Of a stretch of DNA of 64,000 nt, positions 1-64,000 are shown piece after piece. Within the stretch, counting starts at the first letter, position 1; every line of letters starts with the position of its first letter. Under the pieces are notes generated by a model, which saw nothing but the letters and a program-made list of their open reading frames with translations, searched no databases and was not told the origin of the DNA. The DNA lies in NCBI GenBank assembly GCA_944381115.1, contig CALWJV010000008.1:3612-67611 (forward strand), read 5' to 3'. The stretch is from an uncultured Clostridia bacterium. GTDB lineage: Bacteria; Bacillota; Clostridia; Oscillospirales; CAG-272. The position numbers were made by a program, and so were the translations under genes.

Positions 1-216
1 TCCGAGACCATTATCTTTGATGACAATATTGCGTTCTCTATCATCAATGAAAATATGTATTTCTGCTTCAGCCGCTTGCAAAACACCCGACTCTATTGCC
101 TTGTCGATTGAATCAGAGGAATTTTGAATGTATTCACGATAAACGTGCATCGGGTTTGAATACATTCCTTTTGTCAATATTTCCAGAAGAAATTTTCCGG
201 CAATAGGCTCGCTCAT
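1..216 (-). CDS. GHKL-superfamily (Hsp90/MORC, HATPase_c_3-like) ATPase, N-terminal ~72 aa only; gene runs off the left edge
   Basis: Minus-strand ATG at 216-214 overlaps the upstream stop (TAATG). Hand translation MSEPIAGKFLLEILTKGMYSNPMHVYREYIQNSSDSIDKAIESG...IVIKDNGLG shows Bergerat motif I (E-x3-N-x2-D = EYIQNSSD) and motif II (DNGLG). Confidence 0.7.
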   Translation of the reverse strand, partial: MSEPIAGKFLLEILTKGMYSNPMHVYREYIQNSSDSIDKAIESGVLQAAEAEIHIFIDDRERNIVIKDNGLG

Positions 217-1889
217 TATTTGCTACCTCCTTGATTGTAGGACGGGAACGGAAATTGAATTTTCAACAGCGTCTTGAATACGGGATGGTGGACAATCAAG
301 TCTCCCTTTTTCAAGCGCGTCATCATATTGGCGTAAACTGACGGAACAAATTTATAATCAGGACGAGATACTTCGATGGCATTGGTACGTCCATAAATGT
401 TTGTTCCACAATTTCCCTTAATGCGGTCATGAATCGCGCTTCTAAACTGCTCGGCAGAAAACAGAATTACACCCTCAGAACGTCCGCGCTCTGTAATATC
501 GAGCAAATTTGCAAGCAAGGGAGAATTCTTACTGGAAGTAGAGGGGGCATACTTATTCAGCTCATCCACAAAAATGATGACTTTCTTGGGGACAGGCTTG
601 TCGCTGACACGATCATCCTGGTCAAAATCTCCGTGTTTCAAAGAATAGACAGAACGAATAATATCACCGAAAACAAGGCATTGAAGTTGCTCAGTGAGTC
701 CCGCAATATCCACAACCATCATTTCGCCGCCGTTGATATTCAGCACTTCATCAGACAAATACACCTGATGCTGTTCCTTCTTACTTGACTGCGCATTAAC
801 AAAAATATCGTCGTTGATGGAGTTGTTAATCAGACGACGGAAACGCTGCCATGACTGAATTAAAATGCTGGAGTTATCTTTTTTGCCACTGCCTTTGCTG
901 CAAAATTCTTTCAATACTTCCTTGAAATTAGCCCAGCTTAAATCACCCTTGAATTCCGGACCATAATCAATATAGTTCAAAATGGATTCAATGGTATAGT
1001 TGGGGTCATCAACATTGGCAAACAGCATATCCACTTTATTGATATCGTGTTCAAATGTATAAACAAAGTTCGCTGCTTGTTCCTGATCGAATTGCTCGGC
1101 TAAATCCTCAGTGGGTAACGCAGTATTTGCATACAACTTGTCCTTCTGCTGCCTGTAGGGATACAGATATTTTACATTCTCAAATGGTGTGCAAGGTACA
1201 CCCAGATCTTCCCAGTCTTGACGTTGTGCTTTTGTAATCTTTTCATTGGGCTGATGCACATGAAGCAAATCATCACCCTTTACATTCATCACAATGATGG
1301 CAACATCATCTTTGCATTTGTGCTGAATTGCTTTCAAAAGGAACATAACATAGCTGGTCTTTGTCGCCAATCCTGAAATACCGGAAATATTCATGTGCGC
1401 ACCTTCGGGACCGATAAGAAAATCTCCATTGTATTTGATCGGAACAGAAACATTGTTTCCTGCTTTCATAAGACCCGCTGGAATTGCAGTCTTCTCGTCA
1501 ATATTGTCGAGTCCGAGCGCAACCTGAATATCATCTTCATCTGCGGTGTATACGGCTGAGCCTTCAAATACAGGCATAAAGTTTTCCTTCGTGTTATGAA
1601 TGACAGACACTTTTGCATATGAAAGCGACAGCCGTCTTGTCATTGGGGCGATATCCACATTGCCGAAATCGGAGGAAACATAGTTGCTAATATGTCCTGT
1701 TCCATCCGTGATATGGAAGATATCTTGAACAACACCATATGTGATCGAATCATCCGTTTTGTTATGCACAAGGACAATGTCGAACGGACTTAAAATCGTA
1801 TCATCGGACAGCCAGAATTGGAATTCATCACAGGAGGAAGGATTCTTTTCTGTGGCAGACACTTTGCCAATCAGTTTTCTTGTACTCAT
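216..1889 (-). CDS. HerA/DUF87-like (FtsK-HerA superfamily) P-loop ATPase, 557 aa
   Basis: The N-terminal segment looks like a HAS barrel (GKVSATEKNP..FQFWLSDD..FDIVLV..YGVVQDI). P-loop-like GISGLATKTS, Walker B VIIFVDELNKYAP, and a distal ERGRSEGVILFSAEQ motif typical of HerA. RBS GGAGA upstream; 15 nt after the NurA-like stop. Confidence 0.7.
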   Translation of the reverse strand: MSTRKLIGKVSATEKNPSSCDEFQFWLSDDTILSPFDIVLVHNKTDDSITYGVVQDIFHITDGTGHISNYVSSDFGNVDIAPMTRRLSLSYAKVSVIHNTKENFMPVFEGSAVYTADEDDIQVALGLDNIDEKTAIPAGLMKAGNNVSVPIKYNGDFLIGPEGAHMNISGISGLATKTSYVMFLLKAIQHKCKDDVAIIVMNVKGDDLLHVHQPNEKITKAQRQDWEDLGVPCTPFENVKYLYPYRQQKDKLYANTALPTEDLAEQFDQEQAANFVYTFEHDINKVDMLFANVDDPNYTIESILNYIDYGPEFKGDLSWANFKEVLKEFCSKGSGKKDNSSILIQSWQRFRRLINNSINDDIFVNAQSSKKEQHQVYLSDEVLNINGGEMMVVDIAGLTEQLQCLVFGDIIRSVYSLKHGDFDQDDRVSDKPVPKKVIIFVDELNKYAPSTSSKNSPLLANLLDITERGRSEGVILFSAEQFRSAIHDRIKGNCGTNIYGRTNAIEVSRPDYKFVPSVYANMMTRLKKGDLIVHHPVFKTLLKIQFPFPSYNQGGSK

Positions 1890-1904
1890 TTTTCTATCTC
1901 CTTA

Positions 1905-3038
1905 TTACCGAAAATCTCTTTTGAAATTATTGATGAACACCAAATCGCTTTCAAATGTAGACTTGATAAGCGTTTCCGTCAGATACACTGGGTATAGGTG
2001 ACTTGCCCATCGTTCATCTCGCCCATAGCAAGTAGGCGAACACTCATTAAGCAGCGACAATGATATCGTGTCAACAACATCTGTTGGAATTCCACTATCG
2101 TAATAGTCCTCCAACGCCATTTTCTCAATCTTGATGATCCCTTCAAGCGGATTTGACACTCTATTCTTTGGACGAATCCTTAAATACCATACGCCAAACC
2201 TTCTACCTCGATCATTCTCTTTCAGGAACACAGGGGTGCGTTCCCCGTATTCAAGTTTCAAAAGTTCTGCACCAATTTGTGTTCCTCCGCGTTTGGATTT
2301 GTTGGATGTCGGGAGCATAGGATTGAAACTTTTTGAAACGCCGATCACATTGTAAAACAAGTCGGCGAATTCCGGCTTGCCGGTGTCTTGCCGGAGAAAT
2401 TGAAGCGGACCGTCAACCACCAGCATCCGATCCGTATCCAAGGCTCCGGATTTAACCATATCTGAAAGAATACCAATTTCCATATCGTGCATCATGGAAT
2501 TAGCTTTTGCGATTGCCGCATTAACAGGAATATTGTGCTTTTCCGGCTCAAAGCGGTAATCCACCACTTCCAGAAACATTTCTTGCGCAACTTTTGTCCG
2601 TGTGATACGATGCTGGATTTCTTTGAAATCTACCGTATTCACCTTATCGCTCAACAGCAAAAGATTCTTTCTCTGTATTGTTTGATGTGACTGGTAAGAG
2701 TGGAGCTTTTTCTGGCTATCTCGTTCTGTGCAACCAGCACGTATTTGAGCAACGACAACCGGATAAATTTTCTTACCGTCAATTACAATATCGCCAATTT
2801 TGTAGGTTCTTCGCGAGCCGTCCATGAAGAATGAAAAATTCGAGAAGCTACGATCTTCTGCAAAAAGGTCATACTTCCTGATTTTTTTGGATTTGTCCGT
2901 TTCAAACGGCTCTCCAATCACCTTGATTTCATCGCCTTCATCCTGATACGGCTCTTGATAATAATGGTCAAGATCGAGGCTCTCATTCTGGTAAAGTGCA
3001 ACGCCGCACTTGTCAAATATTTTGTTTAGTGTAGGCAT
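1905..3038 (-). CDS. NurA-like nuclease, 377 aa
   Basis: Two NurA-type acidic motifs, FFMDGSRRTY and MLVVDGPLQF. Paired directly with a HerA-like ATPase as in NurA-HerA operons. RBS GGAGG 6 nt before the ATG. Confidence 0.6.
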   Translation of the reverse strand: MPTLNKIFDKCGVALYQNESLDLDHYYQEPYQDEGDEIKVIGEPFETDKSKKIRKYDLFAEDRSFSNFSFFMDGSRRTYKIGDIVIDGKKIYPVVVAQIRAGCTERDSQKKLHSYQSHQTIQRKNLLLLSDKVNTVDFKEIQHRITRTKVAQEMFLEVVDYRFEPEKHNIPVNAAIAKANSMMHDMEIGILSDMVKSGALDTDRMLVVDGPLQFLRQDTGKPEFADLFYNVIGVSKSFNPMLPTSNKSKRGGTQIGAELLKLEYGERTPVFLKENDRGRRFGVWYLRIRPKNRVSNPLEGIIKIEKMALEDYYDSGIPTDVVDTISLSLLNECSPTCYGRDERWASHLYPVYLTETLIKSTFESDLVFINNFKRDFR

Positions 3039-3250
3039 GATAAACCTCCGTGTTACTATTATCGTAAATGACCTTTCCCGTATCGGAAGGACTAATTTTC
3101 GTTATTCCTGTCACACGCTGTTATAGTTTGTCGAATAGACGACACAGGACGAGTCGTAACCAAGGGATAAGTGCGCCTATTCGCACCCGCGAGGGGTAGA
3201 GCGCGTCATATTTTCGAGTCGGAGTCGCTGCTATTATCCTGCGGCTCGCC

Positions 3251-3448
3251 TCAGTCCATTTGCTTCTGTTTGATATACTTTCCGCTTTTGATTCTTGCGT
3301 CAGCGGGCTTCGGCTCATCGTCGGGGATAGCCCACGAGCGTCCGATCCGTACTGCGCCCGGTATGCGTTCTTCGTTACACAAAATCTGTATGCGCCGTGG
3401 TGAGGTGCCCCAGCGTTCCGCGGTTTGAGCAACGGATAAATATTTCAT
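3251..3448 (-). CDS. Small helix-turn-helix DNA-binding protein (excisionase/MerR-like HTH_17 type), 65 aa
   Basis: MKYLSVAQTAERWGTSPRRIQILCNEERIPGAVRIGRSWAIP is a typical MGE HTH. Start moved to the ATG at 3448 because GGAGG lies 7 nt upstream. Confidence 0.65.
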   Translation of the reverse strand: MKYLSVAQTAERWGTSPRRIQILCNEERIPGAVRIGRSWAIPDDEPKPADARIKSGKYIKQKQMD

Positions 3449-3799
3449 TTCCAAGCCTCCCGATTGTTTTGCTCTCGGTTAGATTATCGTATCAGATTAC
3501 AATTACACACTATATATTATAATCGCTAAAGCGAATAAAATCAAGTGGTCTGTCGAAATATTCAAAAATTGTTTGCAAAAACACGAATAAGGGCTTGGGA
3601 TTATCCCCAAATATCAAAATGAGCGTACCGACAGCAAAGTCGAAACGCTCATTTTCGCCGTGTGTACGGACACCGGCTGTGCTTGCTATTCTCTCAAATC
3701 TCAACATCCGCAGATATATGCGCTCTCGCTTTTGAACAAAAACGAGGGCGCTTTTCTATTATACAAATAATCCAAAACACATACAGGAGGAATCAAATT

Positions 3800-4129
3800 A
3801 TGGCAGATCGCACCCGTCCGATTCGCATTGAATTCTGTGTATCGGAACACGAAAACAACCTTATCAAAAACAAAATGGCACAGATCGGCACACGAAACCG
3901 TGGTGCATATCTGCGCAAGATGGCGATTGACGGCTATATCATCAAAGTAGACTATACCGAACAGAAGAAGCTCGCTGCCGCTGTCAGTCGTGCTGCCGCA
4001 AACATCAATCAAATATGCCGACGCATCAGCAGCACCGGGCATTGTTACGATGAGGACATAGCAGAACTGAAAGCCAAGCAATTTGAAATATGGGAGCTTC
4101 TGAAGCAATGTCAAAAGAACGAACTATAG
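3800..4129 (+). CDS. mobC: MobC-family relaxosome accessory (ribbon-helix-helix) protein, 109 aa
   Basis: IRIEFCVSEHENNLIKNKMAQIGTRNRGAYLRKMAIDG...AANINQICRRISSTG matches the MobC pattern (RHH segment plus the NINQI motif). AGGAGG RBS at 3785-3790. No relaxase gene follows. Confidence 0.7.
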   Translation: MADRTRPIRIEFCVSEHENNLIKNKMAQIGTRNRGAYLRKMAIDGYIIKVDYTEQKKLAAAVSRAAANINQICRRISSTGHCYDEDIAELKAKQFEIWELLKQCQKNEL

Positions 4130-4359
4130 CCACATCGGGGTTATCCACATATGGATTTTCCGTCACCGGTTTTTCAGACGGTGGATAGACTGACCACCCA
4201 GACCGTTCCGTTATCGGACTTCAAGACGGCGGGTTTCCGAACAGTCACAAGGGATGAAATTCATACCCAAATCAATAAGAAATAAATTAACTCTCAATAT
4301 AGTCATCCATCAATCTATCAATACACTATTTTGATGGATAGATGGGATAGGAGGTCACA

Positions 4360-4752
4360 ATGACAGAGAACTTTTTACGCTTTACCGTCGAGAGCCTCTC
4401 GGCATCTTACATACCGTTTCCACGGTTTCTTATGGAGGACAGCCTCGCGGAACTCTCCAATGATGCAAAGGTGCTGTATGCGCTTATGCTGGACAGAGCC
4501 AGCATTTCCAAGGCGAACGGCTTTATCGAAGCAGACGGAACGATCCGTCTTTACTTCACCGTCGAACAGGCGCAGAAGAAGCTGCACCGAAGTCGGCAAT
4601 GTGCGACACGGATATTTAAGGAACTGGAGTCCAGCGGTCTGATCTGCCGCAAGAAACAGGGACTTGGCAAGCCTGCGATGATCACGCTCAATTACCCGTC
4701 CGGCGCGAAGCTAATTCAGCCGAAGGAGACAGGCGAAATACTGTCAGGATAA
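4360..4752 (+). CDS. Replication initiator A N-terminal domain (RepA_N) protein, 130 aa
   Basis: IPFPRFLMED..LSNDAKVLYALMLDRASISKANGFIEADGTIRLYFTVEQAQKKL..ATRIFKELESSGLICRKKQGLGKP is the RepA_N signature. RBS GGAGG upstream. Confidence 0.7.
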   Translation: MTENFLRFTVESLSASYIPFPRFLMEDSLAELSNDAKVLYALMLDRASISKANGFIEADGTIRLYFTVEQAQKKLHRSRQCATRIFKELESSGLICRKKQGLGKPAMITLNYPSGAKLIQPKETGEILSG

Positions 4753-4773
4753 AGGTCGAAAATCGAACAATTT

Positions 4774-4812
4774 ATGCCCCACAAGCGACGCAAACGCTGT
4801 GGGGCATATCTT
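4774..4812 (+). terminator. Rho-independent terminator after the RepA_N gene
   Basis: ATGCCCCACAAGCG / CGCTGTGGGGCAT stem (one bulge) followed by a T-rich tail. Confidence 0.6.
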
Positions 4813-4864
4813 TTACCCATCTATGCCACAAAACGCGCCTGTGCGCCGTGAAGGGAGGAACAGA

Positions 4865-5050
4865 ATGAATACAAAGAAAACAAATGAGGCTAACGAAACC
4901 GATACTGCCGAAGTTCCGGAGTTTGTGTATGAATCTTTAGCAAGAAGCCTTCTGCCGGTTATTCAGAAGTATTACGAAAGCGACGAGGGCAAAAGGGCGT
5001 TTGCTGAGTGGAAGCAGAAGAAAGACGCGGAAAGAAACAGCACTACATAA
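4865..5050 (+). CDS. Small acidic hypothetical protein of the mobile element, 61 aa
   Basis: ATG at 4865 preceded by GGGAGGAA. It lies between two terminator hairpins. No recognisable domain. Confidence 0.45.
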   Translation: MNTKKTNEANETDTAEVPEFVYESLARSLLPVIQKYYESDEGKRAFAEWKQKKDAERNSTT

Positions 5051-5055
5051 AGACA

Positions 5056-5095
5056 GCGGGAGGATTGCCATGCTCGGCGATCCTCCCGCTTTTTC
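5056..5095 (+). terminator. Rho-independent terminator
   Basis: GCGGGAGGAT (5056-5065) pairs with ATCCTCCCGC (5080-5089), followed by TTTTT. Confidence 0.75.
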
Positions 5096-5119
5096 GTTTA
5101 CCAATCTTCAATCTCTGCG

Positions 5120-5169
5120 ATATAAACAATAAATCCGAACCCGTTTCCGATTGGATAAAGGTTCGGATT
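5120..5169 (-). terminator. Terminator downstream of ssrA
   Basis: AATCCGAACC (5132-5141) pairs with GGTTCGGATT (5160-5169), followed on the minus strand by TTATTGTTT. Confidence 0.6.
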
Positions 5170-5178
5170 ATATTGATT

Positions 5179-5580
5179 TGGTGGAGACGACGGGAGTCGA
5201 ACCCGTGTCCGAAAACCCCTTGACATGATTTTCTTCGCAGACAGTCTGTTATTTAAAATTCCCCTTCAAAGCCGTGAGCAGACACACTGCTTATCCAAGT
5301 AGCCCTTTTATTCCTGATCGGTTCAAGTGCGAAAAATCCAATGCAGGTTCACCACTGATTTGACGCTCCCAAATGTCCGTGGTACTACATTTGCGGAACG
5401 GGCGGCTTAAGAGCCGCAGCACTGCAAAGCCAAACTGTTCCCGAAGGAATCAGCTTAACTTAGGCAGCCATAGCAACTGTATCGTTGTCGTTTAATTTTT
5501 AAGTTTGGGCCTTTTACGAGATTACCCGGCTCGCTGCGCTTATCATGATTCGGAATCCCCGTCGAAACCTTTACGTCCCC
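5179..5580 (-). ncRNA. ssrA: tmRNA (transfer-messenger RNA)
   Basis: The minus strand starts GGGGACGTAAAGGTTTCGACGGGGATTCCG and ends CGGGTTCGACTCCCGTCGTCTCCACCA (tRNA-Ala-like acceptor and T-arm with encoded CCA). An internal tag frame reads ...AAC GAC AAC GAT ACA GTT GCT ATG GCT GCC TAA (..NDNDTVAMAA-stop). Confidence 0.95.
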
Positions 5581-5849
5581 ATAAGGCACTTTAGAAGAGC
5601 AATAACATTATACTATGTTTTTTTAAATTTGTCAAGCGGTGTTTTTTGGAATAAAATGATATTTTTTGTCAAAAAATAATTAATAATAGATAAATATTGA
5701 TAATAGAATTAAAAATAAATTTAAACTTTATAAAATAAAAAATCTTAGTCACCGAAAATTTACATAAATTATTTGAAACTACTTGATTTTTCTTTAATAA
5801 TAGTGTAAAATAAAAACGATAAAGAAAAATCAATAAAGGAGACAAAAAA

Positions 5850-6716
5850 ATGTTAGTTTCGGCAAAAGATATGCTTACAAAAGCAAAAGCGGGTAAATAC
5901 GCGGTAGGTCAATTTAATATCAACAACCTTGAATGGACAAAGGCTATACTTTTGACTGCACAGGAACTTAAATCACCTGTTATCTTAGGTGTTTCCGAAG
6001 GAGCGGGAAAATATATGTGCGGTTTTAAAACAGTTGCTGCAATGGTCAAGGCAATGACAGAAGAACTTAACATTACAGTACCGGTCGCTCTTCATCTTGA
6101 CCACGGCTCATATGAAGGTTGCTATAAATGTGTTAAAGCGGGTTTTTCTTCTATAATGTTTGACGGTTCCCATTATCCGATAAATGAGAATGTTGAAAAG
6201 ACAAGAGAACTGGTTCATGTTGCGGAAAATCTTGGACTTTCACTTGAAGCAGAAGTAGGTTCAATTGGTGGTGAAGAGGATGGAGTTATAGGTATGGGAG
6301 AGTGTGCCGACCCTGATGAATGTAAAATGATAGCGGACCTCGGAGTAACAATGCTTGCGGCGGGGATAGGAAATATACATGGTAAATATCCTGAGAATTG
6401 GGCAGGTCTTTCCTTCGATACTCTTGCTGAGATCAGTAAAAAAGTTGGAGACATGCCTCTCGTTCTTCACGGAGGTACGGGCATACCGGAAGATATGATT
6501 AAAAAGGCAATATCCCTCGGTGTTTCAAAAATCAATGTTAATACTGAATGTCAACTTTCCTTCCAGGCAGCAACAAGAGCGTATATTGAATCGGGAAAAG
6601 ACCTTCAAGGTAAAGGATTTGATCCGAGAAAACTTCTTGCTCCAGGTACAGAAGCGATCAAGGCAACAGTAAAAGAAAAGATGGAACTTTTCGGATCAGT
6701 AGGCAAAGCACAATAA
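5850..6716 (+). CDS. fba: Class II fructose-1,6-bisphosphate aldolase
   Basis: 288 aa with LHLDHG, GGEEDGV, GNIHG and LVLHGGTG motifs; AAGGAG RBS. Confidence 0.95.
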   Translation: MLVSAKDMLTKAKAGKYAVGQFNINNLEWTKAILLTAQELKSPVILGVSEGAGKYMCGFKTVAAMVKAMTEELNITVPVALHLDHGSYEGCYKCVKAGFSSIMFDGSHYPINENVEKTRELVHVAENLGLSLEAEVGSIGGEEDGVIGMGECADPDECKMIADLGVTMLAAGIGNIHGKYPENWAGLSFDTLAEISKKVGDMPLVLHGGTGIPEDMIKKAISLGVSKINVNTECQLSFQAATRAYIESGKDLQGKGFDPRKLLAPGTEAIKATVKEKMELFGSVGKAQ

Positions 6717-6725
6717 AAATATAAA

Positions 6726-6754
6726 TGCCGCAGAAAACATTCCTGCGGCATTTT
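6726..6754 (+). terminator. fba terminator
   Basis: TGCCGCAG pairs with CTGCGGCA, followed by TTTT. Confidence 0.8.
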
Positions 6755-6943
6755 AAATACAAAATGGTTTTTAATAAAGAAAGTTATTTTATTTCAGACA
6801 AATATTTTAGCATTTATCTTATCTTACATTTTTTATATATAAATTTTAACGCTTTATTTTTATAGTATTTTATCATGTGTTTTTAAATTTCGTAAAAGAC
6901 ACTTTCTGATTGGTATCTGATTTCAATATAAGGAGTACTGCAG

Positions 6944-7541
6944 ATGATAAAAATTTTTTATACGACGCCGGAAAAAAAAAACAATAAATATTCCGGAAGA
7001 TATTTCGGAATATAGAAAAAATAAAATAATATCCGCAAGGGGAGAAAGTTGCAAAAAAGTTTTAATTGCATCCGCAGAGGTACTTAAATACGGATTTGCA
7101 AGTTTCGGAATAGAAGAAAAGCAAGTTATATACGGCGTAAAAGAAAACGGTAAACCATTTGCAATCTCGCATCCTCAGATACATTTTTCACTTAGTCATT
7201 CAAAAAATATGGCTGTAGCCGCATTTTCAGATAACCCTGTTGGTATTGACTGCGAAACGGTTGGAAGGAAGGTTTCGTTTGATCTTGTAAAACGTTTTTT
7301 ATCTTCAGAAGAAGCAGAAATTTATAAAAATGATACGTTGCTTCTGTGGGTTGCCTCGGAGAGTATACAAAAATTATCCGGAGACGGTATTTTCCGTTGG
7401 AATAAACGCTTATTTGTTCCGTTTTTTGAAGGAAATACAGCAGTATCCGGTAAAATTACTCTTGAAAAATTTTTAATTAATGATAATTTGGTTGTTTTCG
7501 CAACGGAACATTACGAAAAAGCAAAGATCATACCTATCTGA
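6944..7541 (+). pseudogene. Sfp-type 4'-phosphopantetheinyl transferase interrupted by a +1 frame break in an A10 run
   Basis: ATG at 6944 with AAGGAG RBS reads MIKIFYTTPEKKN and stops at 7013. The next frame reads KKKTINIPEDISEYRKNKII...HFSLSHSKNMAVAAFSDNPVGIDCE... through to 7541. The two frames join if A10 (6972-6981) were A9. Confidence 0.7.
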
Positions 7542-7566
7542 TTTACGGTTAATAAATTGCATATTA

Positions 7567-7617
7567 GCCCCCCCTGATTTTTATTTATATATTACAACAA
7601 ATAAAAATCAGGGGGGC
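7567..7617. terminator. Long GC-clamped hairpin, probable bidirectional terminator
   Basis: GCCCCCCCTGATTTTTAT pairs with ATAAAAATCAGGGGGGC (about 17 bp, one bulged C). Confidence 0.6.
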
Positions 7618-7793
7618 GTATAATATTTCATTTAGCGTATAAAAAGTTTTTAATTAAATTCATATTTGAAGTTTTGAAATAAAAAACATTCACTAAAATT
7701 TTAATTTTTTTTTGATGCTAACTGTTGAAAGGAATATGTAATAAAAAAATAAGTATTTAAATTTTCAAAAAATCAAAAACGTTTCCTTATATA

Positions 7794-8993
7794 TTATTTT
7801 CCGATAAGTTCTGCTGTGTCTCTGGCTATAACGAGTTCTTCATTTGTTGGGATTACATAAACCTGGACTTTTGCATTGCCTTTACTGATTTTTATGTTTT
7901 CCGATTGATGGAATGCTTTTTTATTCATTTCATCGTCTATCTCAATTCCGAGAAATTCAAGACCTGTGCAAACATTTTTTCTGAGTGCAGGGTTATTTTC
8001 GCCGAGCCCTGCTGTAAATACGACAGCATCAAGTCCGCCCATAGCGGCGGCATATGCGCCGATATATTTTTTTATTTCATAACTCATGATTTTATCTGCA
8101 AGAATCGCCTTTTCGTTACCGCCAGCAATAGCGGCTTCTATCTCCCGGCTGTCGGAAGAAACCTCGGAAACACCGAGAAGACCGCATTTTTTATTCAGAT
8201 AATTACTCATTTCAGAGGCGGTCATATTTTCTTTTTCCATAAGGAAACAAACGATAGCGGGGTCAATAGAGCCGCATCTTGTGCCCATTTCAAGGCCGTC
8301 AAGAGGAGTAAATCCCATTGAAGTATCAACGCTTTTTCCATCCTTTACTGCGGAAATAGAGGATCCGTTTCCGAGATGGCAAGTAACGATCTTTGTATCT
8401 TCCGTCCTGCCGAGTATCTTTAGCATTTCTGCCGATACATATCGGTGAGAAGTTCCGTGGAATCCGTAACGGCGGATCCCATATTTTTTATAATGAGTAT
8501 ACTGGATCGGATACATATATGCATAATCGGGCATAGTTTGATGGAATGCGGTATCGAATACAAGGACCTGAGGAGTGTTTTTCATTACCTCTGTGCAACC
8601 TGCGATACCCATGAGTGCAGGACCGGTGTGAAGCGGGGCGAGGTCTTTGCATTTTTCGAGTTTTTTAATAACACCATCGTTAACGATAACGCTTTTGCTG
8701 AAATATTCACCGCCGTGTACAACTCTGTGTCCCACCGCATTTATTTCGCTCATATCGGATATGCAGCCACATTCTTTGTTTGTAAGCATGTCAACAAGAA
8801 TTTGCATGGCAACAGCATGGTTGGGCATATCTATATTTTTTTGAAACTTTCTTCCATCGGGAAGTTTGTGAGTTATATTACCATCAATACCTATTCTTTC
8901 GCAAACACCTTTTGCAAGTTCTTTTTCCGTATTTGTGTCGAGAAGTTGGTATTTTAAAGAAGAACTTCCCGCATTTACTACGAGTACATTCAT
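7794..8993 (-). CDS. ackA: Acetate kinase
   Basis: 399 aa: MNVLVVNAGSSSLKYQL, HRVVHGG, FDTAFHQTMP, GFHGTSH, EELVIA. Confidence 0.95.
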   Translation of the reverse strand: MNVLVVNAGSSSLKYQLLDTNTEKELAKGVCERIGIDGNITHKLPDGRKFQKNIDMPNHAVAMQILVDMLTNKECGCISDMSEINAVGHRVVHGGEYFSKSVIVNDGVIKKLEKCKDLAPLHTGPALMGIAGCTEVMKNTPQVLVFDTAFHQTMPDYAYMYPIQYTHYKKYGIRRYGFHGTSHRYVSAEMLKILGRTEDTKIVTCHLGNGSSISAVKDGKSVDTSMGFTPLDGLEMGTRCGSIDPAIVCFLMEKENMTASEMSNYLNKKCGLLGVSEVSSDSREIEAAIAGGNEKAILADKIMSYEIKKYIGAYAAAMGGLDAVVFTAGLGENNPALRKNVCTGLEFLGIEIDDEMNKKAFHQSENIKISKGNAKVQVYVIPTNEELVIARDTAELIGK

Positions 8994-9123
8994 TTTATTT
9001 TCCGCCTTTCATATCTTTTGACTTGACTTAATTTAAGTTATAGTATATAATAAAGTATTATAATTCATTTTTTAAAAAAAAGCAATACCTTTAAAAAAAA
9101 AATGTGAGGTAAAATTTAAAATA

Positions 9124-10230
9124 ATGCAATCAGTTGCCGTAATTTGCGAATATAACCCGTTTCATAACGGTCATATATGCTTATTTAAGGAAATAAGGCG
9201 ATCTTTTCCGGGGCATGTAATTATCTCGGTAATGAGTGGAAATACTGTCCAGCGAGGTGAATTTGCGATTCAGCATAAATACGTCCGAGCCATGAATGCA
9301 CTTTTAAACGGGACCGACCTTGTTTTTGAACTTCCGTTTCCTTTTTCGGTGTCATCTGCGGAGCAATTCGCGAATGCGGGTGTTTTTATCGCACATGCAC
9401 TCAAAGCGGAAATACTTGCATTCGGTTCTGAAAGCGGGGACCTTGAAAGATTAAAAAAAGCGACTGAAAATTTAAACTCCGACAATTTTTTATCGGAAAT
9501 GGAAAAGCAGCTTAAAAGCATTTCTAATGAACCGTTTATATCAATCAGAGAACGAACCTATGAAAAACTTTTCGGTGAAAAACTTTTTAACGGAGGCAAT
9601 GATATTCTTGCCCTTGAATATCTGAAGCATATAAAAAAATATAATGATATATCCCCGTATGCAATACACAGAACAGAGCCGTTTTCGGCAACAGCAGCAA
9701 GATCGGCAATATACGAAAATAATAAAGATGATATCCGATGTATTATACCTGAAAACACCGTCTTCGGAGAAATTCACAAAGGTCTTAAGGGACTTTCATC
9801 TTTGGTCCTGGGTTATTTAAGACTTACCCCATCATATGACAACGGGAACGGAATAAGAAATGCAATAAAATATGCGGCGGAAAAGTCAGTGGATTACGAA
9901 GGATTTATCTGTTCACTTCCAACTAAAACATATACACTTTCAAGATTGCGGAGAGAAATAATTGCGATGATTTTTGCTGTAACGGATGCAGATAAAAATG
10001 CTGTCCCGCAATATACCGTTTTACTTGGCGCAAATGAAACGGGACTAAAATATCTCTCCGAAAAGAAAAAAGAGATTTTTCTGCCGGTTTTAACAAAAAA
10101 AGCAGATGCAAAATCTCTTTCAAAGCAAGGAACAAATCAGTTAAAAAAAGCAGAACTTGTTGACAGTATATATTCAATTGGATTAAGCAGAGAAGGTGTA
10201 GGATATTTCAGAACACCGATCATACTTTAA
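9124..10230 (+). CDS. tmcAL: tRNA(Met) cytidine acetate ligase (UPF0348/YlbM nucleotidyltransferase family)
   Basis: 368 aa. The N-terminus VAVICEYNPFHNGHICLFKEIRR is the family HxGH-type motif, and length and architecture fit. Confidence 0.8.
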   Translation: MQSVAVICEYNPFHNGHICLFKEIRRSFPGHVIISVMSGNTVQRGEFAIQHKYVRAMNALLNGTDLVFELPFPFSVSSAEQFANAGVFIAHALKAEILAFGSESGDLERLKKATENLNSDNFLSEMEKQLKSISNEPFISIRERTYEKLFGEKLFNGGNDILALEYLKHIKKYNDISPYAIHRTEPFSATAARSAIYENNKDDIRCIIPENTVFGEIHKGLKGLSSLVLGYLRLTPSYDNGNGIRNAIKYAAEKSVDYEGFICSLPTKTYTLSRLRREIIAMIFAVTDADKNAVPQYTVLLGANETGLKYLSEKKKEIFLPVLTKKADAKSLSKQGTNQLKKAELVDSIYSIGLSREGVGYFRTPIIL

Positions 10231-10380
10231 TGACATTTTAAATTCTGTATATTACAAACCCATGTCTGATTACGTACCGTCTTTAAAATAGTATAAATAA
10301 ATTGCCGTATGAAAAAATTAAATGTTATTTAATTTTGTTTGATACTTTTTTCAACGCTTGTATAAATGATAATGATAAGG

Positions 10381-10989
10381 TTATTTTTTAAGGTATTCAA
10401 ATATAACTTCAGCGGCTCTTTCGATTCCGCAATGACTACTGTCTATACAAAGGTTGTAACTTTGCATGTTTCCCCACTTTACATCAGTGTGATGAAAATA
10501 ATAATTTTGACGTCGTCTGTCTGTTTTTTTTATGGAGTCCTCCGCTTTTTTAAGATCAAGGCCCTCGTGTTCCATTATGCGGTTTACTCGAAAATCGTGA
10601 GATGCATATATAAACACTTTTACAAGCTCAGGAAAAGAAGAAAGAACGTGATCCGCGCATCTTCCGATTATCACACAAGGACCATGTTCAGCAATTTTTT
10701 TAATCGCACTTGCCTGTGCAAGATAAATGGAGTCATCAAATGAAGGAACAGCTGCTCCGTGATGAGGATTATACTGCATTCCTCTTACAAGAGAGTATAA
10801 AAAACTGTTTGTCGCCGCTTTATCATATTCTCTGAAATGTTTTTCGTCAAATCCGCTCTCCTGTGCGGCAATTTTAATCAATTCATTGTCATAATAAGGG
10901 ATACTGAGTTTTTTTGCGAGTAAGTTTCCTATCTCGCGTCCTCCGCTCCCGTGCTGACGGCTGATTGTGATAATGTTATTCATTTGCAT
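10381..10989 (-). CDS. Cytidylate kinase-like family protein (AAA_33/CMP kinase-like)
   Basis: MQMNNIITISRQHGSGGREIGNLLAKKLSIPYYD. Start set at 10989, directly after AGGAGG; the longer ORF-track start lacks an RBS. Confidence 0.75.
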   Translation of the reverse strand: MQMNNIITISRQHGSGGREIGNLLAKKLSIPYYDNELIKIAAQESGFDEKHFREYDKAATNSFLYSLVRGMQYNPHHGAAVPSFDDSIYLAQASAIKKIAEHGPCVIIGRCADHVLSSFPELVKVFIYASHDFRVNRIMEHEGLDLKKAEDSIKKTDRRRQNYYFHHTDVKWGNMQSYNLCIDSSHCGIERAAEVIFEYLKK

Positions 10990-11309
10990 AGCCTCCTTTT
11001 TATTTTTTGTTTGAAAATCATACACTTTACGGTTATATATCATAAATAAAAATTAATGTTAGTTTTCCTTATGTGAATTTTAAATATTTGCGTATAAAGT
11101 TTAGGGTTACTTACATTATGTACTAATATTATATCATGAACTTTATATTTTTTCAATAACTTTCACAAAAAATTTAATTTTAATATTAATAATATAATAA
11201 TATAAGTTTTATATTTTTTCATAAAAATTTGGTTGACATATACTGAACTTAGCCAATGTGGAGTGGTGCAAAAAATATTAAATGAGATTGATCTCAGAAA
11301 GGGAAGGCA

Positions 11310-12074
11310 GTGAAAAAATTTGAAAGACAGTCATCACTTCTTGCAAATGTGAGAAAATGTGTTCAAAATTACAACATGATAGAAGAAGGAGATACAGTCG
11401 CGGTAGGTGTTTCCGGAGGAAAAGATTCAATGGCTCTTGTTTGTGCTCTTGCACTGATGAGGAGTTTTTATCCTATAAATTATAAAATTAAAGCAATAAG
11501 CGTTGACCTCGGTTTTGAAAATATGGATTTTTCACCTGTTAAAGAATTTTGCAGATCTTTAGATGTCGATCATATAACGGTAAGTACAAATATTTCAGAT
11601 GTGATTTTTAACGCTAAAAAAGAAAAGTCCCCATGTTCGCTTTGCTCAAAAATGAGACGGGGAGCGTTACATAGAGAAGCAGAGAAAATAGGTTGTACAA
11701 AGGTGGCGCTTGGTCATAATAAAGAAGATGTTTCGGTAACACTAATGCTTAATATACTTTATGCCGGGAAAATAGAAGTGTTCTGCCCGAAAAATACACC
11801 GGATGAACGAGGAATGACGCTTATACGTCCGCTTATCTATACAAGTGAAAAAGTTATAAAAGATTTTTGCTGCAGGAACAATATATCGATAATAAAAAAC
11901 GCATGTCCCATGGATAAAAACACAGAACGGGAGCATATAAAAAAAATAATAGAAGTGCTTGACAAAGAACATAGAGGAGTCATACACAGGATATTCAGGT
12001 CAGTGGAAAAAAGCGAAATTGACGGATTTATAAATCCGGATAAAAAGAATATGGATATAAAAGACGAGGTATGA
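11310..12074 (+). CDS. PP-loop ATP pyrophosphatase, TtcA-like tRNA 2-thiocytidine family
   Basis: SGGKDS PP-loop (VGVSGGKDSMAL), CSLCSKMRRG cysteine motif, GTG start. Confidence 0.75.
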   Translation: MKKFERQSSLLANVRKCVQNYNMIEEGDTVAVGVSGGKDSMALVCALALMRSFYPINYKIKAISVDLGFENMDFSPVKEFCRSLDVDHITVSTNISDVIFNAKKEKSPCSLCSKMRRGALHREAEKIGCTKVALGHNKEDVSVTLMLNILYAGKIEVFCPKNTPDERGMTLIRPLIYTSEKVIKDFCCRNNISIIKNACPMDKNTEREHIKKIIEVLDKEHRGVIHRIFRSVEKSEIDGFINPDKKNMDIKDEV

Positions 12075-12126
12075 AAACCAGGTTAAATACAACGGTAAAA
12101 AAGTTAAATGACAGAAAGGTATAAAA

Positions 12127-13860
12127 ATGAGTTTTGACGCATTTATGCTGAGGGCGGTGGCAAACGAACTTAACGAAAAAACAGTCGGATATAAAGTTGA
12201 AAAGGTTATGCAGCCGTCTAAAGATGAACTTTCACTGCTTCTTCATAAAGACGGGAAGCATATAAGACTACAGATAAACGCAGGTGCGGCAGCGGCCAGG
12301 ATAGGCATTACGGAAGAGTCTCCGGAAAATCCAAAGGTACCGCCGAATTTCTGTATGTTGGCAAGAAAGTACCTGACCGGTGCAAAGATAGAAAGAGTTT
12401 GCCAGATCGGTTTTGAAAGAGTTGCAGAGATACTTTTTGAAACGTACGATGAAATGGGTTTTATAACTAACCGCAGACTGATTTGCGAAATAATGGGAAG
12501 GTATTCAAATGCCGTACTATGCGATAAGGAACATAAAATATTGAATGCACTTCGGCCGGTGGATTTTACAACCAGCAGAAAAAGACAACTACTTCCGCAG
12601 ATGTTATATGAAATGCCTCCGTCACAGAATAAAAAAAATCCGCTTACGGAAACCAGGGAAGGGTTTATATCTTCAATAGAAGAAGTAAGCGAAAAAGAAC
12701 TTATGAGAGTATATAGCGGTATGTCACCGCTTACTGCCCGGGAAATTTGCTTCAGAGCAGGGGAAACTGCAGATAAAGATTCATTTTGGGACGCATTTTC
12801 TGAAATTGTAAATGCCACTCTTGAAAACAGGTATATACCTACACTTGTTATAAATGAAAAAGGTGAGCCATACGAATTTTCGCCATTTGAAATAAAGCAG
12901 TATAGCGGTTTATATACAACAAAAAAATTTTCTGATATGGGCGGTCTTACAGATGCATATTTTGCAGAAAAAGAGCGTAAAAACAGAGAACGGAAAAGGG
13001 CACATGACACAGAAAGATTTCTTAAAAACATAGAAGGAAGGCTTATAAAAAAACTCGAACTCCAAACAAAAGAACTTGCCGATACGGAGAGAAAAAGCGA
13101 ATATAAACTTAAAGCGGATGCAATAACAGCGAATATTTACAGGTTAAAAAACAGACAGGAAAGTGCCGTTCTTACCGCTTATACAGAGGACGGAAGCGGC
13201 GGATATACAGAAACAGAGGTAAAGATAGATTTTGAAAGAGGATTAACTCCCGCGCAGTACGCACAAAAACTTTACAAAAAATATAATAAAGCAAAAAACG
13301 CAGAAAAAGAGATAACGTTACAAATAAAAAAAGGAAGAGAAGAACTCGAATATATTCGTTCTGTACAATATTCTCTTTCGGGAATAAACGGTCAGGAAGA
13401 CCTTGCGGAAATACAGAGCGAACTTTTTGCGGCAGGATACGGCAGACATGAAAAATTTGACGGTAAAAGAAAGGATAAAAAAGGATATCGTCAGAAGGCT
13501 TTACAGATCAAAGATCCAATGAGATTCACAACTGATGGAGGATATACTGTATTTGTAGGTAAAAATAACCTGCAAAACGATTATTTGACTTTTAAAATTG
13601 CCAACAAAAGCGATTATTGGTTTCACGTAAAAAACATACCGGGATCGCATACCGTTCTTATCACCGAAGGAAAAGAACCAAGCGAGCGTGATATAACCGA
13701 AGCCGCAGTGATCGCAGCGAAAAACAGTAAAGCAAGTGACGAACAAAAAGTTGATGTGGACTATACGCGAATAAAAAATGTAAGGAAGCCCAATGGTGCA
13801 AAGCCAGGATTTGTAATATATGAAAATTACAATACCGCGCATATCGTTTTAAAAAATTAA
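12127..13860 (+). CDS. rqcH: Ribosome quality control protein RqcH (NFACT / fibronectin-binding protein A family)
   Basis: 577 aa: N-terminal NFACT-N (MSFDAFMLRAVANEL...), coiled-coil middle, C-terminal NFACT-R (DYWFHVKNIPGSHTVL). Confidence 0.85.
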   Translation: MSFDAFMLRAVANELNEKTVGYKVEKVMQPSKDELSLLLHKDGKHIRLQINAGAAAARIGITEESPENPKVPPNFCMLARKYLTGAKIERVCQIGFERVAEILFETYDEMGFITNRRLICEIMGRYSNAVLCDKEHKILNALRPVDFTTSRKRQLLPQMLYEMPPSQNKKNPLTETREGFISSIEEVSEKELMRVYSGMSPLTAREICFRAGETADKDSFWDAFSEIVNATLENRYIPTLVINEKGEPYEFSPFEIKQYSGLYTTKKFSDMGGLTDAYFAEKERKNRERKRAHDTERFLKNIEGRLIKKLELQTKELADTERKSEYKLKADAITANIYRLKNRQESAVLTAYTEDGSGGYTETEVKIDFERGLTPAQYAQKLYKKYNKAKNAEKEITLQIKKGREELEYIRSVQYSLSGINGQEDLAEIQSELFAAGYGRHEKFDGKRKDKKGYRQKALQIKDPMRFTTDGGYTVFVGKNNLQNDYLTFKIANKSDYWFHVKNIPGSHTVLITEGKEPSERDITEAAVIAAKNSKASDEQKVDVDYTRIKNVRKPNGAKPGFVIYENYNTAHIVLKN

Positions 13861-14022
13861 ATCATAAATTCGGTAGTAATTAAGATTTATTAAATGTAAA
13901 AATTCCCATAATGCTTGAATCTATTTAAAATACGTATCATTAACTTCATAATGGGATCAAATTTTGAAAAAAGGAATTACATTAATTCTGAAAAGGTCGG
14001 ATTGACGTAACGGAGATAACAT

Positions 14023-14868
14023 ATGAAAAGTATAACTAAAAAAGCATATGGAAAGATCAATTTAATACTTAAAGTCGGGAAAAAAATGGAGAATGGTAAG
14101 CATGATGTCTTGACCGTTATGACAAAAGTAGGGATTTACGATACAGTTAAGGTTACCGAGGTCAAGGAAAACGGTATTAATATTGAGTGTGATGAGCAAA
14201 CACTTGCAAACAAAGACAATCTTGCATTTAAAGCAGCAGAAAGATATTTTGATGCAGCAGGTTTTTATCGTAATATAAAAATTTCTATAAAAAAACGCAT
14301 ACCGGTTGCTGCCGGAATGGGAGGCGGAAGTTCGGATGCAGGTGCGGTCCTTAATGCACTTGAAGAAATATACGGGTTGCTTGGATTTACAAAAATATAT
14401 GAAATAGCGTCTGGGCTCGGATCTGATGTTCCGTTTTTTATATTTGACGACAAAACCATGCTCGGAAGAGGCACTGGTACCGAGTTAACACCTTTTCCGA
14501 CTTTCACAGACGATTTTTACGGAGTGTTTATTTTAAGTGATGCCCCAAAAAAGTCAACTGCAGAAATGTACCGACTTCTTGATATAAAAAGGTCGGGTAT
14601 TCCGGACGATACGTACGGTGCAGAAGAACAACTGAAAAAAGCAATAAAAAAAGGTGATATAAAAATTGCAGTACAATGTTTTTTTAATGATTTTGAACTT
14701 TGTAATAAACACATAACGGATTTGAGGAAGATATTTTCGGAGTACGGAGCCGAAAAAACAATACTTTGCGGCAGCGGTCCTACTGTTTGCGGTATATATA
14801 CAGATAAAGAAAAAGCAGAAAAGGCATTAAAAGAGTTGTCGTATAAATCGTTTATTTGTAAACTCTGA
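14023..14868 (+). CDS. ispE: 4-diphosphocytidyl-2-C-methyl-D-erythritol kinase
   Basis: GHMP kinase motif PVAAGMGGGSSDAGAVL and N-terminal AYGKINL. Confidence 0.9.
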   Translation: MKSITKKAYGKINLILKVGKKMENGKHDVLTVMTKVGIYDTVKVTEVKENGINIECDEQTLANKDNLAFKAAERYFDAAGFYRNIKISIKKRIPVAAGMGGGSSDAGAVLNALEEIYGLLGFTKIYEIASGLGSDVPFFIFDDKTMLGRGTGTELTPFPTFTDDFYGVFILSDAPKKSTAEMYRLLDIKRSGIPDDTYGAEEQLKKAIKKGDIKIAVQCFFNDFELCNKHITDLRKIFSEYGAEKTILCGSGPTVCGIYTDKEKAEKALKELSYKSFICKL

Positions 14869-14956
14869 TCTGAATTATATTAATACGTTTTCGGGTTGTA
14901 TGTGACAAAAACTTTATTTGCATATTTTAATTTGATTTGTAATCTATAATTGTAAA

Positions 14957-15523
14957 TTATGATTGATTGTGGCAGAAAATTTTTCCGAAAAGCCATAGGC
15001 ACATAATAAAAAGAGAGTAATTATATCCGGAAAATAAGAAAATATAAGCAGCAGGTATCCAAATCAAAATCAGTGTTATAAATGATACCGTTTTACATAT
15101 TTTTTCTGTTGTATCCGGCAGAAAAAACAGTGAGAAAATTGCGTTGAGTGCCGTTCCTCCGTCAAGACAAATAACGGGTAGCAGGTTTAAAATGCAAAGA
15201 GAAATAGATGCCTGAGCGAGTAAAAAATAAAATCCGTTAGAATGGCAGAAGATCAGGTAGGTAAAAAGGTTGATCGCGCATCCGGCAAGACTTACCGCAA
15301 TTTCTTCAGGAAAACTTCGGTATTCTCTTTTTTTATTTATTTCAAGTCCGTAAGGAGTTACAGTTATATCTGCAAGCCCGATACCCTGTGCAAGCATCAC
15401 TAATATATGTCCTATCTCATGGATCACGGCTGCTGAAATTGTTGCGATGCTTTCTCCGCCGGGATCAAAAAATGCAGTGGTAAAAATAACAAGACTGATT
15501 AACGGAAATTTAATTTTAGGCAT
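14957..15523 (-). CDS. M50 site-2 metalloprotease (SpoIVFB-like, no CBS domain)
   Basis: HEIGH zinc motif and LNLLPVICLDGG (NxxPxxxLDG) in a polytopic membrane protein. Start set at MPKIKF (15523), after AAGGTG. Confidence 0.75.
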   Translation of the reverse strand: MPKIKFPLISLVIFTTAFFDPGGESIATISAAVIHEIGHILVMLAQGIGLADITVTPYGLEINKKREYRSFPEEIAVSLAGCAINLFTYLIFCHSNGFYFLLAQASISLCILNLLPVICLDGGTALNAIFSLFFLPDTTEKICKTVSFITLILIWIPAAYIFLFSGYNYSLFIMCLWLFGKIFCHNQS

Positions 15524-15645
15524 AATATACACCTTATAAAATATATTAAACAATATAATTATAGTGGTATCTTGTAAAAAAAATGACTTAAAGTGGCAAA
15601 ATTATGTGCATAAAGTGAAAATATAAATTTTTATGTCTTAATTTA

Positions 15646-15674
15646 TTGACAAAAAATGCAAAAAGATATATAAT
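15646..15674 (+). promoter_or_regulatory. Consensus sigma-A-type promoter for lysC
   Basis: TTGACA (15646-15651), a 17-nt spacer, then TATAAT (15669-15674), about 55 nt before the lysC ATG. Confidence 0.65.
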
Positions 15675-15729
15675 ATTAAAGATATTAATTTTATTAAAGG
15701 CCGCATTCGGCGGCGGAACGGAGATTAAA

Positions 15730-17046
15730 ATGGTAAAAGTCGTAAAATTCGGCGGAAGTTCTCTTGCCGACGCGGATCAGTTTAGGAAAGTAATAAAAAT
15801 AATAAAAGCGGAAAATGACCGTAAATATGTAATACCATCTGCTCCAGGAAAACGTTTTTCTGATGATGTAAAGGTAACCGATCTATTGTATCGCTGCTAT
15901 GAAGTTGCATCAAAGGGTGAAGATATAACGGAGGTTTTTTCACAAATAAAAGACCGTTTCAATACAATAATTAAAGAGCTCGGTATAGAACTGTCCCTTG
16001 AAGAAGAATTCAATAAAATACACAGTGCAATGGTTCATAAAGCAGGAAGAGACTATGCTGCAAGCCGCGGAGAATATTTAAATGGCATAATTCTTGCAAA
16101 AGCATTGGGATATAAATTTATAAATGCATCAAATGTTATATTTTTCAACGAAGACGGAACTCTTGATTTTGAAAAAACAAACAATGTACTTTCCGAAGTA
16201 CTTAAAGAGCATGAGTACGCAGTCATACCTGGTTTTTACGGGGTAATGCCAAACGATACAATAAAGACATTCAGCCGCGGAGGGTCAGATATTACAGGCT
16301 CTATAATTGCGAGAGCGGTCGAGGCAGACCTATATGAAAATTGGACAGACGTAAATGGTTTTCTTATGGCAGATCCGAGAGTTGTTGAAAATCCTTACAC
16401 GATTTCAAAAGTAACTTATAAAGAACTCCGTGAACTTTCATATATGGGAGCAACCGTTCTTCACGAAGAAGCAATATTCCCGGTTCGCACGGCAGGTATT
16501 CCGATAAACATCAGAAATACCAATCATCCGGAGCAAGCAGGTACGATGATAGTCGCAAGCAGTGACAGTTACGATCATGAGAGGGTTATTACCGGAATAG
16601 CAGGTAAGCATGGATTCAGCGTTATAACTATTGAAAAAGATATGATGAATTCGGAGTATGGTTTCGGAAGAAGAGTTCTTGAAGTTCTTGAAAAAAAGAA
16701 TATTTCTTTTGAGCATCTTCCGTCCGGTATAGATACGATGAGTGTTGTACTTGCTACTGAAGCAATAGAAGGAAGAAGAGAAGACATTATTGAAAAACTT
16801 AATGATTCAGTAAAGCCGGACTCAATTTCAATAGAAGATAATATAGCACTTATTGCTGTCGTCGGAAGAGGAATGAAAAACGCAAAAGGAACAGCAGCAA
16901 GAGTATTTAAATCAATTGCGGAAGCAGATGTAAACGTCAGAATGATAGATCAGGGTTCATGTGAGTACAATATAATTATCGGGGTAAGCGAACCTGACTT
17001 CAAAAAAACGATGAACGCGATATATAAAGAATTTGTAGTCGAATAA
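15730..17046 (+). CDS. lysC: Aspartate kinase
   Basis: MVKVVKFGGSSLAD, SRGGSD and C-terminal ACT repeats. Start set at 15730, because the upstream ORF extension overlaps the promoter. Confidence 0.9.
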   Translation: MVKVVKFGGSSLADADQFRKVIKIIKAENDRKYVIPSAPGKRFSDDVKVTDLLYRCYEVASKGEDITEVFSQIKDRFNTIIKELGIELSLEEEFNKIHSAMVHKAGRDYAASRGEYLNGIILAKALGYKFINASNVIFFNEDGTLDFEKTNNVLSEVLKEHEYAVIPGFYGVMPNDTIKTFSRGGSDITGSIIARAVEADLYENWTDVNGFLMADPRVVENPYTISKVTYKELRELSYMGATVLHEEAIFPVRTAGIPINIRNTNHPEQAGTMIVASSDSYDHERVITGIAGKHGFSVITIEKDMMNSEYGFGRRVLEVLEKKNISFEHLPSGIDTMSVVLATEAIEGRREDIIEKLNDSVKPDSISIEDNIALIAVVGRGMKNAKGTAARVFKSIAEADVNVRMIDQGSCEYNIIIGVSEPDFKKTMNAIYKEFVVE

Positions 17047-17127
17047 AGTAACGTTTAGTTCATAAAATTTCTACATTAAGTTAAACATAAAATAAATTGA
17101 CTATGTTATAATGATATAGTCAATTAT

Positions 17128-17203
17128 AGGGGCATAGCTCAGTTGGTAGAGCAGCGGTCTCCAAAACCGCGTGTCCTGGGTTCGAATCCTAGTACCCCTG
17201 CCA
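17128..17203 (+). tRNA. tRNA-Trp (anticodon CCA), CCA encoded
   Basis: Hand-folded cloverleaf: acceptor AGGGGCA/TACCCCT, D arm GCTC..GAGC, anticodon arm GCGGT-CTCCAAA-ACCGC, T arm CTGGG-TTCGAAT-CCTAG. There is one C6:A67 mismatch. Confidence 0.9.
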
Positions 17204-17248
17204 TAACTCTCGGTCGATTTAGATCCGACCGGGAAAACAAGAGAAAAG

Positions 17249-17279
17249 CGGAGATTTCGAGAGATTTCTCCGTTTTTTT
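17249..17279 (+). terminator. Terminator after tRNA-Trp
   Basis: CGGAGA pairs with TCTCCG, followed by T7. A second hairpin (CGGTCG/CGACCG) lies at 17211-17231. Confidence 0.55.
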
Positions 17280-17319
17280 CGCGCCTAACTTTTTTCGGAT
17301 TTCCATAGATCCATTTTCG

Positions 17320-17590
17320 ATTTTTCTTCGAGTCGAAGGATTCGAACTACCGAAAACGCACTTTTTCAAGAAATTTAAAATGAACGCAAGCGACCGGAAG
17401 GACTTGAACCCACGACAGGGTTTCAAATTCTTTCGGTTTTTTGCGTTAGTCACAAAATGTTTACAAATGGTTGATTACAAAACAAATCCATCCCTTCTCC
17501 GAGAGGATCCGAACCCACGAAACGTTAAAATATTAGTTTTCCGAAATCGATCCAACGGACACTTCAAAGGATTCGAACCAGCGAATCACA
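17320..17590. repeat. Four dispersed copies of a tRNA-3'-end-like motif (GGAYYYGAAC[C/T]NNCGAA); a fifth copy lies at 20626-20659
   Basis: Motif starts at 17336 (AAGGATTCGAACTACCGAAAACG), 17398 (AAGGACTTGAACCCACGACAGG), 17503 (GAGGATCCGAACCCACGAAACG) and 17567 (AAGGATTCGAACCAGCGAATC). Copy 1 with its flank (17320-17354) aligns over about 34 nt with 20626-20659. Confidence 0.6.
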
Positions 17591-17747
17591 AATAATGACC
17601 TGCTGAAGACAAAGAAAAAGCCACGGCGATAATCCGTGGCAAATTCTGTTCATTTTTATCTCCCCGACAAATTCTTATTTATCGATGAGTTCATTATATC
17701 ACAAATATCCCTCCAATTCAACATCATGATGTAAACAATCGTAAGAA

Positions 17748-17819
17748 TCAAGCAATCCTTCTATCAAGCGTAAACCCGGTATATTTTTTCGTTAAGTTTG
17801 TAATTTCTAATGCATTCAT
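17748..17819 (-). pseudogene. 23-codon N-terminal stub of an ABC transporter ATP-binding gene (ytrB-like)
   Basis: The ATG overlaps the GntR stop (TAATG). It reads MNALEITNLTKKYTGFTLDRRIA-stop, a canonical ABC ATPase N-terminus cut off before the Walker A. Confidence 0.6.
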
Positions 17820-18193
17820 TACCGTTCCTCCAAGTTGATCTGAAACATCTCTATCAGCGCATCCTTCGTTAAATTACATGAAGAGGCCAATTGTATAATA
17901 TTCTGCATATAGTTTTCTATTTTTTTGAGATTTTCCTCTCGTAATAATTCAACATTTTTTGCAGCGACAAAGCATCCTTTAGCGGGCAGGGTATAAATAA
18001 ATCCCTCTTGTTCCAATTCGTCATATGCGCGCTTGGTTGTGATAACGCTGATTCTGAGATCCTTTGCAAGATTGCGAATAGAAGGAAGTTCCGAATCTTC
18101 TTTCAGAGATCCGTTTATAATCTGATCTTTAATTTGTCTGTAGATCTGCTCATAAATTGCAATACCACTTTTGTTGTCAATGTAGATATTCAA
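17819..18193 (-). CDS. GntR-family transcriptional regulator, YtrA subfamily (short C-terminal domain)
   Basis: 124 aa. IYEQIYRQIKDQIINGSLKEDSELPSIRNLAKDLRISVITTKRAYDELEQEGFIY is the GntR winged HTH. Confidence 0.85.
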   Translation of the reverse strand: MNIYIDNKSGIAIYEQIYRQIKDQIINGSLKEDSELPSIRNLAKDLRISVITTKRAYDELEQEGFIYTLPAKGCFVAAKNVELLREENLKKIENYMQNIIQLASSCNLTKDALIEMFQINLEER

Positions 18194-18519
18194 ACAATCA
18201 CCTCTTTTCGTGATCTGTATATATACAGTATATACAGTTAGGACGATTTTGTCAATACCTTTTTGAAAATTTTGAAAAAAAATTTGATTTTTACTTTCAA
18301 TAAAAACTTAAAGAGAAAGAGGTAGTGGTTGATGTTTCATTGTGAATGTCGGAGCCGAGGAAAATGGGCACGTAGTTTGCTGAATGAAATTACAAATCCG
18401 AAGAATTTGTAAAATAAATATTAAATATAACAATGCTTTAATTTCGATGTTTTGTACAAAATTTTTATAAAACATAAGCGGTCTGGCAAACATTTGAAAA
18501 TTATTTTTGTTTACCGTTA

Positions 18520-18548
18520 TTGACAAAAATACTTTTTTATGATATAAT
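18520..18548 (+). promoter_or_regulatory. Consensus sigma-A-type promoter for the 18576-20305 operon
   Basis: TTGACA (18520-18525), 17 nt, then TATAAT (18543-18548). Confidence 0.6.
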
Positions 18549-18575
18549 GTAAAAAAAGTTCAAGGTGTATTGATA

Positions 18576-19028
18576 ATGATGGAAAAAACTTTGCAGCAAA
18601 TTCAATTTAAAGATAGGCTTTGCCGAACGTTACTTCGTGTAAATTGGATGATTTTGATTGTGGCAATGTTGCCTGTTTTTTTGCAAATATTCATAGGTGT
18701 GACTATTATAGGTATAGTTTTTTATTTTCTGTTATTAATTTCTGTTACAATTATAAGTTTTGGACTTTTTTTGCTGAATGAGTCTTTCAGAGCACTATAT
18801 AAAATTAATCTGGACGGTTTAAAGGAAATATCGGATCAGATCGTTAAAGCATACCGTACTGTATTGCCTGTTCTTGCAGTGGCTTGTGTTATTATTTCCG
18901 CAATCACTTTTTTCATAATAATACGAAATCAGGATGAAACGCATAAAACAGGTAAAATTGTATCTTTATCATTTAATTTCATTCTTTTTTTAATAGTATC
19001 TCTTATATATTATATAAACTTGGCTTAA
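18576..19028 (+). CDS. Hypothetical polytopic membrane protein
   Basis: About 4 hydrophobic helices and no recognisable motif. ATG at 18576 lies 8 nt after AAGGTG. Confidence 0.5.
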   Translation: MMEKTLQQIQFKDRLCRTLLRVNWMILIVAMLPVFLQIFIGVTIIGIVFYFLLLISVTIISFGLFLLNESFRALYKINLDGLKEISDQIVKAYRTVLPVLAVACVIISAITFFIIIRNQDETHKTGKIVSLSFNFILFLIVSLIYYINLA

Positions 19029-19038
19029 AAGGGAAATT

Positions 19039-19533
19039 ATGAAAATTCTTTTGATAAACAGAGATGATGTTTTACTTTTTGCGGGTGAAAAAAAATTAAG
19101 AATATGGAAGGAAAACGGGAGAGAGTTTATTGATGCTCCAGTTTCATCGGATGGAAAAATTGTTCTGCGAGCAATTAAAAAAAACGAACTTTCTTATCCA
19201 AACTGGTGGTTGTATTCCGCATTTTTCTGGATTATCGGAATATTTGGGTTGTTTACTCCAAAATATTCCAAATTTGACTATGCTTTGGATTGTAATATTA
19301 CGCTGAACGTCAGTCAAATGAAGGATGTTTGGCTACGGTTTAACCATTTTGTGAATAAAAAGGCAGGTATTCCCGTAGCCGCAGTTACGGTGTCGGAAGG
19401 CACGGTTGCAGAAATAGAAAATGGCGTATACATTTATGACAAAATTTCGCACAGGCGCAGAAAATTTTATAAACTTATTTCTTGGTTCATGCGGATCGCT
19501 GTTACTATTGCGATTTTTTATATAATAATTTAA
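19039..19533 (+). CDS. Hypothetical membrane protein, 164 aa
   Basis: Two hydrophobic segments, 10 nt after the previous stop. No recognisable domain. Confidence 0.5.
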   Translation: MKILLINRDDVLLFAGEKKLRIWKENGREFIDAPVSSDGKIVLRAIKKNELSYPNWWLYSAFFWIIGIFGLFTPKYSKFDYALDCNITLNVSQMKDVWLRFNHFVNKKAGIPVAAVTVSEGTVAEIENGVYIYDKISHRRRKFYKLISWFMRIAVTIAIFYIII

Positions 19534-19552
19534 TTGATGAGGGAGAACGAAA

Positions 19553-20305
19553 ATGTTGTCAAATATTGATGGATTGGAAATTGCTTACATAGCAGTGGGA
19601 ATTTTACTCGGATTAGCAATTATTGCGGCGTTTATTGCTCAAATCGTGGTTGCGATCGGTTATTGGCGCGGAAACCGTACAAACAATTCCTTGGGACTTT
19701 CTGGTGGAGAGTATGCACGCAAACTTCTCGATCAGAACGGAATGCCTGATGTTCAGGTAAAAAAATGCGGTATTATTCGAACCATTTTATTCGGAAACCA
19801 TTACAGTATCACGAAAAAAACCGTTTATCTCCGAATGCTTACTATAAACAAACCCAGCCTTACATCCGTGGCGATGGCTGCGCAAAAAGTTGCGCTTGCA
19901 GAACAACACAAAGACGGAGATGCGAAGATGATTGTTCGCAGTCGTTTGCAGGGACTTGGGGTTTTCGCACCGTTTTTATTTGTCCCATTGGTTTTCATAG
20001 GATTCTTGATTGATATATTCGTACTTCAAACACTTCTGTTTTCTTTAATTGCAGCGGTAGTCGGGTTACTCTTTATTATTTTTGGTTTTATAGTAACGGT
20101 TTTGAATATTCCGGTTGAAAAGAATGCGATGAAGCGTGCACTGGTTTTATTGGAATCTGAGTTGACCGGGGAAGAAATAACAACAGTAAAAAAAATCTTC
20201 CGTAGCTATATGGTGGAATACATATTACAATTCATCATTGCTATATTGCGCATTATCCAACTCATACTGAAAATTTTGATAAGTGCTCGAAACTTGAAAA
20301 AATAA
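19553..20305 (+). CDS. YugP-family (Zn_peptidase_2) membrane protein homolog lacking the HExxH zinc site
   Basis: GLSGGEYARKLLDQNGMPDVQV..GNHYSITKKTVYL..SLTSVAMAAQKVALAEQH..IPVEKNAMKRA aligns from memory to B. subtilis YugP (..SVAAHEVGHAVQH..LPVEFNASSRA). HEVGH is replaced by QKVAL. Confidence 0.65.
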   Translation: MLSNIDGLEIAYIAVGILLGLAIIAAFIAQIVVAIGYWRGNRTNNSLGLSGGEYARKLLDQNGMPDVQVKKCGIIRTILFGNHYSITKKTVYLRMLTINKPSLTSVAMAAQKVALAEQHKDGDAKMIVRSRLQGLGVFAPFLFVPLVFIGFLIDIFVLQTLLFSLIAAVVGLLFIIFGFIVTVLNIPVEKNAMKRALVLLESELTGEEITTVKKIFRSYMVEYILQFIIAILRIIQLILKILISARNLKK

Positions 20306-20323
20306 ATAGTTTATAGCAATGAA

Positions 20324-20370
20324 AATAGAGCAATAAAATTTGAAAAAAATTTTATTGCTCTATTGACTTT
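20324..20370 (+). terminator. Terminator of the membrane-protein operon
   Basis: Perfect 16-bp stem: AATAGAGCAATAAAAT (20324-20339) pairs with ATTTTATTGCTCTATT (20349-20364). Confidence 0.7.
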
Positions 20371-20934
20371 AAAAAAAGTTGTGATATAGTACAGTTTAAT
20401 CAGAAATTCGAGAGAATGTTGAAGTGGACATCAGCGGGACGTGAACTGTTGACGGCGACAAGTTTACACTTGTAACAGACATTGAAACAACATATGAGAC
20501 AACGATACCAGAAAAAGTTTATCATTGATTTTTTTGTAGGAGCACCTGTCCATTTTTAATTGAACAGTATTATTAATAACGAGAGATTTTTTCAAAAAAT
20601 AAGCCTTTACGGGCTTATTTTTTTTATTTTTCTTTCGTCTGAGGACTTGAACTGCCGAATATTTTTTATTTTGTTCGGTACTTTGAAAAAGCGCAAATCA
20701 AATATGCCGTGAAAGAAATTTTTCCCAAAATATAAAATACTATTGAATTAAGAATAGAGATATGATATAATTTTTGTAACGCATACATACTGATTCAACA
20801 ACACAAAAGACAGTAAAAATTTAGTTTGAAGGCAAAACGTTGCTGTTTTTAAAATTGCAACTTACGGTTGACATGTAGTTGGTAGACTGCAACCAAAACA
20901 TCTGGTACAATATAAGAACAAGGAGGTGTTTTAT

Positions 20935-21576
20935 ATGAGTTTGGGAGAAAATATTAAAAACAGGCGAGAGGAGTTAAAACTGTCACAGGAATATGTGGCG
21001 GAACAGCTTGGCGTCAGCAGACAGGCAGTATCAAAGTGGGAAACAGATCATTCAGAGCCGACAGCAAATAATCTTATCCGGTTGTCAGAAGTGTTTGAAA
21101 TAAATCTATCGCAACTTGTTGATCCGCATAGGGATGAAAAAAAACAATCGGACTTTGAAAAAGAACAGGATATAAAAAAGCCCAACCTTATTCTTCGGGC
21201 GAACCTAATAAAGATTGCAATTATCGCACAAGCATCATTTATGTCAAGTTGTACATCGGTAATTTATCAGTTTCAAAAACCGGATGTTCCTAATAATGAT
21301 CTTTATCTTTACCGTGGTGCACTTGTTTTTTCGTTTATAATGCTTTTACTCAGTTCCGTATGGATGGCTGCGAACCACCGCTATGAACTTGATAAAATCC
21401 GACGCCGGAAAAATGCAAGCATTGAGTTGGCCTATTGTTGCATTCAGCTTATGGTTAGCATGTTGACAATATATTTTGGTATGGGGCTTGTTGGAGCAGT
21501 CATTATGATTGCAGTTTGCAGTGTCTATATCCTATACATTAATCCTAAATTTATGTCCCGTAAGTTGACAAAGTAA
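20935..21576 (+). CDS. XRE-family HTH regulator fused to a C-terminal multi-pass membrane domain
   Basis: MSLGENIKNRREELKLSQEYVAEQLGVSRQAVSKWETDHSEPTANNLIRLSEVF followed by 3-4 hydrophobic helices. ATG at 20935 lies 8 nt after AGGAGG. Confidence 0.8.
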   Translation: MSLGENIKNRREELKLSQEYVAEQLGVSRQAVSKWETDHSEPTANNLIRLSEVFEINLSQLVDPHRDEKKQSDFEKEQDIKKPNLILRANLIKIAIIAQASFMSSCTSVIYQFQKPDVPNNDLYLYRGALVFSFIMLLLSSVWMAANHRYELDKIRRRKNASIELAYCCIQLMVSMLTIYFGMGLVGAVIMIAVCSVYILYINPKFMSRKLTK

Positions 21577-21930
21577 AATAATATAGAATTTTTATGAGCA
21601 TTTGTATATAAATGGGTTACTGATAACATGATCATCACCAAATTTTAATACCGAGCATGGACTGTACTGAACTGCGGGAAATTTCTAAGAAATTTAAAAA
21701 AGCCCAAGAGGGCTTTTTATTTTTGAATTTCAGCCGACTGCGGCAAGCAATAATATTACAAGCAATAATATTATAAACATAATAATTATAAAAATAAAAG
21801 ACTCACAATAGAGGATTTTTAATATCCTTGCCAAATGCGAGTCATTTTTTATATTATACCGAATGTTGAATAAGATGATATTAAATAATGTCTAAAATAA
21901 ATAAGTGCCGGTGCTCTTTACTATTAATGA

Positions 21931-22431
21931 TTAAAGGTCAGGCATAAGTTGTTTTTTGCTGTGACTGTCAAGTTTTTTGTAGTCTGTTATTACATAGCGG
22001 TTATCGTCAGAGTCACGTATACGTACTCTGCCGTCTGAGTATACTTTAATGTCATGGTTTCTGTTGCGAATATCAAAGTATTTTATTCCCCTGTCGGTGT
22101 CAACGCACCAATGAAGAGTGCCGTATTTTTCACTTGTGGATATAATTTTTGTAATATGAGGAACAAGATAATAGTCATTAAGACTGTAAGAAATCACATC
22201 ATAAGATTGTTTTGAAATGTCTTTCAGGTTATGGATTATAGCGATCTCTTTACCGTCAGTATCAAGAAGAGTTATATATTCTGATGCTTTGCTTACCGGA
22301 AACAGTCTGCGCGGTTCGAGTTTTTCAAAAAGCGTACCGTCTTTTAATTTCAGATTGACTAGGTTGTTTTCATAAACGGTAATTTCATCTTCAACCGTTA
22401 CGTATATACGGTTAGTTTCTTTTTTGCTCAT
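21931..22431 (-). CDS. DUF1854-like protein, 166 aa
   Basis: LEPRRLFPVS...YITLLDTDGKEIAII..L...HWCVDTDRG..F..DSDDNRYVITDYKKLD matches my recollection of the DUF1854 pattern. The start overlaps the ABC gene stop by 4 nt. Confidence 0.55.
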   Translation of the reverse strand: MSKKETNRIYVTVEDEITVYENNLVNLKLKDGTLFEKLEPRRLFPVSKASEYITLLDTDGKEIAIIHNLKDISKQSYDVISYSLNDYYLVPHITKIISTSEKYGTLHWCVDTDRGIKYFDIRNRNHDIKVYSDGRVRIRDSDDNRYVITDYKKLDSHSKKQLMPDL

Positions 22432-24743
22432 AATCTTTCTTCCTCTCTCATTTTCTCAGCATTTGCAGTCATTGACTGTATTTGTACCAGTTTATAATAT
22501 TTGCCTTGGAGAGCCATAAGTTCTTCAGGGGAACCGTTTTCAATTATTTTACCGTTGTCTACAACTATAATACGGTTTGCTTTACGTAGTGTTGAAAGGC
22601 GGTGAGCGATCATGAGGGTTGTTTTTCCGGCAATAAGTTTGTCTATAGCATCTTGAATCAGGTGTTCGGTTTCAGAGTCAACAGCAGCAGTCGCTTCATC
22701 GAAAATAAGAATAGACGGTGATTTAAGAACTGCTCTGGCAATTGAAAGGCGCTGTTTTTCTCCGCCGGAAACTCCGACGCCTCTTTCACCGAGCATAGTA
22801 TCATAAGCATCAGGCTGACGTGCGATGAACCCATGAGCATTTGCAACGTCGGCCGCATGAATTACATCTTCAACTGATGCTTCAGGGTTACTGTAAGCAA
22901 TGTTGTTGAAGATAGTATCACTGAACATCATAGGTTCTTGTTGAACGTATCCTATTTGTGCACGGTAAGCAGAAAGATCAAAGTTTTTTATATTATGACC
23001 GTCAACCAAAATTTCTCCGGAGTACCCTTCATAGAAACGCATGAGCAGATTTACAAGAGTGGACTTACCTGAGCCAGTTGTACCGACTATACCTACAACT
23101 TCGCCCGGATTTATGGTAAGAGTTATGTCGTCAAGAACTTTTTTTGTTCTGTCGAAAGAAAACCCTACGTGCAGAAATTCAATTTTACCGTCAAGTTTAT
23201 CCGGGACAACGTGAAACTCTGCCTGAGTTTCGGGTTCCGCTTCCAATATATCGAGGATTTTTTCTGTGGAAGCGAGTGCGCCTTGGAAAGAGTCAGAGAG
23301 GTTGGCAAAGAAGGTTACCGGGTTGTAGAACATAGATGCATAAGAAATGAATGAAACGACAAGGCCTGCGGAGTATCCGCTTGCACCGGAAATAACTTTA
23401 CTTCCGCCTATTGCCCAGATGATAAGAGATCCGCATGTTACCATAAATGAGATTATCTGAGGGAATGCGGTTGCAAGTTTACCGATCTTCAGATCCATTT
23501 GAAGCCAATCGTCGTTTTTATTTTGAAATTTATCAGCGGAACGTTTTTCACCTGTGAATGATTTGACCACTTTTATGCACGGTATGGTATCAGCGAGCGT
23601 TGCAAAAACGGATGACCAACGTCTCCAGATCCTTCTGTAATAAGGTCTGATTTTAAGAGAAAATATTCTGGTTGCGATTACAATGAAAATTACCGGTATA
23701 AGAGAAAACAGAGTAAGCGAAGGGTTAAGTGCAAGCATAATGAAGATTATTCCGACAAGTTGGAATGCATGCACAACGGCTTCTTGAGTTATTCTGAGAA
23801 CGAATTGCTGTAATGTTGCCGAGTCGCCGGCAATACGGTTTATAACGGACCCGGTCGAAGTTTTGTCGTAAAACTTCATCGGCAGGTACTGTGCTTTGAG
23901 ATATATATCGGTACGGAGGGCGGCAACTGCTTTGTCACCGACAGTACGCATAAGATAAGCCCTTATTATGCCTATGCCATACTGAAAAATGTATGTGGCG
24001 AGAAGAAGTGAGATCATCGTCAGCAGAAGTTTGCCGGAATCGCTTCCTATGTATGCGGCAATATCATTGAGTATTTTGACGTTTGAAACACCGTTACCCC
24101 CGGGGAAAACAACGTCGACGATAAATCCCGTAATGGTAGGTGGGATAAGCGACATGGCAGTCGTTATAAGAGAGAGGATTATACAGACGATGATAATTTT
24201 CATCTGAGGTCTGACATATTTTGACAACTGCTTTACTATCTTCATTTTTGAGCGGCACATAATGCACTCTGCACCGGGGTGCAGAAGAGTGCGTCCGCAC
24301 TTTGGGCAAATGCTCAGTGCTCTTTCGAAAGTGACCGTCATGACGGCTATCTCTTCGTTCATATCGGCGCCTTCATTGATATGTTCTATGAACAGCGCTG
24401 CGGCGTCGCACAGAGCTGCAACTGCGTATGTATATCTGAAGAAAATTTCGCGTTTACCGTTTGGCATAACGGCTGAAAGAGTAGCATTTCCGTACATTCT
24501 TTTTGATTGAACATCTTTCATATCACTGTACGGAATGGTTTTTGCCTGATTGTCGGCAACGTCAAAAATTGTTACAGATGTTTTGGTAAAGATTAGAGCG
24601 GTTTCGGAGTATTTGCCTTTTAAAGAAAGATCACCGACTATTACGAAGAGAATATGTTGGCCGTCAGAGGTCATTTTTTCAACAATCGGTTCTGCCGCTT
24701 TCGGCAAAGGTTTATTTTTCAGAATAAACTGACTGCTGTCCAT
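22428..24743 (-). CDS. Fused ABC exporter (TMD-NBD, type I/MsbA-like) with a ~170-aa N-terminal cytoplasmic extension containing a zinc ribbon
   Basis: Walker A GTTGSGKST, signature VSGGEKQRLSIAR, Walker B ILIFDEATAAVD, six TM helices. N-terminal CPKCGRTLLHPGAECIMCRS. Confidence 0.85.
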   Translation of the reverse strand: MDSSQFILKNKPLPKAAEPIVEKMTSDGQHILFVIVGDLSLKGKYSETALIFTKTSVTIFDVADNQAKTIPYSDMKDVQSKRMYGNATLSAVMPNGKREIFFRYTYAVAALCDAAALFIEHINEGADMNEEIAVMTVTFERALSICPKCGRTLLHPGAECIMCRSKMKIVKQLSKYVRPQMKIIIVCIILSLITTAMSLIPPTITGFIVDVVFPGGNGVSNVKILNDIAAYIGSDSGKLLLTMISLLLATYIFQYGIGIIRAYLMRTVGDKAVAALRTDIYLKAQYLPMKFYDKTSTGSVINRIAGDSATLQQFVLRITQEAVVHAFQLVGIIFIMLALNPSLTLFSLIPVIFIVIATRIFSLKIRPYYRRIWRRWSSVFATLADTIPCIKVVKSFTGEKRSADKFQNKNDDWLQMDLKIGKLATAFPQIISFMVTCGSLIIWAIGGSKVISGASGYSAGLVVSFISYASMFYNPVTFFANLSDSFQGALASTEKILDILEAEPETQAEFHVVPDKLDGKIEFLHVGFSFDRTKKVLDDITLTINPGEVVGIVGTTGSGKSTLVNLLMRFYEGYSGEILVDGHNIKNFDLSAYRAQIGYVQQEPMMFSDTIFNNIAYSNPEASVEDVIHAADVANAHGFIARQPDAYDTMLGERGVGVSGGEKQRLSIARAVLKSPSILIFDEATAAVDSETEHLIQDAIDKLIAGKTTLMIAHRLSTLRKANRIIVVDNGKIIENGSPEELMALQGKYYKLVQIQSMTANAEKMREEERL

Positions 24744-24854
24744 TTTGTCACCTTACCCTTCCTTTTATCTGCATGGTAAAATGCAGAATTTTTTCAAACA
24801 TTTAATAAATTTTTTAGTTTTTTTATAATAATACCATAACGTAAATAAAAAAGC

Positions 24855-24872
24855 AAAAAAAAAAAAAAAAAA
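24855..24872. repeat. A18 homopolymer in the divergent intergenic region
   Basis: Counted directly: 18 consecutive A, about 110 nt upstream of the ABC exporter start on the opposite strand. Confidence 0.9.
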
Positions 24873-25375
24873 GTTATTTTTATTATTTTTGCACAAATAA
24901 TATAAGCAAATTGCACATAAAAAATTAATTTTAAAATTATGTAAAGCATAATTTTGTGATATTATGGTTTTCAAAGTGGTTTACAATTTTTTGTAAGAGG
25001 ACGTAAAATTTCAAAATATAAATATAATCAATGCAAAAATAAGTGTAAAATCCGTTGCGAAGAATGGTGCAGATATAGAAGAAAAGGATAATAAAGCAGA
25101 AAATATAATTTTTCAGAATATAGTAATAGACGGGAAAAATATATAATCCGGGTATTTTTAAATAACAGGGTACACAAAAATTTATTTTAAACATTAAATC
25201 TGCATAAATCCGAAGTATTATCAACACTCATTTTAAGTATTTAATTTTTCTTCAGAGAAAAATGTTAACATAAATAAATTCAAGGAATATTAAAACAAAA
25301 TTTTCTGTATTTATTTTATTAAATTATCCATAATAATTGTATGTTTAATCAAATTTGCAGATTAAAGGAGATTTT

Positions 25376-26767
25376 ATGGATAATATACCGAATGTGAGTC
25401 CGTTCGGTTGGCGTGACAAGATCGGATATATGATAGGAAATGCCGCCAATGACTTTACGTTTGTTTTTGCTGCGCTTTTTTTGCAGGTGTTTTATACAGA
25501 TGTACTTAAAATCAATACAGCAATTGTCGGAACAATGTTTTTGCTTTCACGTGTGATAGATGCAGTTACTGATACTGTTATGGGAAGGATCGCAGACAAA
25601 ACAAAAATGAGGAAGGGGGGTAAATTTAAACAGTGGCTGCTTTGGATAAGCGGACCTGTTGCAATTTCTTCATTTTTAATGTATCAGTCTTCGGTTGCCG
25701 ATGCACCTATGGCATTGAAAATAGTGTATATGTTTACGACATACATTTTTTGGGGCAGCATATGCTATACGGCAATTAATATTCCGTACGGATCAATGGC
25801 ATCTGTTATAAGTAGTGAAGCGGACCATCGTTCTTCACTTTCTGCATTTCGCGGTATAGGTTCAATTTTGCCCCAAATATTTATCGGAATTTTAATGCCT
25901 TTATTTCTTTATACTACTTCGCCGGACGGAAGGCGTATAGTTAACGCTCAGGCATTTCCGATAGCCGCAGGACTTCTTTCATTAGCCGCAGCGGCAGGAT
26001 ATATAATCTGCTACTTTATGTGTACGGAGCGTCTGAAACCGGAGGAAAACAGGAAAAAAGTTTCTTTGAAAGAAACTGTTAAAATGCTTTTTAAAAGTCG
26101 AGCATTAATCGCAATTTGTGCAGTATATATCTGTTTTCTTGGTGCACAGATGCTAAATCAAACTATAAATAATTATATATTTAAAGACTATTTTTCAAAT
26201 ACGCTCGGACTTACGGTTATGAACGCTGCCGGATTTATCCCTATGCTTGTACTTTCTCCGCTTGCCGTACCTATTTCAAAAAATATTGGTAAAAAAGAAT
26301 TCGGTGTTTTTGCTTCATTTGTAGGCGCAGCGGCTTTTGCCTTATTATTTGTTATAAAAACAACAAACATGTGGATCTATATTTTGTTTAACGTTATAGG
26401 ACTTATGGGATTTGGTATTTTTAACCTTATTATTTGGGCGTTCATAGGAGATGTCATTGACGACTGCAAACTGTCTTTCGGGCAGCGTGATGATGGGACG
26501 ATATATGCTGTTTGCTCTTTTTCGAGGAAAGTCGGTCAGGCTATTGCAAGCGGTATCGGAGGATGGTCGTTAGCATGGATCGGATATTCCGAAGGTGCGA
26601 TCTCAGGTCAAACGGAGGCGGTCAAAAACGGAATATACAGCATTGCAACGGCGGTACCAACAGTGTTGTACTTTACCGTCGGACTTTTGTTGTTGTTTGT
26701 GTATCCGTTAAGCAAAAATAAAGTAATTGCAAATATTTCGGCACTTAAGGCAAAGAAACCCGACTAA
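25376..26767 (+). CDS. Glycoside-pentoside-hexuronide (GPH):cation symporter family transporter
   Basis: 12-TM MFS-like protein. The N-terminus GWRDKIGYMIGNAANDFTFVF..LFLQVFYTDVL...SRVIDAVTDTVMGRIADKT is the GPH signature. AAAGGAG RBS. Confidence 0.85.
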   Translation: MDNIPNVSPFGWRDKIGYMIGNAANDFTFVFAALFLQVFYTDVLKINTAIVGTMFLLSRVIDAVTDTVMGRIADKTKMRKGGKFKQWLLWISGPVAISSFLMYQSSVADAPMALKIVYMFTTYIFWGSICYTAINIPYGSMASVISSEADHRSSLSAFRGIGSILPQIFIGILMPLFLYTTSPDGRRIVNAQAFPIAAGLLSLAAAAGYIICYFMCTERLKPEENRKKVSLKETVKMLFKSRALIAICAVYICFLGAQMLNQTINNYIFKDYFSNTLGLTVMNAAGFIPMLVLSPLAVPISKNIGKKEFGVFASFVGAAAFALLFVIKTTNMWIYILFNVIGLMGFGIFNLIIWAFIGDVIDDCKLSFGQRDDGTIYAVCSFSRKVGQAIASGIGGWSLAWIGYSEGAISGQTEAVKNGIYSIATAVPTVLYFTVGLLLLFVYPLSKNKVIANISALKAKKPD

Positions 26768-26806
26768 AGACATCACGCAGATTTACAATTTCCAAAGGAG
26801 ATAAAA

Positions 26807-29098
26807 ATGAGAAGTATATATCCTATAAATAATGATTGGCTGTTTATAAAAAATACAAATAAAGTGCCGGTATCTGTGTCGGAAGTAAAAGAAGGAATTA
26901 CAGAGGAAGGGAAAAAATGTGAAAGAATTTCTCTTCCGCATACATGGAACGGAACGGATGGACAGGACGGGGGAAATGACTATTTCAGAGGCTGTTGTTG
27001 TTATGTAAGATCTTTGAAAAAGAGCAGTTTACCGGATGGAGAATTGTATTTTATTGAAATTTGCGGAGCAAATTCTTCAGCATGTATTTATTTGAACGGG
27101 AAGTACATTGCAAACCATGACGGAGGTTACAGTACCTTTCGTGCAAATATAACACCGTATATTACCGGTGAAGAAAACTGCCTTGCGGTACTTGTTGATA
27201 ACAGTGAGAATAACAGAGTTTATCCTCAGATCGCAGATTTTACTTTTTACGGCGGACTTTACCGAAATGTTAATATAATCGCAGTGCCGTCCAGCCATTT
27301 TGGGCTGGAAAATTACGGAACTCCGGGAATTTTCGTTACTCCCGAAGTTAAAGAAGGATCAGCAGAAATTTTGATAGATACGGAAATAATCGGATTTATG
27401 CCCGGGGATACAGTACACTGTGAGATCAAAGATGCGGAAGGTAAAACGGTTTGTATGTCGGACAGCGTTGAAACAAATTGTATTCTGAAAATAGAAAATG
27501 TTCATTTATGGAACGGAATAAAAGATCCTTACCTTTATAAAGCGACTGCAACGCTTGTCAGAAAAGGTGAAGAAATAGATATTGTAAGCACGCGTTTCGG
27601 ATGTCGCAGCATATCGGTCGATGCGGAAAGGGGATTCATACTTAACGGAAAATCATACCCTTTGCACGGTGTTTCAAGACACCAGGACCGAAAGGACATT
27701 GGAAACGCACTTTTACCGGAACATCACATTGAAGATATTGAAATTATCAAAGAGGTAGGAGCAAACACGATCCGGCTTGCCCATTATCAGCATGATGATT
27801 ATTTTTACGATCTTTGCGATGAATACGGAATGATTGTATGGGCAGAGATACCATATATTTCAAAGCATATGCCTACGGCTGACGGTAACGCGGTGTCACA
27901 GATGAAAGAACTGATAACACAACTTTATAATCATTCTTCAATTGCATTTTGGGGAATTTCAAATGAAATAACGATGGGCGGAGCAGATGATCAGGATCTG
28001 ATAAAACAGCACAAAATACTGAACGAATTAGCCCATAGAATGGATAAAACAAGGTTTACAGTCATAGCCTGTCTTTCAATGTGCAAAGCCGAAGAAAAAT
28101 ATGTTCATATTCCGGATCTTGTGTCATATAATCATTACTTTGGGTGGTACGGAGGGAGTCATGATCAATATGGAGAGTGGTTTGATAATTTTCATAAAAA
28201 ATATCCTGAAACACCAATAGGTATAAGTGAGTATGGGTGTGAGGCTCTTGATTGGCATAGTTCAACCCCTGAAGCAGGAGATTATACCGAGGAATATCAG
28301 GCAATTTACCACGAATCATTGATAAAACAACTTTTTAACCGTAAATATATATTTGCAACATATGTTTGGAATATGTTTGATTTCGGTGCAGATGCAAGAG
28401 CAGAGGGAGGGGAGAACGGACAAAATCATAAAGGCCTCGTAACAATTGACCGAAAGTACAAGAAGGATGCTTTTTACGCATACAAGGCATGGCTTTCGCA
28501 GGAACCTTTTGTTCATATATGCGGTAAGAGATATATTGACAGAGTAGAGGATAAGACAAAAGTAACGGTTTATTCAAACTTACCGGAGGTGGAACTTTTC
28601 ATAAACGGAGAGAGTATAGGAAAAAAGCAGACGAACGATCACTTTTTTTATTTTGAAGTAATAAATTCCGGAGAAAGTAAAATTACAGCTGTAGCAGGAG
28701 AAAGCCGTGATGAAAGTGTGATTCGTAAGGTTGAACGTTTTAATGAAAAATACATTTTCCGTGAGCAAGGAGCGGTGCTCAATTGGTTTGATATAACTTC
28801 GCCGGAAGGATATTTTTCTATTAACGATAAAATCGATCATATAAATAAAACTGTACGCGGAAAACTCTGGATGCTAAAATTTTTTTCAATGATTTTAAAA
28901 AAACAAAAAGAGCATAAAAAAAGCGGGAATGGCAAGTCAACAATGCAAAATTTTGACTTGAACGGAGGAGTTATGAAAATGATAGGAGGTTTTTCGGTTT
29001 TGCGATTTACCGGAATGCTCGGAATGTTAAATATTTCATTTACGAAAGAAGAACTTTTGAAAATGAACCGAAAACTGAATAAAATAAAAAAAACTTAA
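26807..29098 (+). CDS. Glycoside hydrolase family 2 (beta-galactosidase/beta-glucuronidase-like)
   Basis: 763 aa with NHDGGYSTF, IRLAHYQHDDYFYDLCDEYGMIVWAEIP, WGISNE and SEYGCEA (acid/base and nucleophile regions). Confidence 0.85.
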   Translation: MRSIYPINNDWLFIKNTNKVPVSVSEVKEGITEEGKKCERISLPHTWNGTDGQDGGNDYFRGCCCYVRSLKKSSLPDGELYFIEICGANSSACIYLNGKYIANHDGGYSTFRANITPYITGEENCLAVLVDNSENNRVYPQIADFTFYGGLYRNVNIIAVPSSHFGLENYGTPGIFVTPEVKEGSAEILIDTEIIGFMPGDTVHCEIKDAEGKTVCMSDSVETNCILKIENVHLWNGIKDPYLYKATATLVRKGEEIDIVSTRFGCRSISVDAERGFILNGKSYPLHGVSRHQDRKDIGNALLPEHHIEDIEIIKEVGANTIRLAHYQHDDYFYDLCDEYGMIVWAEIPYISKHMPTADGNAVSQMKELITQLYNHSSIAFWGISNEITMGGADDQDLIKQHKILNELAHRMDKTRFTVIACLSMCKAEEKYVHIPDLVSYNHYFGWYGGSHDQYGEWFDNFHKKYPETPIGISEYGCEALDWHSSTPEAGDYTEEYQAIYHESLIKQLFNRKYIFATYVWNMFDFGADARAEGGENGQNHKGLVTIDRKYKKDAFYAYKAWLSQEPFVHICGKRYIDRVEDKTKVTVYSNLPEVELFINGESIGKKQTNDHFFYFEVINSGESKITAVAGESRDESVIRKVERFNEKYIFREQGAVLNWFDITSPEGYFSINDKIDHINKTVRGKLWMLKFFSMILKKQKEHKKSGNGKSTMQNFDLNGGVMKMIGGFSVLRFTGMLGMLNISFTKEELLKMNRKLNKIKKT

Positions 29099-29110
29099 AA
29101 AAATAGAAAA

Positions 29111-29141
29111 ACTCCGATTAAAAATCCAATCGGAGTTTTTT
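29111..29141 (+). terminator. GH2 operon terminator
   Basis: ACTCCGATT pairs with AATCGGAGT, followed by TTTTT. Confidence 0.8.
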
Positions 29142-29171
29142 ATTAATAAAAACCAAAAAAGCAAATTATAA

Positions 29172-29930
29172 TTATTTTAAAATGAAATCAAGTATCAGCA
29201 TAAGTGAAAAGCCAATGAGAAGAGAATGTGTTGCACCTTTTTCGCAACCGTGTGCATGTGTTTCCGGGATCATTTCATTTCCTATAACGAACAGCATAGT
29301 TCCCCCGGCAAAAGCAAGCGAGAACGGAAGGATTGCAGATGATATACTTGCGGCAAAATATCCTATAAGTGTTCCGAAAATTTCAACTGCGCCGGTTGCT
29401 GAAGCAATAATAAATGCCTTGACCTTACTTATTCCAGCAGAAAGCATGGGAGCGATAACTATCATTCCTTCCGGAATATTTTGTAGAGCAATACCGAGAG
29501 CAACAGTAATAGCACCGCTTATATTTTCATTTCCGAATCCTACGCCTGCCGAAATTCCCTCCGGAAGATTATGTATTGCTATTGCCAAAACAAAAAGAAA
29601 CAATTTACTTATATCTTCATTTTTTTCATCATCATCTGATTTTTTAACTCCTGAAATACTGTGAAGATGCGGTACCAATTTGTCTATAAATGTTATACAT
29701 AATGCTCCTGTCATAATACCTGCAACCGTAACAACTATTGAAAATTTGTTATCGTATTCAATAGAGGGAAGTATAAGACCGATAACAGATGCTGAAAGCA
29801 TGACACCAGCCGCAAACCCTAATATTATATCTTTGAATCCGTGTGAAATATTTTTGAAAATGAGACCGATTATTGCGCCGATTATTGTTGCGCCTCCGAC
29901 GCCAAGAGCAGTTAAAAGTACAATTTGCAT
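29172..29930 (-). CDS. ZIP-family divalent metal transporter (ZupT-like)
   Basis: 252 aa, 8 TM, with HNLPEGISAG and LQNIPEGM motifs. Confidence 0.85.
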   Translation of the reverse strand: MQIVLLTALGVGGATIIGAIIGLIFKNISHGFKDIILGFAAGVMLSASVIGLILPSIEYDNKFSIVVTVAGIMTGALCITFIDKLVPHLHSISGVKKSDDDEKNEDISKLFLFVLAIAIHNLPEGISAGVGFGNENISGAITVALGIALQNIPEGMIVIAPMLSAGISKVKAFIIASATGAVEIFGTLIGYFAASISSAILPFSLAFAGGTMLFVIGNEMIPETHAHGCEKGATHSLLIGFSLMLILDFILK

Positions 29931-30238
29931 ATCTTTAATCTTCCAAAATAAAATAAAATATACATAAAATTTTTAACGTAAATATATATGTAAGTGTAGT
30001 ATATCACATTTTTTATTTAATGTCAACCGATTTAATTATATCTAATATTAAAAAATTATTTTTTGAGATTTTGCAAAAATGTTTAATGATCAGGAAATAA
30101 TTTATATACCGAAATGTAAAAGACAGATTTTGTATGCAATTATCCAGGATATTTAGGGTAGTGTTTGATTATCTATCTTGACAAAGTATCGGTTTTATGC
30201 TAATATGTTTATAATAAAAGTGAAAAGGAGTAAAATTT

Positions 30239-31315
30239 ATGGATATATCAAAAACAGACAGTAATTTTACTGTAAATGCTACTTTTGATATATCCGGATT
30301 GGATATATACAGTGCAGACATTGAACCTTTTAAAATATATGGACTTATTCTTCCTGAAGGTCCGGACGGAGTTTTTAAAAGGATACCAACGAAGAATGCA
30401 AAAGAGGTCAGCGACAAAGTTTATTCTTTACATACTCATACCGCAGGAGGCAGGGTGCGTTTTAAAACCAATTCTCGTGCGATAGCAATATTTGCAAAAA
30501 TGCATAGCGTAGGTAAGATGTCAAATTTTTCCATAACAGGAAGTGCTGGATTTGATATGTATGTCAATAACCGGTTTAATAAAACAGTATTTACCCCTCC
30601 GTTTGATATGAGTGACGGTTATAGCAATATAATATGGCTTAGCAGTAAAGAAAAAAAGAATATTGAGATAAATTTTCCGCTATATAGCGGGGTAAAACAA
30701 CTTTTGATAGGGTTAGAAAAAGGATCTTCCGTTTCAGAGCCTGAAGGTTACCGCTATAATAAACCAATTGTTTATTATGGTTCGTCAATAACTCAGGGAG
30801 GGTGTGCATCGAGACCGGGAAATACCTATCAGGCAGTGGTTTCAAGAAGGTTTAATATGGATTTTATCAATCTAGGGTTTGCCGGTGCTGCAAAGGCCGA
30901 AAGAAAGATCGCGGAGTATATAAGCGGTATTGATATGAATATTTTTGTTTATGACTATGACCATAATGCAGACAATCCGGAAATGTTAGAAAAGACACAT
31001 AAGCGTATGTTTGATATTATAAGAAGAAAAAATCCTACTCTTCCGATAATAATGATGACAAGACCGATGTTTTACAGTGATGATGACACTGAAAAGCGTG
31101 CAAATATTATAAAAGGAACATATGAAAACGCACTCAAAGAAGGTGACAGCAATGTTTATTTTATAGACGGTGTAAAAATGATGCATGGTTTTGATACCTA
31201 CAATGACGGTATTACCGTTGATTCGTGGCATCCTAACGATTATGGTTTTGCTCTTATGGCAAAGGCGGTAGGAGATACGGTAGAAAAAATATTAGTGAAC
31301 AGGACTGACTTATAG
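30239..31315 (+). CDS. SGNH/GDSL hydrolase family protein with an N-terminal beta-sandwich domain
   Basis: Block I VYYGSSITQGG, and a later D..H pair (WHPNDYG). Confidence 0.7.
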   Translation: MDISKTDSNFTVNATFDISGLDIYSADIEPFKIYGLILPEGPDGVFKRIPTKNAKEVSDKVYSLHTHTAGGRVRFKTNSRAIAIFAKMHSVGKMSNFSITGSAGFDMYVNNRFNKTVFTPPFDMSDGYSNIIWLSSKEKKNIEINFPLYSGVKQLLIGLEKGSSVSEPEGYRYNKPIVYYGSSITQGGCASRPGNTYQAVVSRRFNMDFINLGFAGAAKAERKIAEYISGIDMNIFVYDYDHNADNPEMLEKTHKRMFDIIRRKNPTLPIIMMTRPMFYSDDDTEKRANIIKGTYENALKEGDSNVYFIDGVKMMHGFDTYNDGITVDSWHPNDYGFALMAKAVGDTVEKILVNRTDL

Positions 31316-31380
31316 ATATAAGATCAGTATTAAAAAGTAAATTATTTTATATAAAATCAAATTAACACGGAGATATACAA

Positions 31381-31653
31381 ATGAAAGCAAACAGGAAATT
31401 TTTTATTTTTTCTTTTATATTTAATTTTATACTTGGTGGTATTGGATTTTTAATATTTTGGCCGATAAGGGTGTTCAGCGATAATCATATAGCGGGATTT
31501 ATAATCTGCGGTATAGTTTTTACAGCGATAGCAGTATATATAAATTTTTTCATAGTTAAACGTTCTAAACTTAAAACTCCGTATTTTATATTCGGAGCAC
31601 TTGTAAATATTGTCGTATTTTCAGTATTTACCGCACTGGTGATGTTTATATGA
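31381..31653 (+). CDS. Small hypothetical membrane protein, 90 aa
   Basis: Three hydrophobic helices; GGAG RBS. Confidence 0.45.
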   Translation: MKANRKFFIFSFIFNFILGGIGFLIFWPIRVFSDNHIAGFIICGIVFTAIAVYINFFIVKRSKLKTPYFIFGALVNIVVFSVFTALVMFI

Positions 31654-31801
31654 ACTGTAAAAAACAACTAATTTGAAATAAAACTTCAAAAATCATAAAA
31701 AATATCATATGATTGAAAAATTTTAAATTTACATAAAAGATGTACTTTAAAAAGTGCATCATTTTTATTTTATACAAAGTGACCTAATATAAATTTAAAA
31801 T

Positions 31802-31840
31802 GAAAAAGACCTCTTACGGTATTTACTTCCGTAAGAGGCC
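31802..31840 (-). terminator. secG terminator
   Basis: CCTCTTACGG pairs with CCGTAAGAGG, followed on the minus strand by TTTTT. Confidence 0.75.
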
Positions 31841-31866
31841 AAAAATAGGTAATACTTTAAAATTCT

Positions 31867-32187
31867 TTATGAAGCAGAATTTTCAGTTTGTTCGGTCGTT
31901 ATTTCTCCTTGAAGAGCATCGTCAAGAGCATCATCTTTATATTGGTTGTTTGGCTTATCCTGAACAAGATATATTACAGCAACAAGGACAACAAATATCA
32001 ATGCTATGACAGTAGTTAATTTAGACAAAAATTTATCGATTGCCTTCCCTTTTGTTTTTCCGAAAAATGTTTCGGCTCCTCCTGCAATCGTACCTGAAAG
32101 TCTATGTGATTTACCGGACTGCATAAGAACTGCAATTATCAGAAATATGGATGCAACGATCAGTATTATTCCAAGTGCTATTTCCAT
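31867..32187 (-). CDS. secG: Preprotein translocase subunit SecG
   Basis: LIVASIFLIIAVLMQSGKS..LSGTIAGGAETFFG followed by a second TM helix. Confidence 0.85.
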   Translation of the reverse strand: MEIALGIILIVASIFLIIAVLMQSGKSHRLSGTIAGGAETFFGKTKGKAIDKFLSKLTTVIALIFVVLVAVIYLVQDKPNNQYKDDALDDALQGEITTEQTENSAS

Positions 32188-32532
32188 TACATTCTCCTTA
32201 ATAATATGTTTAGTTTTAAGGTATTAAGCCTTATATTTTTACCATACCAATAAATTATAACATATTTTTTCTGAAAAATCAATACTTTTTTTAAAAAATA
32301 TAAAAATTAATATTTTAGTAAAAACAACCCTCAAAAAATAGTAATTTTCAAAAATAGTATTATTTTGATGAATAAATATTTGATAAAATAATAATATAAT
32401 TTAAAAAAATATATATTTTATTAAAAAACATGGTAAAAGGACTGTATTTATGTTATAATAATCACAATAAGAAAAAATTTTTTTAAGGGTTGGAAAATCA
32501 AGTTTTAATGAAAAAAATGATGAGGTAAAAAT

Positions 32533-34218
32533 ATGACTACATTACTTAAGAACGGTTCACTTATAAATGTGTTTACAGGGGAAGTCGAAAAAACAAATAT
32601 TCTTATTGAAAACGGTAAAGTAACCGGTGTCGGTATTTATTACACAAATGCTGATAGAATTGAAGATATTACCGGCAAATATATCTGCCCTGGTTTTATT
32701 GACAGTCACATACATATTGAAAGCACTACATTAAATCCTGCAGAACTTGCAAAGGTTACCCTTCCGCACGGAACGACTTCGCTTGTAGCCGATCCGCATG
32801 AAATAGCCAACGTATGCGGTGTTAACGGAATTAAATATATGCTTGCAGCAAGTGAAGGTATTCCACTTAACGTCTATTTGATGCTACCGTCTTGTGTTCC
32901 CGCAGCACCGATGGAAGAATCCGGTGCGGTATTGAAGGCAGAAGATCTATCACCGTTTTATAGAAATAAAAGGGTTCTCGGGTTAGCGGAAATGATGAAT
33001 TATGTAGGTGTCGTTTACGGCGACACAGATATAAAGAATAAAATAGCGGACGCCCGAAAAAACCGGCGGACTGTTGACGGTCATGCACCGCTCCTTTCCG
33101 GTGAACTGCTTGATAAATATATTTCCGAGGGAATACAAACCGACCATGAGTGTTCAACCATTGGCGAAGCAAAGGAGAAGATACGTAAAGGTCAATGGGT
33201 CATGATCAGAGAAGGAACTGTAACAAAAAATCTCGAAGGTCTCATTGAACTTTTTGAGCAGCCTTATGCAAACCGGTGTGTACTTGTGACTGATGACCGA
33301 CATCCTGCAGATATAATTTCTGAAGGTCATATAGATAATATTATAAGGAGTGCTGTAAAAAAAGGCAAATCAGCAATTACAGGAATACAAATGGCAACGC
33401 TCCATGCTGCACAGTGCTTTGGATTACCATATGTGGGTGCAGCCGCTCCCGGATACAACGCAGATATTTTAGTTCTTAATGACATTGACAGCGTTGATAT
33501 ATGTGATGTCTACGCTGGCGGGGAAAAAATAGTTGAAAACAAGGTTGTAGGTACAATAAACACGCCTAAGGTAGATGAAAACATTACAAGATCGGTTCTT
33601 AATACCATTCACGTTGATCGATTATCAGGGAAAGATTTTTACATTCAGCCAAGTGAAAAGCGATGCCGTGTTATAAAAACAGTAAAAAATCAGGTGCTGA
33701 CAGAAGAATGGCTTACGGAAATAAACTTCAATAAAAATAACGGTGTTGATACAGACCGTGATATACTGAAACTTGCTGTTATAGAGCGTCATCGCGGTAC
33801 GGGACATAAGGGATTAGGTTTTATTTCCGGGATAGGGCTTAAAGAAGGAGCCATTGCCTCGACGGTTTCGCATGATTCCCATAATCTTATAGTTATAGGT
33901 ACAAACAGTGAGGATATGGCAGTGGCGGCAAATCATCTTACTAAAATCGGTGGCGGTTATGTTGCGGTTAAAGACGGAAAAGTACTTGCCGATATGCCTC
34001 TTCCTATTGCAGGGCTTATGACATTTAAAGATGCATATGAAAGTGCAAGAGAAAATAAGGTTCTCCGTCAAACGGTATACAGTTTGGGAGTACCTGAAGA
34101 TATTGCCCCGCTTATGACAATGTCATTTGTAAGTCTTTCGGTTATTCCATCTATAAAAATGACAACAAAAGGACTTGTAGATGTAAACACGCAGAAACTT
34201 CTTTCGCTCTACGAATAA
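32533..34218 (+). CDS. ade: Adenine deaminase
   Basis: 561 aa amidohydrolase: PGFIDSHIHIESTT, ADPHEIANV, TDHEC; length typical of Ade. Confidence 0.9.
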   Translation: MTTLLKNGSLINVFTGEVEKTNILIENGKVTGVGIYYTNADRIEDITGKYICPGFIDSHIHIESTTLNPAELAKVTLPHGTTSLVADPHEIANVCGVNGIKYMLAASEGIPLNVYLMLPSCVPAAPMEESGAVLKAEDLSPFYRNKRVLGLAEMMNYVGVVYGDTDIKNKIADARKNRRTVDGHAPLLSGELLDKYISEGIQTDHECSTIGEAKEKIRKGQWVMIREGTVTKNLEGLIELFEQPYANRCVLVTDDRHPADIISEGHIDNIIRSAVKKGKSAITGIQMATLHAAQCFGLPYVGAAAPGYNADILVLNDIDSVDICDVYAGGEKIVENKVVGTINTPKVDENITRSVLNTIHVDRLSGKDFYIQPSEKRCRVIKTVKNQVLTEEWLTEINFNKNNGVDTDRDILKLAVIERHRGTGHKGLGFISGIGLKEGAIASTVSHDSHNLIVIGTNSEDMAVAANHLTKIGGGYVAVKDGKVLADMPLPIAGLMTFKDAYESARENKVLRQTVYSLGVPEDIAPLMTMSFVSLSVIPSIKMTTKGLVDVNTQKLLSLYE

Positions 34219-34293
34219 AAAATAATTATACAGTTAATTTTTAAATTTTGTTTTTAAATAAATTTTATTAAGATTATTAATAAATATAGAAAA

Positions 34294-34329
34294 GTCAGTC
34301 TCATTTTTAAAATTTGAGGCTGATTTTTA
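34294..34329 (+). terminator. ade terminator
   Basis: GTCAGTCTCA pairs with TGAGGCTGA (one G:T), followed by TTTTT. Confidence 0.65.
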
Positions 34330-34445
34330 TTTATGTAATGAAGGGGCAGCAGAAATCTTTTAACGGTATAAAATATCTATTTTATAGAAATGCGAAAAAG
34401 GCGGCAAAGGATTAACAAATTTGTCGCCTTATGATGCATTAATTT

Positions 34446-35162
34446 TTATTCGCAGTCATACGAAAGCAGTTCGCTTACAGTTACAAAGCGATACCCTTCC
34501 TCCAGAAGTTCAGGAATAATTTTAGAAAGTGCATTCGGGGTAGGAGACGGTGCTGTAATATAATCGTGAAATAAAATTATAGAACCGCCGCATACATGCG
34601 ATCTTACCGTTTTTTCAATACTTTCTTTGCTTGAATGTGCCCAATCTTTTGTATCGACTGTCCACATTATTATTTTATAGTCCATTTCAGTGGCGCTTTT
34701 TACTGCAAGTGTATTGCAGTATCCTGTTGGAGGTCTGAATAAAACCGGCTCTTTTCCGGTAATTCTTTTTATAATTCCGTGAGTTTTTTCAAGTTCTGAT
34801 TTAAAATTTGACTTACCTGTTTTTTCTGCAGTAATATGAGAATAAGTGTGATTTCCTATTTCGTGTCCTTCATCGGAAATTCTTTTTAGTTTATCCGGAT
34901 AAGTCTCCGCGTTTTTGCCGATTACAAAAAAAGTTGCTTTTATCTCGTATTGTTTTAATATATCAAGTATTTCATCTGTATATTTACGATGAGGTCCATC
35001 ATCAAATGTCAAAGCAATAACCTTTTCATCTGTGTCAGCACATGAATAAACATTGTCACGTTTTCCAAATCCCCCCCAGACCTCCTTTGCTGTATTATTT
35101 TCGGCATATAAAGGAAGAGGGAAGATAAGCATTGCAATCAAAAATGATAAAAATCTTTTCAT
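34446..35162 (-). CDS. Secreted polysaccharide deacetylase (NodB homology domain)
   Basis: Signal peptide, then LTFDDGP, HEIGNHTYSH and LFRPP motifs. Confidence 0.85.
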   Translation of the reverse strand: MKRFLSFLIAMLIFPLPLYAENNTAKEVWGGFGKRDNVYSCADTDEKVIALTFDDGPHRKYTDEILDILKQYEIKATFFVIGKNAETYPDKLKRISDEGHEIGNHTYSHITAEKTGKSNFKSELEKTHGIIKRITGKEPVLFRPPTGYCNTLAVKSATEMDYKIIMWTVDTKDWAHSSKESIEKTVRSHVCGGSIILFHDYITAPSPTPNALSKIIPELLEEGYRFVTVSELLSYDCE

Positions 35163-35968
35163 GTCAATTCGTTAAGCGATGCAAAGCGGTAACCTTCGTT
35201 TTCAAGTGCAGTAAGGACCCTATCAAGAATATCTGCATTTGTTTTGGATGTTGGATGAAGAAGCATTATTTCTCCGGGGTGAGCGTTATCAAGAATTTTT
35301 TTCATGGCTTCATCATATGAAGGTTGATGATTGTTATCCCAATCGGCATAAGCAAAACTCCAAAAAACCGTTTTATAACCGAGTTCGGTTGCGTACTGGA
35401 GATTTTCTCTGCTGAAACGTCCTTCCGGCGGGCGGTAGAATTTAGACATTTCAATACCGCATTCTTGATATAAAACATCGTTAAGATTTGAAAGTTGTAG
35501 ATCAAAACGTGTTTTATCGGTAATTTTTGTCATATCCGGATGTGTCATTGTGTGGTTGCATATTAAATTTCCTTCGGCATGCATTCTTTTTACGAGTTCG
35601 GGATTACGTTTTATAAAGTTTTCAAGAACAAAGAATGCTCCGGTTGCGTTATGCTTTTTAAGAGTGTTTACGATTTTTTCAACATTACCGTTTTCATATC
35701 CCGCATCAAATGTAAGATATATTACCTTTTCACCGTTTTCCGCCGCCTTTTTGTCACCGTAAACCGCATTATATTCTTCAATAAATTTCATTTGAGGTTC
35801 AAGTGCAGGCAACGTGTGATCCTTGTTTCTTTTTACATACCAGTTAAATGCCTGATTTTTATCCGCAGCGTAAACCGGGGAAGGCATTGTTATAATTGCG
35901 GTAAACAATAAAATTCCCGCAAATAAAAAAGAAAATATATTTTTGGGTTTGAAAGTTTTCTTTAACAT
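35159..35968 (-). CDS. pdaA: PdaA-like delta-lactam-biosynthetic de-N-acetylase (NodB family)
   Basis: NWYVKRNKDHTLP...IYLTFDAGYENGN...FFVLENFIKRNPELVKRMHAEGNLICNHTMTH matches the PdaA pattern. It overlaps the downstream deacetylase by 4 nt. Confidence 0.7.
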   Translation of the reverse strand: MLKKTFKPKNIFSFLFAGILLFTAIITMPSPVYAADKNQAFNWYVKRNKDHTLPALEPQMKFIEEYNAVYGDKKAAENGEKVIYLTFDAGYENGNVEKIVNTLKKHNATGAFFVLENFIKRNPELVKRMHAEGNLICNHTMTHPDMTKITDKTRFDLQLSNLNDVLYQECGIEMSKFYRPPEGRFSRENLQYATELGYKTVFWSFAYADWDNNHQPSYDEAMKKILDNAHPGEIMLLHPTSKTNADILDRVLTALENEGYRFASLNELT

Positions 35969-36168
35969 AATATTTCTCCGTTCTGCTGAAATTTTTCATG
36001 TAAATTTCAGTCTGAATTTTTCGGCTTATTTGTATTAAAATGCCTTACAATATTAGTATTGAAATCATACAAAAAAATAATCCTTGTAACATTTTACACT
36101 TAGTGAAAAAAGTTACAAGAATTTATAATTTTTAAATAATACTGAGTTAAATATGCGCTATTAAATAA

Positions 36169-37119
36169 TCATATTTTCTTTTTACGTGAAAAAGTATGTT
36201 TTTTTGCCATTTCAGGTCTTATAAAATTTAATGCATTGTTGAGCACAGAAATTTCCACTTTTGCTGTTTTTCCGGCGTACTCACCGTCAAGAGTCCATTC
36301 AAGAGGTTCCTCAGATATAAGTTTTACTTTTTTTGTATGTTCAAATATGACTTTTGATCTATTATATTTTTTATTGAGCAGTTGATTTACAGTATCTGTC
36401 AAAGCGATTATTCCTCTTGGTTTTTTAATTAAAAGCATTTCAAAAAGCCCGTCATTTACAGTGACGCTTTTTTTATCAAGTTTTACAAGTCCCCCGAGAG
36501 AGGTTGAGTTTGTAATAGCTCCGAAAATGTACTCTCCGTCAATAATTCCTGTTTCAGTTTCTATTTTTAATTTAAATGGTTTAAAATTTTGAAGATCGGT
36601 AAGGCTTTTAAGTCCTTCAAAAATATATGCAAAGTGACCGAACCTGTTTTTAAATCTTTGAGCGGTTGAGTAAGAAATTTTGGTAAACGCACCGAAAGAA
36701 GCAACGTATGAAAAAAAACGTACATCACCGTATTCATTTGTAAAAGATCCGATATCAATCGGGATTGGAGTACCTGTGCAGGCGAATGCTGTGCTGTTTT
36801 TAATTTTTTTCGGAAGACCTATTCCTCTTGCAAAATCATTTGTTGAACCTGTCGGTATATAACCCAGTTCTTTTTGGTTGTTTGATTTTAAAATGCCGTT
36901 GCATACTTCGCTTAATGTCCCATCTCCGCCGACACATACGATACGGTTGTAATTCTGGGCTTCTGCTGCAATGGTTATTGCGTGTCCGCTGTGTTTGGTA
37001 AAGACCATATCTGTTTCCCAGCCGTACGCAGATATTTGTTTTTGAATCGCTTCGAAGGTGTTAAATTTTTTCTTTTTCCCGGAATGGGAATTAACAATTA
37101 TCAAAAGTCTTTTTTCCAT
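36169..37119 (-). CDS. Diacylglycerol/lipid kinase family protein (YegS/DagK-like)
   Basis: LLIIVNSHSGKKK, VCVGGDGTLSEV, IPTGSTNDFAR. Confidence 0.85.
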   Translation of the reverse strand: MEKRLLIIVNSHSGKKKKFNTFEAIQKQISAYGWETDMVFTKHSGHAITIAAEAQNYNRIVCVGGDGTLSEVCNGILKSNNQKELGYIPTGSTNDFARGIGLPKKIKNSTAFACTGTPIPIDIGSFTNEYGDVRFFSYVASFGAFTKISYSTAQRFKNRFGHFAYIFEGLKSLTDLQNFKPFKLKIETETGIIDGEYIFGAITNSTSLGGLVKLDKKSVTVNDGLFEMLLIKKPRGIIALTDTVNQLLNKKYNRSKVIFEHTKKVKLISEEPLEWTLDGEYAGKTAKVEISVLNNALNFIRPEMAKKHTFSRKKKI

Positions 37120-37335
37120 AGCATACTCCTTTTATTTATATAAGCAACGGCGTATAAAAACGTAAAAACAGATCATGTTAATATTATATTACGTTTTTAT
37201 TATTTATAAAAGCAAAGTTTGAAAATATTTAATTAACAAATATATAAAAGGAAAATTTTTTTGCGCCAAAAGATGAGTTATTTTTCTGAAATGGTTTGCA
37301 TATATTATAACAAAAAATGAAAGGGCGTAAGAAAA

Positions 37336-38889
37336 ATGAATAATTACATAGAACTTACAGACGGAAAAGAAAATACGGCATTAATGAAGGTTTATGAAGG
37401 GATAAAGCATACTGAGATAACAGAAGAATTTATACTGCCTGACTATCTTCCGGATGTAAAGCGAATAATAAGAGTTGATGCAAGACCGAAGATAGACGGT
37501 AAATTCATTACTGCGGGCAAAGTTGATTACGAAGGAGACGTTGTCTGTACACTGCTTTTCTGTGATGAAGAAAATAAATTAAAAACTGTGACTTTTACTG
37601 CTCCGTTTTCTGATAAAATAGACCTTTCAGACGGAGATGACGAATGCATTGCAAATCTGATACCGCATCCGGAAAGCATAAGTTGCAGGATGCTTAATCC
37701 AAGGCGAGTTTCGCTGCGTCTGCGTATTGACACATCGGCAACAGTTTGGTGTAACCGCTCATTTTCTCCGGAACTTTCGGGATTGTATTCAAAGGATAAA
37801 TCCGAATATGCAACCAAGGATGTCGATGTTCTTTCACTTATATGTGCGGGCGAAAGCGGATTAAACGCCTCTGCCGATCTTGAGGTTGACGGAGCACTTA
37901 TGCAGGTAGGAGATGTTATAAGTTGTAATGTTGACATGAGTTTTTACGAATGTAAAGGAGCGGAAGACAAAGTTCTTTGCAGAGGAGAAATGCCCATAAC
38001 AGTATTTTACAGTACTACTGACGGAGAGAGCGAAAATTATACGGTACTTTTCCGCAAACTTCCAATAGCACAGGTGGTAAGTGCAGAGGGTGTAACGGAG
38101 ATTTATGAATGTATGGCAAGAGGTAATGTTGACTCCGTAAAGGTAAATGTAGCCGAAAACGGCTTTGGAGAAAGAAGAATAATAGAACTTGACATAAATT
38201 ACAGAATATATCTTAACTGCGTGAGCAGGAATAAGGTTACTGTAACGGAGGATATATATATTCCGGGAACGGATGTAAGAACTGAAACTGTAAAACAGGA
38301 ATTTTGCCGTCTTTCGAAAACATATTCAAAAAATTTCAGCGTAAATTCGGTTTTTACCAAAGAAGAACTTAATTTATATACAGCAGAAAACATATTTGAA
38401 GTATCCTCTGATCCGAGGATAACAGATGTAAGAATGTCGGATGACGGTTTTAAACTTGTCGTTAGCGGAGTTTCACCGACAAGTGCAATAGTGAAAGGAA
38501 ACGAAGGACTTTTCAGTGTGGATTATACCGTGCCGTTTACCGTCGAACTTGATGCATCTGAAATACCGAAAAAATTTACATATAATGTTGATACGGTTTG
38601 TATGTGCGGAAAAGGAAGAATGGACAGTGAAAAACTATATACCGATCTTGAAATTCAAATGAACATTATGATACTGGGAATAAGCGAGGTACCAGTACTT
38701 ACAAAAGCGGAATTTACCGAAAAAGAGGAAAAAGAAGAAAAACCGCAGATGCGTTTCTTTTATCCTGCCGAAAATGAAAAACTTTGGGATATCGGAAAAA
38801 AATTCGGTATAAGTCAAAAAGCGCTTTACGATTCAAATAACATTATAGAAGAGAAAGTTCCACAGATACTTATTATTCCTACAAAATAA
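37336..38889 (+). CDS. DUF3794 (SPOCS) repeat protein with a C-terminal LysM domain; SipL-like spore morphogenesis candidate
   Basis: 517 aa. LPDYLPDVKRII and repeated beta-rich modules; the C-terminus YPAENEKLWDIGKKFGISQKALYDSNNI is LysM-like. Sits next to spoIVB. Confidence 0.6.
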   Translation: MNNYIELTDGKENTALMKVYEGIKHTEITEEFILPDYLPDVKRIIRVDARPKIDGKFITAGKVDYEGDVVCTLLFCDEENKLKTVTFTAPFSDKIDLSDGDDECIANLIPHPESISCRMLNPRRVSLRLRIDTSATVWCNRSFSPELSGLYSKDKSEYATKDVDVLSLICAGESGLNASADLEVDGALMQVGDVISCNVDMSFYECKGAEDKVLCRGEMPITVFYSTTDGESENYTVLFRKLPIAQVVSAEGVTEIYECMARGNVDSVKVNVAENGFGERRIIELDINYRIYLNCVSRNKVTVTEDIYIPGTDVRTETVKQEFCRLSKTYSKNFSVNSVFTKEELNLYTAENIFEVSSDPRITDVRMSDDGFKLVVSGVSPTSAIVKGNEGLFSVDYTVPFTVELDASEIPKKFTYNVDTVCMCGKGRMDSEKLYTDLEIQMNIMILGISEVPVLTKAEFTEKEEKEEKPQMRFFYPAENEKLWDIGKKFGISQKALYDSNNIIEEKVPQILIIPTK

Positions 38890-39116
38890 AATTTCAAAAT
38901 AAAAAATTGAAAACAAAAAATACCATGCATTTTTCTTTCGCATAAGCAGAAACTTTTATTATTAAATGGAAAAACGAAAGGCAAAATTTTAATGTAAAAA
39001 GTATCTGGTTTTTCCACATTAAAAGTACAGATTTTGTTGCTTATATTCAATACTGTTTTTGTGCAAATTAATAACAGAGAGAAAAACAAAAAAGTAAAAA
39101 AGCAGGGGAAGAAAAA

Positions 39117-40136
39117 ATGCTATTAAAAAATAAAAAATATAAAAGCCTGATCTGCCTACTGTTTTGCGTACTGATCTTAGCGGCATTGGTATTACCCCTA
39201 AATGCGCAAACTTCCTCAAACCCAAAAGAAGTATATATCGGAGGAACACTTTTCGGCGCCTCAATGTTTACCGACGGAGTACCTATAGTCAGCATTGACG
39301 TGGTGGAAACCGAAAAAGGTGCAAAAGCCCCTGCACATGATGCAGGACTGAAGGTCAAAGATATAATAAAGGAGATAAACGGTACACCGGTCACGACCTC
39401 GGAACAAATAACTTCATTTATAACAAAATGCGAGGGCGGAGAACTTAACGTAAAAGTTTTAAGAGGCAATAAAAACAAAACGGTCATACTGAAACCTATA
39501 AAGGCCAAGGATGGCGTATACCGTGCCGGAATATGGATACGGGACAACGCCGCAGGAATAGGAACGGTCACCTATATTGATCCTGAAACACTTGAGTTTG
39601 GCGGACTTGGACACGGAATATGCGATGGTCAGACGATGTCACTTATGCCGATACGACGCGGAAGTGTCAGTGAAGTTGAACTTGTAGGAATAGTAAAAGG
39701 TAAAAGTGGGATTCCGGGTGAAATTAAAGGGGCATTTAAAGGCGAAAAGACCGGCGCGCTGGTAAAAAATACCAACACCGGTGTATACGGAATATACACA
39801 TCTCTTCCAGAAGGTATAGTAAAAGAAAAAATACAGGTAGCGACGAAAAATGAAATATTTGAAGGTGAGGCACTTGTGCGCACATCTGTAAGCGGAAAGC
39901 CGGAGTACTATAAAGTTAAACTTTCAAAACTTAATTTGGGAGCAGAAAACGGAAAAAATTTTGTTGTTGAGGTAATCGACGAAAGGCTTATCGAAATAAC
40001 AGGAGGAATAGTTCAGGGGATGAGCGGAAGCCCGATAGTCCAAAACGGAAAACTTGTGGGTGCGATTACGCATGTTATGATCAACAATCCGACAATGGGG
40101 TATGGTATATTTATAGAAAACATGATCAATGAATAG
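39117..40136 (+). CDS. spoIVB: SpoIVB signalling serine peptidase (S55) with a PDZ domain
   Basis: GTVTYIDPETLEFGGLGHGI, and GGIVQGMSGSPIVQNGKLVGAITHV (catalytic Ser motif). Confidence 0.85.
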   Translation: MLLKNKKYKSLICLLFCVLILAALVLPLNAQTSSNPKEVYIGGTLFGASMFTDGVPIVSIDVVETEKGAKAPAHDAGLKVKDIIKEINGTPVTTSEQITSFITKCEGGELNVKVLRGNKNKTVILKPIKAKDGVYRAGIWIRDNAAGIGTVTYIDPETLEFGGLGHGICDGQTMSLMPIRRGSVSEVELVGIVKGKSGIPGEIKGAFKGEKTGALVKNTNTGVYGIYTSLPEGIVKEKIQVATKNEIFEGEALVRTSVSGKPEYYKVKLSKLNLGAENGKNFVVEVIDERLIEITGGIVQGMSGSPIVQNGKLVGAITHVMINNPTMGYGIFIENMINE

Positions 40137-40146
40137 GCGTAAAAAA

Positions 40147-40174
40147 AGAGAGACAAACTAAAGTCTCTCTTTTA
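40147..40174. terminator. Bidirectional terminator between spoIVB and the convergent GH gene
   Basis: AGAGAGAC pairs with GTCTCTCT, flanked by an A-run and a T-run. Confidence 0.75.
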
Positions 40175-40233
40175 AATTTTTTAAAATAATTTTATAAAAA
40201 CTTTGTAAGGTAGCGGTTAATTTTGGAATTAAA

Positions 40234-41679
40234 TTAAAGATTTTCGTAAATATAGCCAATAACACCTGCAGACCAACCATGGCAAAGGCTTTTTCTGTAA
40301 CCTATGTAACAGTGTTCACCGAAATCTCCATGGGAGCAAAGTTTACTTTCAGTTGGGATTTTATTAATGGGAGATCCTTCTGTCCAGTTCATTTCAAAAT
40401 GTTCCCAAAAAGTTGTAGACCCAAGTGAAAGCATAGCACCGAAGTATTCCTTCATCACTTTTTCAGAAAGAGTTTTATCAAAAGATGCGATTGCCGTTAA
40501 AATATAGTACCCAAGAAAAGTTGACATACCGTCAGCGCCTTCTTTGATAAGTATGTTACGTTCATTTTCTGAAATAGATCCTGTTGCAAAATATTTAAGT
40601 GCTGCAACGGTCGAGCACTTTGCGACTATTTCCTTTTTTTTTGCTCTTTGAATAAAAATTTTTGCAAAGTATGGATCTCTTCCGTATTTTTCAAGAAGTT
40701 CTGCTGTTGCTCTTCCTCCCATTACCGCAATAGCACGAAAACCTTCTTTTACATCATCAGGACGGTTTGCATTTTTCCAATCGAGAAAGTATGCCGGAAA
40801 TTTAAAATCTCCAAATTCATTTACATGGTTATAAAATTGTTTTGAAAGTTCCTCGAGATAGTCAAGTTGACGTATAACAAAATCTTCTGCTCCCGTTCTT
40901 TTAAGATAATCTTGCAGACTTATTGCCCACCAAAGCGAATATGTTGGGAAATTATTCATCCATCTTGGAAGTGGTGCATGAAGTTTGGCAAATTCAAGAG
41001 TGTTTTCAACTTCTTTTGTTCTGCCGTAAAGGACTGATATTGCAATAATTTCAGGAGTAAGATCTCCTGCCCAGACAAGTCGGTCTCTTTTTACTCCATC
41101 CCAAATGAATCCGCGCGCGGCGCAAAGATCAACAGTACGTTTTGCTGCTTTGAATATTTTTTCTGTCTGCTTATCTCCGCGGTATATATATTTTGCTTTT
41201 TTTGAAAGTATAGTGTTTATACATACTACACTTTTTAATTCACATTTTCCGCTGAAATCAAGTCTTACGAATCTAAACCCGGTATCACCTATAGGTGTAT
41301 CTGACCAACTTGGAAGCGTTATGTACAGATCGCGCAGTGCGTGATCGTTTGTTGAATTTTGACGGATCGTTTTTTCATCAATTGTTCTGGCAACGGTTTT
41401 ACCTGAATATTCTTCGCCTTTTCCAAGTTCAGAACAGCATTCACCGACGCTTTCTCCAAATCGTATTCGTACCGGATTCTGGTCTGAAGAAAATGCCAAA
41501 ATACGTATTCCGCCAAGCATTTCTTTTCCGAAATCAAGAATAATATAACTTTTTGAACCGGTTTTAGCAAGACAGGGTTCATACAGATCTATCTGAAGTT
41601 CCTGTTTTAAAAGAAGGGCTTCCGGATTTTCAATACCATTTACTTTTATAATTTTTTTAGGATAAATTACCTGGTTCAT
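40234..41679 (-). CDS. Six-hairpin (alpha/alpha)6 glycoside hydrolase, alpha-L-rhamnosidase-related
   Basis: 481 aa. WDGVKRDRLVWAGD and the C-terminal LCHGWSAG resemble rhamnosidase/GH78-like catalytic-domain motifs. Family assignment is tentative. Confidence 0.55.
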   Translation of the reverse strand: MNQVIYPKKIIKVNGIENPEALLLKQELQIDLYEPCLAKTGSKSYIILDFGKEMLGGIRILAFSSDQNPVRIRFGESVGECCSELGKGEEYSGKTVARTIDEKTIRQNSTNDHALRDLYITLPSWSDTPIGDTGFRFVRLDFSGKCELKSVVCINTILSKKAKYIYRGDKQTEKIFKAAKRTVDLCAARGFIWDGVKRDRLVWAGDLTPEIIAISVLYGRTKEVENTLEFAKLHAPLPRWMNNFPTYSLWWAISLQDYLKRTGAEDFVIRQLDYLEELSKQFYNHVNEFGDFKFPAYFLDWKNANRPDDVKEGFRAIAVMGGRATAELLEKYGRDPYFAKIFIQRAKKKEIVAKCSTVAALKYFATGSISENERNILIKEGADGMSTFLGYYILTAIASFDKTLSEKVMKEYFGAMLSLGSTTFWEHFEMNWTEGSPINKIPTESKLCSHGDFGEHCYIGYRKSLCHGWSAGVIGYIYENL

Positions 41680-41822
41680 AGAATAGTTTCTCCTTGGTAT
41701 ATTTTTAAAAAATTTTTATAAAATCAGTTCAAATCAATTATACCATATATTAAAAAATATTTAGTGATATATTTATCTTTACAACATAAAAAACAGCACT
41801 TACAAAAATCAGTGCTGTTTTA

Positions 41823-41898
41823 TGGAGCTGCTAACCGGATTCGAACCGGTGACCTCGTCCTTACCAAGGACGTGCTCTACCTGCTGAGCCATAGCAGC
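41823..41898 (-). tRNA. tRNA-Thr (anticodon GGU), CCA encoded
   Basis: Reverse complement GCTGCTA-TG-GCTC..GAGC-A-CGTCC-TTGGTAA-GGACG-AGGTC-ACCGG-TTCGAAT-CCGGT-TAGCAGC-T-CCA is a perfect cloverleaf. A terminator hairpin lies at 41792-41820. Confidence 0.92.
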
Positions 41899-42055
41899 AA
41901 AATTTTGGTTTGCAACGCATATTATTATATCAGAAATAAATTTTTTTGTCAATAGTTTTTTGAAAGTTTTATAATTTAAAATATACACATTTATTAATAA
42001 ATGAGGAATAAAGACATATAATATTATTTAAAAAATAAAAATTTTACATTTTATA

Positions 42056-42084
42056 TTGACTTTTTCAAAAAAATGTGTTATACT
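42056..42084 (+). promoter_or_regulatory. Sigma-A-type promoter upstream of tRNA-Ser
   Basis: TTGACT, 17 nt, then TATACT. It is about 130 nt upstream of the tRNA, so the assignment is uncertain. Confidence 0.4.
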
Positions 42085-42215
42085 AACATCATATGTGAAA
42101 AATTTTATAAAATATTGTATTGATAATAAAAAAGTTAGGTATTTTAAAAATTTTTCAGAGCTTTATTTGTTAGTTTAATTTTTGTATTGTGATTAATAAC
42201 AGATAACAGTTTTAC

Positions 42216-42304
42216 GGAGGGATATCGAAGTGGTCATAACGAGGCGGTCTTGAAAACCGTTTGGGGGCAACCCCACAAGGGTTCGAATCCCTTTCCCTCC
42301 GCCA
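42216..42304 (+). tRNA. tRNA-Ser (anticodon UGA), long variable arm, CCA encoded
   Basis: Acceptor GGAGGGA/TCCCTCC, anticodon arm GCGGT-CTTGAAA-ACCGT, variable arm TTGGGGGCAACCCCACA, T arm AAGGG-TTCGAAT-CCCTT. Confidence 0.92.
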
Positions 42305-42422
42305 ATGAAAGGCAGTGGCATAGCATGTGCTGCTGCCTTTTTCGTTTGTTAATTGAGTTCGACGGGTGGTAAGTAATGGACAGTCCTATGGACTGTCAAA
42401 GCCGACCATGACCGAGACCGCA

Positions 42423-42452
42423 GGAGAGAGCGAATCCCATTTCTCTCCGCCA
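42423..42452 (+). repeat. Degenerate direct duplicate of the tRNA-Ser 3' end (att-like scar) that can fold as a minihelix ending in GCCA
   Basis: GGAGAGAGCGAATCCCATTTCTCTCCGCCA compared with the tRNA 3' end GGGTTCGAATCCCTTTCCCTCCGCCA. GGAGAGA pairs with TCTCTCC. Confidence 0.55.
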
Positions 42453-42845
42453 AATATGCGGCTTTTAATATAGGAAGCGGCTTATACTATCAGGTTCAAC
42501 ATTATTGTCAAAAAAGCGGAGAATTCTAACTATGGATTAAGGTCTTTCTGTCAACAGTCAGATTCTTGTTTTGATTTGTGAAAGCATAAATAAGTTTGAG
42601 ACGGTAAACAGTAAAATTTAAGGAAAAATAAGACCTGATATAAATATAAAACCACAGAAAAAGCAATATTTAAGGGCTATGGCATTGCCAAGGCTCTTTT
42701 TTAATGCCGGATGTTAAACCGTATGTGCCCACACCGTTTGTTATCAACCGATATTTTGAAAATTTTTCAGAAGTTTTACAAAAAGTCTTGACTTTAAGTT
42801 AATTCCAGGGTGTATAATATTTTTATATAATGGAAGGTCCTTTAT

Positions 42846-43427
42846 ATGACGATAAAACAGGTGAGCAAAAAATTCGGAATTTTCGAAGATACCTTGCGAT
42901 ATTATGAACAGGCGGATATGATACTGCTTGTTATACGAACTTAATCTGTGATACTAAATTATACCGAAGAAGATCTGAATTGGTTCGAGCTTTATGTATA
43001 AACGTCGAACTTCCAATATAGGCAATGGTTGAATACAGAAAGCTTTTTGAGATGGGAGACAGAACGATTACGGACAAGCTGAAACTGCTTACAGATCAAA
43101 GGAATGCACTACTTGAACAGCGTCAGAAGATTTATGAAACCCTTGACCGGTTGAATTACAAGATTGCTCGGTATAAGAGCGCAGGCAGTTGCGTTTACTG
43201 CCTTCATTGTATGTCAACCCCTTGTCCGATGGGAATTGGTCAACAAGTATTACGATCTCCTTGCGTTGATGGGAGATGAACTTTCTGTCAGTCACTATGA
43301 TAAATTTGACATTAAGGCGGATACCTGCATCGGATGCGGCAACTACGATAGTCGTTGCCCATTCAAAATTGATCAAAGCAAAATAATGCAGAAAATAGCG
43401 GCATATTTTAAGGAAAATCAGGCATAA
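42846..43427 (+). pseudogene. Decayed MerR-family regulator gene fused by deletion to the 3' fragment of an aldo/keto reductase-4Fe-4S gene
   Basis: MTIKQVSKKFGIFEDTLRYYEQ.. stops at 42942. NYTEEDLNWFEL and MVEYRKLFEMGD...LDRLNYKIARYK follow in other frames. Then CVYCLHC..CPMGI and ..CIGCGNYDSRCPFKIDQSKIMQKIAAYF resemble the C-terminus of the intact gene at 43554. Confidence 0.65.
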
Positions 43428-43553
43428 AATAATGTTCTGTTCTCACTTGATTACTTTCAACATTGTTTTCCGGTTGTGCCGCAAAAAAACAACACCTACG
43501 TAAGAGGAACTGTAAATGTAATTTTAATACTATAAAAAAAGGAGAATAAACAG

Positions 43554-44684
43554 ATGATATACAGAGATTTTAAAGGAATAAAACTTTCAGCACTTGGTTT
43601 TGGAACAATGCGTTTACCCGTAAATAACGGTAACGATACCGACATTTGCGAAAAAGAAGCGGAAAAGATGTATGCCTATGCCTATGAGCATGGCGTGAAC
43701 TATTTTGATACGGCGTGGGGATACCATAGCGGCAAGTCAGAACTCATGGCGGGAAAATTTTTGTCCAGTTATCCGCGAAATACATATTACCTTGCTACTA
43801 AATTTCCTGGTTATGACAATTCCAACATGCCCAAGGTCCGCGAGATTTTTGAAGAACAACTTAAGAAATGTCAGACTGAATATTTTGATTTTTACCTGTT
43901 TCACAATGTTTACGAAGGAAACATCGACGATTATCTTGACCCAAGGTTCCATGTTATGGAAACACTTATGGAGTTCAAAGCCGCAGGAAAGATCAAGCAT
44001 CTTGGCTTTTCGACACACGGATCGATCGAAGTAATTAAGCGTTTTCTCAACGCCTACGGAAAAAACATGGAATTCTGCCAGCTTCAGGTCAACTACATGG
44101 ATTGGCATTTTCAGAACGCAGAGGAAAAGGTAAAGCTTGTATCCGAGTGGGGGATCCCGATTTGGGTCATGGAACCTCTTCGCGGAGGAAAGTTGGCAAA
44201 AGCAGATGAGGAAATGGCATCGACTTTGAGAGAAATACGTCCGAATACGAGTATTCCAAGTTTTGCATTCCGTTTTTTGCAGTCGATTCCCGGTGTGACA
44301 GTTGTTCTTTCCGGTATGTCAGATATGGAACAAATGAAAGAGAATATTAAAATCTGGAATACTGATGAACCGCTGAGTAAATCTGAATTTGACCGGCTTG
44401 TTGCGATGACCGATAAACATACAAAAAAAGGAGAAGTTCCTTGTACTGCATGCCACTACTGTACGAGCCACTGTCCGCAGTCACTCCCGATTCCCGATTT
44501 AATCTCCCTTTATAACGAGCATAAGATTACAGGCGGCGGATTTATTGCACCTATGGCGATTGCCGCAATGTCCGAAGATAAACGCCCGCATAATTGCATT
44601 GGTTGCCGTAGTTGTGAGGCAGTATGCCCGCAACAGATAAAGATTTCCGAAATTATGAGTGAATTTGCGGAGATGATGAAATAA
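43554..44684 (+). CDS. Aldo/keto reductase with a C-terminal 4Fe-4S ferredoxin-type domain
   Basis: LGFGTMRLP, NYFDTAWGYH, and the two Cys clusters CTACHYCTSHCP and CIGCRSCEAVCP. Confidence 0.85.
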   Translation: MIYRDFKGIKLSALGFGTMRLPVNNGNDTDICEKEAEKMYAYAYEHGVNYFDTAWGYHSGKSELMAGKFLSSYPRNTYYLATKFPGYDNSNMPKVREIFEEQLKKCQTEYFDFYLFHNVYEGNIDDYLDPRFHVMETLMEFKAAGKIKHLGFSTHGSIEVIKRFLNAYGKNMEFCQLQVNYMDWHFQNAEEKVKLVSEWGIPIWVMEPLRGGKLAKADEEMASTLREIRPNTSIPSFAFRFLQSIPGVTVVLSGMSDMEQMKENIKIWNTDEPLSKSEFDRLVAMTDKHTKKGEVPCTACHYCTSHCPQSLPIPDLISLYNEHKITGGGFIAPMAIAAMSEDKRPHNCIGCRSCEAVCPQQIKISEIMSEFAEMMK

Positions 44685-45129
44685 GCGGACGAGTATTTTC
44701 TGTGACGCTGAAAATAACCGAAAACCATGGATCGTAATTGTTTAAAAATCATTATAAATTCCTTTTATTTAATGTCCTCCATTTTTATTAAAATAATTCG
44801 TATTTCTATATTTTTGTTCAGATGCAAAAGGTTTGACAACCGTTCGGGTGTAAGACCAAACGGGACAGAATTAATTTTTTACAAAAGATTTGCGGATATT
44901 TACCACAAAAATTCGGTCTTTCGGTTTATTTTAAGTAGGTTATCAATGGAGTTGTTTGAAAAAATTGCAATTTCATTTTTAACCGCAAATTAAAGCAAAA
45001 GTCAGGAAGAAACTTTTGCTTTTTTTGTACAATAAAAAATCGGCATAGTAATTTTAATAAAAGTTACTATGCCTTTATAATTATTTACTTTGGTTGTATT
45101 TTAACTTCTGCCGTTCTGTTTACTCTGTT

Positions 45130-46347
45130 TTATGTTAGTGTGTTTTTAAAAGAGGACATAAATTCCTTAATTTTATATTCATATTTGGAAAAATCAAAAA
45201 TTTTTGAATTTGCAATTTTGATTTTAAGTTGTCGCCTGTCATTCAAAGATATTTCACATAATTTTTTTACGGTGACTGAGTCCTTATCAATATCGCCGGT
45301 AAGTTTAAACCCGGAGATTCCTTCTTCAAGATAATCAAAAGTATCGCTTATATCATTTATTACTACCGGAGTACCCAAAGATACACTTTCTACGATTTTA
45401 GTTGAAAAACCTGCTTTTGTCATAAGATTTTCATCTCTGTAATTTATAGAAAAATCGGATGTTGAAATCATGAATAATGTCTCTTTGTGACTTAGTTTTC
45501 CGTAAAAAAAGATGTTATTTATATTTTCAAGCGCTTTTTTGTGTTTTGGGACTCCTATAAGGTAGTCTTCTTTAGTAATCCCGATAATATTAAAAATGTA
45601 CTTTACCCCTTTTTCTGAGAGAGCAATGAAAATATCTATTACTTTATCCAAGCGGTCTTTCATACCTTTCGGATCGACCTTGTGTCCTGTAATTAAAAAC
45701 GGAGTTCCTGCGTAGATAAAAGAAGAAGTTTCATTCGGTGTAAAATCAGAAGGAGTTTGCCCGCAGTCAAATAATGGGGGAAGTATGATGGTGGGTCTTC
45801 CCGGTTTTCTGAAATAATCTGCTATGAAATGACTTATTGCAATAATACCATCAGCATATTTTTTGTTGATTGAATGCAAATAATTCCAATTTAATTTCAT
45901 TACAATTTTTCTGATTGGAGACTGTAGATCAAAGATCGGCAGATCTGCGCAGTTAACAATATACGGAACGTTATTTTTTTTACACCATTTTGCAATTTTT
46001 TTAACTGCAACAGCATATGAAGGCGATTGATATGTGATTACACCGTCTATTTTAAATTCTTTTTTTTGAAGATTCAAGTTGTTTATAATAAGTTTGCAAA
46101 TATCTTTGCATATAAATATTCCCGGTGTATTCAGTGAGTTCGGTAATTCCAAATAATGATCTTTAAATGTGTCTGATTGAGGCAAGGGTTGTAAATTTTT
46201 GAAGCTGGTGATATAACGGTTTACTCCGATATAAAAAACACTATATCCAAAAGAGTTAAATATTTTTCCGTTATTTAAAACCAAATGTGCTTGTACATTT
46301 TGATTTCTTAAATCAAAATCACCTATATAAATAATGCATTTTTTCAT
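45130..46347 (-). CDS. Glycosyltransferase, GT-B fold (GT4-like)
   Basis: 405 aa. The C-terminal region GFSTKIVESVSLGTPVVIND fits the E-x7-E region of GT4 enzymes. Confidence 0.7.
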   Translation of the reverse strand: MKKCIIYIGDFDLRNQNVQAHLVLNNGKIFNSFGYSVFYIGVNRYITSFKNLQPLPQSDTFKDHYLELPNSLNTPGIFICKDICKLIINNLNLQKKEFKIDGVITYQSPSYAVAVKKIAKWCKKNNVPYIVNCADLPIFDLQSPIRKIVMKLNWNYLHSINKKYADGIIAISHFIADYFRKPGRPTIILPPLFDCGQTPSDFTPNETSSFIYAGTPFLITGHKVDPKGMKDRLDKVIDIFIALSEKGVKYIFNIIGITKEDYLIGVPKHKKALENINNIFFYGKLSHKETLFMISTSDFSINYRDENLMTKAGFSTKIVESVSLGTPVVINDISDTFDYLEEGISGFKLTGDIDKDSVTVKKLCEISLNDRRQLKIKIANSKIFDFSKYEYKIKEFMSSFKNTLT

Positions 46348-46634
46348 TTTTAATCCTCAAGACCAAATATGGATCATTGGTCTTTAATTACAATTTCGGA
46401 ATTAAAACCTGCAATTGCAGTGTTTTTTATTACATTGAGTATTTGTAATTATTGCCTGTTTTTGTCTGTCAGAAATCACAATACCATACTTATAATTTTT
46501 TGGATATACGGTAAAGTAATTGTCAAGCACTTGTATTTCCGACGTTTATCGAAAAAGAATTTAAAGCAGTATAATATGCAAAATCAGATTTAACATAAAA
46601 AATCATGTTAATATATTGCATAAGATTTTTCAGA

Positions 46635-47447
46635 TCATCTCAAGTTGTTATACACCCAATTTAACATTTTTTTGGGCATAATGTATATTGCGATCTGTGC
46701 AAATTTAACGATAGTATAGTCGAGGTACGAGCAATATTTATTTTTTCTGAATTGCTTCCAGATATCTATCATCAATTTGGAATTTTTCCATTCTTTACGT
46801 CTTTCGAGCGTTTTGCTGTCAAAGCGAAAATCGACAAGAATTTCATCAATGTTTTCACATCGATACCCATTATTCAACATCCGCACCCATAATTCAACAT
46901 CCTGATTAGTTCTCATTTCGCTATAATTTCCGGCTTCGAGTACTGCAGTTTTACGTAACATAACGGTTGAATGATTAAACGGATTTCTGCGGCGTGCATA
47001 TTTTTTAATATTTTCAAATCCTATTGGAACTTTTTTTACGCGTATCGGAATATTTGGATCATCATAAAATTCATTCATATGAGCCCCGACAAGTGCACAA
47101 TCAGGGTTTTTCATAAGGTATTCCGTTTCATGCTCACATCTTTGAGGTTTTGCTATATCATCATTGTCCATACGTGCAATAAACTCATTTTTACAAATAT
47201 GAATACCTTGTCTAAGCGCTGCTCCGAGACCGACATTCTGAGGCAGGCGGACAATATTAAAGATTTTCGGATAACCATTTGCATAAGCATCAATAGTGGT
47301 GTTAAGATTTTTGGTCAATTCTCCGTCACAGACTAAAACAAAATCGTTTGTTTTGTGAGTCTGGGCCAACATACTGTCAATTCCTGCTTTTAAATAATCC
47401 GGATTGTCCTTTTTATACACAGTCATCAATACGCTGTAATTATCCAT
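46635..47447 (-). CDS. Glycosyltransferase family 2
   Basis: SVLMTVYKKDNPDYLKAGIDSMLAQT, VLVCDG, ARMDNDD (DxD). Confidence 0.85.
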   Translation of the reverse strand: MDNYSVLMTVYKKDNPDYLKAGIDSMLAQTHKTNDFVLVCDGELTKNLNTTIDAYANGYPKIFNIVRLPQNVGLGAALRQGIHICKNEFIARMDNDDIAKPQRCEHETEYLMKNPDCALVGAHMNEFYDDPNIPIRVKKVPIGFENIKKYARRRNPFNHSTVMLRKTAVLEAGNYSEMRTNQDVELWVRMLNNGYRCENIDEILVDFRFDSKTLERRKEWKNSKLMIDIWKQFRKNKYCSYLDYTIVKFAQIAIYIMPKKMLNWVYNNLR

Positions 47448-47455
47448 TATTTACC

Positions 47456-48382
47456 TCAATATATTGGAGTTATCCAATTTTTATAAATTTCGTTTTTACC
47501 TTTGGTTGCATCAAGGTATGCATTGTGGAGAAAAGAGGTAATATTTCCCGGATCTCCGTTATTTAAAATATATTTATCAATAGATAGCACAGGTGTGATT
47601 TCCATTGCAGACCCGCATAAAAACGCTTCATTACAGGTGTAAAGTTCGGTTCTGTCAATCGACCTTTCGATGACCGGAATATGTGACGCTTTTGCAAGTT
47701 TGATAACGGAGTCTCTAGTAATACTTTCAAGAACACTGTCTGTAAGCAAAGGAGTAACCAACGTTCCGTTTACTATCATAAAAAAGCATGATCCCGGGCC
47801 CTCTGAAACTTTACCTGAATCATTAAGAAAAATACAGGTATCGTACCCGTTCCGAATGGCTTCTCGCTGACCGACACGGCTATTGATATAATTTGCGCCG
47901 CACTTGATCCGTGGAGAGAGCGACGTATCGGATATTCTTCTCCAGGAAGTAACGCAACAGTTAAGCCCTTTTTTATTGTATTCAGAACTGGTTTTTCTCT
48001 TTGGAATTGGTGATATAAACATACCGACAGGTTCTTCAGAGCCCCAGGAGCCGAATCCGTCAACAAACAAAGTTTGACGCACAGAAAGATTTTCATCGTA
48101 TTCATTTGCTTTTATGACATCAACAAAAGCCTTCTTGAAGTCCTCTTTAGTGTAAGGGCAATTTATTTGTATCAATTTTGCGGAACGAAGTAAGCGGTCA
48201 AAATGATCGTCCAATCTGAATGCATACAGTTGTTTTTTTTCATCGTTCCAATAACAAGGAATTCCTTCAAATACATTTAATCCAAACTGTGCAGTTGGGG
48301 AAAGAATATTGATTTTTGCATCGTTTACATTAATTATTCTGTCTTTGTACCAAATGAATCTGTTTGAAACATCAGTTTTCAT
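47456..48382 (-). CDS. Fold-type IV PLP aminotransferase (branched-chain/D-amino-acid aminotransferase family)
   Basis: 308 aa. FGLNVFEGI, IKCGANYINS (Lys region), EGPGSCFF, ESITRDSV. Confidence 0.75.
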   Translation of the reverse strand: MKTDVSNRFIWYKDRIINVNDAKINILSPTAQFGLNVFEGIPCYWNDEKKQLYAFRLDDHFDRLLRSAKLIQINCPYTKEDFKKAFVDVIKANEYDENLSVRQTLFVDGFGSWGSEEPVGMFISPIPKRKTSSEYNKKGLNCCVTSWRRISDTSLSPRIKCGANYINSRVGQREAIRNGYDTCIFLNDSGKVSEGPGSCFFMIVNGTLVTPLLTDSVLESITRDSVIKLAKASHIPVIERSIDRTELYTCNEAFLCGSAMEITPVLSIDKYILNNGDPGNITSFLHNAYLDATKGKNEIYKNWITPIY

Positions 48383-48395
48383 AAACTTAATCCTT

Positions 48396-49121
48396 TTAAC
48401 TTGTCACTTTAATTTTTTCAGAAACCTCTTCGTCGGGTAAATGAGCAATGCGAATAATTTCTTCTTCTGCAGATCTTGCTGCATCTTCATCATTCATGGA
48501 GACGTCGGATTTTTTTTCATAAATATCCTGTTTTTTAAAAACTTTGGCAATGGTGCCGATCAAAATACTTAGATCTACAAAAATACCGTGTTTTTTGAAT
48601 TTATCAATATAAATGTTATCGTATGTGACTTTTTCATCCCAGGAGTTTTCATTTCTTCCTTTAATTTGAGCAAGTCCCGTAATGCCTCCGCGAACTTCAA
48701 AGCGTTTTTTGTATTTTTTGTTCAGTGTATCGAAATCACCGAGTTCATAAGAAACACATGGTCTGGGACCAACCAACGAAAGATCACCTTTTACCACATT
48801 CAAAAGCTGTGGTAATTCGTCTAAACTGCTGTTACGTAAAAAGCGTCCGACTTTAGTAACACGGGGATCGTTTTTATAGTTAAATAAACCGGTTCCCATG
48901 CTTTCGGCATTGACAGCCATCGATCTGAATTTGTACATTTTAAAAAGACGTCCGTTTTTTGTCCGTCTTTCTTGTGTGAAAAATACTGGTCCTTTACTGT
49001 CACATTTTATAGCGATCGCAATTATGATCCATACAGGAATTAAAATTACAAGTGTGACGGAGCAAATTATTATATCAAAAAGCCGTTTTAAAAATTTATT
49101 AATAAAATACCACATATTCAT
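48396..49121 (-). CDS. Small monotopic phosphoglycosyl transferase (bacterial sugar transferase, PglC/WbaP C-terminal type)
   Basis: [57 protein letters not shown]. Confidence 0.85.
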
Positions 49122-49124
49122 CCT

Positions 49125-50336
49125 TTAAAAAACAAAAGTACGGAAAATATCGTCAAAAGTTTCCCCTTTTTTAATTATTTCAAGTTTTCCTTCGGAAATA
49201 TCAATTATAGGGAAGTTCGGAAGAATAAAAGGAGGTTTCAAAACTACGGAGTAAGAACCTACATTTCCGAATAATACCATATCTCCTTTAGCAAGTTTAC
49301 CATTATAATGGCGATATAGAAAATCAGATTCAATACACGTAAATCCACCGAAGTCCAGATCATTGTATTTTTTTTGGTTCTCTCCCATTGGGTATATCTC
49401 AATTGGAGAGTTTTTTTTATTCAAGGTGGGGTGAATGTTGTATATACTTCCGAGTAAAGTAGCGATTGCTTTACCTCTCACAGTTTTAATATTAACAACT
49501 TTCGCGGCAAAATTCATACAATCACCAACAAGAGCGCTACCGGGTTCGATCAAAAGCAAAGGCTTGGTTTCCGTGTTTTTGAAATGTTCGGCAAAAACAG
49601 GTGCGACCGCCTCCGCATATTGCTTAAATGTAGGAATTTCGGAGTCAAACTGTACCTTAAGTGAATCCGGCATTTTGCCGAATAATCCGCCGCCCAGGTC
49701 GATATGTTCCGGTACAATTCCAAGTTTATCGATTAAATTAAGCATGCCGGTTACGCGAAATTTCCATGATTCAAGTTTTCGGGTAGAAAAATGGCACTGC
49801 ATGCCGATCAGATAAAGATTTTTATATTCATTGAATATCGAAATTGCACGGTAAAAATCATCTGACTCTATATCAAACCCGAATCTGGATAAAATACCGT
49901 CATTAATGTCGAAGTTGCAGCGGATACCTATATTCAGTTTACTTTGGGGATATTTTTTTGCGATTTCGGCAATCAGATCGATTTCATATGCTGAGTCGAT
50001 ATTAACTGTGCCTCCCATGATGAGTAACTGCTCAACTTTTTTTGCGTTTTTGAACGGACCGTTCCAAATAATATTATTGGGTTCTACACCAATGCGTAAT
50101 GCAATTTCCAATTCCATATCGGAAACAACTTCCGCAAAACCTCCGAGTTCATTGACTATTTTGCAAAGTTTCGGAGTATAGTTTGTTTTGTAAGAATAAG
50201 CAATATTGAATTTGGGATATATATTTGTAAATTCAGATTTTAATTCCAAAAAATTTTGTCTGAACTGTTTGCTATCAAGCAAATAAAAAGCGTCACCAAA
50301 TTTTTCGGTAAGTTGTTTTATTTCCGTATTTGTCAT
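49125..50336 (-). CDS. Orn/DAP/Arg-type (fold-type III) PLP-dependent decarboxylase
   Basis: 403 aa. FYLLD, AYSYKTNY (PLP-Lys region), IDLGGGL, EPGSALVG. Confidence 0.75.
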   Translation of the reverse strand: MTNTEIKQLTEKFGDAFYLLDSKQFRQNFLELKSEFTNIYPKFNIAYSYKTNYTPKLCKIVNELGGFAEVVSDMELEIALRIGVEPNNIIWNGPFKNAKKVEQLLIMGGTVNIDSAYEIDLIAEIAKKYPQSKLNIGIRCNFDINDGILSRFGFDIESDDFYRAISIFNEYKNLYLIGMQCHFSTRKLESWKFRVTGMLNLIDKLGIVPEHIDLGGGLFGKMPDSLKVQFDSEIPTFKQYAEAVAPVFAEHFKNTETKPLLLIEPGSALVGDCMNFAAKVVNIKTVRGKAIATLLGSIYNIHPTLNKKNSPIEIYPMGENQKKYNDLDFGGFTCIESDFLYRHYNGKLAKGDMVLFGNVGSYSVVLKPPFILPNFPIIDISEGKLEIIKKGETFDDIFRTFVF

Positions 50337-51169
50337 TGTACATTACTCCTTTGCATCTTTTCGACAATCCTTGATACACGGTACCTGACATCCTGTTCAT
50401 TTCGGATAAAATCTTCGTTGGTTGCTTTTGATAAATTTTTTTCAAAATTTCTTAAACGTGTCATGTTTTCCGAAAAGATCATTTTGATTATTTCAGTATC
50501 ACGGACCTCATCCGTATTGCAAAAACTCCTGGAAAGTATCGCTCTTGTAGAGCCGAGTCTATAATGTTCCATAATAATTTTTTCAGCAGGGAGTATACCT
50601 TCACCTATTCTTGCAATACCGCCAAATCCGTAAGGAATATTATATTGCTTTATTTTTTTACACAACATATCAACGGTTCCGTTTGCAAGAAGTTCAAACA
50701 TAAAATTCAAACCGTAACTCAGATGAAGATCGTTTAAACCAATGTGAATTTCATCGAATCCTCCGAGTGCAAGAACATTGTCAAGGCATTCAATTGCTTC
50801 TTTTGTTTCCAACAACAGTGTTGTTTTTGCTCTGCCGTTTATATGGCAGATAAAGCGCTGTACATCATCGACAGACTTCCACATGGGAAGCATTAACATA
50901 TCTGCTCCGGCATCAATTACAGCGTCAATTTCCGCTTTTGAATCGGTGTTGATCGGGTTGATACGAACAAGCAGTTCGGATTGTTTAATTGTAGGACGGA
51001 TTTTTTTAATATCATCAATTGTATGATGGGACTTTACAGAATCAATATTCCTCTGTCTTTCCTCTTTTCCGAGTGTTTCTAAGTCAATCCATATCCGATC
51101 AACGCCACAGCTTTGCGCAATTTCAGCAACATTCGGATCATTCGTTATGTACATTAGTTTCAGAGCCAT
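50333..51169 (-). CDS. HpcH/HpaI aldolase / citrate lyase beta-like family protein
   Basis: 278 aa. GVDRIWIDLE, MLMLPMW, LLLETKEAIECLD, IHIGLNDL fit a TIM-barrel class II aldolase pattern. Overlaps the decarboxylase gene by 4 nt. Confidence 0.6.
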   Translation of the reverse strand: MALKLMYITNDPNVAEIAQSCGVDRIWIDLETLGKEERQRNIDSVKSHHTIDDIKKIRPTIKQSELLVRINPINTDSKAEIDAVIDAGADMLMLPMWKSVDDVQRFICHINGRAKTTLLLETKEAIECLDNVLALGGFDEIHIGLNDLHLSYGLNFMFELLANGTVDMLCKKIKQYNIPYGFGGIARIGEGILPAEKIIMEHYRLGSTRAILSRSFCNTDEVRDTEIIKMIFSENMTRLRNFEKNLSKATNEDFIRNEQDVRYRVSRIVEKMQRSNVQ

Positions 51170-51613
51170 ATCTTCCTTTTCTTCCTTACTAACTTAACTT
51201 TGAATGGTTGCAAAACGGGCCGTAATATGTTTTATATCATTTGTTTTAAAATTACATTTGTTGTTTTTTATGAAAAAACGGTGTAATAAAAATTTTAAAC
51301 GCAGCAAAAATAATAAAAACATAAAAAAGATTTTATAAAAAAAGCAAAAATTTTAATCAAAAATATTATATCATATTATAATTTTTTTGTCAACCTAAAA
51401 TAAATAAAAAAAAACAATAAAAAAATAGATATTTGTGTAATTTTAGGCATTATAAATAAAATTTGTCAAATTTTTTATTCTTTTTACTTTTAAAGAAAAT
51501 AATAAAACCGGCTTTTATTTTAAACAAAGCCGGTTTATTGTTTTAAGTATTTTCTGACATATTTTTAAGAAAAAATACGGTCAATTATCAAAATAACATT
51601 TTATGAATCGTAC

Positions 51614-52924
51614 TTACTTCAAAAAAACTTCTATTACCGGAACGGTAACATCCGGTTTTACATATGGAAGTTTAAATGCAACCATATTTTTGCTTTCAGA
51701 TGAAAATTGGGTAAAATGGTCGACAGCATTTAATGAATAAAGAATTTCACTGCCGTCGTGAAGGAACTGAGCATAATCGATCTTATCTGCAAGTCCCTGA
51801 AATTCAAGAAACGCATACGGATACTCCATAAGGTGTATGTAGAGACGCTTACCGTCATTGCTTTGTGTAATCCGAGTTCCTCTCGGGGCAATAAATTCCG
51901 GTTCAGCCTGAGTGCATCCGTAGATAGAGGCACTGTTATATTTCATCCATTCAGCATATACCCCGAGAGATTTTTCTGCACGTTTGTCAAAATAACCTTT
52001 CGCTGTCGGTCCAACGTTCATAAGCAGGTTTCCGCCGATGCAAACGGTATTAATAAGCATATGGATCAGCATTTCGGGAGATTTCCAAGTGGACTCGTCT
52101 CTGTGATAGCCCCAAGACCCGGAAAATGTCTGACACGCTTCCCAAGTTACAAGTTCGCCTGTTTCTTTGTGTTTTACCCATTCGAGTACTTGATACTGTT
52201 CGGGGGTCCAAATATCCTGCTCAATATCTGCTCGGTTATCAATAATTATGTCTGGCTGGAGGGAGCGTGCTGTTTTTATAAGTTTTTCCGATTCCCAGGA
52301 ATCTTTACCTTTACCAAGAGTCCAGACCGGTTGTTTCGTATCATCGGGATAAGAATAATCAAACCAAAGGATATCGATTTTTCCGTAATTGGTAAGCAAT
52401 TCGGTTACCTGATCTCGTAAGTATTGTGCGTATATTGACATATCTCTGCCTTCGTTAAGATCTTTTGCGTTTTTGTCGTTTCTTCTGGGATGTATACGGT
52501 CTATCGTGAAATGCGGGTGATGCCAGTCAATGAGTGAGTAATAAAAGCCGATCTTGATTCCTTCGGCGCGGAAAGCATCAACGTATTCTTTTACAATATC
52601 TTTCCCGTATTTTGTATTCATTACGTTATAATCAGTGTACTTTGTATTAAAAAGACAGAATCCTTCATGGTGTTTTGTAGTTAAAACGGCGTACTTCATA
52701 CCAGCCGCTTTAGCCTGCCGTGCCCAATCTTTTGCATCAAACATTGTCGGGTTGAAATATTTAAAATACTTATCGTATTTTTCTTCCGGGATACATTCTC
52801 TGCTTTTTACCCATTCGTGTCTTGCCGGAAGAGAATAAAGTCCCCAATGAATGAACATTCCGAACCGTGACTCTTTGAACCATTCAGTGTTTCCGGGGGT
52901 TTTTCTTGTAACATAACTTGACAT
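51614..52924 (-). CDS. Alpha-L-fucosidase, GH29
   Basis: WFKESRFGMFIHWGLYS, AGMKYAVLTTKHHEGF, ILWFD. Confidence 0.9.
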   Translation of the reverse strand: MSSYVTRKTPGNTEWFKESRFGMFIHWGLYSLPARHEWVKSRECIPEEKYDKYFKYFNPTMFDAKDWARQAKAAGMKYAVLTTKHHEGFCLFNTKYTDYNVMNTKYGKDIVKEYVDAFRAEGIKIGFYYSLIDWHHPHFTIDRIHPRRNDKNAKDLNEGRDMSIYAQYLRDQVTELLTNYGKIDILWFDYSYPDDTKQPVWTLGKGKDSWESEKLIKTARSLQPDIIIDNRADIEQDIWTPEQYQVLEWVKHKETGELVTWEACQTFSGSWGYHRDESTWKSPEMLIHMLINTVCIGGNLLMNVGPTAKGYFDKRAEKSLGVYAEWMKYNSASIYGCTQAEPEFIAPRGTRITQSNDGKRLYIHLMEYPYAFLEFQGLADKIDYAQFLHDGSEILYSLNAVDHFTQFSSESKNMVAFKLPYVKPDVTVPVIEVFLK

Positions 52925-53167
52925 TAATTCCTCCTTCTGCCGCTTTAATGCGGCGGCCGATTACGATCGGATTTTTATTTTTTTTATTAGGTCTGACTAC
53001 TTAGTAAGTATAACATTTTTTAGAAAAACAGTCAATGTTTAAAACGACAAAAAAAACAGCAATTTTTATTCAAAATGTAATAAACCGGAAAGTACCGGAA
53101 TAAAATTTTAAAGTAATTTCCATATAGAAAACGATAAGAGATTATATCAAAAGAAGGGCAGAATTTT

Positions 53168-55402
53168 ATGAACGGAGAGGCAAAGATAAATAAACACAGG
53201 TTACGGGGAAGATACACGGTACTTTTAATATTTTTTGTTACATGCTTTTCTGTTCTGATAGGGCGGCTTTTTATACTTCAGGTAATAAAGCATGATGAGT
53301 ATAAACAAAAGGCAGAGGATAATATACAGTCAAAAACTCCTTTAAAGGCAGATAGGGGTATAATATATGACAGAAATATGGTAGAACTTGCCACGAATGT
53401 TACTTCTTGGCGGGTATTCATTTCTCCAAGAGATATAAAGGACGATGCAACAGCCGAACTGATAGCAAGAGGGCTTTCCGACATACTTGATGTTTCGTAC
53501 GAGACGGTGATTTCAGGGGCAAAAAATAATGCAACAAGAGACAGAACGGTTAAAAAGAAAGCAAATGCGGAGGAAAAGGATAAAGTCATCGCATTTGCAA
53601 TCGAAAACGGTCTCACAAGCCTTATACATACCGAAGCCGATACATCGCGTTATTATCCATTTGGCTCACTTGCAGCGCATGTAATAGGGTTTATGGGTAC
53701 AGATAACGGACTGAACGGGATAGAGTCTTATTATGACAGTTATCTGACCGGGACAGACGGATATTACATAACCTCAAAAAACGCTGCAGGTGAAACACTG
53801 CCGGATTCTTACGATACATATATAGACGCAGTTGACGGGTGCTCGGTTATAACTACAATAGATGTTACGCTGCAGTCGCTCCTTGAAGCACAACTTGAAG
53901 CAACCTATAACGATTCAAAGGCAGAAAACCGTGTTACGGGTATTGTCATGGATCCGGATACCGGTGCAATACTTGCGATGGCAACTTACCCTACGTTTGA
54001 TTTAAACTCCCCATATGTACTTGATCTTGATTCGGCAAAAAAAATTTCACTCATGGGGCTTACAAGCGGAACCGAAGAATACAGGAAGGCATATAATGAT
54101 GCATTATATCAGATGTGGAACAATAAATCCGTATCCACTCTTTATGAGCCGGGTTCGACATTTAAAATTTTTACCACCTCTGTTGCATTGGAGACAAATG
54201 TAACAAAAGTCAGTGAGGGCTTTTTCTGCTCCGGATCACTTAAAGTACAGGGTTACGGTTCTCCCATCAGATGCCATAAAAGGCAGGGACATGGCAGTTT
54301 AAATTTTGCCGAAGCACTTCAGAAATCATGTAACCCGACCATGATGACGCTTGCCGCAAGAATAGGTAATACGCGTTTTATGGATTACTTTATTAATTTT
54401 GGTTATACAGGAAAAACAGGAATAGACCTTCCCGGTGAGGCGCTCGGGATATTTCATAAACCGGAGGATTTCAACACGGTTGAACTTGCTGTTTATTCTT
54501 TTGGTCAAACTTTTAAGACCACAGCCATACAGCAACTTACAGCAGTTTCCGCTGTGGCAAACGGAGGAAGTATAGTAACGCCTTATATTGTAAGTGAGAT
54601 CAGGGATAAAAACGGAAATATCGTATATTCAAAGAGCGTAGAAGAAAAGAAAAAGGTTTTGTCAGATGAAGTGTGCGCCACTATAAGCGATATTCTTGAA
54701 GAAGGTGTTTCGGGTGATGGAGGTGCAAAAAACGCAGGTGTTGCAGGATATAAGATTGCCGCAAAAACCGGAACGTCTCAGAAAAGAGATATAAAGGATG
54801 AAAATCTTTACGTCGGATCCTGTGTAGCATATGCACCGTCTGATTCAGCGGAGATCGCGGTAATAATAGTTGTTGATGAGCCTAAAAGCAATATTTATTA
54901 CGGCAGTGCTGTTGCGGCTCCATATGTTTCGGAATTTTTAAAAGGTGCTCTTCCTTATCTCGGGTACGAACCGTCGTTTACCGAAGAAGAGGAGCAGAGA
55001 CGTAGTATAACCATTGGCAATTATATAGGCAAAACCGTAAAAGAAGCAAAGGCAGAGATAGAAAAAATGGGAATAAAGGCTGAGGTTATAGGAGACGGAG
55101 AAACGGTAAGTTTTCAGGTACCGTACGAAAATGTAAAAATAATAAAAGAAAACGGAAGGATTTTACTGTATACCGAGGGAAAAGAAAGTACTGTTGCAAA
55201 AGTTCCGGATGTTGTCGGAATGAGTGCAACAGATGCAGTGAAAATACTTGTCGACAGAGGTTTCAATATAAGCATAATTGGTGTTACAGATTACAGCAGA
55301 GGAGTGGGAGCGACGGTAATTTCGCAGTCACATAAAGGCAGTGAACTTGAGAAAGGTTCGTCTGTTGAAATAACTCTTCGCTATCTTGACGGAACGGAAT
55401 AA
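53168..55402 (+). CDS. Class B penicillin-binding protein (SpoVD/FtsI type) with two C-terminal PASTA domains
   Basis: N-terminal TM, transpeptidase motifs STFK (EPGSTFKIF), SCN and KTGT, and two PASTA-like repeats at the C-terminus. Confidence 0.9.
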   Translation: MNGEAKINKHRLRGRYTVLLIFFVTCFSVLIGRLFILQVIKHDEYKQKAEDNIQSKTPLKADRGIIYDRNMVELATNVTSWRVFISPRDIKDDATAELIARGLSDILDVSYETVISGAKNNATRDRTVKKKANAEEKDKVIAFAIENGLTSLIHTEADTSRYYPFGSLAAHVIGFMGTDNGLNGIESYYDSYLTGTDGYYITSKNAAGETLPDSYDTYIDAVDGCSVITTIDVTLQSLLEAQLEATYNDSKAENRVTGIVMDPDTGAILAMATYPTFDLNSPYVLDLDSAKKISLMGLTSGTEEYRKAYNDALYQMWNNKSVSTLYEPGSTFKIFTTSVALETNVTKVSEGFFCSGSLKVQGYGSPIRCHKRQGHGSLNFAEALQKSCNPTMMTLAARIGNTRFMDYFINFGYTGKTGIDLPGEALGIFHKPEDFNTVELAVYSFGQTFKTTAIQQLTAVSAVANGGSIVTPYIVSEIRDKNGNIVYSKSVEEKKKVLSDEVCATISDILEEGVSGDGGAKNAGVAGYKIAAKTGTSQKRDIKDENLYVGSCVAYAPSDSAEIAVIIVVDEPKSNIYYGSAVAAPYVSEFLKGALPYLGYEPSFTEEEEQRRSITIGNYIGKTVKEAKAEIEKMGIKAEVIGDGETVSFQVPYENVKIIKENGRILLYTEGKESTVAKVPDVVGMSATDAVKILVDRGFNISIIGVTDYSRGVGATVISQSHKGSELEKGSSVEITLRYLDGTE

Positions 55403-55498
55403 TTTTCTTTATCAATAAAAAATATATTTTTGCATATAGAATTTTTACCGCCAAGGTTAAAATTTAAAATAAAAAAGAAGAATCGGAAAGGAAAAAAT

Positions 55499-56971
55499 AT
55501 GTATAAACTGACAGATTTGCTTAAGAACACAGAATACAGCAGCAATAAAGAAGATCTGAGTGATATATATGTAAACGATATAATTACAAATAGCAAAGAG
55601 GTAACGCCGAAAAGTCTTTTTATCTGCCTTAAGGGGTGCAAATACGACGGACATAATTACATAAAAGAGGCTGAAAAAAGAGGTGCAGAAGTAATTATAT
55701 GCAGCAATAAATGCCGATACAGATCTGAAAAAGCTGTTCTTATTCATGTTGAAAATTCAAGACAGGTTTACGGGGAGGTTTGGAGAAACGCTGCAGGCAA
55801 TCCCGATAAAAGACTGAAAATAATTGCAATAACGGGAACAAACGGCAAAACGACGGTAAGCACAATGATATACACCGCACTTAACGCAGCCGGAAGGAAA
55901 TGTGCGCTGATAGGAACACTGGGCGGATATTATAATGGAGAAAAAACATCAATAGGAACAATGACGACACCTGATCCCGAAAAACTGTATCCGCTACTGA
56001 AAAAATATGCCGATTTGGGTGCGGAGTATGCAGTTATGGAGGCGTCAAGCCACGCTCTTGCACTAGGAAAACTTGACGGCATTGAATTTTTTGTAGGTGC
56101 TGTAACAAATCTTACACCGGAGCATCTTGATTTTCATGGAGATATGGAACAGTACTGTATTGCCAAAGCCCGCCTTTTCAATCAGTGTGAGAAAAAAATA
56201 TTTTGCATTGATGATAAATATATAAAAGAGATGTTTGAACGTGCAAACGGAGAAAAGAAAAGCGTCTCAGTTAAAAATAAAAATGCTGATTTTTATGCAG
56301 ACAATATTATTCTTGACGGTATAAACGGAATAAGTTTTGATTTTAAGTTTAACGGGGGCAGTGTTTCCGTAAAATCCGATATTCCCGGGTCATTTACGGT
56401 AAGTAACGCACTACTTTGCGCTGCGGTACTAAAAGAACTCGGCTTTTCACTAAATGAGATAAGATACGGAATATACGCACTTCACGGAGTAAAAGGGAGA
56501 ATGGAAAAATTACCAATAGAAAAGGATTTTTCCGTTTTTATTGATTTTGCGCATACTCCCGACGCTTTACAAAAACTTCTTGAAACAGTAAATAATTTTA
56601 AGAAAAAAGGGCAGAGAACAGTAACATTGTTCGGTTGCGGCGGAGACAGAGACAGATCAAAGCGTTCTCTTATGGGAGCTATTGCTTCAAGGCTTTCTGA
56701 TTTTGTAATAATAACAGCAGATAACAGCAGAAGTGAAAAAGTTGAATTAATAATAAACGATATAATGTCTGGATTTGACAAAAAGTGTCCATATAAAATT
56801 ATTTTTAACAGAAAAGAAGCAATAAAATTTGCTATTGAAAGTGCTGGAAAGGGCGATATAATACTTCTTTGCGGTAAAGGGCACGAAGAATATGAAATAG
56901 ATAATTCCGGCACGCATCCTTTTTCTGAAAAAGAAATTGTTTATAAAATATTGAAAAAAATCGGGCGGTGA
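55499..56971 (+). CDS. murE: UDP-N-acetylmuramoyl-L-alanyl-D-glutamate--2,6-diaminopimelate ligase
   Basis: ITGTNGKTT P-loop, and DNSRSE in place of the DNPR determinant. Start set at MYKLTD (55499). Confidence 0.85.
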   Translation: MYKLTDLLKNTEYSSNKEDLSDIYVNDIITNSKEVTPKSLFICLKGCKYDGHNYIKEAEKRGAEVIICSNKCRYRSEKAVLIHVENSRQVYGEVWRNAAGNPDKRLKIIAITGTNGKTTVSTMIYTALNAAGRKCALIGTLGGYYNGEKTSIGTMTTPDPEKLYPLLKKYADLGAEYAVMEASSHALALGKLDGIEFFVGAVTNLTPEHLDFHGDMEQYCIAKARLFNQCEKKIFCIDDKYIKEMFERANGEKKSVSVKNKNADFYADNIILDGINGISFDFKFNGGSVSVKSDIPGSFTVSNALLCAAVLKELGFSLNEIRYGIYALHGVKGRMEKLPIEKDFSVFIDFAHTPDALQKLLETVNNFKKKGQRTVTLFGCGGDRDRSKRSLMGAIASRLSDFVIITADNSRSEKVELIINDIMSGFDKKCPYKIIFNRKEAIKFAIESAGKGDIILLCGKGHEEYEIDNSGTHPFSEKEIVYKILKKIGR

Positions 56972-56996
56972 TTTTATTATAAAGGTAAAAACTCTC

Positions 56997-58424
56997 TTGG
57001 ATGTCGTGGGCGGAATACTTATTTGCGGAAGTCCGGATACAGAGATTGAGGGATTTGTATGCAACAGCAATAATGTAAGGTGTGGTAACTGTTTTGTAGC
57101 AATAAAAGGGAAGCATTATGACGGAAACAGTTTTATAAAAGAAGCAGAGAAAAAAGGTGCGGTTGCAGTATTAAGCGATAGTAAAACTTCATTGGAAACA
57201 GAACTTTTATCCGGGTCTTCAATTTCATTGCTTCTGACTGACAATGTATATAATGCTTTGGGAAAAGCAGCAAAATTTCACCGTGAAAATTATATAAAAA
57301 ATGTTATCGGAGTAACCGGAAGTGTAGGTAAAACAACTGTAAAAGAACTTATATATTCTATACTTTCGGAAAAACTTGACATATTTAAAACAGAGGGAAA
57401 TAAAAATAATGAACTCGGCCTTCCACTGACAATATTATCGGGGAATATGTCAAAAAATGTCGTAATAGAACTCGGAATAAGCAATTTTAATGAAATGGAA
57501 AAATTATCTGGAATTGCACAACCCGATGTTTCCGTAATTACGAATATAGGAAATATGCATATAGAAAATTTTGGTACAAGAGAAAATACTGCGAGAGAAA
57601 AACTTAAGATATTGACCGGAATGAAAGAAAACGGAACACTGGTTTTTAACGGAGATGAAAAACTGCTTACTGACTTTCCCGAACTTCCGGATAACAGGGT
57701 TACCGTGTCTGAAAAAAACAATGAATGTGATATTTTTGTTTTCAACGTCAGAACTTCATCTGCCGGGACTTTTTTTGATGTAAAAATAAATATAAAAACA
57801 GAAGATCAAAAAACTTTCCGTAAAAAGAATGATTTCAAGAAATATATGGATATTTTTGTACCGATTATTGGTAACCACGGAGCGTTTGATGCTGCATTTG
57901 CATTGGCAGTAGGAGAAATTTACGGTTGCTCTGAAGAGCAAATAAGAAGAGGATTAAAAAAATACAAGCCTTGCGGTGACAGGCAAAATATTGAATATAT
58001 AAACGGGCGTTGCTATATATTTGATTCATATAATGCAGGTCCGGAATCGTTTGATGCGGCACTTAATGTGCTTAAAATAACCGCTGAAGAAAAGGGAATA
58101 AAATATAAGGCTGTTTTGGCGGGAAGTATGCTTGAACTTGGTAATATAAGCAAAGAAGAGCACATAAAACTTGGTAAAAAAATTGCAAATAACGGAGCAG
58201 ACCTTTTGATAACCGTAGGTGAAGAAGGCATGTATATTGCCGAAGGTGCTGTATCCGCCGGAATGAATAAAGAAAAAGTTTCGGTTTTTCTAAATGAGAG
58301 CGATATGGAAAAAATATTTGAAAAACTTAAAAATAATTTAAAAAAAGGTGCAATTTTGCTTATAAAGGGAAGCAGAGGAATGCACCTTGAAAGAATCCGG
58401 GAGTATATAACTGAAGATTTTTAG
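56997..58424 (+). CDS. murF: UDP-N-acetylmuramoyl-tripeptide--D-alanyl-D-alanine ligase
   Basis: GVTGSVGKTT P-loop and dcw position. Start uncertain: TTG at 56997 or an upstream ATT/ATA. Confidence 0.85.
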   Translation: MDVVGGILICGSPDTEIEGFVCNSNNVRCGNCFVAIKGKHYDGNSFIKEAEKKGAVAVLSDSKTSLETELLSGSSISLLLTDNVYNALGKAAKFHRENYIKNVIGVTGSVGKTTVKELIYSILSEKLDIFKTEGNKNNELGLPLTILSGNMSKNVVIELGISNFNEMEKLSGIAQPDVSVITNIGNMHIENFGTRENTAREKLKILTGMKENGTLVFNGDEKLLTDFPELPDNRVTVSEKNNECDIFVFNVRTSSAGTFFDVKINIKTEDQKTFRKKNDFKKYMDIFVPIIGNHGAFDAAFALAVGEIYGCSEEQIRRGLKKYKPCGDRQNIEYINGRCYIFDSYNAGPESFDAALNVLKITAEEKGIKYKAVLAGSMLELGNISKEEHIKLGKKIANNGADLLITVGEEGMYIAEGAVSAGMNKEKVSVFLNESDMEKIFEKLKNNLKKGAILLIKGSRGMHLERIREYITEDF

Positions 58425-58599
58425 ATAATTGGATTTATAAAAAAGATTATAAAACCGCATATTATAATTAATTTGTTTTAAAAGAATTTTTAAAATATGT
58501 TTTAGCACCAAACATTTTAATAAATAAAATAATAAAAGAAGTAAATAATAAAATGAAATTATAATTAATAAAAAATATAAAAATATTTGAGGAGAAAAA

Positions 58600-59622
58600 A
58601 TGGAAAAGTATATGATCACACTGCTGCCGATGCTTGCATGTCTTGTGGGAACTTCAGTTATTCTTCATTTTTTAATTCCTGTTCTTAAAGGAAGGAAAAT
58701 GGGACAAAAAATTCTTGATATCGGACCGCGCTGGCATAAAGACAAAGAAGGAACACCGACAATGGGAGGTCTTTCGTTTCTTTTTACGGTTACAGCCGTT
58801 TCAACAGTAAGTGCTATTTTTCTTTTTTATAATAATTACTTAGAAAAAAAGGAATTTTTAGGAATAATTATAACCTTGTCATACGCTTTATTGAACGGTT
58901 TCATAGGAATTACAGATGACATTAGAAAGTTTAAGCGCGGAAAAAATGAAGGATTGACCGCAAAAGAAAAATATTTTTTACAGTTTATATTATCTATTGC
59001 CTATATAATCACACTTTTAAAACTTGGTTCTGTAAGTACAAATTTATATATTCCGTTTTTAGATATAAGTATAGAGTTAAACTTTTTTTGGTATATCTTT
59101 GCACTGCTTTTTTTGACCGGCTTTGGAAATGCGGTAAATCTTACTGACGGCATAGACGGACTTTGCGGAAGTGTCACGGCAACAGTATCGTTATTTTTTA
59201 TAGCGTTTTATCTTATTGTAGGCGACATATCTTCTTCTGTATTTGCATCAGCACTTTTTGGAGGTTGTCTTGGATTTTTGGTGTATAATCTTCATCCGGC
59301 AAAGGTATTTATGGGAGATACCGGATCACTTTTTCTCGGGGCATCGGTAAGCGGATTAGCGCTTTTAAGCGGTAATCCGTTAATATTGTTTTCAGTTGGT
59401 ATAGTTTATTTGATAGAAGCATTATCGGTGATAATTCAGGTCATATTTTTTAAATTTACGGGTAAAAGAGTATTTCTTATGGCGCCGATCCACCACCATT
59501 TTGAAAAGAAAGGATTAAGCGAAGGAAAAATAACATTTATTGCTGTTATTTTTACTGTTGTATTTTCCGTTATTACATTTTTGTTCGGTATTAATGGTAT
59601 AAAAATGTTTTTTATAAATTAA
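58600..59622 (+). CDS. mraY: Phospho-N-acetylmuramoyl-pentapeptide transferase
   Basis: GTPTMGG, NAVNLTDGIDGL, GDTGSLFLG, APIHHHFE. Confidence 0.95.
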   Translation: MEKYMITLLPMLACLVGTSVILHFLIPVLKGRKMGQKILDIGPRWHKDKEGTPTMGGLSFLFTVTAVSTVSAIFLFYNNYLEKKEFLGIIITLSYALLNGFIGITDDIRKFKRGKNEGLTAKEKYFLQFILSIAYIITLLKLGSVSTNLYIPFLDISIELNFFWYIFALLFLTGFGNAVNLTDGIDGLCGSVTATVSLFFIAFYLIVGDISSSVFASALFGGCLGFLVYNLHPAKVFMGDTGSLFLGASVSGLALLSGNPLILFSVGIVYLIEALSVIIQVIFFKFTGKRVFLMAPIHHHFEKKGLSEGKITFIAVIFTVVFSVITFLFGINGIKMFFIN

Positions 59623-59723
59623 CAAAAGAAAAAAATTGTAAAATAATCAAGTATGCTTTAAACAAAAAATATCCTGTTTTGGTTTGAAGATATGAATAAA
59701 TAAAATTTGGAGAAGGAATAAAA

Positions 59724-60911
59724 ATGAAATTACCGCTAAAAACAAGTACCGCAGGTAAACGGGATTTTTTCGGTATCGATAAAACAATGACACTAATTAT
59801 TTTTTTGCTGCTGATTTTTGGATCCGTTATGGTTTTTTCTGCAAGCGCCCCATATGCAAAAAGCACATATGGGGACGGATACTACTTTGTTAAGCGGCAA
59901 ATATTTTGGGTAATTATCGGTGTATTAGGAATGTCTGTTTGTGCTGCGATGCCACTTTCGTTTCATAAAAAATATACCGCTCCCATAGGATTTTCAATAG
60001 CACTGCTTTGTCTTGTCCTGGTGCTCCTTTCCGGCGCAAGCGTAAAACGTTGGTTAAATCTCGGCTTTTTCAGTTTTCAGCCATCTGAACTTATGAAGCC
60101 GATGCTGATACTTATTTTGGCGCTTTACATGGAAAAGGTTCAGCCATACATAAGAAAAAACGGTATAAGCGGCAGAAGGAGAGGTAAAATTTCCGATAAA
60201 AAACAATTTTTAAGGTCTTCTCTTTACGGAACATTTATTCCTGTTTTGATAGTTGCTTTTGTTTGTGTGCTGATAATGTTGGAAAATCATTTTTCAGGGA
60301 CAATCATAACCTTTGCAATAGGAGCCGCGGTTATCTTTGCAGGCGGCGCCATGCTTAGGTGGTTTGCCGGTGCAGGTGCAATAATGGCAGGAATTGTTTT
60401 TACGGTTCTTTTCGGTACGGATTACGCAAGCGAAAGAATAGACATATGGCTCCATCCCGAAAATTTTTCGGTAAGGGACGAAACATGGCAGATAACTCAG
60501 GGTCTGATAGCCATAGGATTCGGAGGTATTTTCGGAAGAGGACTTGGAAACGGACTTCAAAAACAGTTGTATGTATCCGCAGCGCATAATGATTTTATTT
60601 TCTCAATTGTTTGTGAGGAACTTGGATTAATCGGAGCGACGGCGGTAATAATTCTTTTTGGCGCATTTGTCAAAAGAGGACTTAAAATAGCGTCTGAAGC
60701 CGATACTCTTTTCGGATCGCTTACAGCTGTCGGGATAACAGTGCATGTAGGTCTTCAGGCGTTTTTGAATATAGGTGTTGTTACCGGTACCATTCCAAAT
60801 ACCGGAGTAACGCTCCCTTTTTTCAGTTATGGCGGCAGTGCATTGGTCGTTCTTCTTTGTGAAATGGGAATACTTTTATCCGTTTCAAAAAAAGAAGCAC
60901 CTGACTATTGA
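59724..60911 (+). CDS. ftsW: SEDS-family peptidoglycan glycosyltransferase (FtsW/SpoVE)
   Basis: 10-TM protein with FQPSELMK, HNDFIFS and LPFFSYGGS motifs, between mraY and murG. Confidence 0.9.
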   Translation: MKLPLKTSTAGKRDFFGIDKTMTLIIFLLLIFGSVMVFSASAPYAKSTYGDGYYFVKRQIFWVIIGVLGMSVCAAMPLSFHKKYTAPIGFSIALLCLVLVLLSGASVKRWLNLGFFSFQPSELMKPMLILILALYMEKVQPYIRKNGISGRRRGKISDKKQFLRSSLYGTFIPVLIVAFVCVLIMLENHFSGTIITFAIGAAVIFAGGAMLRWFAGAGAIMAGIVFTVLFGTDYASERIDIWLHPENFSVRDETWQITQGLIAIGFGGIFGRGLGNGLQKQLYVSAAHNDFIFSIVCEELGLIGATAVIILFGAFVKRGLKIASEADTLFGSLTAVGITVHVGLQAFLNIGVVTGTIPNTGVTLPFFSYGGSALVVLLCEMGILLSVSKKEAPDY

Positions 60912-61032
60912 AACAAAATTTTTAATTTTTAAATATATAACACATAATAAATTAAAAATGTTGAGCTTCATAAGATTATAAAAAATGAGAATAATAAAAG
61001 TAATATAAAATATCAAAAAGAAAGGAAAAAGG

Positions 61033-62142
61033 ATGAGAGTAATATTTGCCGGCGGAGGAACCGCAGGACATATAAACCCTGCAATTGCAATAGCCGATTC
61101 AATCCGTAAAATGGACGCAAAAAGCGAAATACTTTTCATAGGAACAAAAGGGGGGATGGAAAACCGGCTTTGTGCGGAGGCAGGTTATCCTGTTTGGCAC
61201 ATAGATGTATGCGGAATAAAAAGAAAAATATGTTTTGACAATGTAAAGGCGTTGTATAAAGCGTTTACGGCAACTTCAAAAGCAAAAAAAATGATAGAAA
61301 AATTTCGCCCTGACGCCGTCATAGGTACTGGGGGATATATATGTTACCCTGTTGTACGGGCAGCATCGTCAATGGGTGTTTTTACTGCGTTACACGAATC
61401 TAATGCGATACCTGGTATGGCGGTCAAAATGCTGAAAAATAAAGTTGACAGAATATATGTAAATTTTGAAGAATGTGCAGGTCTTCTCGGGGGAGGAAAA
61501 AATATAATCAGAAGCGGGAATCCAATGAGAACACATTCTTTAAACAGAGAGAAGACAAGGGAAGAACTTGATATAGCCGGAAAGTACAGATATGTGTTAT
61601 TAAGTTTTGGAGGAAGCCTGGGGGCAGAAACAATAAATCGCGAATGTCTGAAACTAATGAAAAATTTTACTTCAAAAAGAACGGATATATTTCACATTCA
61701 CGCCGTCGGAAAAAACGGGTATCCGGAGTTTTGCCGGAATTTTTCCGAACAGGGTCTTAGCGGATGTAAAAACATATCCATAAGAGAGTATATATATGAT
61801 ATGCCGAAATGGTTAACCGCCGCAGATCTTGTTATATGCCGGAGCGGTGCTATGACGCTGTCTGAAATAGCAGCGTCCGGAAGGGCGTCTATATTGATAC
61901 CGTCTCCAAACGTTACAGATAACCATCAGTATAAAAACGCCAAAGCATTTTCAGATGCAGGTGCGGCTTATACACTTTGCGAGGGTAGTCCGGAACTTGA
62001 TCGTCTCTCGGAACTTGCAGAAACAGTTCTTTCGGACAAAAAAGTAAGGGAAAAAATGGAGGAAAATGCAAAAACATTTGATTTTCCCGGTGCTGCCGAA
62101 ATGATTGCCGGGGAAATATTCAAATTAAAAGAAAATATCTGA
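61033..62142 (+). CDS. murG: UDP-N-acetylglucosamine--N-acetylmuramyl-(pentapeptide) pyrophosphoryl-undecaprenol N-acetylglucosamine transferase
   Basis: FAGGGTAGHINPAIA, GGSLGA, and the RSGAMTLSE region. Confidence 0.92.
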   Translation: MRVIFAGGGTAGHINPAIAIADSIRKMDAKSEILFIGTKGGMENRLCAEAGYPVWHIDVCGIKRKICFDNVKALYKAFTATSKAKKMIEKFRPDAVIGTGGYICYPVVRAASSMGVFTALHESNAIPGMAVKMLKNKVDRIYVNFEECAGLLGGGKNIIRSGNPMRTHSLNREKTREELDIAGKYRYVLLSFGGSLGAETINRECLKLMKNFTSKRTDIFHIHAVGKNGYPEFCRNFSEQGLSGCKNISIREYIYDMPKWLTAADLVICRSGAMTLSEIAASGRASILIPSPNVTDNHQYKNAKAFSDAGAAYTLCEGSPELDRLSELAETVLSDKKVREKMEENAKTFDFPGAAEMIAGEIFKLKENI

Positions 62143-62225
62143 AAAATAACAGTGAACAGAAAAAACAAATAATAAATTCGTATATGTAATTAAAAATTGA
62201 AATGAGTCTGATTAAACAATAAAAA

Positions 62226-63059
62226 TTAAGATGGTTTTTCCGGACTGTCATCCGGACTCATGGGCATTTCGTTTGTAATAGTTGCATATTTTGTCGGGGA
62301 GCACCCGAAATAATTTTTGAACGCCCTGGAAAAAACAAATACATCGGTATACCCTACCGATCCTGCCGTTACGGCAACGCTGCAGTTGTATATAGTTAAA
62401 AGTTTTGCTGCCTCTTTCATACGAAGTTCGGACAGATATTCTCCGGGCGTTTTTTTAGTTATGTGCTTAAAAATAACTGAGAAGTAAGATCGGTTGATAT
62501 GAAGTCTTTTTGAAATATCACCGACATTTATTTCGTTACAGAATTCGGACTCCATAATCGTCAGAGCAGGTTTTATATATCTTTCAGATACTTCTGACGA
62601 TATACGGTCGTTTGAGTAAAAAAAAGCGCATATTTCAAATATTTTTCCGCATAAAAATGCCTCATAACCGAGACGACCGTTTTCAAAATTTTGGTTATCT
62701 ACCGCATCAGAAAATATTTTTTCAAGAAAAGGGGCATAAACGGTGTCGGCGCTATTCAGTATCGTCGGCAGAGTTATATTGCAGTTAAACCCGATCCATA
62801 TGTAACTCCAAGGGTCATTTTTATCTGCTTCGTAGTAAGTGATTTCGTATGGTCTTATAATGAAAAGATCGTTTTTCTCAAGAAAAAATTTTCCTCTCTG
62901 TGTGAAGAAAGTTCCTTTGCCTGATATAACAAAATGCAATAAATAATAAGTTCTTGTTGCCGGTCCGTAACTGTGGGATGGATCGCAAATTTGTTTTCCG
63001 CACTGAACGGGATTTATATCATTATAATTTTGATTAATAATGGTCCTGTTTATAAACAT
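62226..63059 (-). CDS. AraC-family transcriptional regulator (cupin sensor plus HTH)
   Basis: C-terminal dual HTH (ISKRLHINRSYFSVIFKHITKKTPGEYL...GYTDVFVFSRAFKNYFGCSP). Divergent from the GH4 gene. Confidence 0.85.
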   Translation of the reverse strand: MFINRTIINQNYNDINPVQCGKQICDPSHSYGPATRTYYLLHFVISGKGTFFTQRGKFFLEKNDLFIIRPYEITYYEADKNDPWSYIWIGFNCNITLPTILNSADTVYAPFLEKIFSDAVDNQNFENGRLGYEAFLCGKIFEICAFFYSNDRISSEVSERYIKPALTIMESEFCNEINVGDISKRLHINRSYFSVIFKHITKKTPGEYLSELRMKEAAKLLTIYNCSVAVTAGSVGYTDVFVFSRAFKNYFGCSPTKYATITNEMPMSPDDSPEKPS

Positions 63060-63219
63060 TGTTATTTCCTTTCAATAAAAAATCACTCTGATGTAATTAT
63101 AAATTAAAAACAAACAAAATGCAATTGAAAAATGTAAATTATTTTGATATAATAGCGATGGTAAGGCGTTTCAGTCTTCAAAAGGGAACAAAAATTAAAA
63201 ATTAACGGAGGAAAAACAA

Positions 63220-64000
63220 ATGGGAAGAATCACATTTATGGGAGCCGGAAGTACGGTTTTTGCAAAAAACGTACTCGGCGACTCCATGCTTACCCCGGCA
63301 TTATGCGATTTTGAGATTGCACTTTATGACATAGATAAAGAGCGTCTTGAACAGTCCTATACAATGGTAACGCTTTTAAATAAAAATACAAACCAAAACA
63401 GGGCAAAGGTATATAAATACCTCGGAGTTGAAAACCGCAAAGCGGCACTTAAAGGTGCAGACTTTGTTGTAAATGCAGTTCAGATCGGAGGATATGACCC
63501 TTGCACCATAACAGACTTTGAAATCCCGAAAAAATACGGTCTGCGCCAAACTATTGCTGATACGATAGGGATAGGAGGTATTTTTCGTGCACTTCGTACC
63601 ATTCCGGTCCTCGAAGATTTTGCAAAAGATATGATGGAAGTCTGTCCTGATGCGTGGTTCCTTAATTACACGAACCCTATGGCAATACTGACCGGATATA
63701 TGCTGAGATTTACAGATGTAAAAACAGTAGGTCTTTGCCACAGCGTGCAAGTTTGTTCAAACGGACTTTTATCTGCGCTTAAGATAGACGCAAAGCGCCC
63801 GCTTAAAGAAAAGATAGCAGGTATCAATCATATGGCATGGTTGCTTCAGCTTGAAGATGCGGACGGGAATGACCTTTATCCGGAAATACGCCGCCGTGTT
63901 ATAGCAGAACTTGAAAAGATGCCGAACAGTCAGTGTAAGGATCTTGTACGTTACGAATACATAAGACGTCTAGGTTATTACTGCACCGAATCAAGCGAGC
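63220..64000 (+). CDS. melA: GH4 alpha-galactosidase/alpha-glucosidase (NAD- and Mn-dependent), 5' part; runs off the right edge
   Basis: Hand translation MGRITFMGAGSTVFAKNVLGD...GADFVVNAVQIGGY...PDAWFLNYTNPMAILT...VGLCHSV, which are GH4 hallmarks. GGAGG RBS. Confidence 0.8.
   Translation, partial: MGRITFMGAGSTVFAKNVLGDSMLTPALCDFEIALYDIDKERLEQSYTMVTLLNKNTNQNRAKVYKYLGVENRKAALKGADFVVNAVQIGGYDPCTITDFEIPKKYGLRQTIADTIGIGGIFRALRTIPVLEDFAKDMMEVCPDAWFLNYTNPMAILTGYMLRFTDVKTVGLCHSVQVCSNGLLSALKIDAKRPLKEKIAGINHMAWLLQLEDADGNDLYPEIRRRVIAELEKMPNSQCKDLVRYEYIRRLGYYCTESSE

What the first reader, a model, noticed from the sequence alone, without database searches (positions are those of the whole stretch)
1..3038. 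NurA-like nuclease / HerA-like ATPase / GHKL ATPase operon on an ssrA-adjacent island: candidate defence module, cut by the window edge
Three co-directional minus-strand genes are tightly coupled: a 15-nt gap, then a TAATG stop/start overlap.
- The 377-aa protein has NurA-type DGS and DGPL motifs.
- The 557-aa protein has an apparent HAS barrel, a P-loop-like segment, Walker B VDELNKY and a distal ERGRSEG motif, as in HerA.
- The third gene has GHKL motifs EYIQNSSD and DNGLG.

The operon sits in DNA of visibly higher GC than the host. It lies next to decayed mobilisation genes and directly downstream of tmRNA, a typical defence-island context. From memory, a NurA + DUF87/HerA + Hsp90-like ATPase trio resembles the described Menshen (NsnABC) system. 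I cannot verify that, and this may be a divergent or new variant. Only about 72 aa of the GHKL gene are visible, and further genes may lie to the left.
Basis: partly seen in the sequence, partly recalled or inferred. Interest (0 to 1): 0.78.

Follow-up and report, generated by a model that had tools for sequence, protein, structure and literature searches.

The report
NurA-HerA-Hsp90-like-radical-SAM cassette on ssrA island
The three genes at the window edge are real, but they are the first three genes of a four-gene cassette (NurA nuclease, HerA motor, Hsp90-like ATPase, radical SAM enzyme) carried on an island at the tmRNA gene; I found no description of it, and it is most likely an uncharacterised system for destroying invading DNA.

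Summary
In detail: three tightly coupled minus-strand genes (15-nt gap, TAATG overlap).
- The 377-aa protein is a NurA. Its AlphaFold model matches Deinococcus NurA (Foldseek E=9e-11).
- The 557-aa protein is a HerA (phmmer E=2e-42 to Deinococcus HerA).
- The truncated gene starts an Hsp90-like GHKL ATPase.

99.9%-identical metagenome contigs extend the operon. The GHKL protein is 527 aa. A translationally coupled 559-aa radical SAM enzyme (CX3CX2C motif, B12-domain-like N-terminus) follows.

The NurA-HerA-GHKL-rSAM order recurs with overlapping genes in many bacterial phyla, on plasmids, on IMG/VR viral contigs and, in part, in a temperate phage. Flanking genes are unrelated from locus to locus. 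The GHKL+rSAM pair is the most constant part. In other variants the nuclease module is replaced by a PIN-like protein or an NsnB-like ATPase, or a DpdB-like protein is added.

Here the cassette rides an ~11.2-kb serine-recombinase element bounded by CTCCACCA repeats. Its end lies exactly at the tmRNA 3' end.

The Menshen assignment is wrong. No PADLOC model and no paper I could search describes this cassette.

Best reading (confidence about 0.6): a mobile anti-invader system with HerA-NurA as the DNA-degrading effector. The role of the rSAM enzyme is unknown; DNA self-marking is the leading guess.

The parts
1..219 (-). First 73 codons of the Hsp90-like GHKL ATPase gene. It is 527 aa in full-length copies and is cut here by the window edge.
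   Evidence: One search shows the sequence and the TAATG overlap. NCBIfam HtpG N-terminus, E=5e-9. The full-length orthologue L002:9399-10982 hits Pfam HATPase_c_3 at 34.4 bits (cut-off 25). A family profile hits the HtpG N-domain in the PDB, E=2.4e-15.
216..1889 (-). HerA-type hexameric DNA translocase/ATPase, 557 aa. Deviant Walker A GISGLATKTS (K177), Walker B FVDELNKY (D442/E443), ERGRSEG arginines.
   Evidence: phmmer against the PDB: D. radiodurans HerA 7f6d_B, E=2e-42. Two aligned blocks cover the N-terminal barrel with Walker A and the C-terminal ATPase. The motifs are invariant in 20 distinct relatives.
1905..3038 (-). Bacterial NurA-type nuclease, 377 aa (RNase H-like fold). Invariant D73, E187, D209, H347.
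   Evidence: AF2 model: pLDDT 84, pTM 0.84. Foldseek PDB top hits: D. radiodurans NurA 7f6d_G (E=9e-11) and T. maritima TM1739 1zup (E=8e-9). The next hit has E=0.12. phmmer to 7f6d_H, E=0.009. No Pfam hit.
3251..3448 (-). Small HTH_17 (Xis/MerR-type) DNA-binding protein, 65 aa, upstream of NurA and co-directional with it. It belongs to the island backbone, not to the conserved cassette.
   Evidence: Pfam HTH_17 at 29.1 bits. Found only in close relatives of the island.
3516..3544 (-). Sigma-70-like promoter match (TTGATT-17-TATAAT) upstream of the HTH_17 gene. A possible operon promoter.
   Evidence: This is a consensus match only. The total number of such matches in the region is not above the shuffled expectation.
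3800..4129 (+). NikA-like relaxosome accessory protein, 109 aa (island backbone).
   Evidence: Precomputed Pfam NikA-like on the identical gene in L001-L006. ORF seen.
4360..4752 (+). RepA_N-domain protein, 130 aa (island backbone).
   Evidence: Precomputed Pfam RepA_N. 68-92% identical copies in L010, L011, L012 and L033.
4865..5050 (+). 61-aa ORF of the island backbone, followed by a strong hairpin/terminator-like site at 5055-5090.
5179..5186 (.). Island end / attachment core: CTCCACCA, the 3' end of the tmRNA (TGGTGGAG on the + strand). The same 8 bp flanks both ends of the 11,159-bp element in L001 and of its relative in L033.
5179..5580 (-). tmRNA (ssrA) gene, the integration target.
   Evidence: ARAGORN. 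Rfam RF00023 at 151.7 bits.

Best explanation
Window 1-3038 holds the first three genes of a self-contained, horizontally mobile four-gene cassette: NurA, HerA, an Hsp90-like GHKL ATPase and a radical SAM enzyme. The fourth gene and most of the third lie beyond the window edge. The cassette is cargo of an ~11.2-kb integrative element driven by a serine recombinase, inserted at the 3' end of the tmRNA gene. I read it as an uncharacterised anti-invader (phage or plasmid) system.

Proposed mechanism:
1. By homology to the solved Deinococcus complex, a HerA hexamer and a NurA dimer form an ATP-driven machine. It threads double-stranded DNA and degrades it processively. This is the effector.
2. The Hsp90-like ATPase has a C-terminal region rich in charged residues that looks like a coiled coil from the sequence (not modelled). 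Its gene directly flanks an effector module wherever a recognisable one is present, and its start overlaps the HerA stop. I infer that it is the ATP-dependent adaptor or sensor that licenses or recruits the nuclease.
3. The radical SAM enzyme is translationally coupled to the GHKL gene. With GHKL it forms the most constant pair of a wider family of systems. The leading guess is that it chemically marks nucleic acid, most likely the host's own DNA, so that the nuclease spares self. That would be a modification-restriction logic like Dnd or Dpd.

Status of each step. Shown here: protein identities, operon structure, conservation, mobility and modular variants. Inferred: formation of the complex, the defence function and every step of the rSAM role.
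For: Protein identities:
- HerA: E=2e-42 to 7f6d_B.
- NurA: fold match to 7f6d_G and 1zup, with nothing else significant.
- GHKL.
- rSAM: Pfam at 30.4 bits against a 29.5 cut-off, and an invariant CPNHCxFC motif. AF2 model pLDDT 90, matching MgmA, MiaB, AprD4, OxsB and TokK.

The unit is four genes:
- It is kept in every close relative with enough flank, while the backbone genes change.
- It is kept in 38 of 69 loci recovered through distant rSAM homologues. These include Verrucomicrobia, Geobacter, Caldilineaceae, many Bacteroidota, Ignavibacteria, Bacteriovoracaceae, Clostridia and Desulfitobacterium; a Cyanobacteriota contig (L088) is cut inside NurA, and a Beckwithbacteria (CPR) contig (L080) shows HerA, GHKL and rSAM but ends before any NurA.
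- Overlapping or near-abutting genes are the rule.

Conflict-system signatures:
- 144 flanking ORFs fall into 171 Pfam families with no conserved neighbour.
- The flanks include relaxase/NikA, transposase, Fic/SoFic, type I MTases, a CBASS cyclase with its effector, and YhcG/PDC-S02.
- The cassette is on 9 of 80 IMG/VR viral contigs.
- NurA, HerA and a short rSAM sit in Marinitoga camini virus 1 next to its resolvase, antirepressor and LexA-type repressor genes.
- Rhizobial and Novosphingobium plasmids carry DpdB-like + rSAM + GHKL with PIN-like + GHKL.
- Other variants insert an NsnB-like ATPase, or place a DndB-domain protein or a NERD-helicase next to the rSAM gene.
- Some copies are degraded or frameshifted.

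Island.
Against: - There is no experimental evidence of protection for any member.
- No PADLOC v2 model recognises the cassette. The only hits are weak, partial mad8 and HerA matches.
- The defence content of the flanks was not compared with a genome-wide baseline, so enrichment is not demonstrated.
- Bacterial NurA-HerA is known experimentally only as a recombination/end-resection machine in Deinococcus (PMC12977600).
- The substrate of the rSAM enzyme is unknown. No DNA modification has been shown, and the closest folds act on proteins, tRNA or small molecules.
- In this window only 73 aa of the GHKL gene are visible. Three of the eight near-identical contig places shown carry a 1-nt frameshift in that gene, so this copy may be defective.
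Confidence: 0.6

Rival explanations
1. It is a DNA-repair/recombination module. NurA-HerA resects double-strand breaks as in Deinococcus. The GHKL ATPase plays a MutL/MORC-like DNA-clamp role. The radical SAM enzyme repairs a lesion, as the radical SAM spore-photoproduct lyase does. Mobile elements carry the module because it helps their hosts or their own recombination.
For: The best solved homologues are the Deinococcus end-resection complex. The literature ties bacterial NurA-HerA to homologous recombination. From general knowledge, a radical SAM DNA-repair enzyme is precedented.
Against: - The distribution is patchy and horizontally transferred: near-identical copies occur in MAGs assigned to different Clostridia families, on plasmids and in phages.
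- No repair genes are conserved alongside it.
- The nuclease module is swapped for PIN-like, NsnB/NsnC-like or NERD-helicase partners, and DpdB/DndB-like proteins are added. That is typical of conflict systems.
- The rSAM fold resembles B12-type methylases and MiaB, not SPL.
Confidence: 0.12
2. It serves the mobile element itself: DNA processing for transfer or replication, or an addiction module. In the addiction version the rSAM marks host DNA, and HerA-NurA kills cells that lose the island.
For: HerA/FtsK ATPases pump DNA in conjugative elements (PMC10853773). In the window the cassette is the main cargo of a small integrative element carrying NikA-like and RepA_N genes. Some Bacteroidota copies sit next to a relaxase and NikA.
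Against: The cassette moves between unrelated backbones. It also sits among ordinary chromosomal genes (transporters, epimerases, sigma factors) with no transfer genes nearby. NurA is a degradative nuclease, not a relaxase. The addiction version cannot be separated mechanistically from a restriction-modification-like defence system.
Confidence: 0.1
3. It is a defence system, but the radical SAM enzyme does not mark self DNA. Instead it makes a small-molecule signal or a chain-terminating or toxic nucleotide (viperin-like), or it damages invader nucleic acid directly. GHKL acts as the sensor and HerA-NurA as a second effector.
For: From general knowledge, prokaryotic viperins are radical SAM antiviral enzymes. 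The rSAM and GHKL genes are the most constant pair, and the effectors vary as in signalling systems.
Against: The fold is a large two-domain enzyme with a B12-binding-like domain plus an rSAM core, unlike the compact viperin; no viperin structure appears among the 50 Foldseek hits listed. Pairing with DpdB/DndB-type ParB-fold proteins points to DNA as the substrate. No receptor-type domain for a small molecule was recognised in the NurA, HerA or GHKL proteins.
Confidence: 0.12
4. It is a Menshen (NsnABC) system or a divergent variant of it.
For: Only indirect. In one Bacteroidota variant an NsnB-like ATPase (PADLOC NsnB, E=3e-65) and a weak NsnC-like gene are inserted between two GHKL genes of the cassette.
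Against: Menshen is ParB-DUF262 + ABC ATPase + inactive-PIN nuclease. The window cassette has none of these. No Nsn model hits any cassette protein tested: the three window proteins, L002 GHKL and rSAM, and the L117 and L069 orthologue sets. The Menshen survey paper never mentions HerA, NurA, GHKL or radical SAM.
Confidence: 0.01

Closest known systems
Deinococcus radiodurans NurA-HerA end-resection complex (PDB 7F6D) and T. maritima TM1739
   Same: Adjacent nurA-herA genes. HerA is similar over both the N-terminal barrel with deviant Walker A (GISGxATKTS) and the C-terminal ATPase (E=2e-42). The NurA fold match has TM about 0.5-0.66. The presumed activity is the same: ATP-driven translocation feeding a dimeric nuclease.
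   Different: NurA sequence identity is only about 15%, and no Pfam NurA or DUF87 model hits. Here the pair is fused into an operon with an Hsp90-like ATPase and a radical SAM enzyme, is carried by mobile elements, and is spread across many phyla. From what I know of the Deinococcus operon (not checked here), it has no such partners.
HerA-based defence systems: SIR2-HerA and DUF4297-HerA
   Same: A HerA-family ATPase is encoded next to, and presumably complexed with, an effector enzyme. They are mobile and patchily distributed (papers listed).
   Different: The effector here is NurA, not SIR2 or DUF4297. There are two extra components, GHKL and rSAM. PADLOC HerA models hit only weakly (E about 1e-3) in distant orthologues and not at all for the window protein.
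Modification-restriction systems with unusual chemistry: Dnd (DndABCDE+DndFGH, whose DndH has a HerA/FtsK domain) and Dpd (7-deazaguanine)
   Same: The logic of a multi-gene modification module plus an ATP-driven translocase-nuclease restriction module. Plasmid variants of the present family include a DpdB-like DGQHR protein next to the rSAM gene (PADLOC DpdB, E=5e-15). Another variant has a DndB-domain protein. DndH carries a captured HerA/FtsK domain (PMC10853773).
   Different: No Dnd or Dpd catalytic genes (DndA/C/D, DpdA/C) are present. The candidate modifier is a radical SAM enzyme of unknown substrate. No modification has been demonstrated.
B12-dependent (class B) radical SAM methylases and MiaB/RimO-type enzymes
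   Same: An N-terminal Rossmann/B12-binding-like domain plus a CX3CX2C radical SAM core. Best Foldseek matches: MgmA 9ccb (5e-10), MiaB 7mjz (2e-8), AprD4, OxsB, TokK and CysS.
   Different: TM scores are only 0.3-0.58. No conserved auxiliary-cluster cysteines are present. There is an extra C-terminal helical region. The genomic partners are DNA enzymes rather than biosynthetic genes.
Hsp90/HtpG and prokaryotic MORC-type GHKL ATPases of restriction systems
   Same: Bergerat-fold N-terminal ATPase with the N, G1 and G2 boxes (E28/N32, D68xGxG72, GFRGIGRLG). The closest sequences in the PDB are HtpG/TRAP1 N-domains. Linkage to nucleases recalls the MORC/R-M associations (PMC2292703).
   Different: Only about 135 N-terminal residues align. 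The middle domain and the charged C-terminal region that looks like a coiled coil are unique. No chaperone context exists. The 2008 survey does not mention HerA, NurA or radical SAM partners.
Menshen (NsnABC)
   Same: A three-gene ATPase-plus-nuclease defence system. An NsnB-like gene is inserted in one expanded variant of this cassette.
   Different: All three components differ in fold and family.

Membership tests
NurA nuclease family | RNase H-like NurA fold resembling solved NurA structures | tested here: met
   AF2 model pLDDT 84. The Foldseek top three hits are NurA 7f6d_G (E=9e-11) and TM1739 1zup A/B (about 1e-8). The next hit has E=0.12.
NurA nuclease family | Match to the curated Pfam NurA model (PF09376) | tested here: not met
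   No Pfam family at E<=1. phmmer to 7f6d_H is only 0.009, and the family profile gives 0.057. This is a divergent bacterial branch.
NurA nuclease family | Conserved acidic/His catalytic set in the order D (strand 1), E (helix), D (strand), H (C-terminal) | tested here: inconclusive
   D73, E187, D209 and H347 are invariant in 62 sequences. They lie on the expected secondary-structure elements. I did not superpose them residue by residue on a solved active site.
NurA nuclease family | Operonic linkage to herA | tested here: met
   15-nt gap in the window. Median gap +3 nt in 39 loci.
HerA/FtsK-clade ATPase (HerA proper) | Full-length similarity to a solved HerA, including the N-terminal barrel and the ATPase core with Walker A/B and arginine residues | tested here: met
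   7f6d_B E=2e-42, query blocks 23-247 and 376-551. GISGxATKTS, DELNKYAP and ERGRS align. The motifs are invariant.
HerA/FtsK-clade ATPase (HerA proper) | Match to Pfam DUF87/HerA models | tested here: not met
   No such Pfam hit at E<=1.
GHKL (Bergerat-fold) ATPase, Hsp90-like branch | N box (ExxxN), G1 (DxGxG) and G2 (GxxGxG) motifs, plus a curated model hit | tested here: met
   The window fragment has the N and G1 boxes. The full-length orthologue hits HATPase_c_3 at 34.4 bits against a cut-off of 25. The profile hits the HtpG N-domain at 2.4e-15. The window fragment alone is below the cut-off (13.4 bits).
Radical SAM superfamily | CX3CX2C cluster motif, Pfam PF04055 above its gathering score, and a partial TIM-barrel fold | tested here: met
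   C156/C160/C163: C160 and C163 are invariant and C156 nearly so, across 28 sequences of 34-45% identity. Pfam 30.4 bits against 29.5. Foldseek matches rSAM enzymes only at E<1e-3. The gene lies outside the window; it was read in 99.9%-identical contigs.
Radical SAM superfamily, B12-dependent class B | Cobalamin actually bound by the N-terminal domain | not testable with these tools
   The fold resembles both B12-binding enzymes (MgmA, OxsB, TokK) and enzymes I recall as binding no B12 (AprD4, MiaB; from memory).
Menshen (NsnABC) | NsnA: ParB-DUF262 plus a ParB-associated DNA-binding domain | tested here: not met
   Definition from PMC12065111. No such protein is in the cassette, and there is no NsnA PADLOC hit.
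Menshen (NsnABC) | NsnB: ABC ATPase (AAA_15 + DUF3696) | tested here: not met
   The ATPases here are of HerA/FtsK and GHKL type. An NsnB model hits only an inserted gene in the L081-type variant.
Menshen (NsnABC) | NsnC: inactive PIN-like domain plus a C-terminal nuclease/RNase | tested here: not met
   No NsnC hit for any window-type cassette protein.
MADS (mad1-8) | Eight-gene operon including a methyltransferase; mad8 homologue | tested here: not met
   There is only a partial mad8 hit to the HerA C-terminus (E=1.5e-5, 73 residues). No other mad gene is in the operon.
SIR2-HerA / DUF4297-HerA defence systems | HerA paired with a SIR2 or DUF4297 effector | tested here: not met
   The partner is NurA. 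No SIR2 or DUF4297 domain is in the operon.
Modification-restriction-type defence system | The system-encoded enzyme modifies self DNA, and the nuclease module spares modified DNA | not testable with these tools
   There is contextual support only: DpdB-like and DndB-like partners in variants.
Anti-phage defence system (generic) | Demonstrated protection on expression | not testable with these tools
No paper describing this cassette was found.
Integrative mobile element at a tRNA/tmRNA gene | Site-specific recombinase, flanking direct repeats, and insertion at the 3' end of ssrA or a tRNA gene | tested here: met
   In identical or related copies, a large serine recombinase sits at the far end. 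8-bp CTCCACCA repeats bound 11,159 bp in L001. Insertion is at the tmRNA 3' end in the window and in L033, and next to tRNA-Ser in L012. The far end in this genome is outside the window.

The most novel reading that the evidence does not exclude
The cassette is the commonest form of a large, previously unrecognised superfamily of prokaryotic conflict systems. Their most constant pair is a radical SAM enzyme plus a dedicated Hsp90-like ATPase. In this reading the rSAM enzyme installs a new, radical-chemistry DNA (or nucleotide) modification that distinguishes self from invader. Interchangeable effector modules (HerA-NurA, PIN-like+GHKL, NsnB/NsnC-like, NERD-helicase) destroy unmarked DNA. That would be a new class of restriction-modification and the first defence role for a bacterial NurA-HerA machine.
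Probability: 0.3. Interest if true: 0.9.

Novelty: new variant of a known kind. Interest (0 to 1): 0.72.

Why it matters
- HerA-NurA is a textbook archaeal and Deinococcus DNA end-resection machine, and its biological role is still debated. This points to a testable role in destroying foreign DNA, as archaeal work has only speculated.
- The cassette occurs across many bacterial phyla. Its HerA family is very abundant in public metagenomes (6,503 clusters at 90% identity).
- It is widespread, yet I found no PADLOC v2 model and no open-access paper or preprint that describes it.
- A radical SAM enzyme hard-wired to a nuclease-translocase and an Hsp90-like ATPase suggests chemistry not yet seen in immunity, possibly a new DNA modification.
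- The modular variants give a ready-made comparative framework, and the compact 6-kb operon can be cloned.

Tried and rejected
- Pfam, NCBIfam and PHROGs on the NurA and HerA proteins gave no meaningful hits. I turned to PDB sequence and structure searches instead.
- The Menshen idea was rejected after reading the Menshen domain survey and finding no Nsn hits.
- MADS was rejected: only a partial mad8 hit.
- Ten literature searches found nothing on this cassette. They combined NurA, HerA, GHKL, Hsp90, radical SAM, antiphage, DGQHR and PD-lambda-5. I also read the Aravind-lab Dnd/HerA-capture, MORC and NTP-conflict papers and the archaeal dark-matter paper. The last search was wasted by ranking on title words. 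The 2011 'defense islands' paper was not held under the PMC id I recalled (PMC3194920).
- PD-lambda-5_A sits next to an rSAM homologue in L054. It is an RM+Abi-type system unrelated to GHKL, so it counts as a defence-island neighbour only.
- Host identification and the empty-site test failed:
  - The exact aldolase protein is not on record.
  - The acetate kinase is found only on two short contigs.
  - A 32-mer from the tmRNA is absent from genome contigs and metagenome contigs.
  - 80 aldolase relatives are at most 89% identical, and none has an adjacent tmRNA.
- The small partner families of the variants stayed unassigned: about 265 aa, about 335 aa and about 290 aa. For a representative of each there was no Pfam hit; PADLOC gave nothing for the ~265- and ~335-aa families and only a weak NsnC hit for the ~290-aa one. 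The first two also gave no PDB hit. hhalign found no relation of any of them to the DGQHR protein.
- The promoter and terminator scans are not above shuffled expectation.

Full report
**Observation.**
- A 377-aa ORF at 1905-3038(-) and a 557-aa ORF at 216-1889(-) are separated by 15 nt.
- A third ORF starts in a TAATG overlap at 219 and runs off the window (73 aa visible).
- All quoted motifs are present.
- GC is 41-48% over 1-5000, against 31-38% in the following 10 kb.
- A tmRNA gene lies at 5179-5580(-).

**Protein identities.** Curated family libraries mostly fail. Pfam finds nothing for the first two proteins. PADLOC gives only a partial mad8 hit on HerA. Solved structures settle the question.
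- The 557-aa protein matches D. radiodurans HerA (7f6d_B) at E=2e-42. The match covers the N-terminal barrel, the deviant Walker A (GISGxATKTS) and the C-terminal ATPase with DELNKYAP and ERGRS.
- The 377-aa protein matches D. radiodurans NurA only weakly by sequence (E=0.009, and 0.057 with a profile).
- An AlphaFold2 model built on 62 homologues has pLDDT 84 and pTM 0.84. Foldseek returns Deinococcus NurA (E=9e-11) and T. maritima TM1739 (E about 1e-8) as the only significant hits.
- D73, E187, D209 and H347 are invariant.
- The 73-aa fragment carries the GHKL N and G1 boxes and hits HtpG models.

**Extending the operon.** The exact HerA protein is on record in 62 blocks of the public assembly collection. 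Contigs 99.9% identical to window 1-5186 give the rest.
- The GHKL protein is 527 aa (HATPase_c_3, 34.4 bits). A profile of the family is closest to HtpG N-domains (2.4e-15). From the sequence, the C-terminus is rich in charged residues and looks like a coiled coil; it was not modelled.
- Its stop overlaps the start of a 559-aa radical SAM protein. That protein scores 30.4 bits on Pfam Radical_SAM against a 29.5 cut-off and has an invariant CPNHCxFC motif.
- The rSAM AF2 model (pLDDT 90) has a B12-binding-like N-terminal domain plus an rSAM core. It resembles MgmA, MiaB, AprD4, OxsB, TokK and CysS.
- Downstream lie a separate XRE-YhcG(DUF1016, PADLOC PDC-S02) pair and a large serine recombinase.

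**The unit is four genes and it is widespread.** Relatives of the HerA protein were found in 31 genome loci, most from Clostridia and one assigned to Desulfovibrionaceae. Every locus with enough flank keeps NurA-HerA-GHKL-rSAM, down to 50-70% identity. The XRE, YhcG, recombinase, RepA_N and NikA genes do not persist.
- The rSAM protein has 288 cluster representatives at E<=1e-30.
- A scan with an alignment of 34-45%-identical homologues found at least 563 loci in species-representative genomes.
- My own HMMs find the complete four-gene order in 38 of the 69 new loci. They cover Verrucomicrobia, Geobacter, Caldilineaceae, many Bacteroidota including Alistipes putredinis DSM 17216, Ignavibacteria, Bacteriovoracaceae, Clostridium and Desulfitobacterium. 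A Cyanobacteriota contig (L088) is cut inside NurA. A Beckwithbacteria contig (L080) has HerA, GHKL and the rSAM gene but ends before any NurA.
- Median gene spacings are +3, -8 and -4 nt.

**Variants.** The GHKL+rSAM pair is the most constant part. My GHKL HMM does not detect a GHKL beside the rSAM in about nine of the 69 loci; two of those neighbours turned out to be a DndB-domain protein (L056) and a NERD-helicase (L108), and a third a PD-lambda-5_A homologue (L054). The variants are as follows:
- A second GHKL paralogue plus a ~335-aa protein.
- An inserted NsnB-like ABC ATPase (PADLOC NsnB, 3e-65) plus a ~290-aa protein and a second GHKL.
- A ~265-aa protein, a divergent GHKL and the rSAM, without NurA-HerA.
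- A DndB-domain protein or a NERD-helicase next to the rSAM.
- On rhizobial and Novosphingobium conjugative plasmids: DpdB-like DGQHR - rSAM - GHKL together with PIN-like - GHKL2, in either order.
- Marinitoga camini virus 1 has NurA and HerA beside a short rSAM homologue, near its resolvase, antirepressor and LexA-type repressor genes.
- 9 of 80 IMG/VR loci carry the full cassette.

**Context.** 144 ORFs flanking 38 canonical cassettes fall into 171 Pfam families with no conserved neighbour.
- Recurrent items are relaxase/NikA, Fic, transposase and RhuM.
- PADLOC hits include type I methyltransferases, mad2-like MTases, SoFic, PDC-S01/02/04/05/24/72, and one CBASS cyclase with its effector.
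- I had no baseline, so this is suggestive context and not a measured enrichment.

**The island.** Identity between the window and the other copies ends at 5186, inside the tmRNA 3' CTCCACCA.
- In L001 the element is 11,159 bp and is bounded by CTCCACCA on both sides. It sits in a non-tRNA site.
- A relative 85-93% identical in Ca. Fimivivens faecavium is inserted at the 3' end of a different tmRNA. Another lies next to tRNA-Ser.
- I could not identify the host or find an empty site.

**Comparison with known systems.**
- Menshen is ParB-DUF262 + ABC ATPase + inactive-PIN nuclease, and none of its models hits the cassette.
- The cassette is not SIR2-HerA, DUF4297-HerA or MADS.
- Ten full-text searches and targeted reading found no description of a NurA-HerA-GHKL-rSAM system. 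Subscription-only literature was not covered.

**Mechanism.**
- Shown: protein families, intact catalytic motifs, operon coupling, modular architecture and mobility.
- Inferred: HerA6-NurA2 is a processive DNA-degrading effector, by homology to 7F6D and to the archaeal complex that cleaves both strands. The Hsp90-like ATPase is the adaptor or sensor, because its gene directly flanks an effector module wherever a recognisable one is present. The rSAM enzyme, with GHKL, forms a modification or licensing module.
- The DpdB/DndB-like partners suggest that DNA is the substrate and that the logic is self-marking. That step is speculative; I give it about 0.3.
- Rivals are a repair module, an element-selfish function, and a small-molecule or viperin-like role for the rSAM enzyme.

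**Caveat for this locus.** Only 73 codons of the GHKL gene are in the window. Three of the eight near-identical contig places shown carry a 1-nt frameshift in that gene.

Noticed in passing
window 5179-5186; L001:6705-6712 and 17856-17863; L033:6570-6577 and 17857-17864; L012:6497-6588: The island family is bounded by the 8-bp repeat CTCCACCA, the encoded 3' end of the tmRNA or tRNA. It is found at two different tmRNA genes, next to a tRNA-Ser(gga), and at a non-tRNA site between an RNase T-like gene and pstS. The serine recombinase ORF reads across the repeat.
   Followed up: partly
L001:11674-13256, L006 and L008 (equivalent to DNA left of window position 1): In 3 of the 8 near-identical contig places shown, the GHKL gene is split (388 + 132 aa). 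The cause is deletion of the C in TTAACAAAAAA at nt 1107. The same lesion recurs in independent assemblies, so it is probably real. It may reflect inactivation or switching of the system.
   Followed up: partly
L002:12760-14126 (left of the window edge): A second cargo pair on the island is an XRE-family HTH and a YhcG/DUF1016 PD-(D/E)XK nuclease (PADLOC candidate PDC-S02, E=6e-126), with its own promoter-like site. YhcG homologues also flank the cassette in two distant loci.
   Followed up: partly
L081:6196-8431 (also L086, L092, L098, L102, L112): In some Bacteroidota an NsnB-like AAA_15 ATPase (PADLOC NsnB, 3e-65) and a ~290-aa protein (weak NsnC hit) are inserted between two GHKL paralogues of the cassette. 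This is a possible link between Menshen-type modules and this family.
   Followed up: partly
L120:7968-15777 (Mesorhizobium plasmid) and L121:4075-12119 (N. aromaticivorans pNL1): The plasmid variant is a DGQHR/DpdB-like protein, the rSAM and a GHKL, together with a 640-aa PIN-like protein and a second GHKL. The two modules occur in either order. RefSeq annotates them only as 'radical SAM protein', 'ATP-binding protein' and 'PIN-like domain-containing protein'.
   Followed up: partly
L122:6992-10818 (Marinitoga camini virus 1, KP836355): A temperate phage of Thermotogae carries NurA and HerA of this subfamily, convergent with a 366-aa short rSAM homologue and with no GHKL, near its resolvase, antirepressor and LexA-type repressor genes.
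   Followed up: partly
L054:8315-9925: In Alkaliphilus hydrothermalis an rSAM homologue sits directly downstream of a PD-Lambda-5_A homologue (E=5e-74). PD-lambda-5 is a validated compact RM+Abi system.
   Followed up: no
L001:1-6546: In the metagenome copies the island abuts a block of anaerobic ribonucleotide reductase genes (NrdD/NrdG-like), a dNMP kinase-like gene, an LRR-N6/N4 methyltransferase fusion (804 aa) and an RNase T-like exonuclease. This looks like another mobile or phage-derived region.
   Followed up: no
phage records H16-H19 and L217-L283: Many phage and viral contigs, including Bacteroides/Phocaeicola phages (LoVEphage, PV4-TP1, BI-TP1), encode proteins matching only parts of this rSAM family, often about the first 200 residues. 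Their role is unknown.
   Followed up: no
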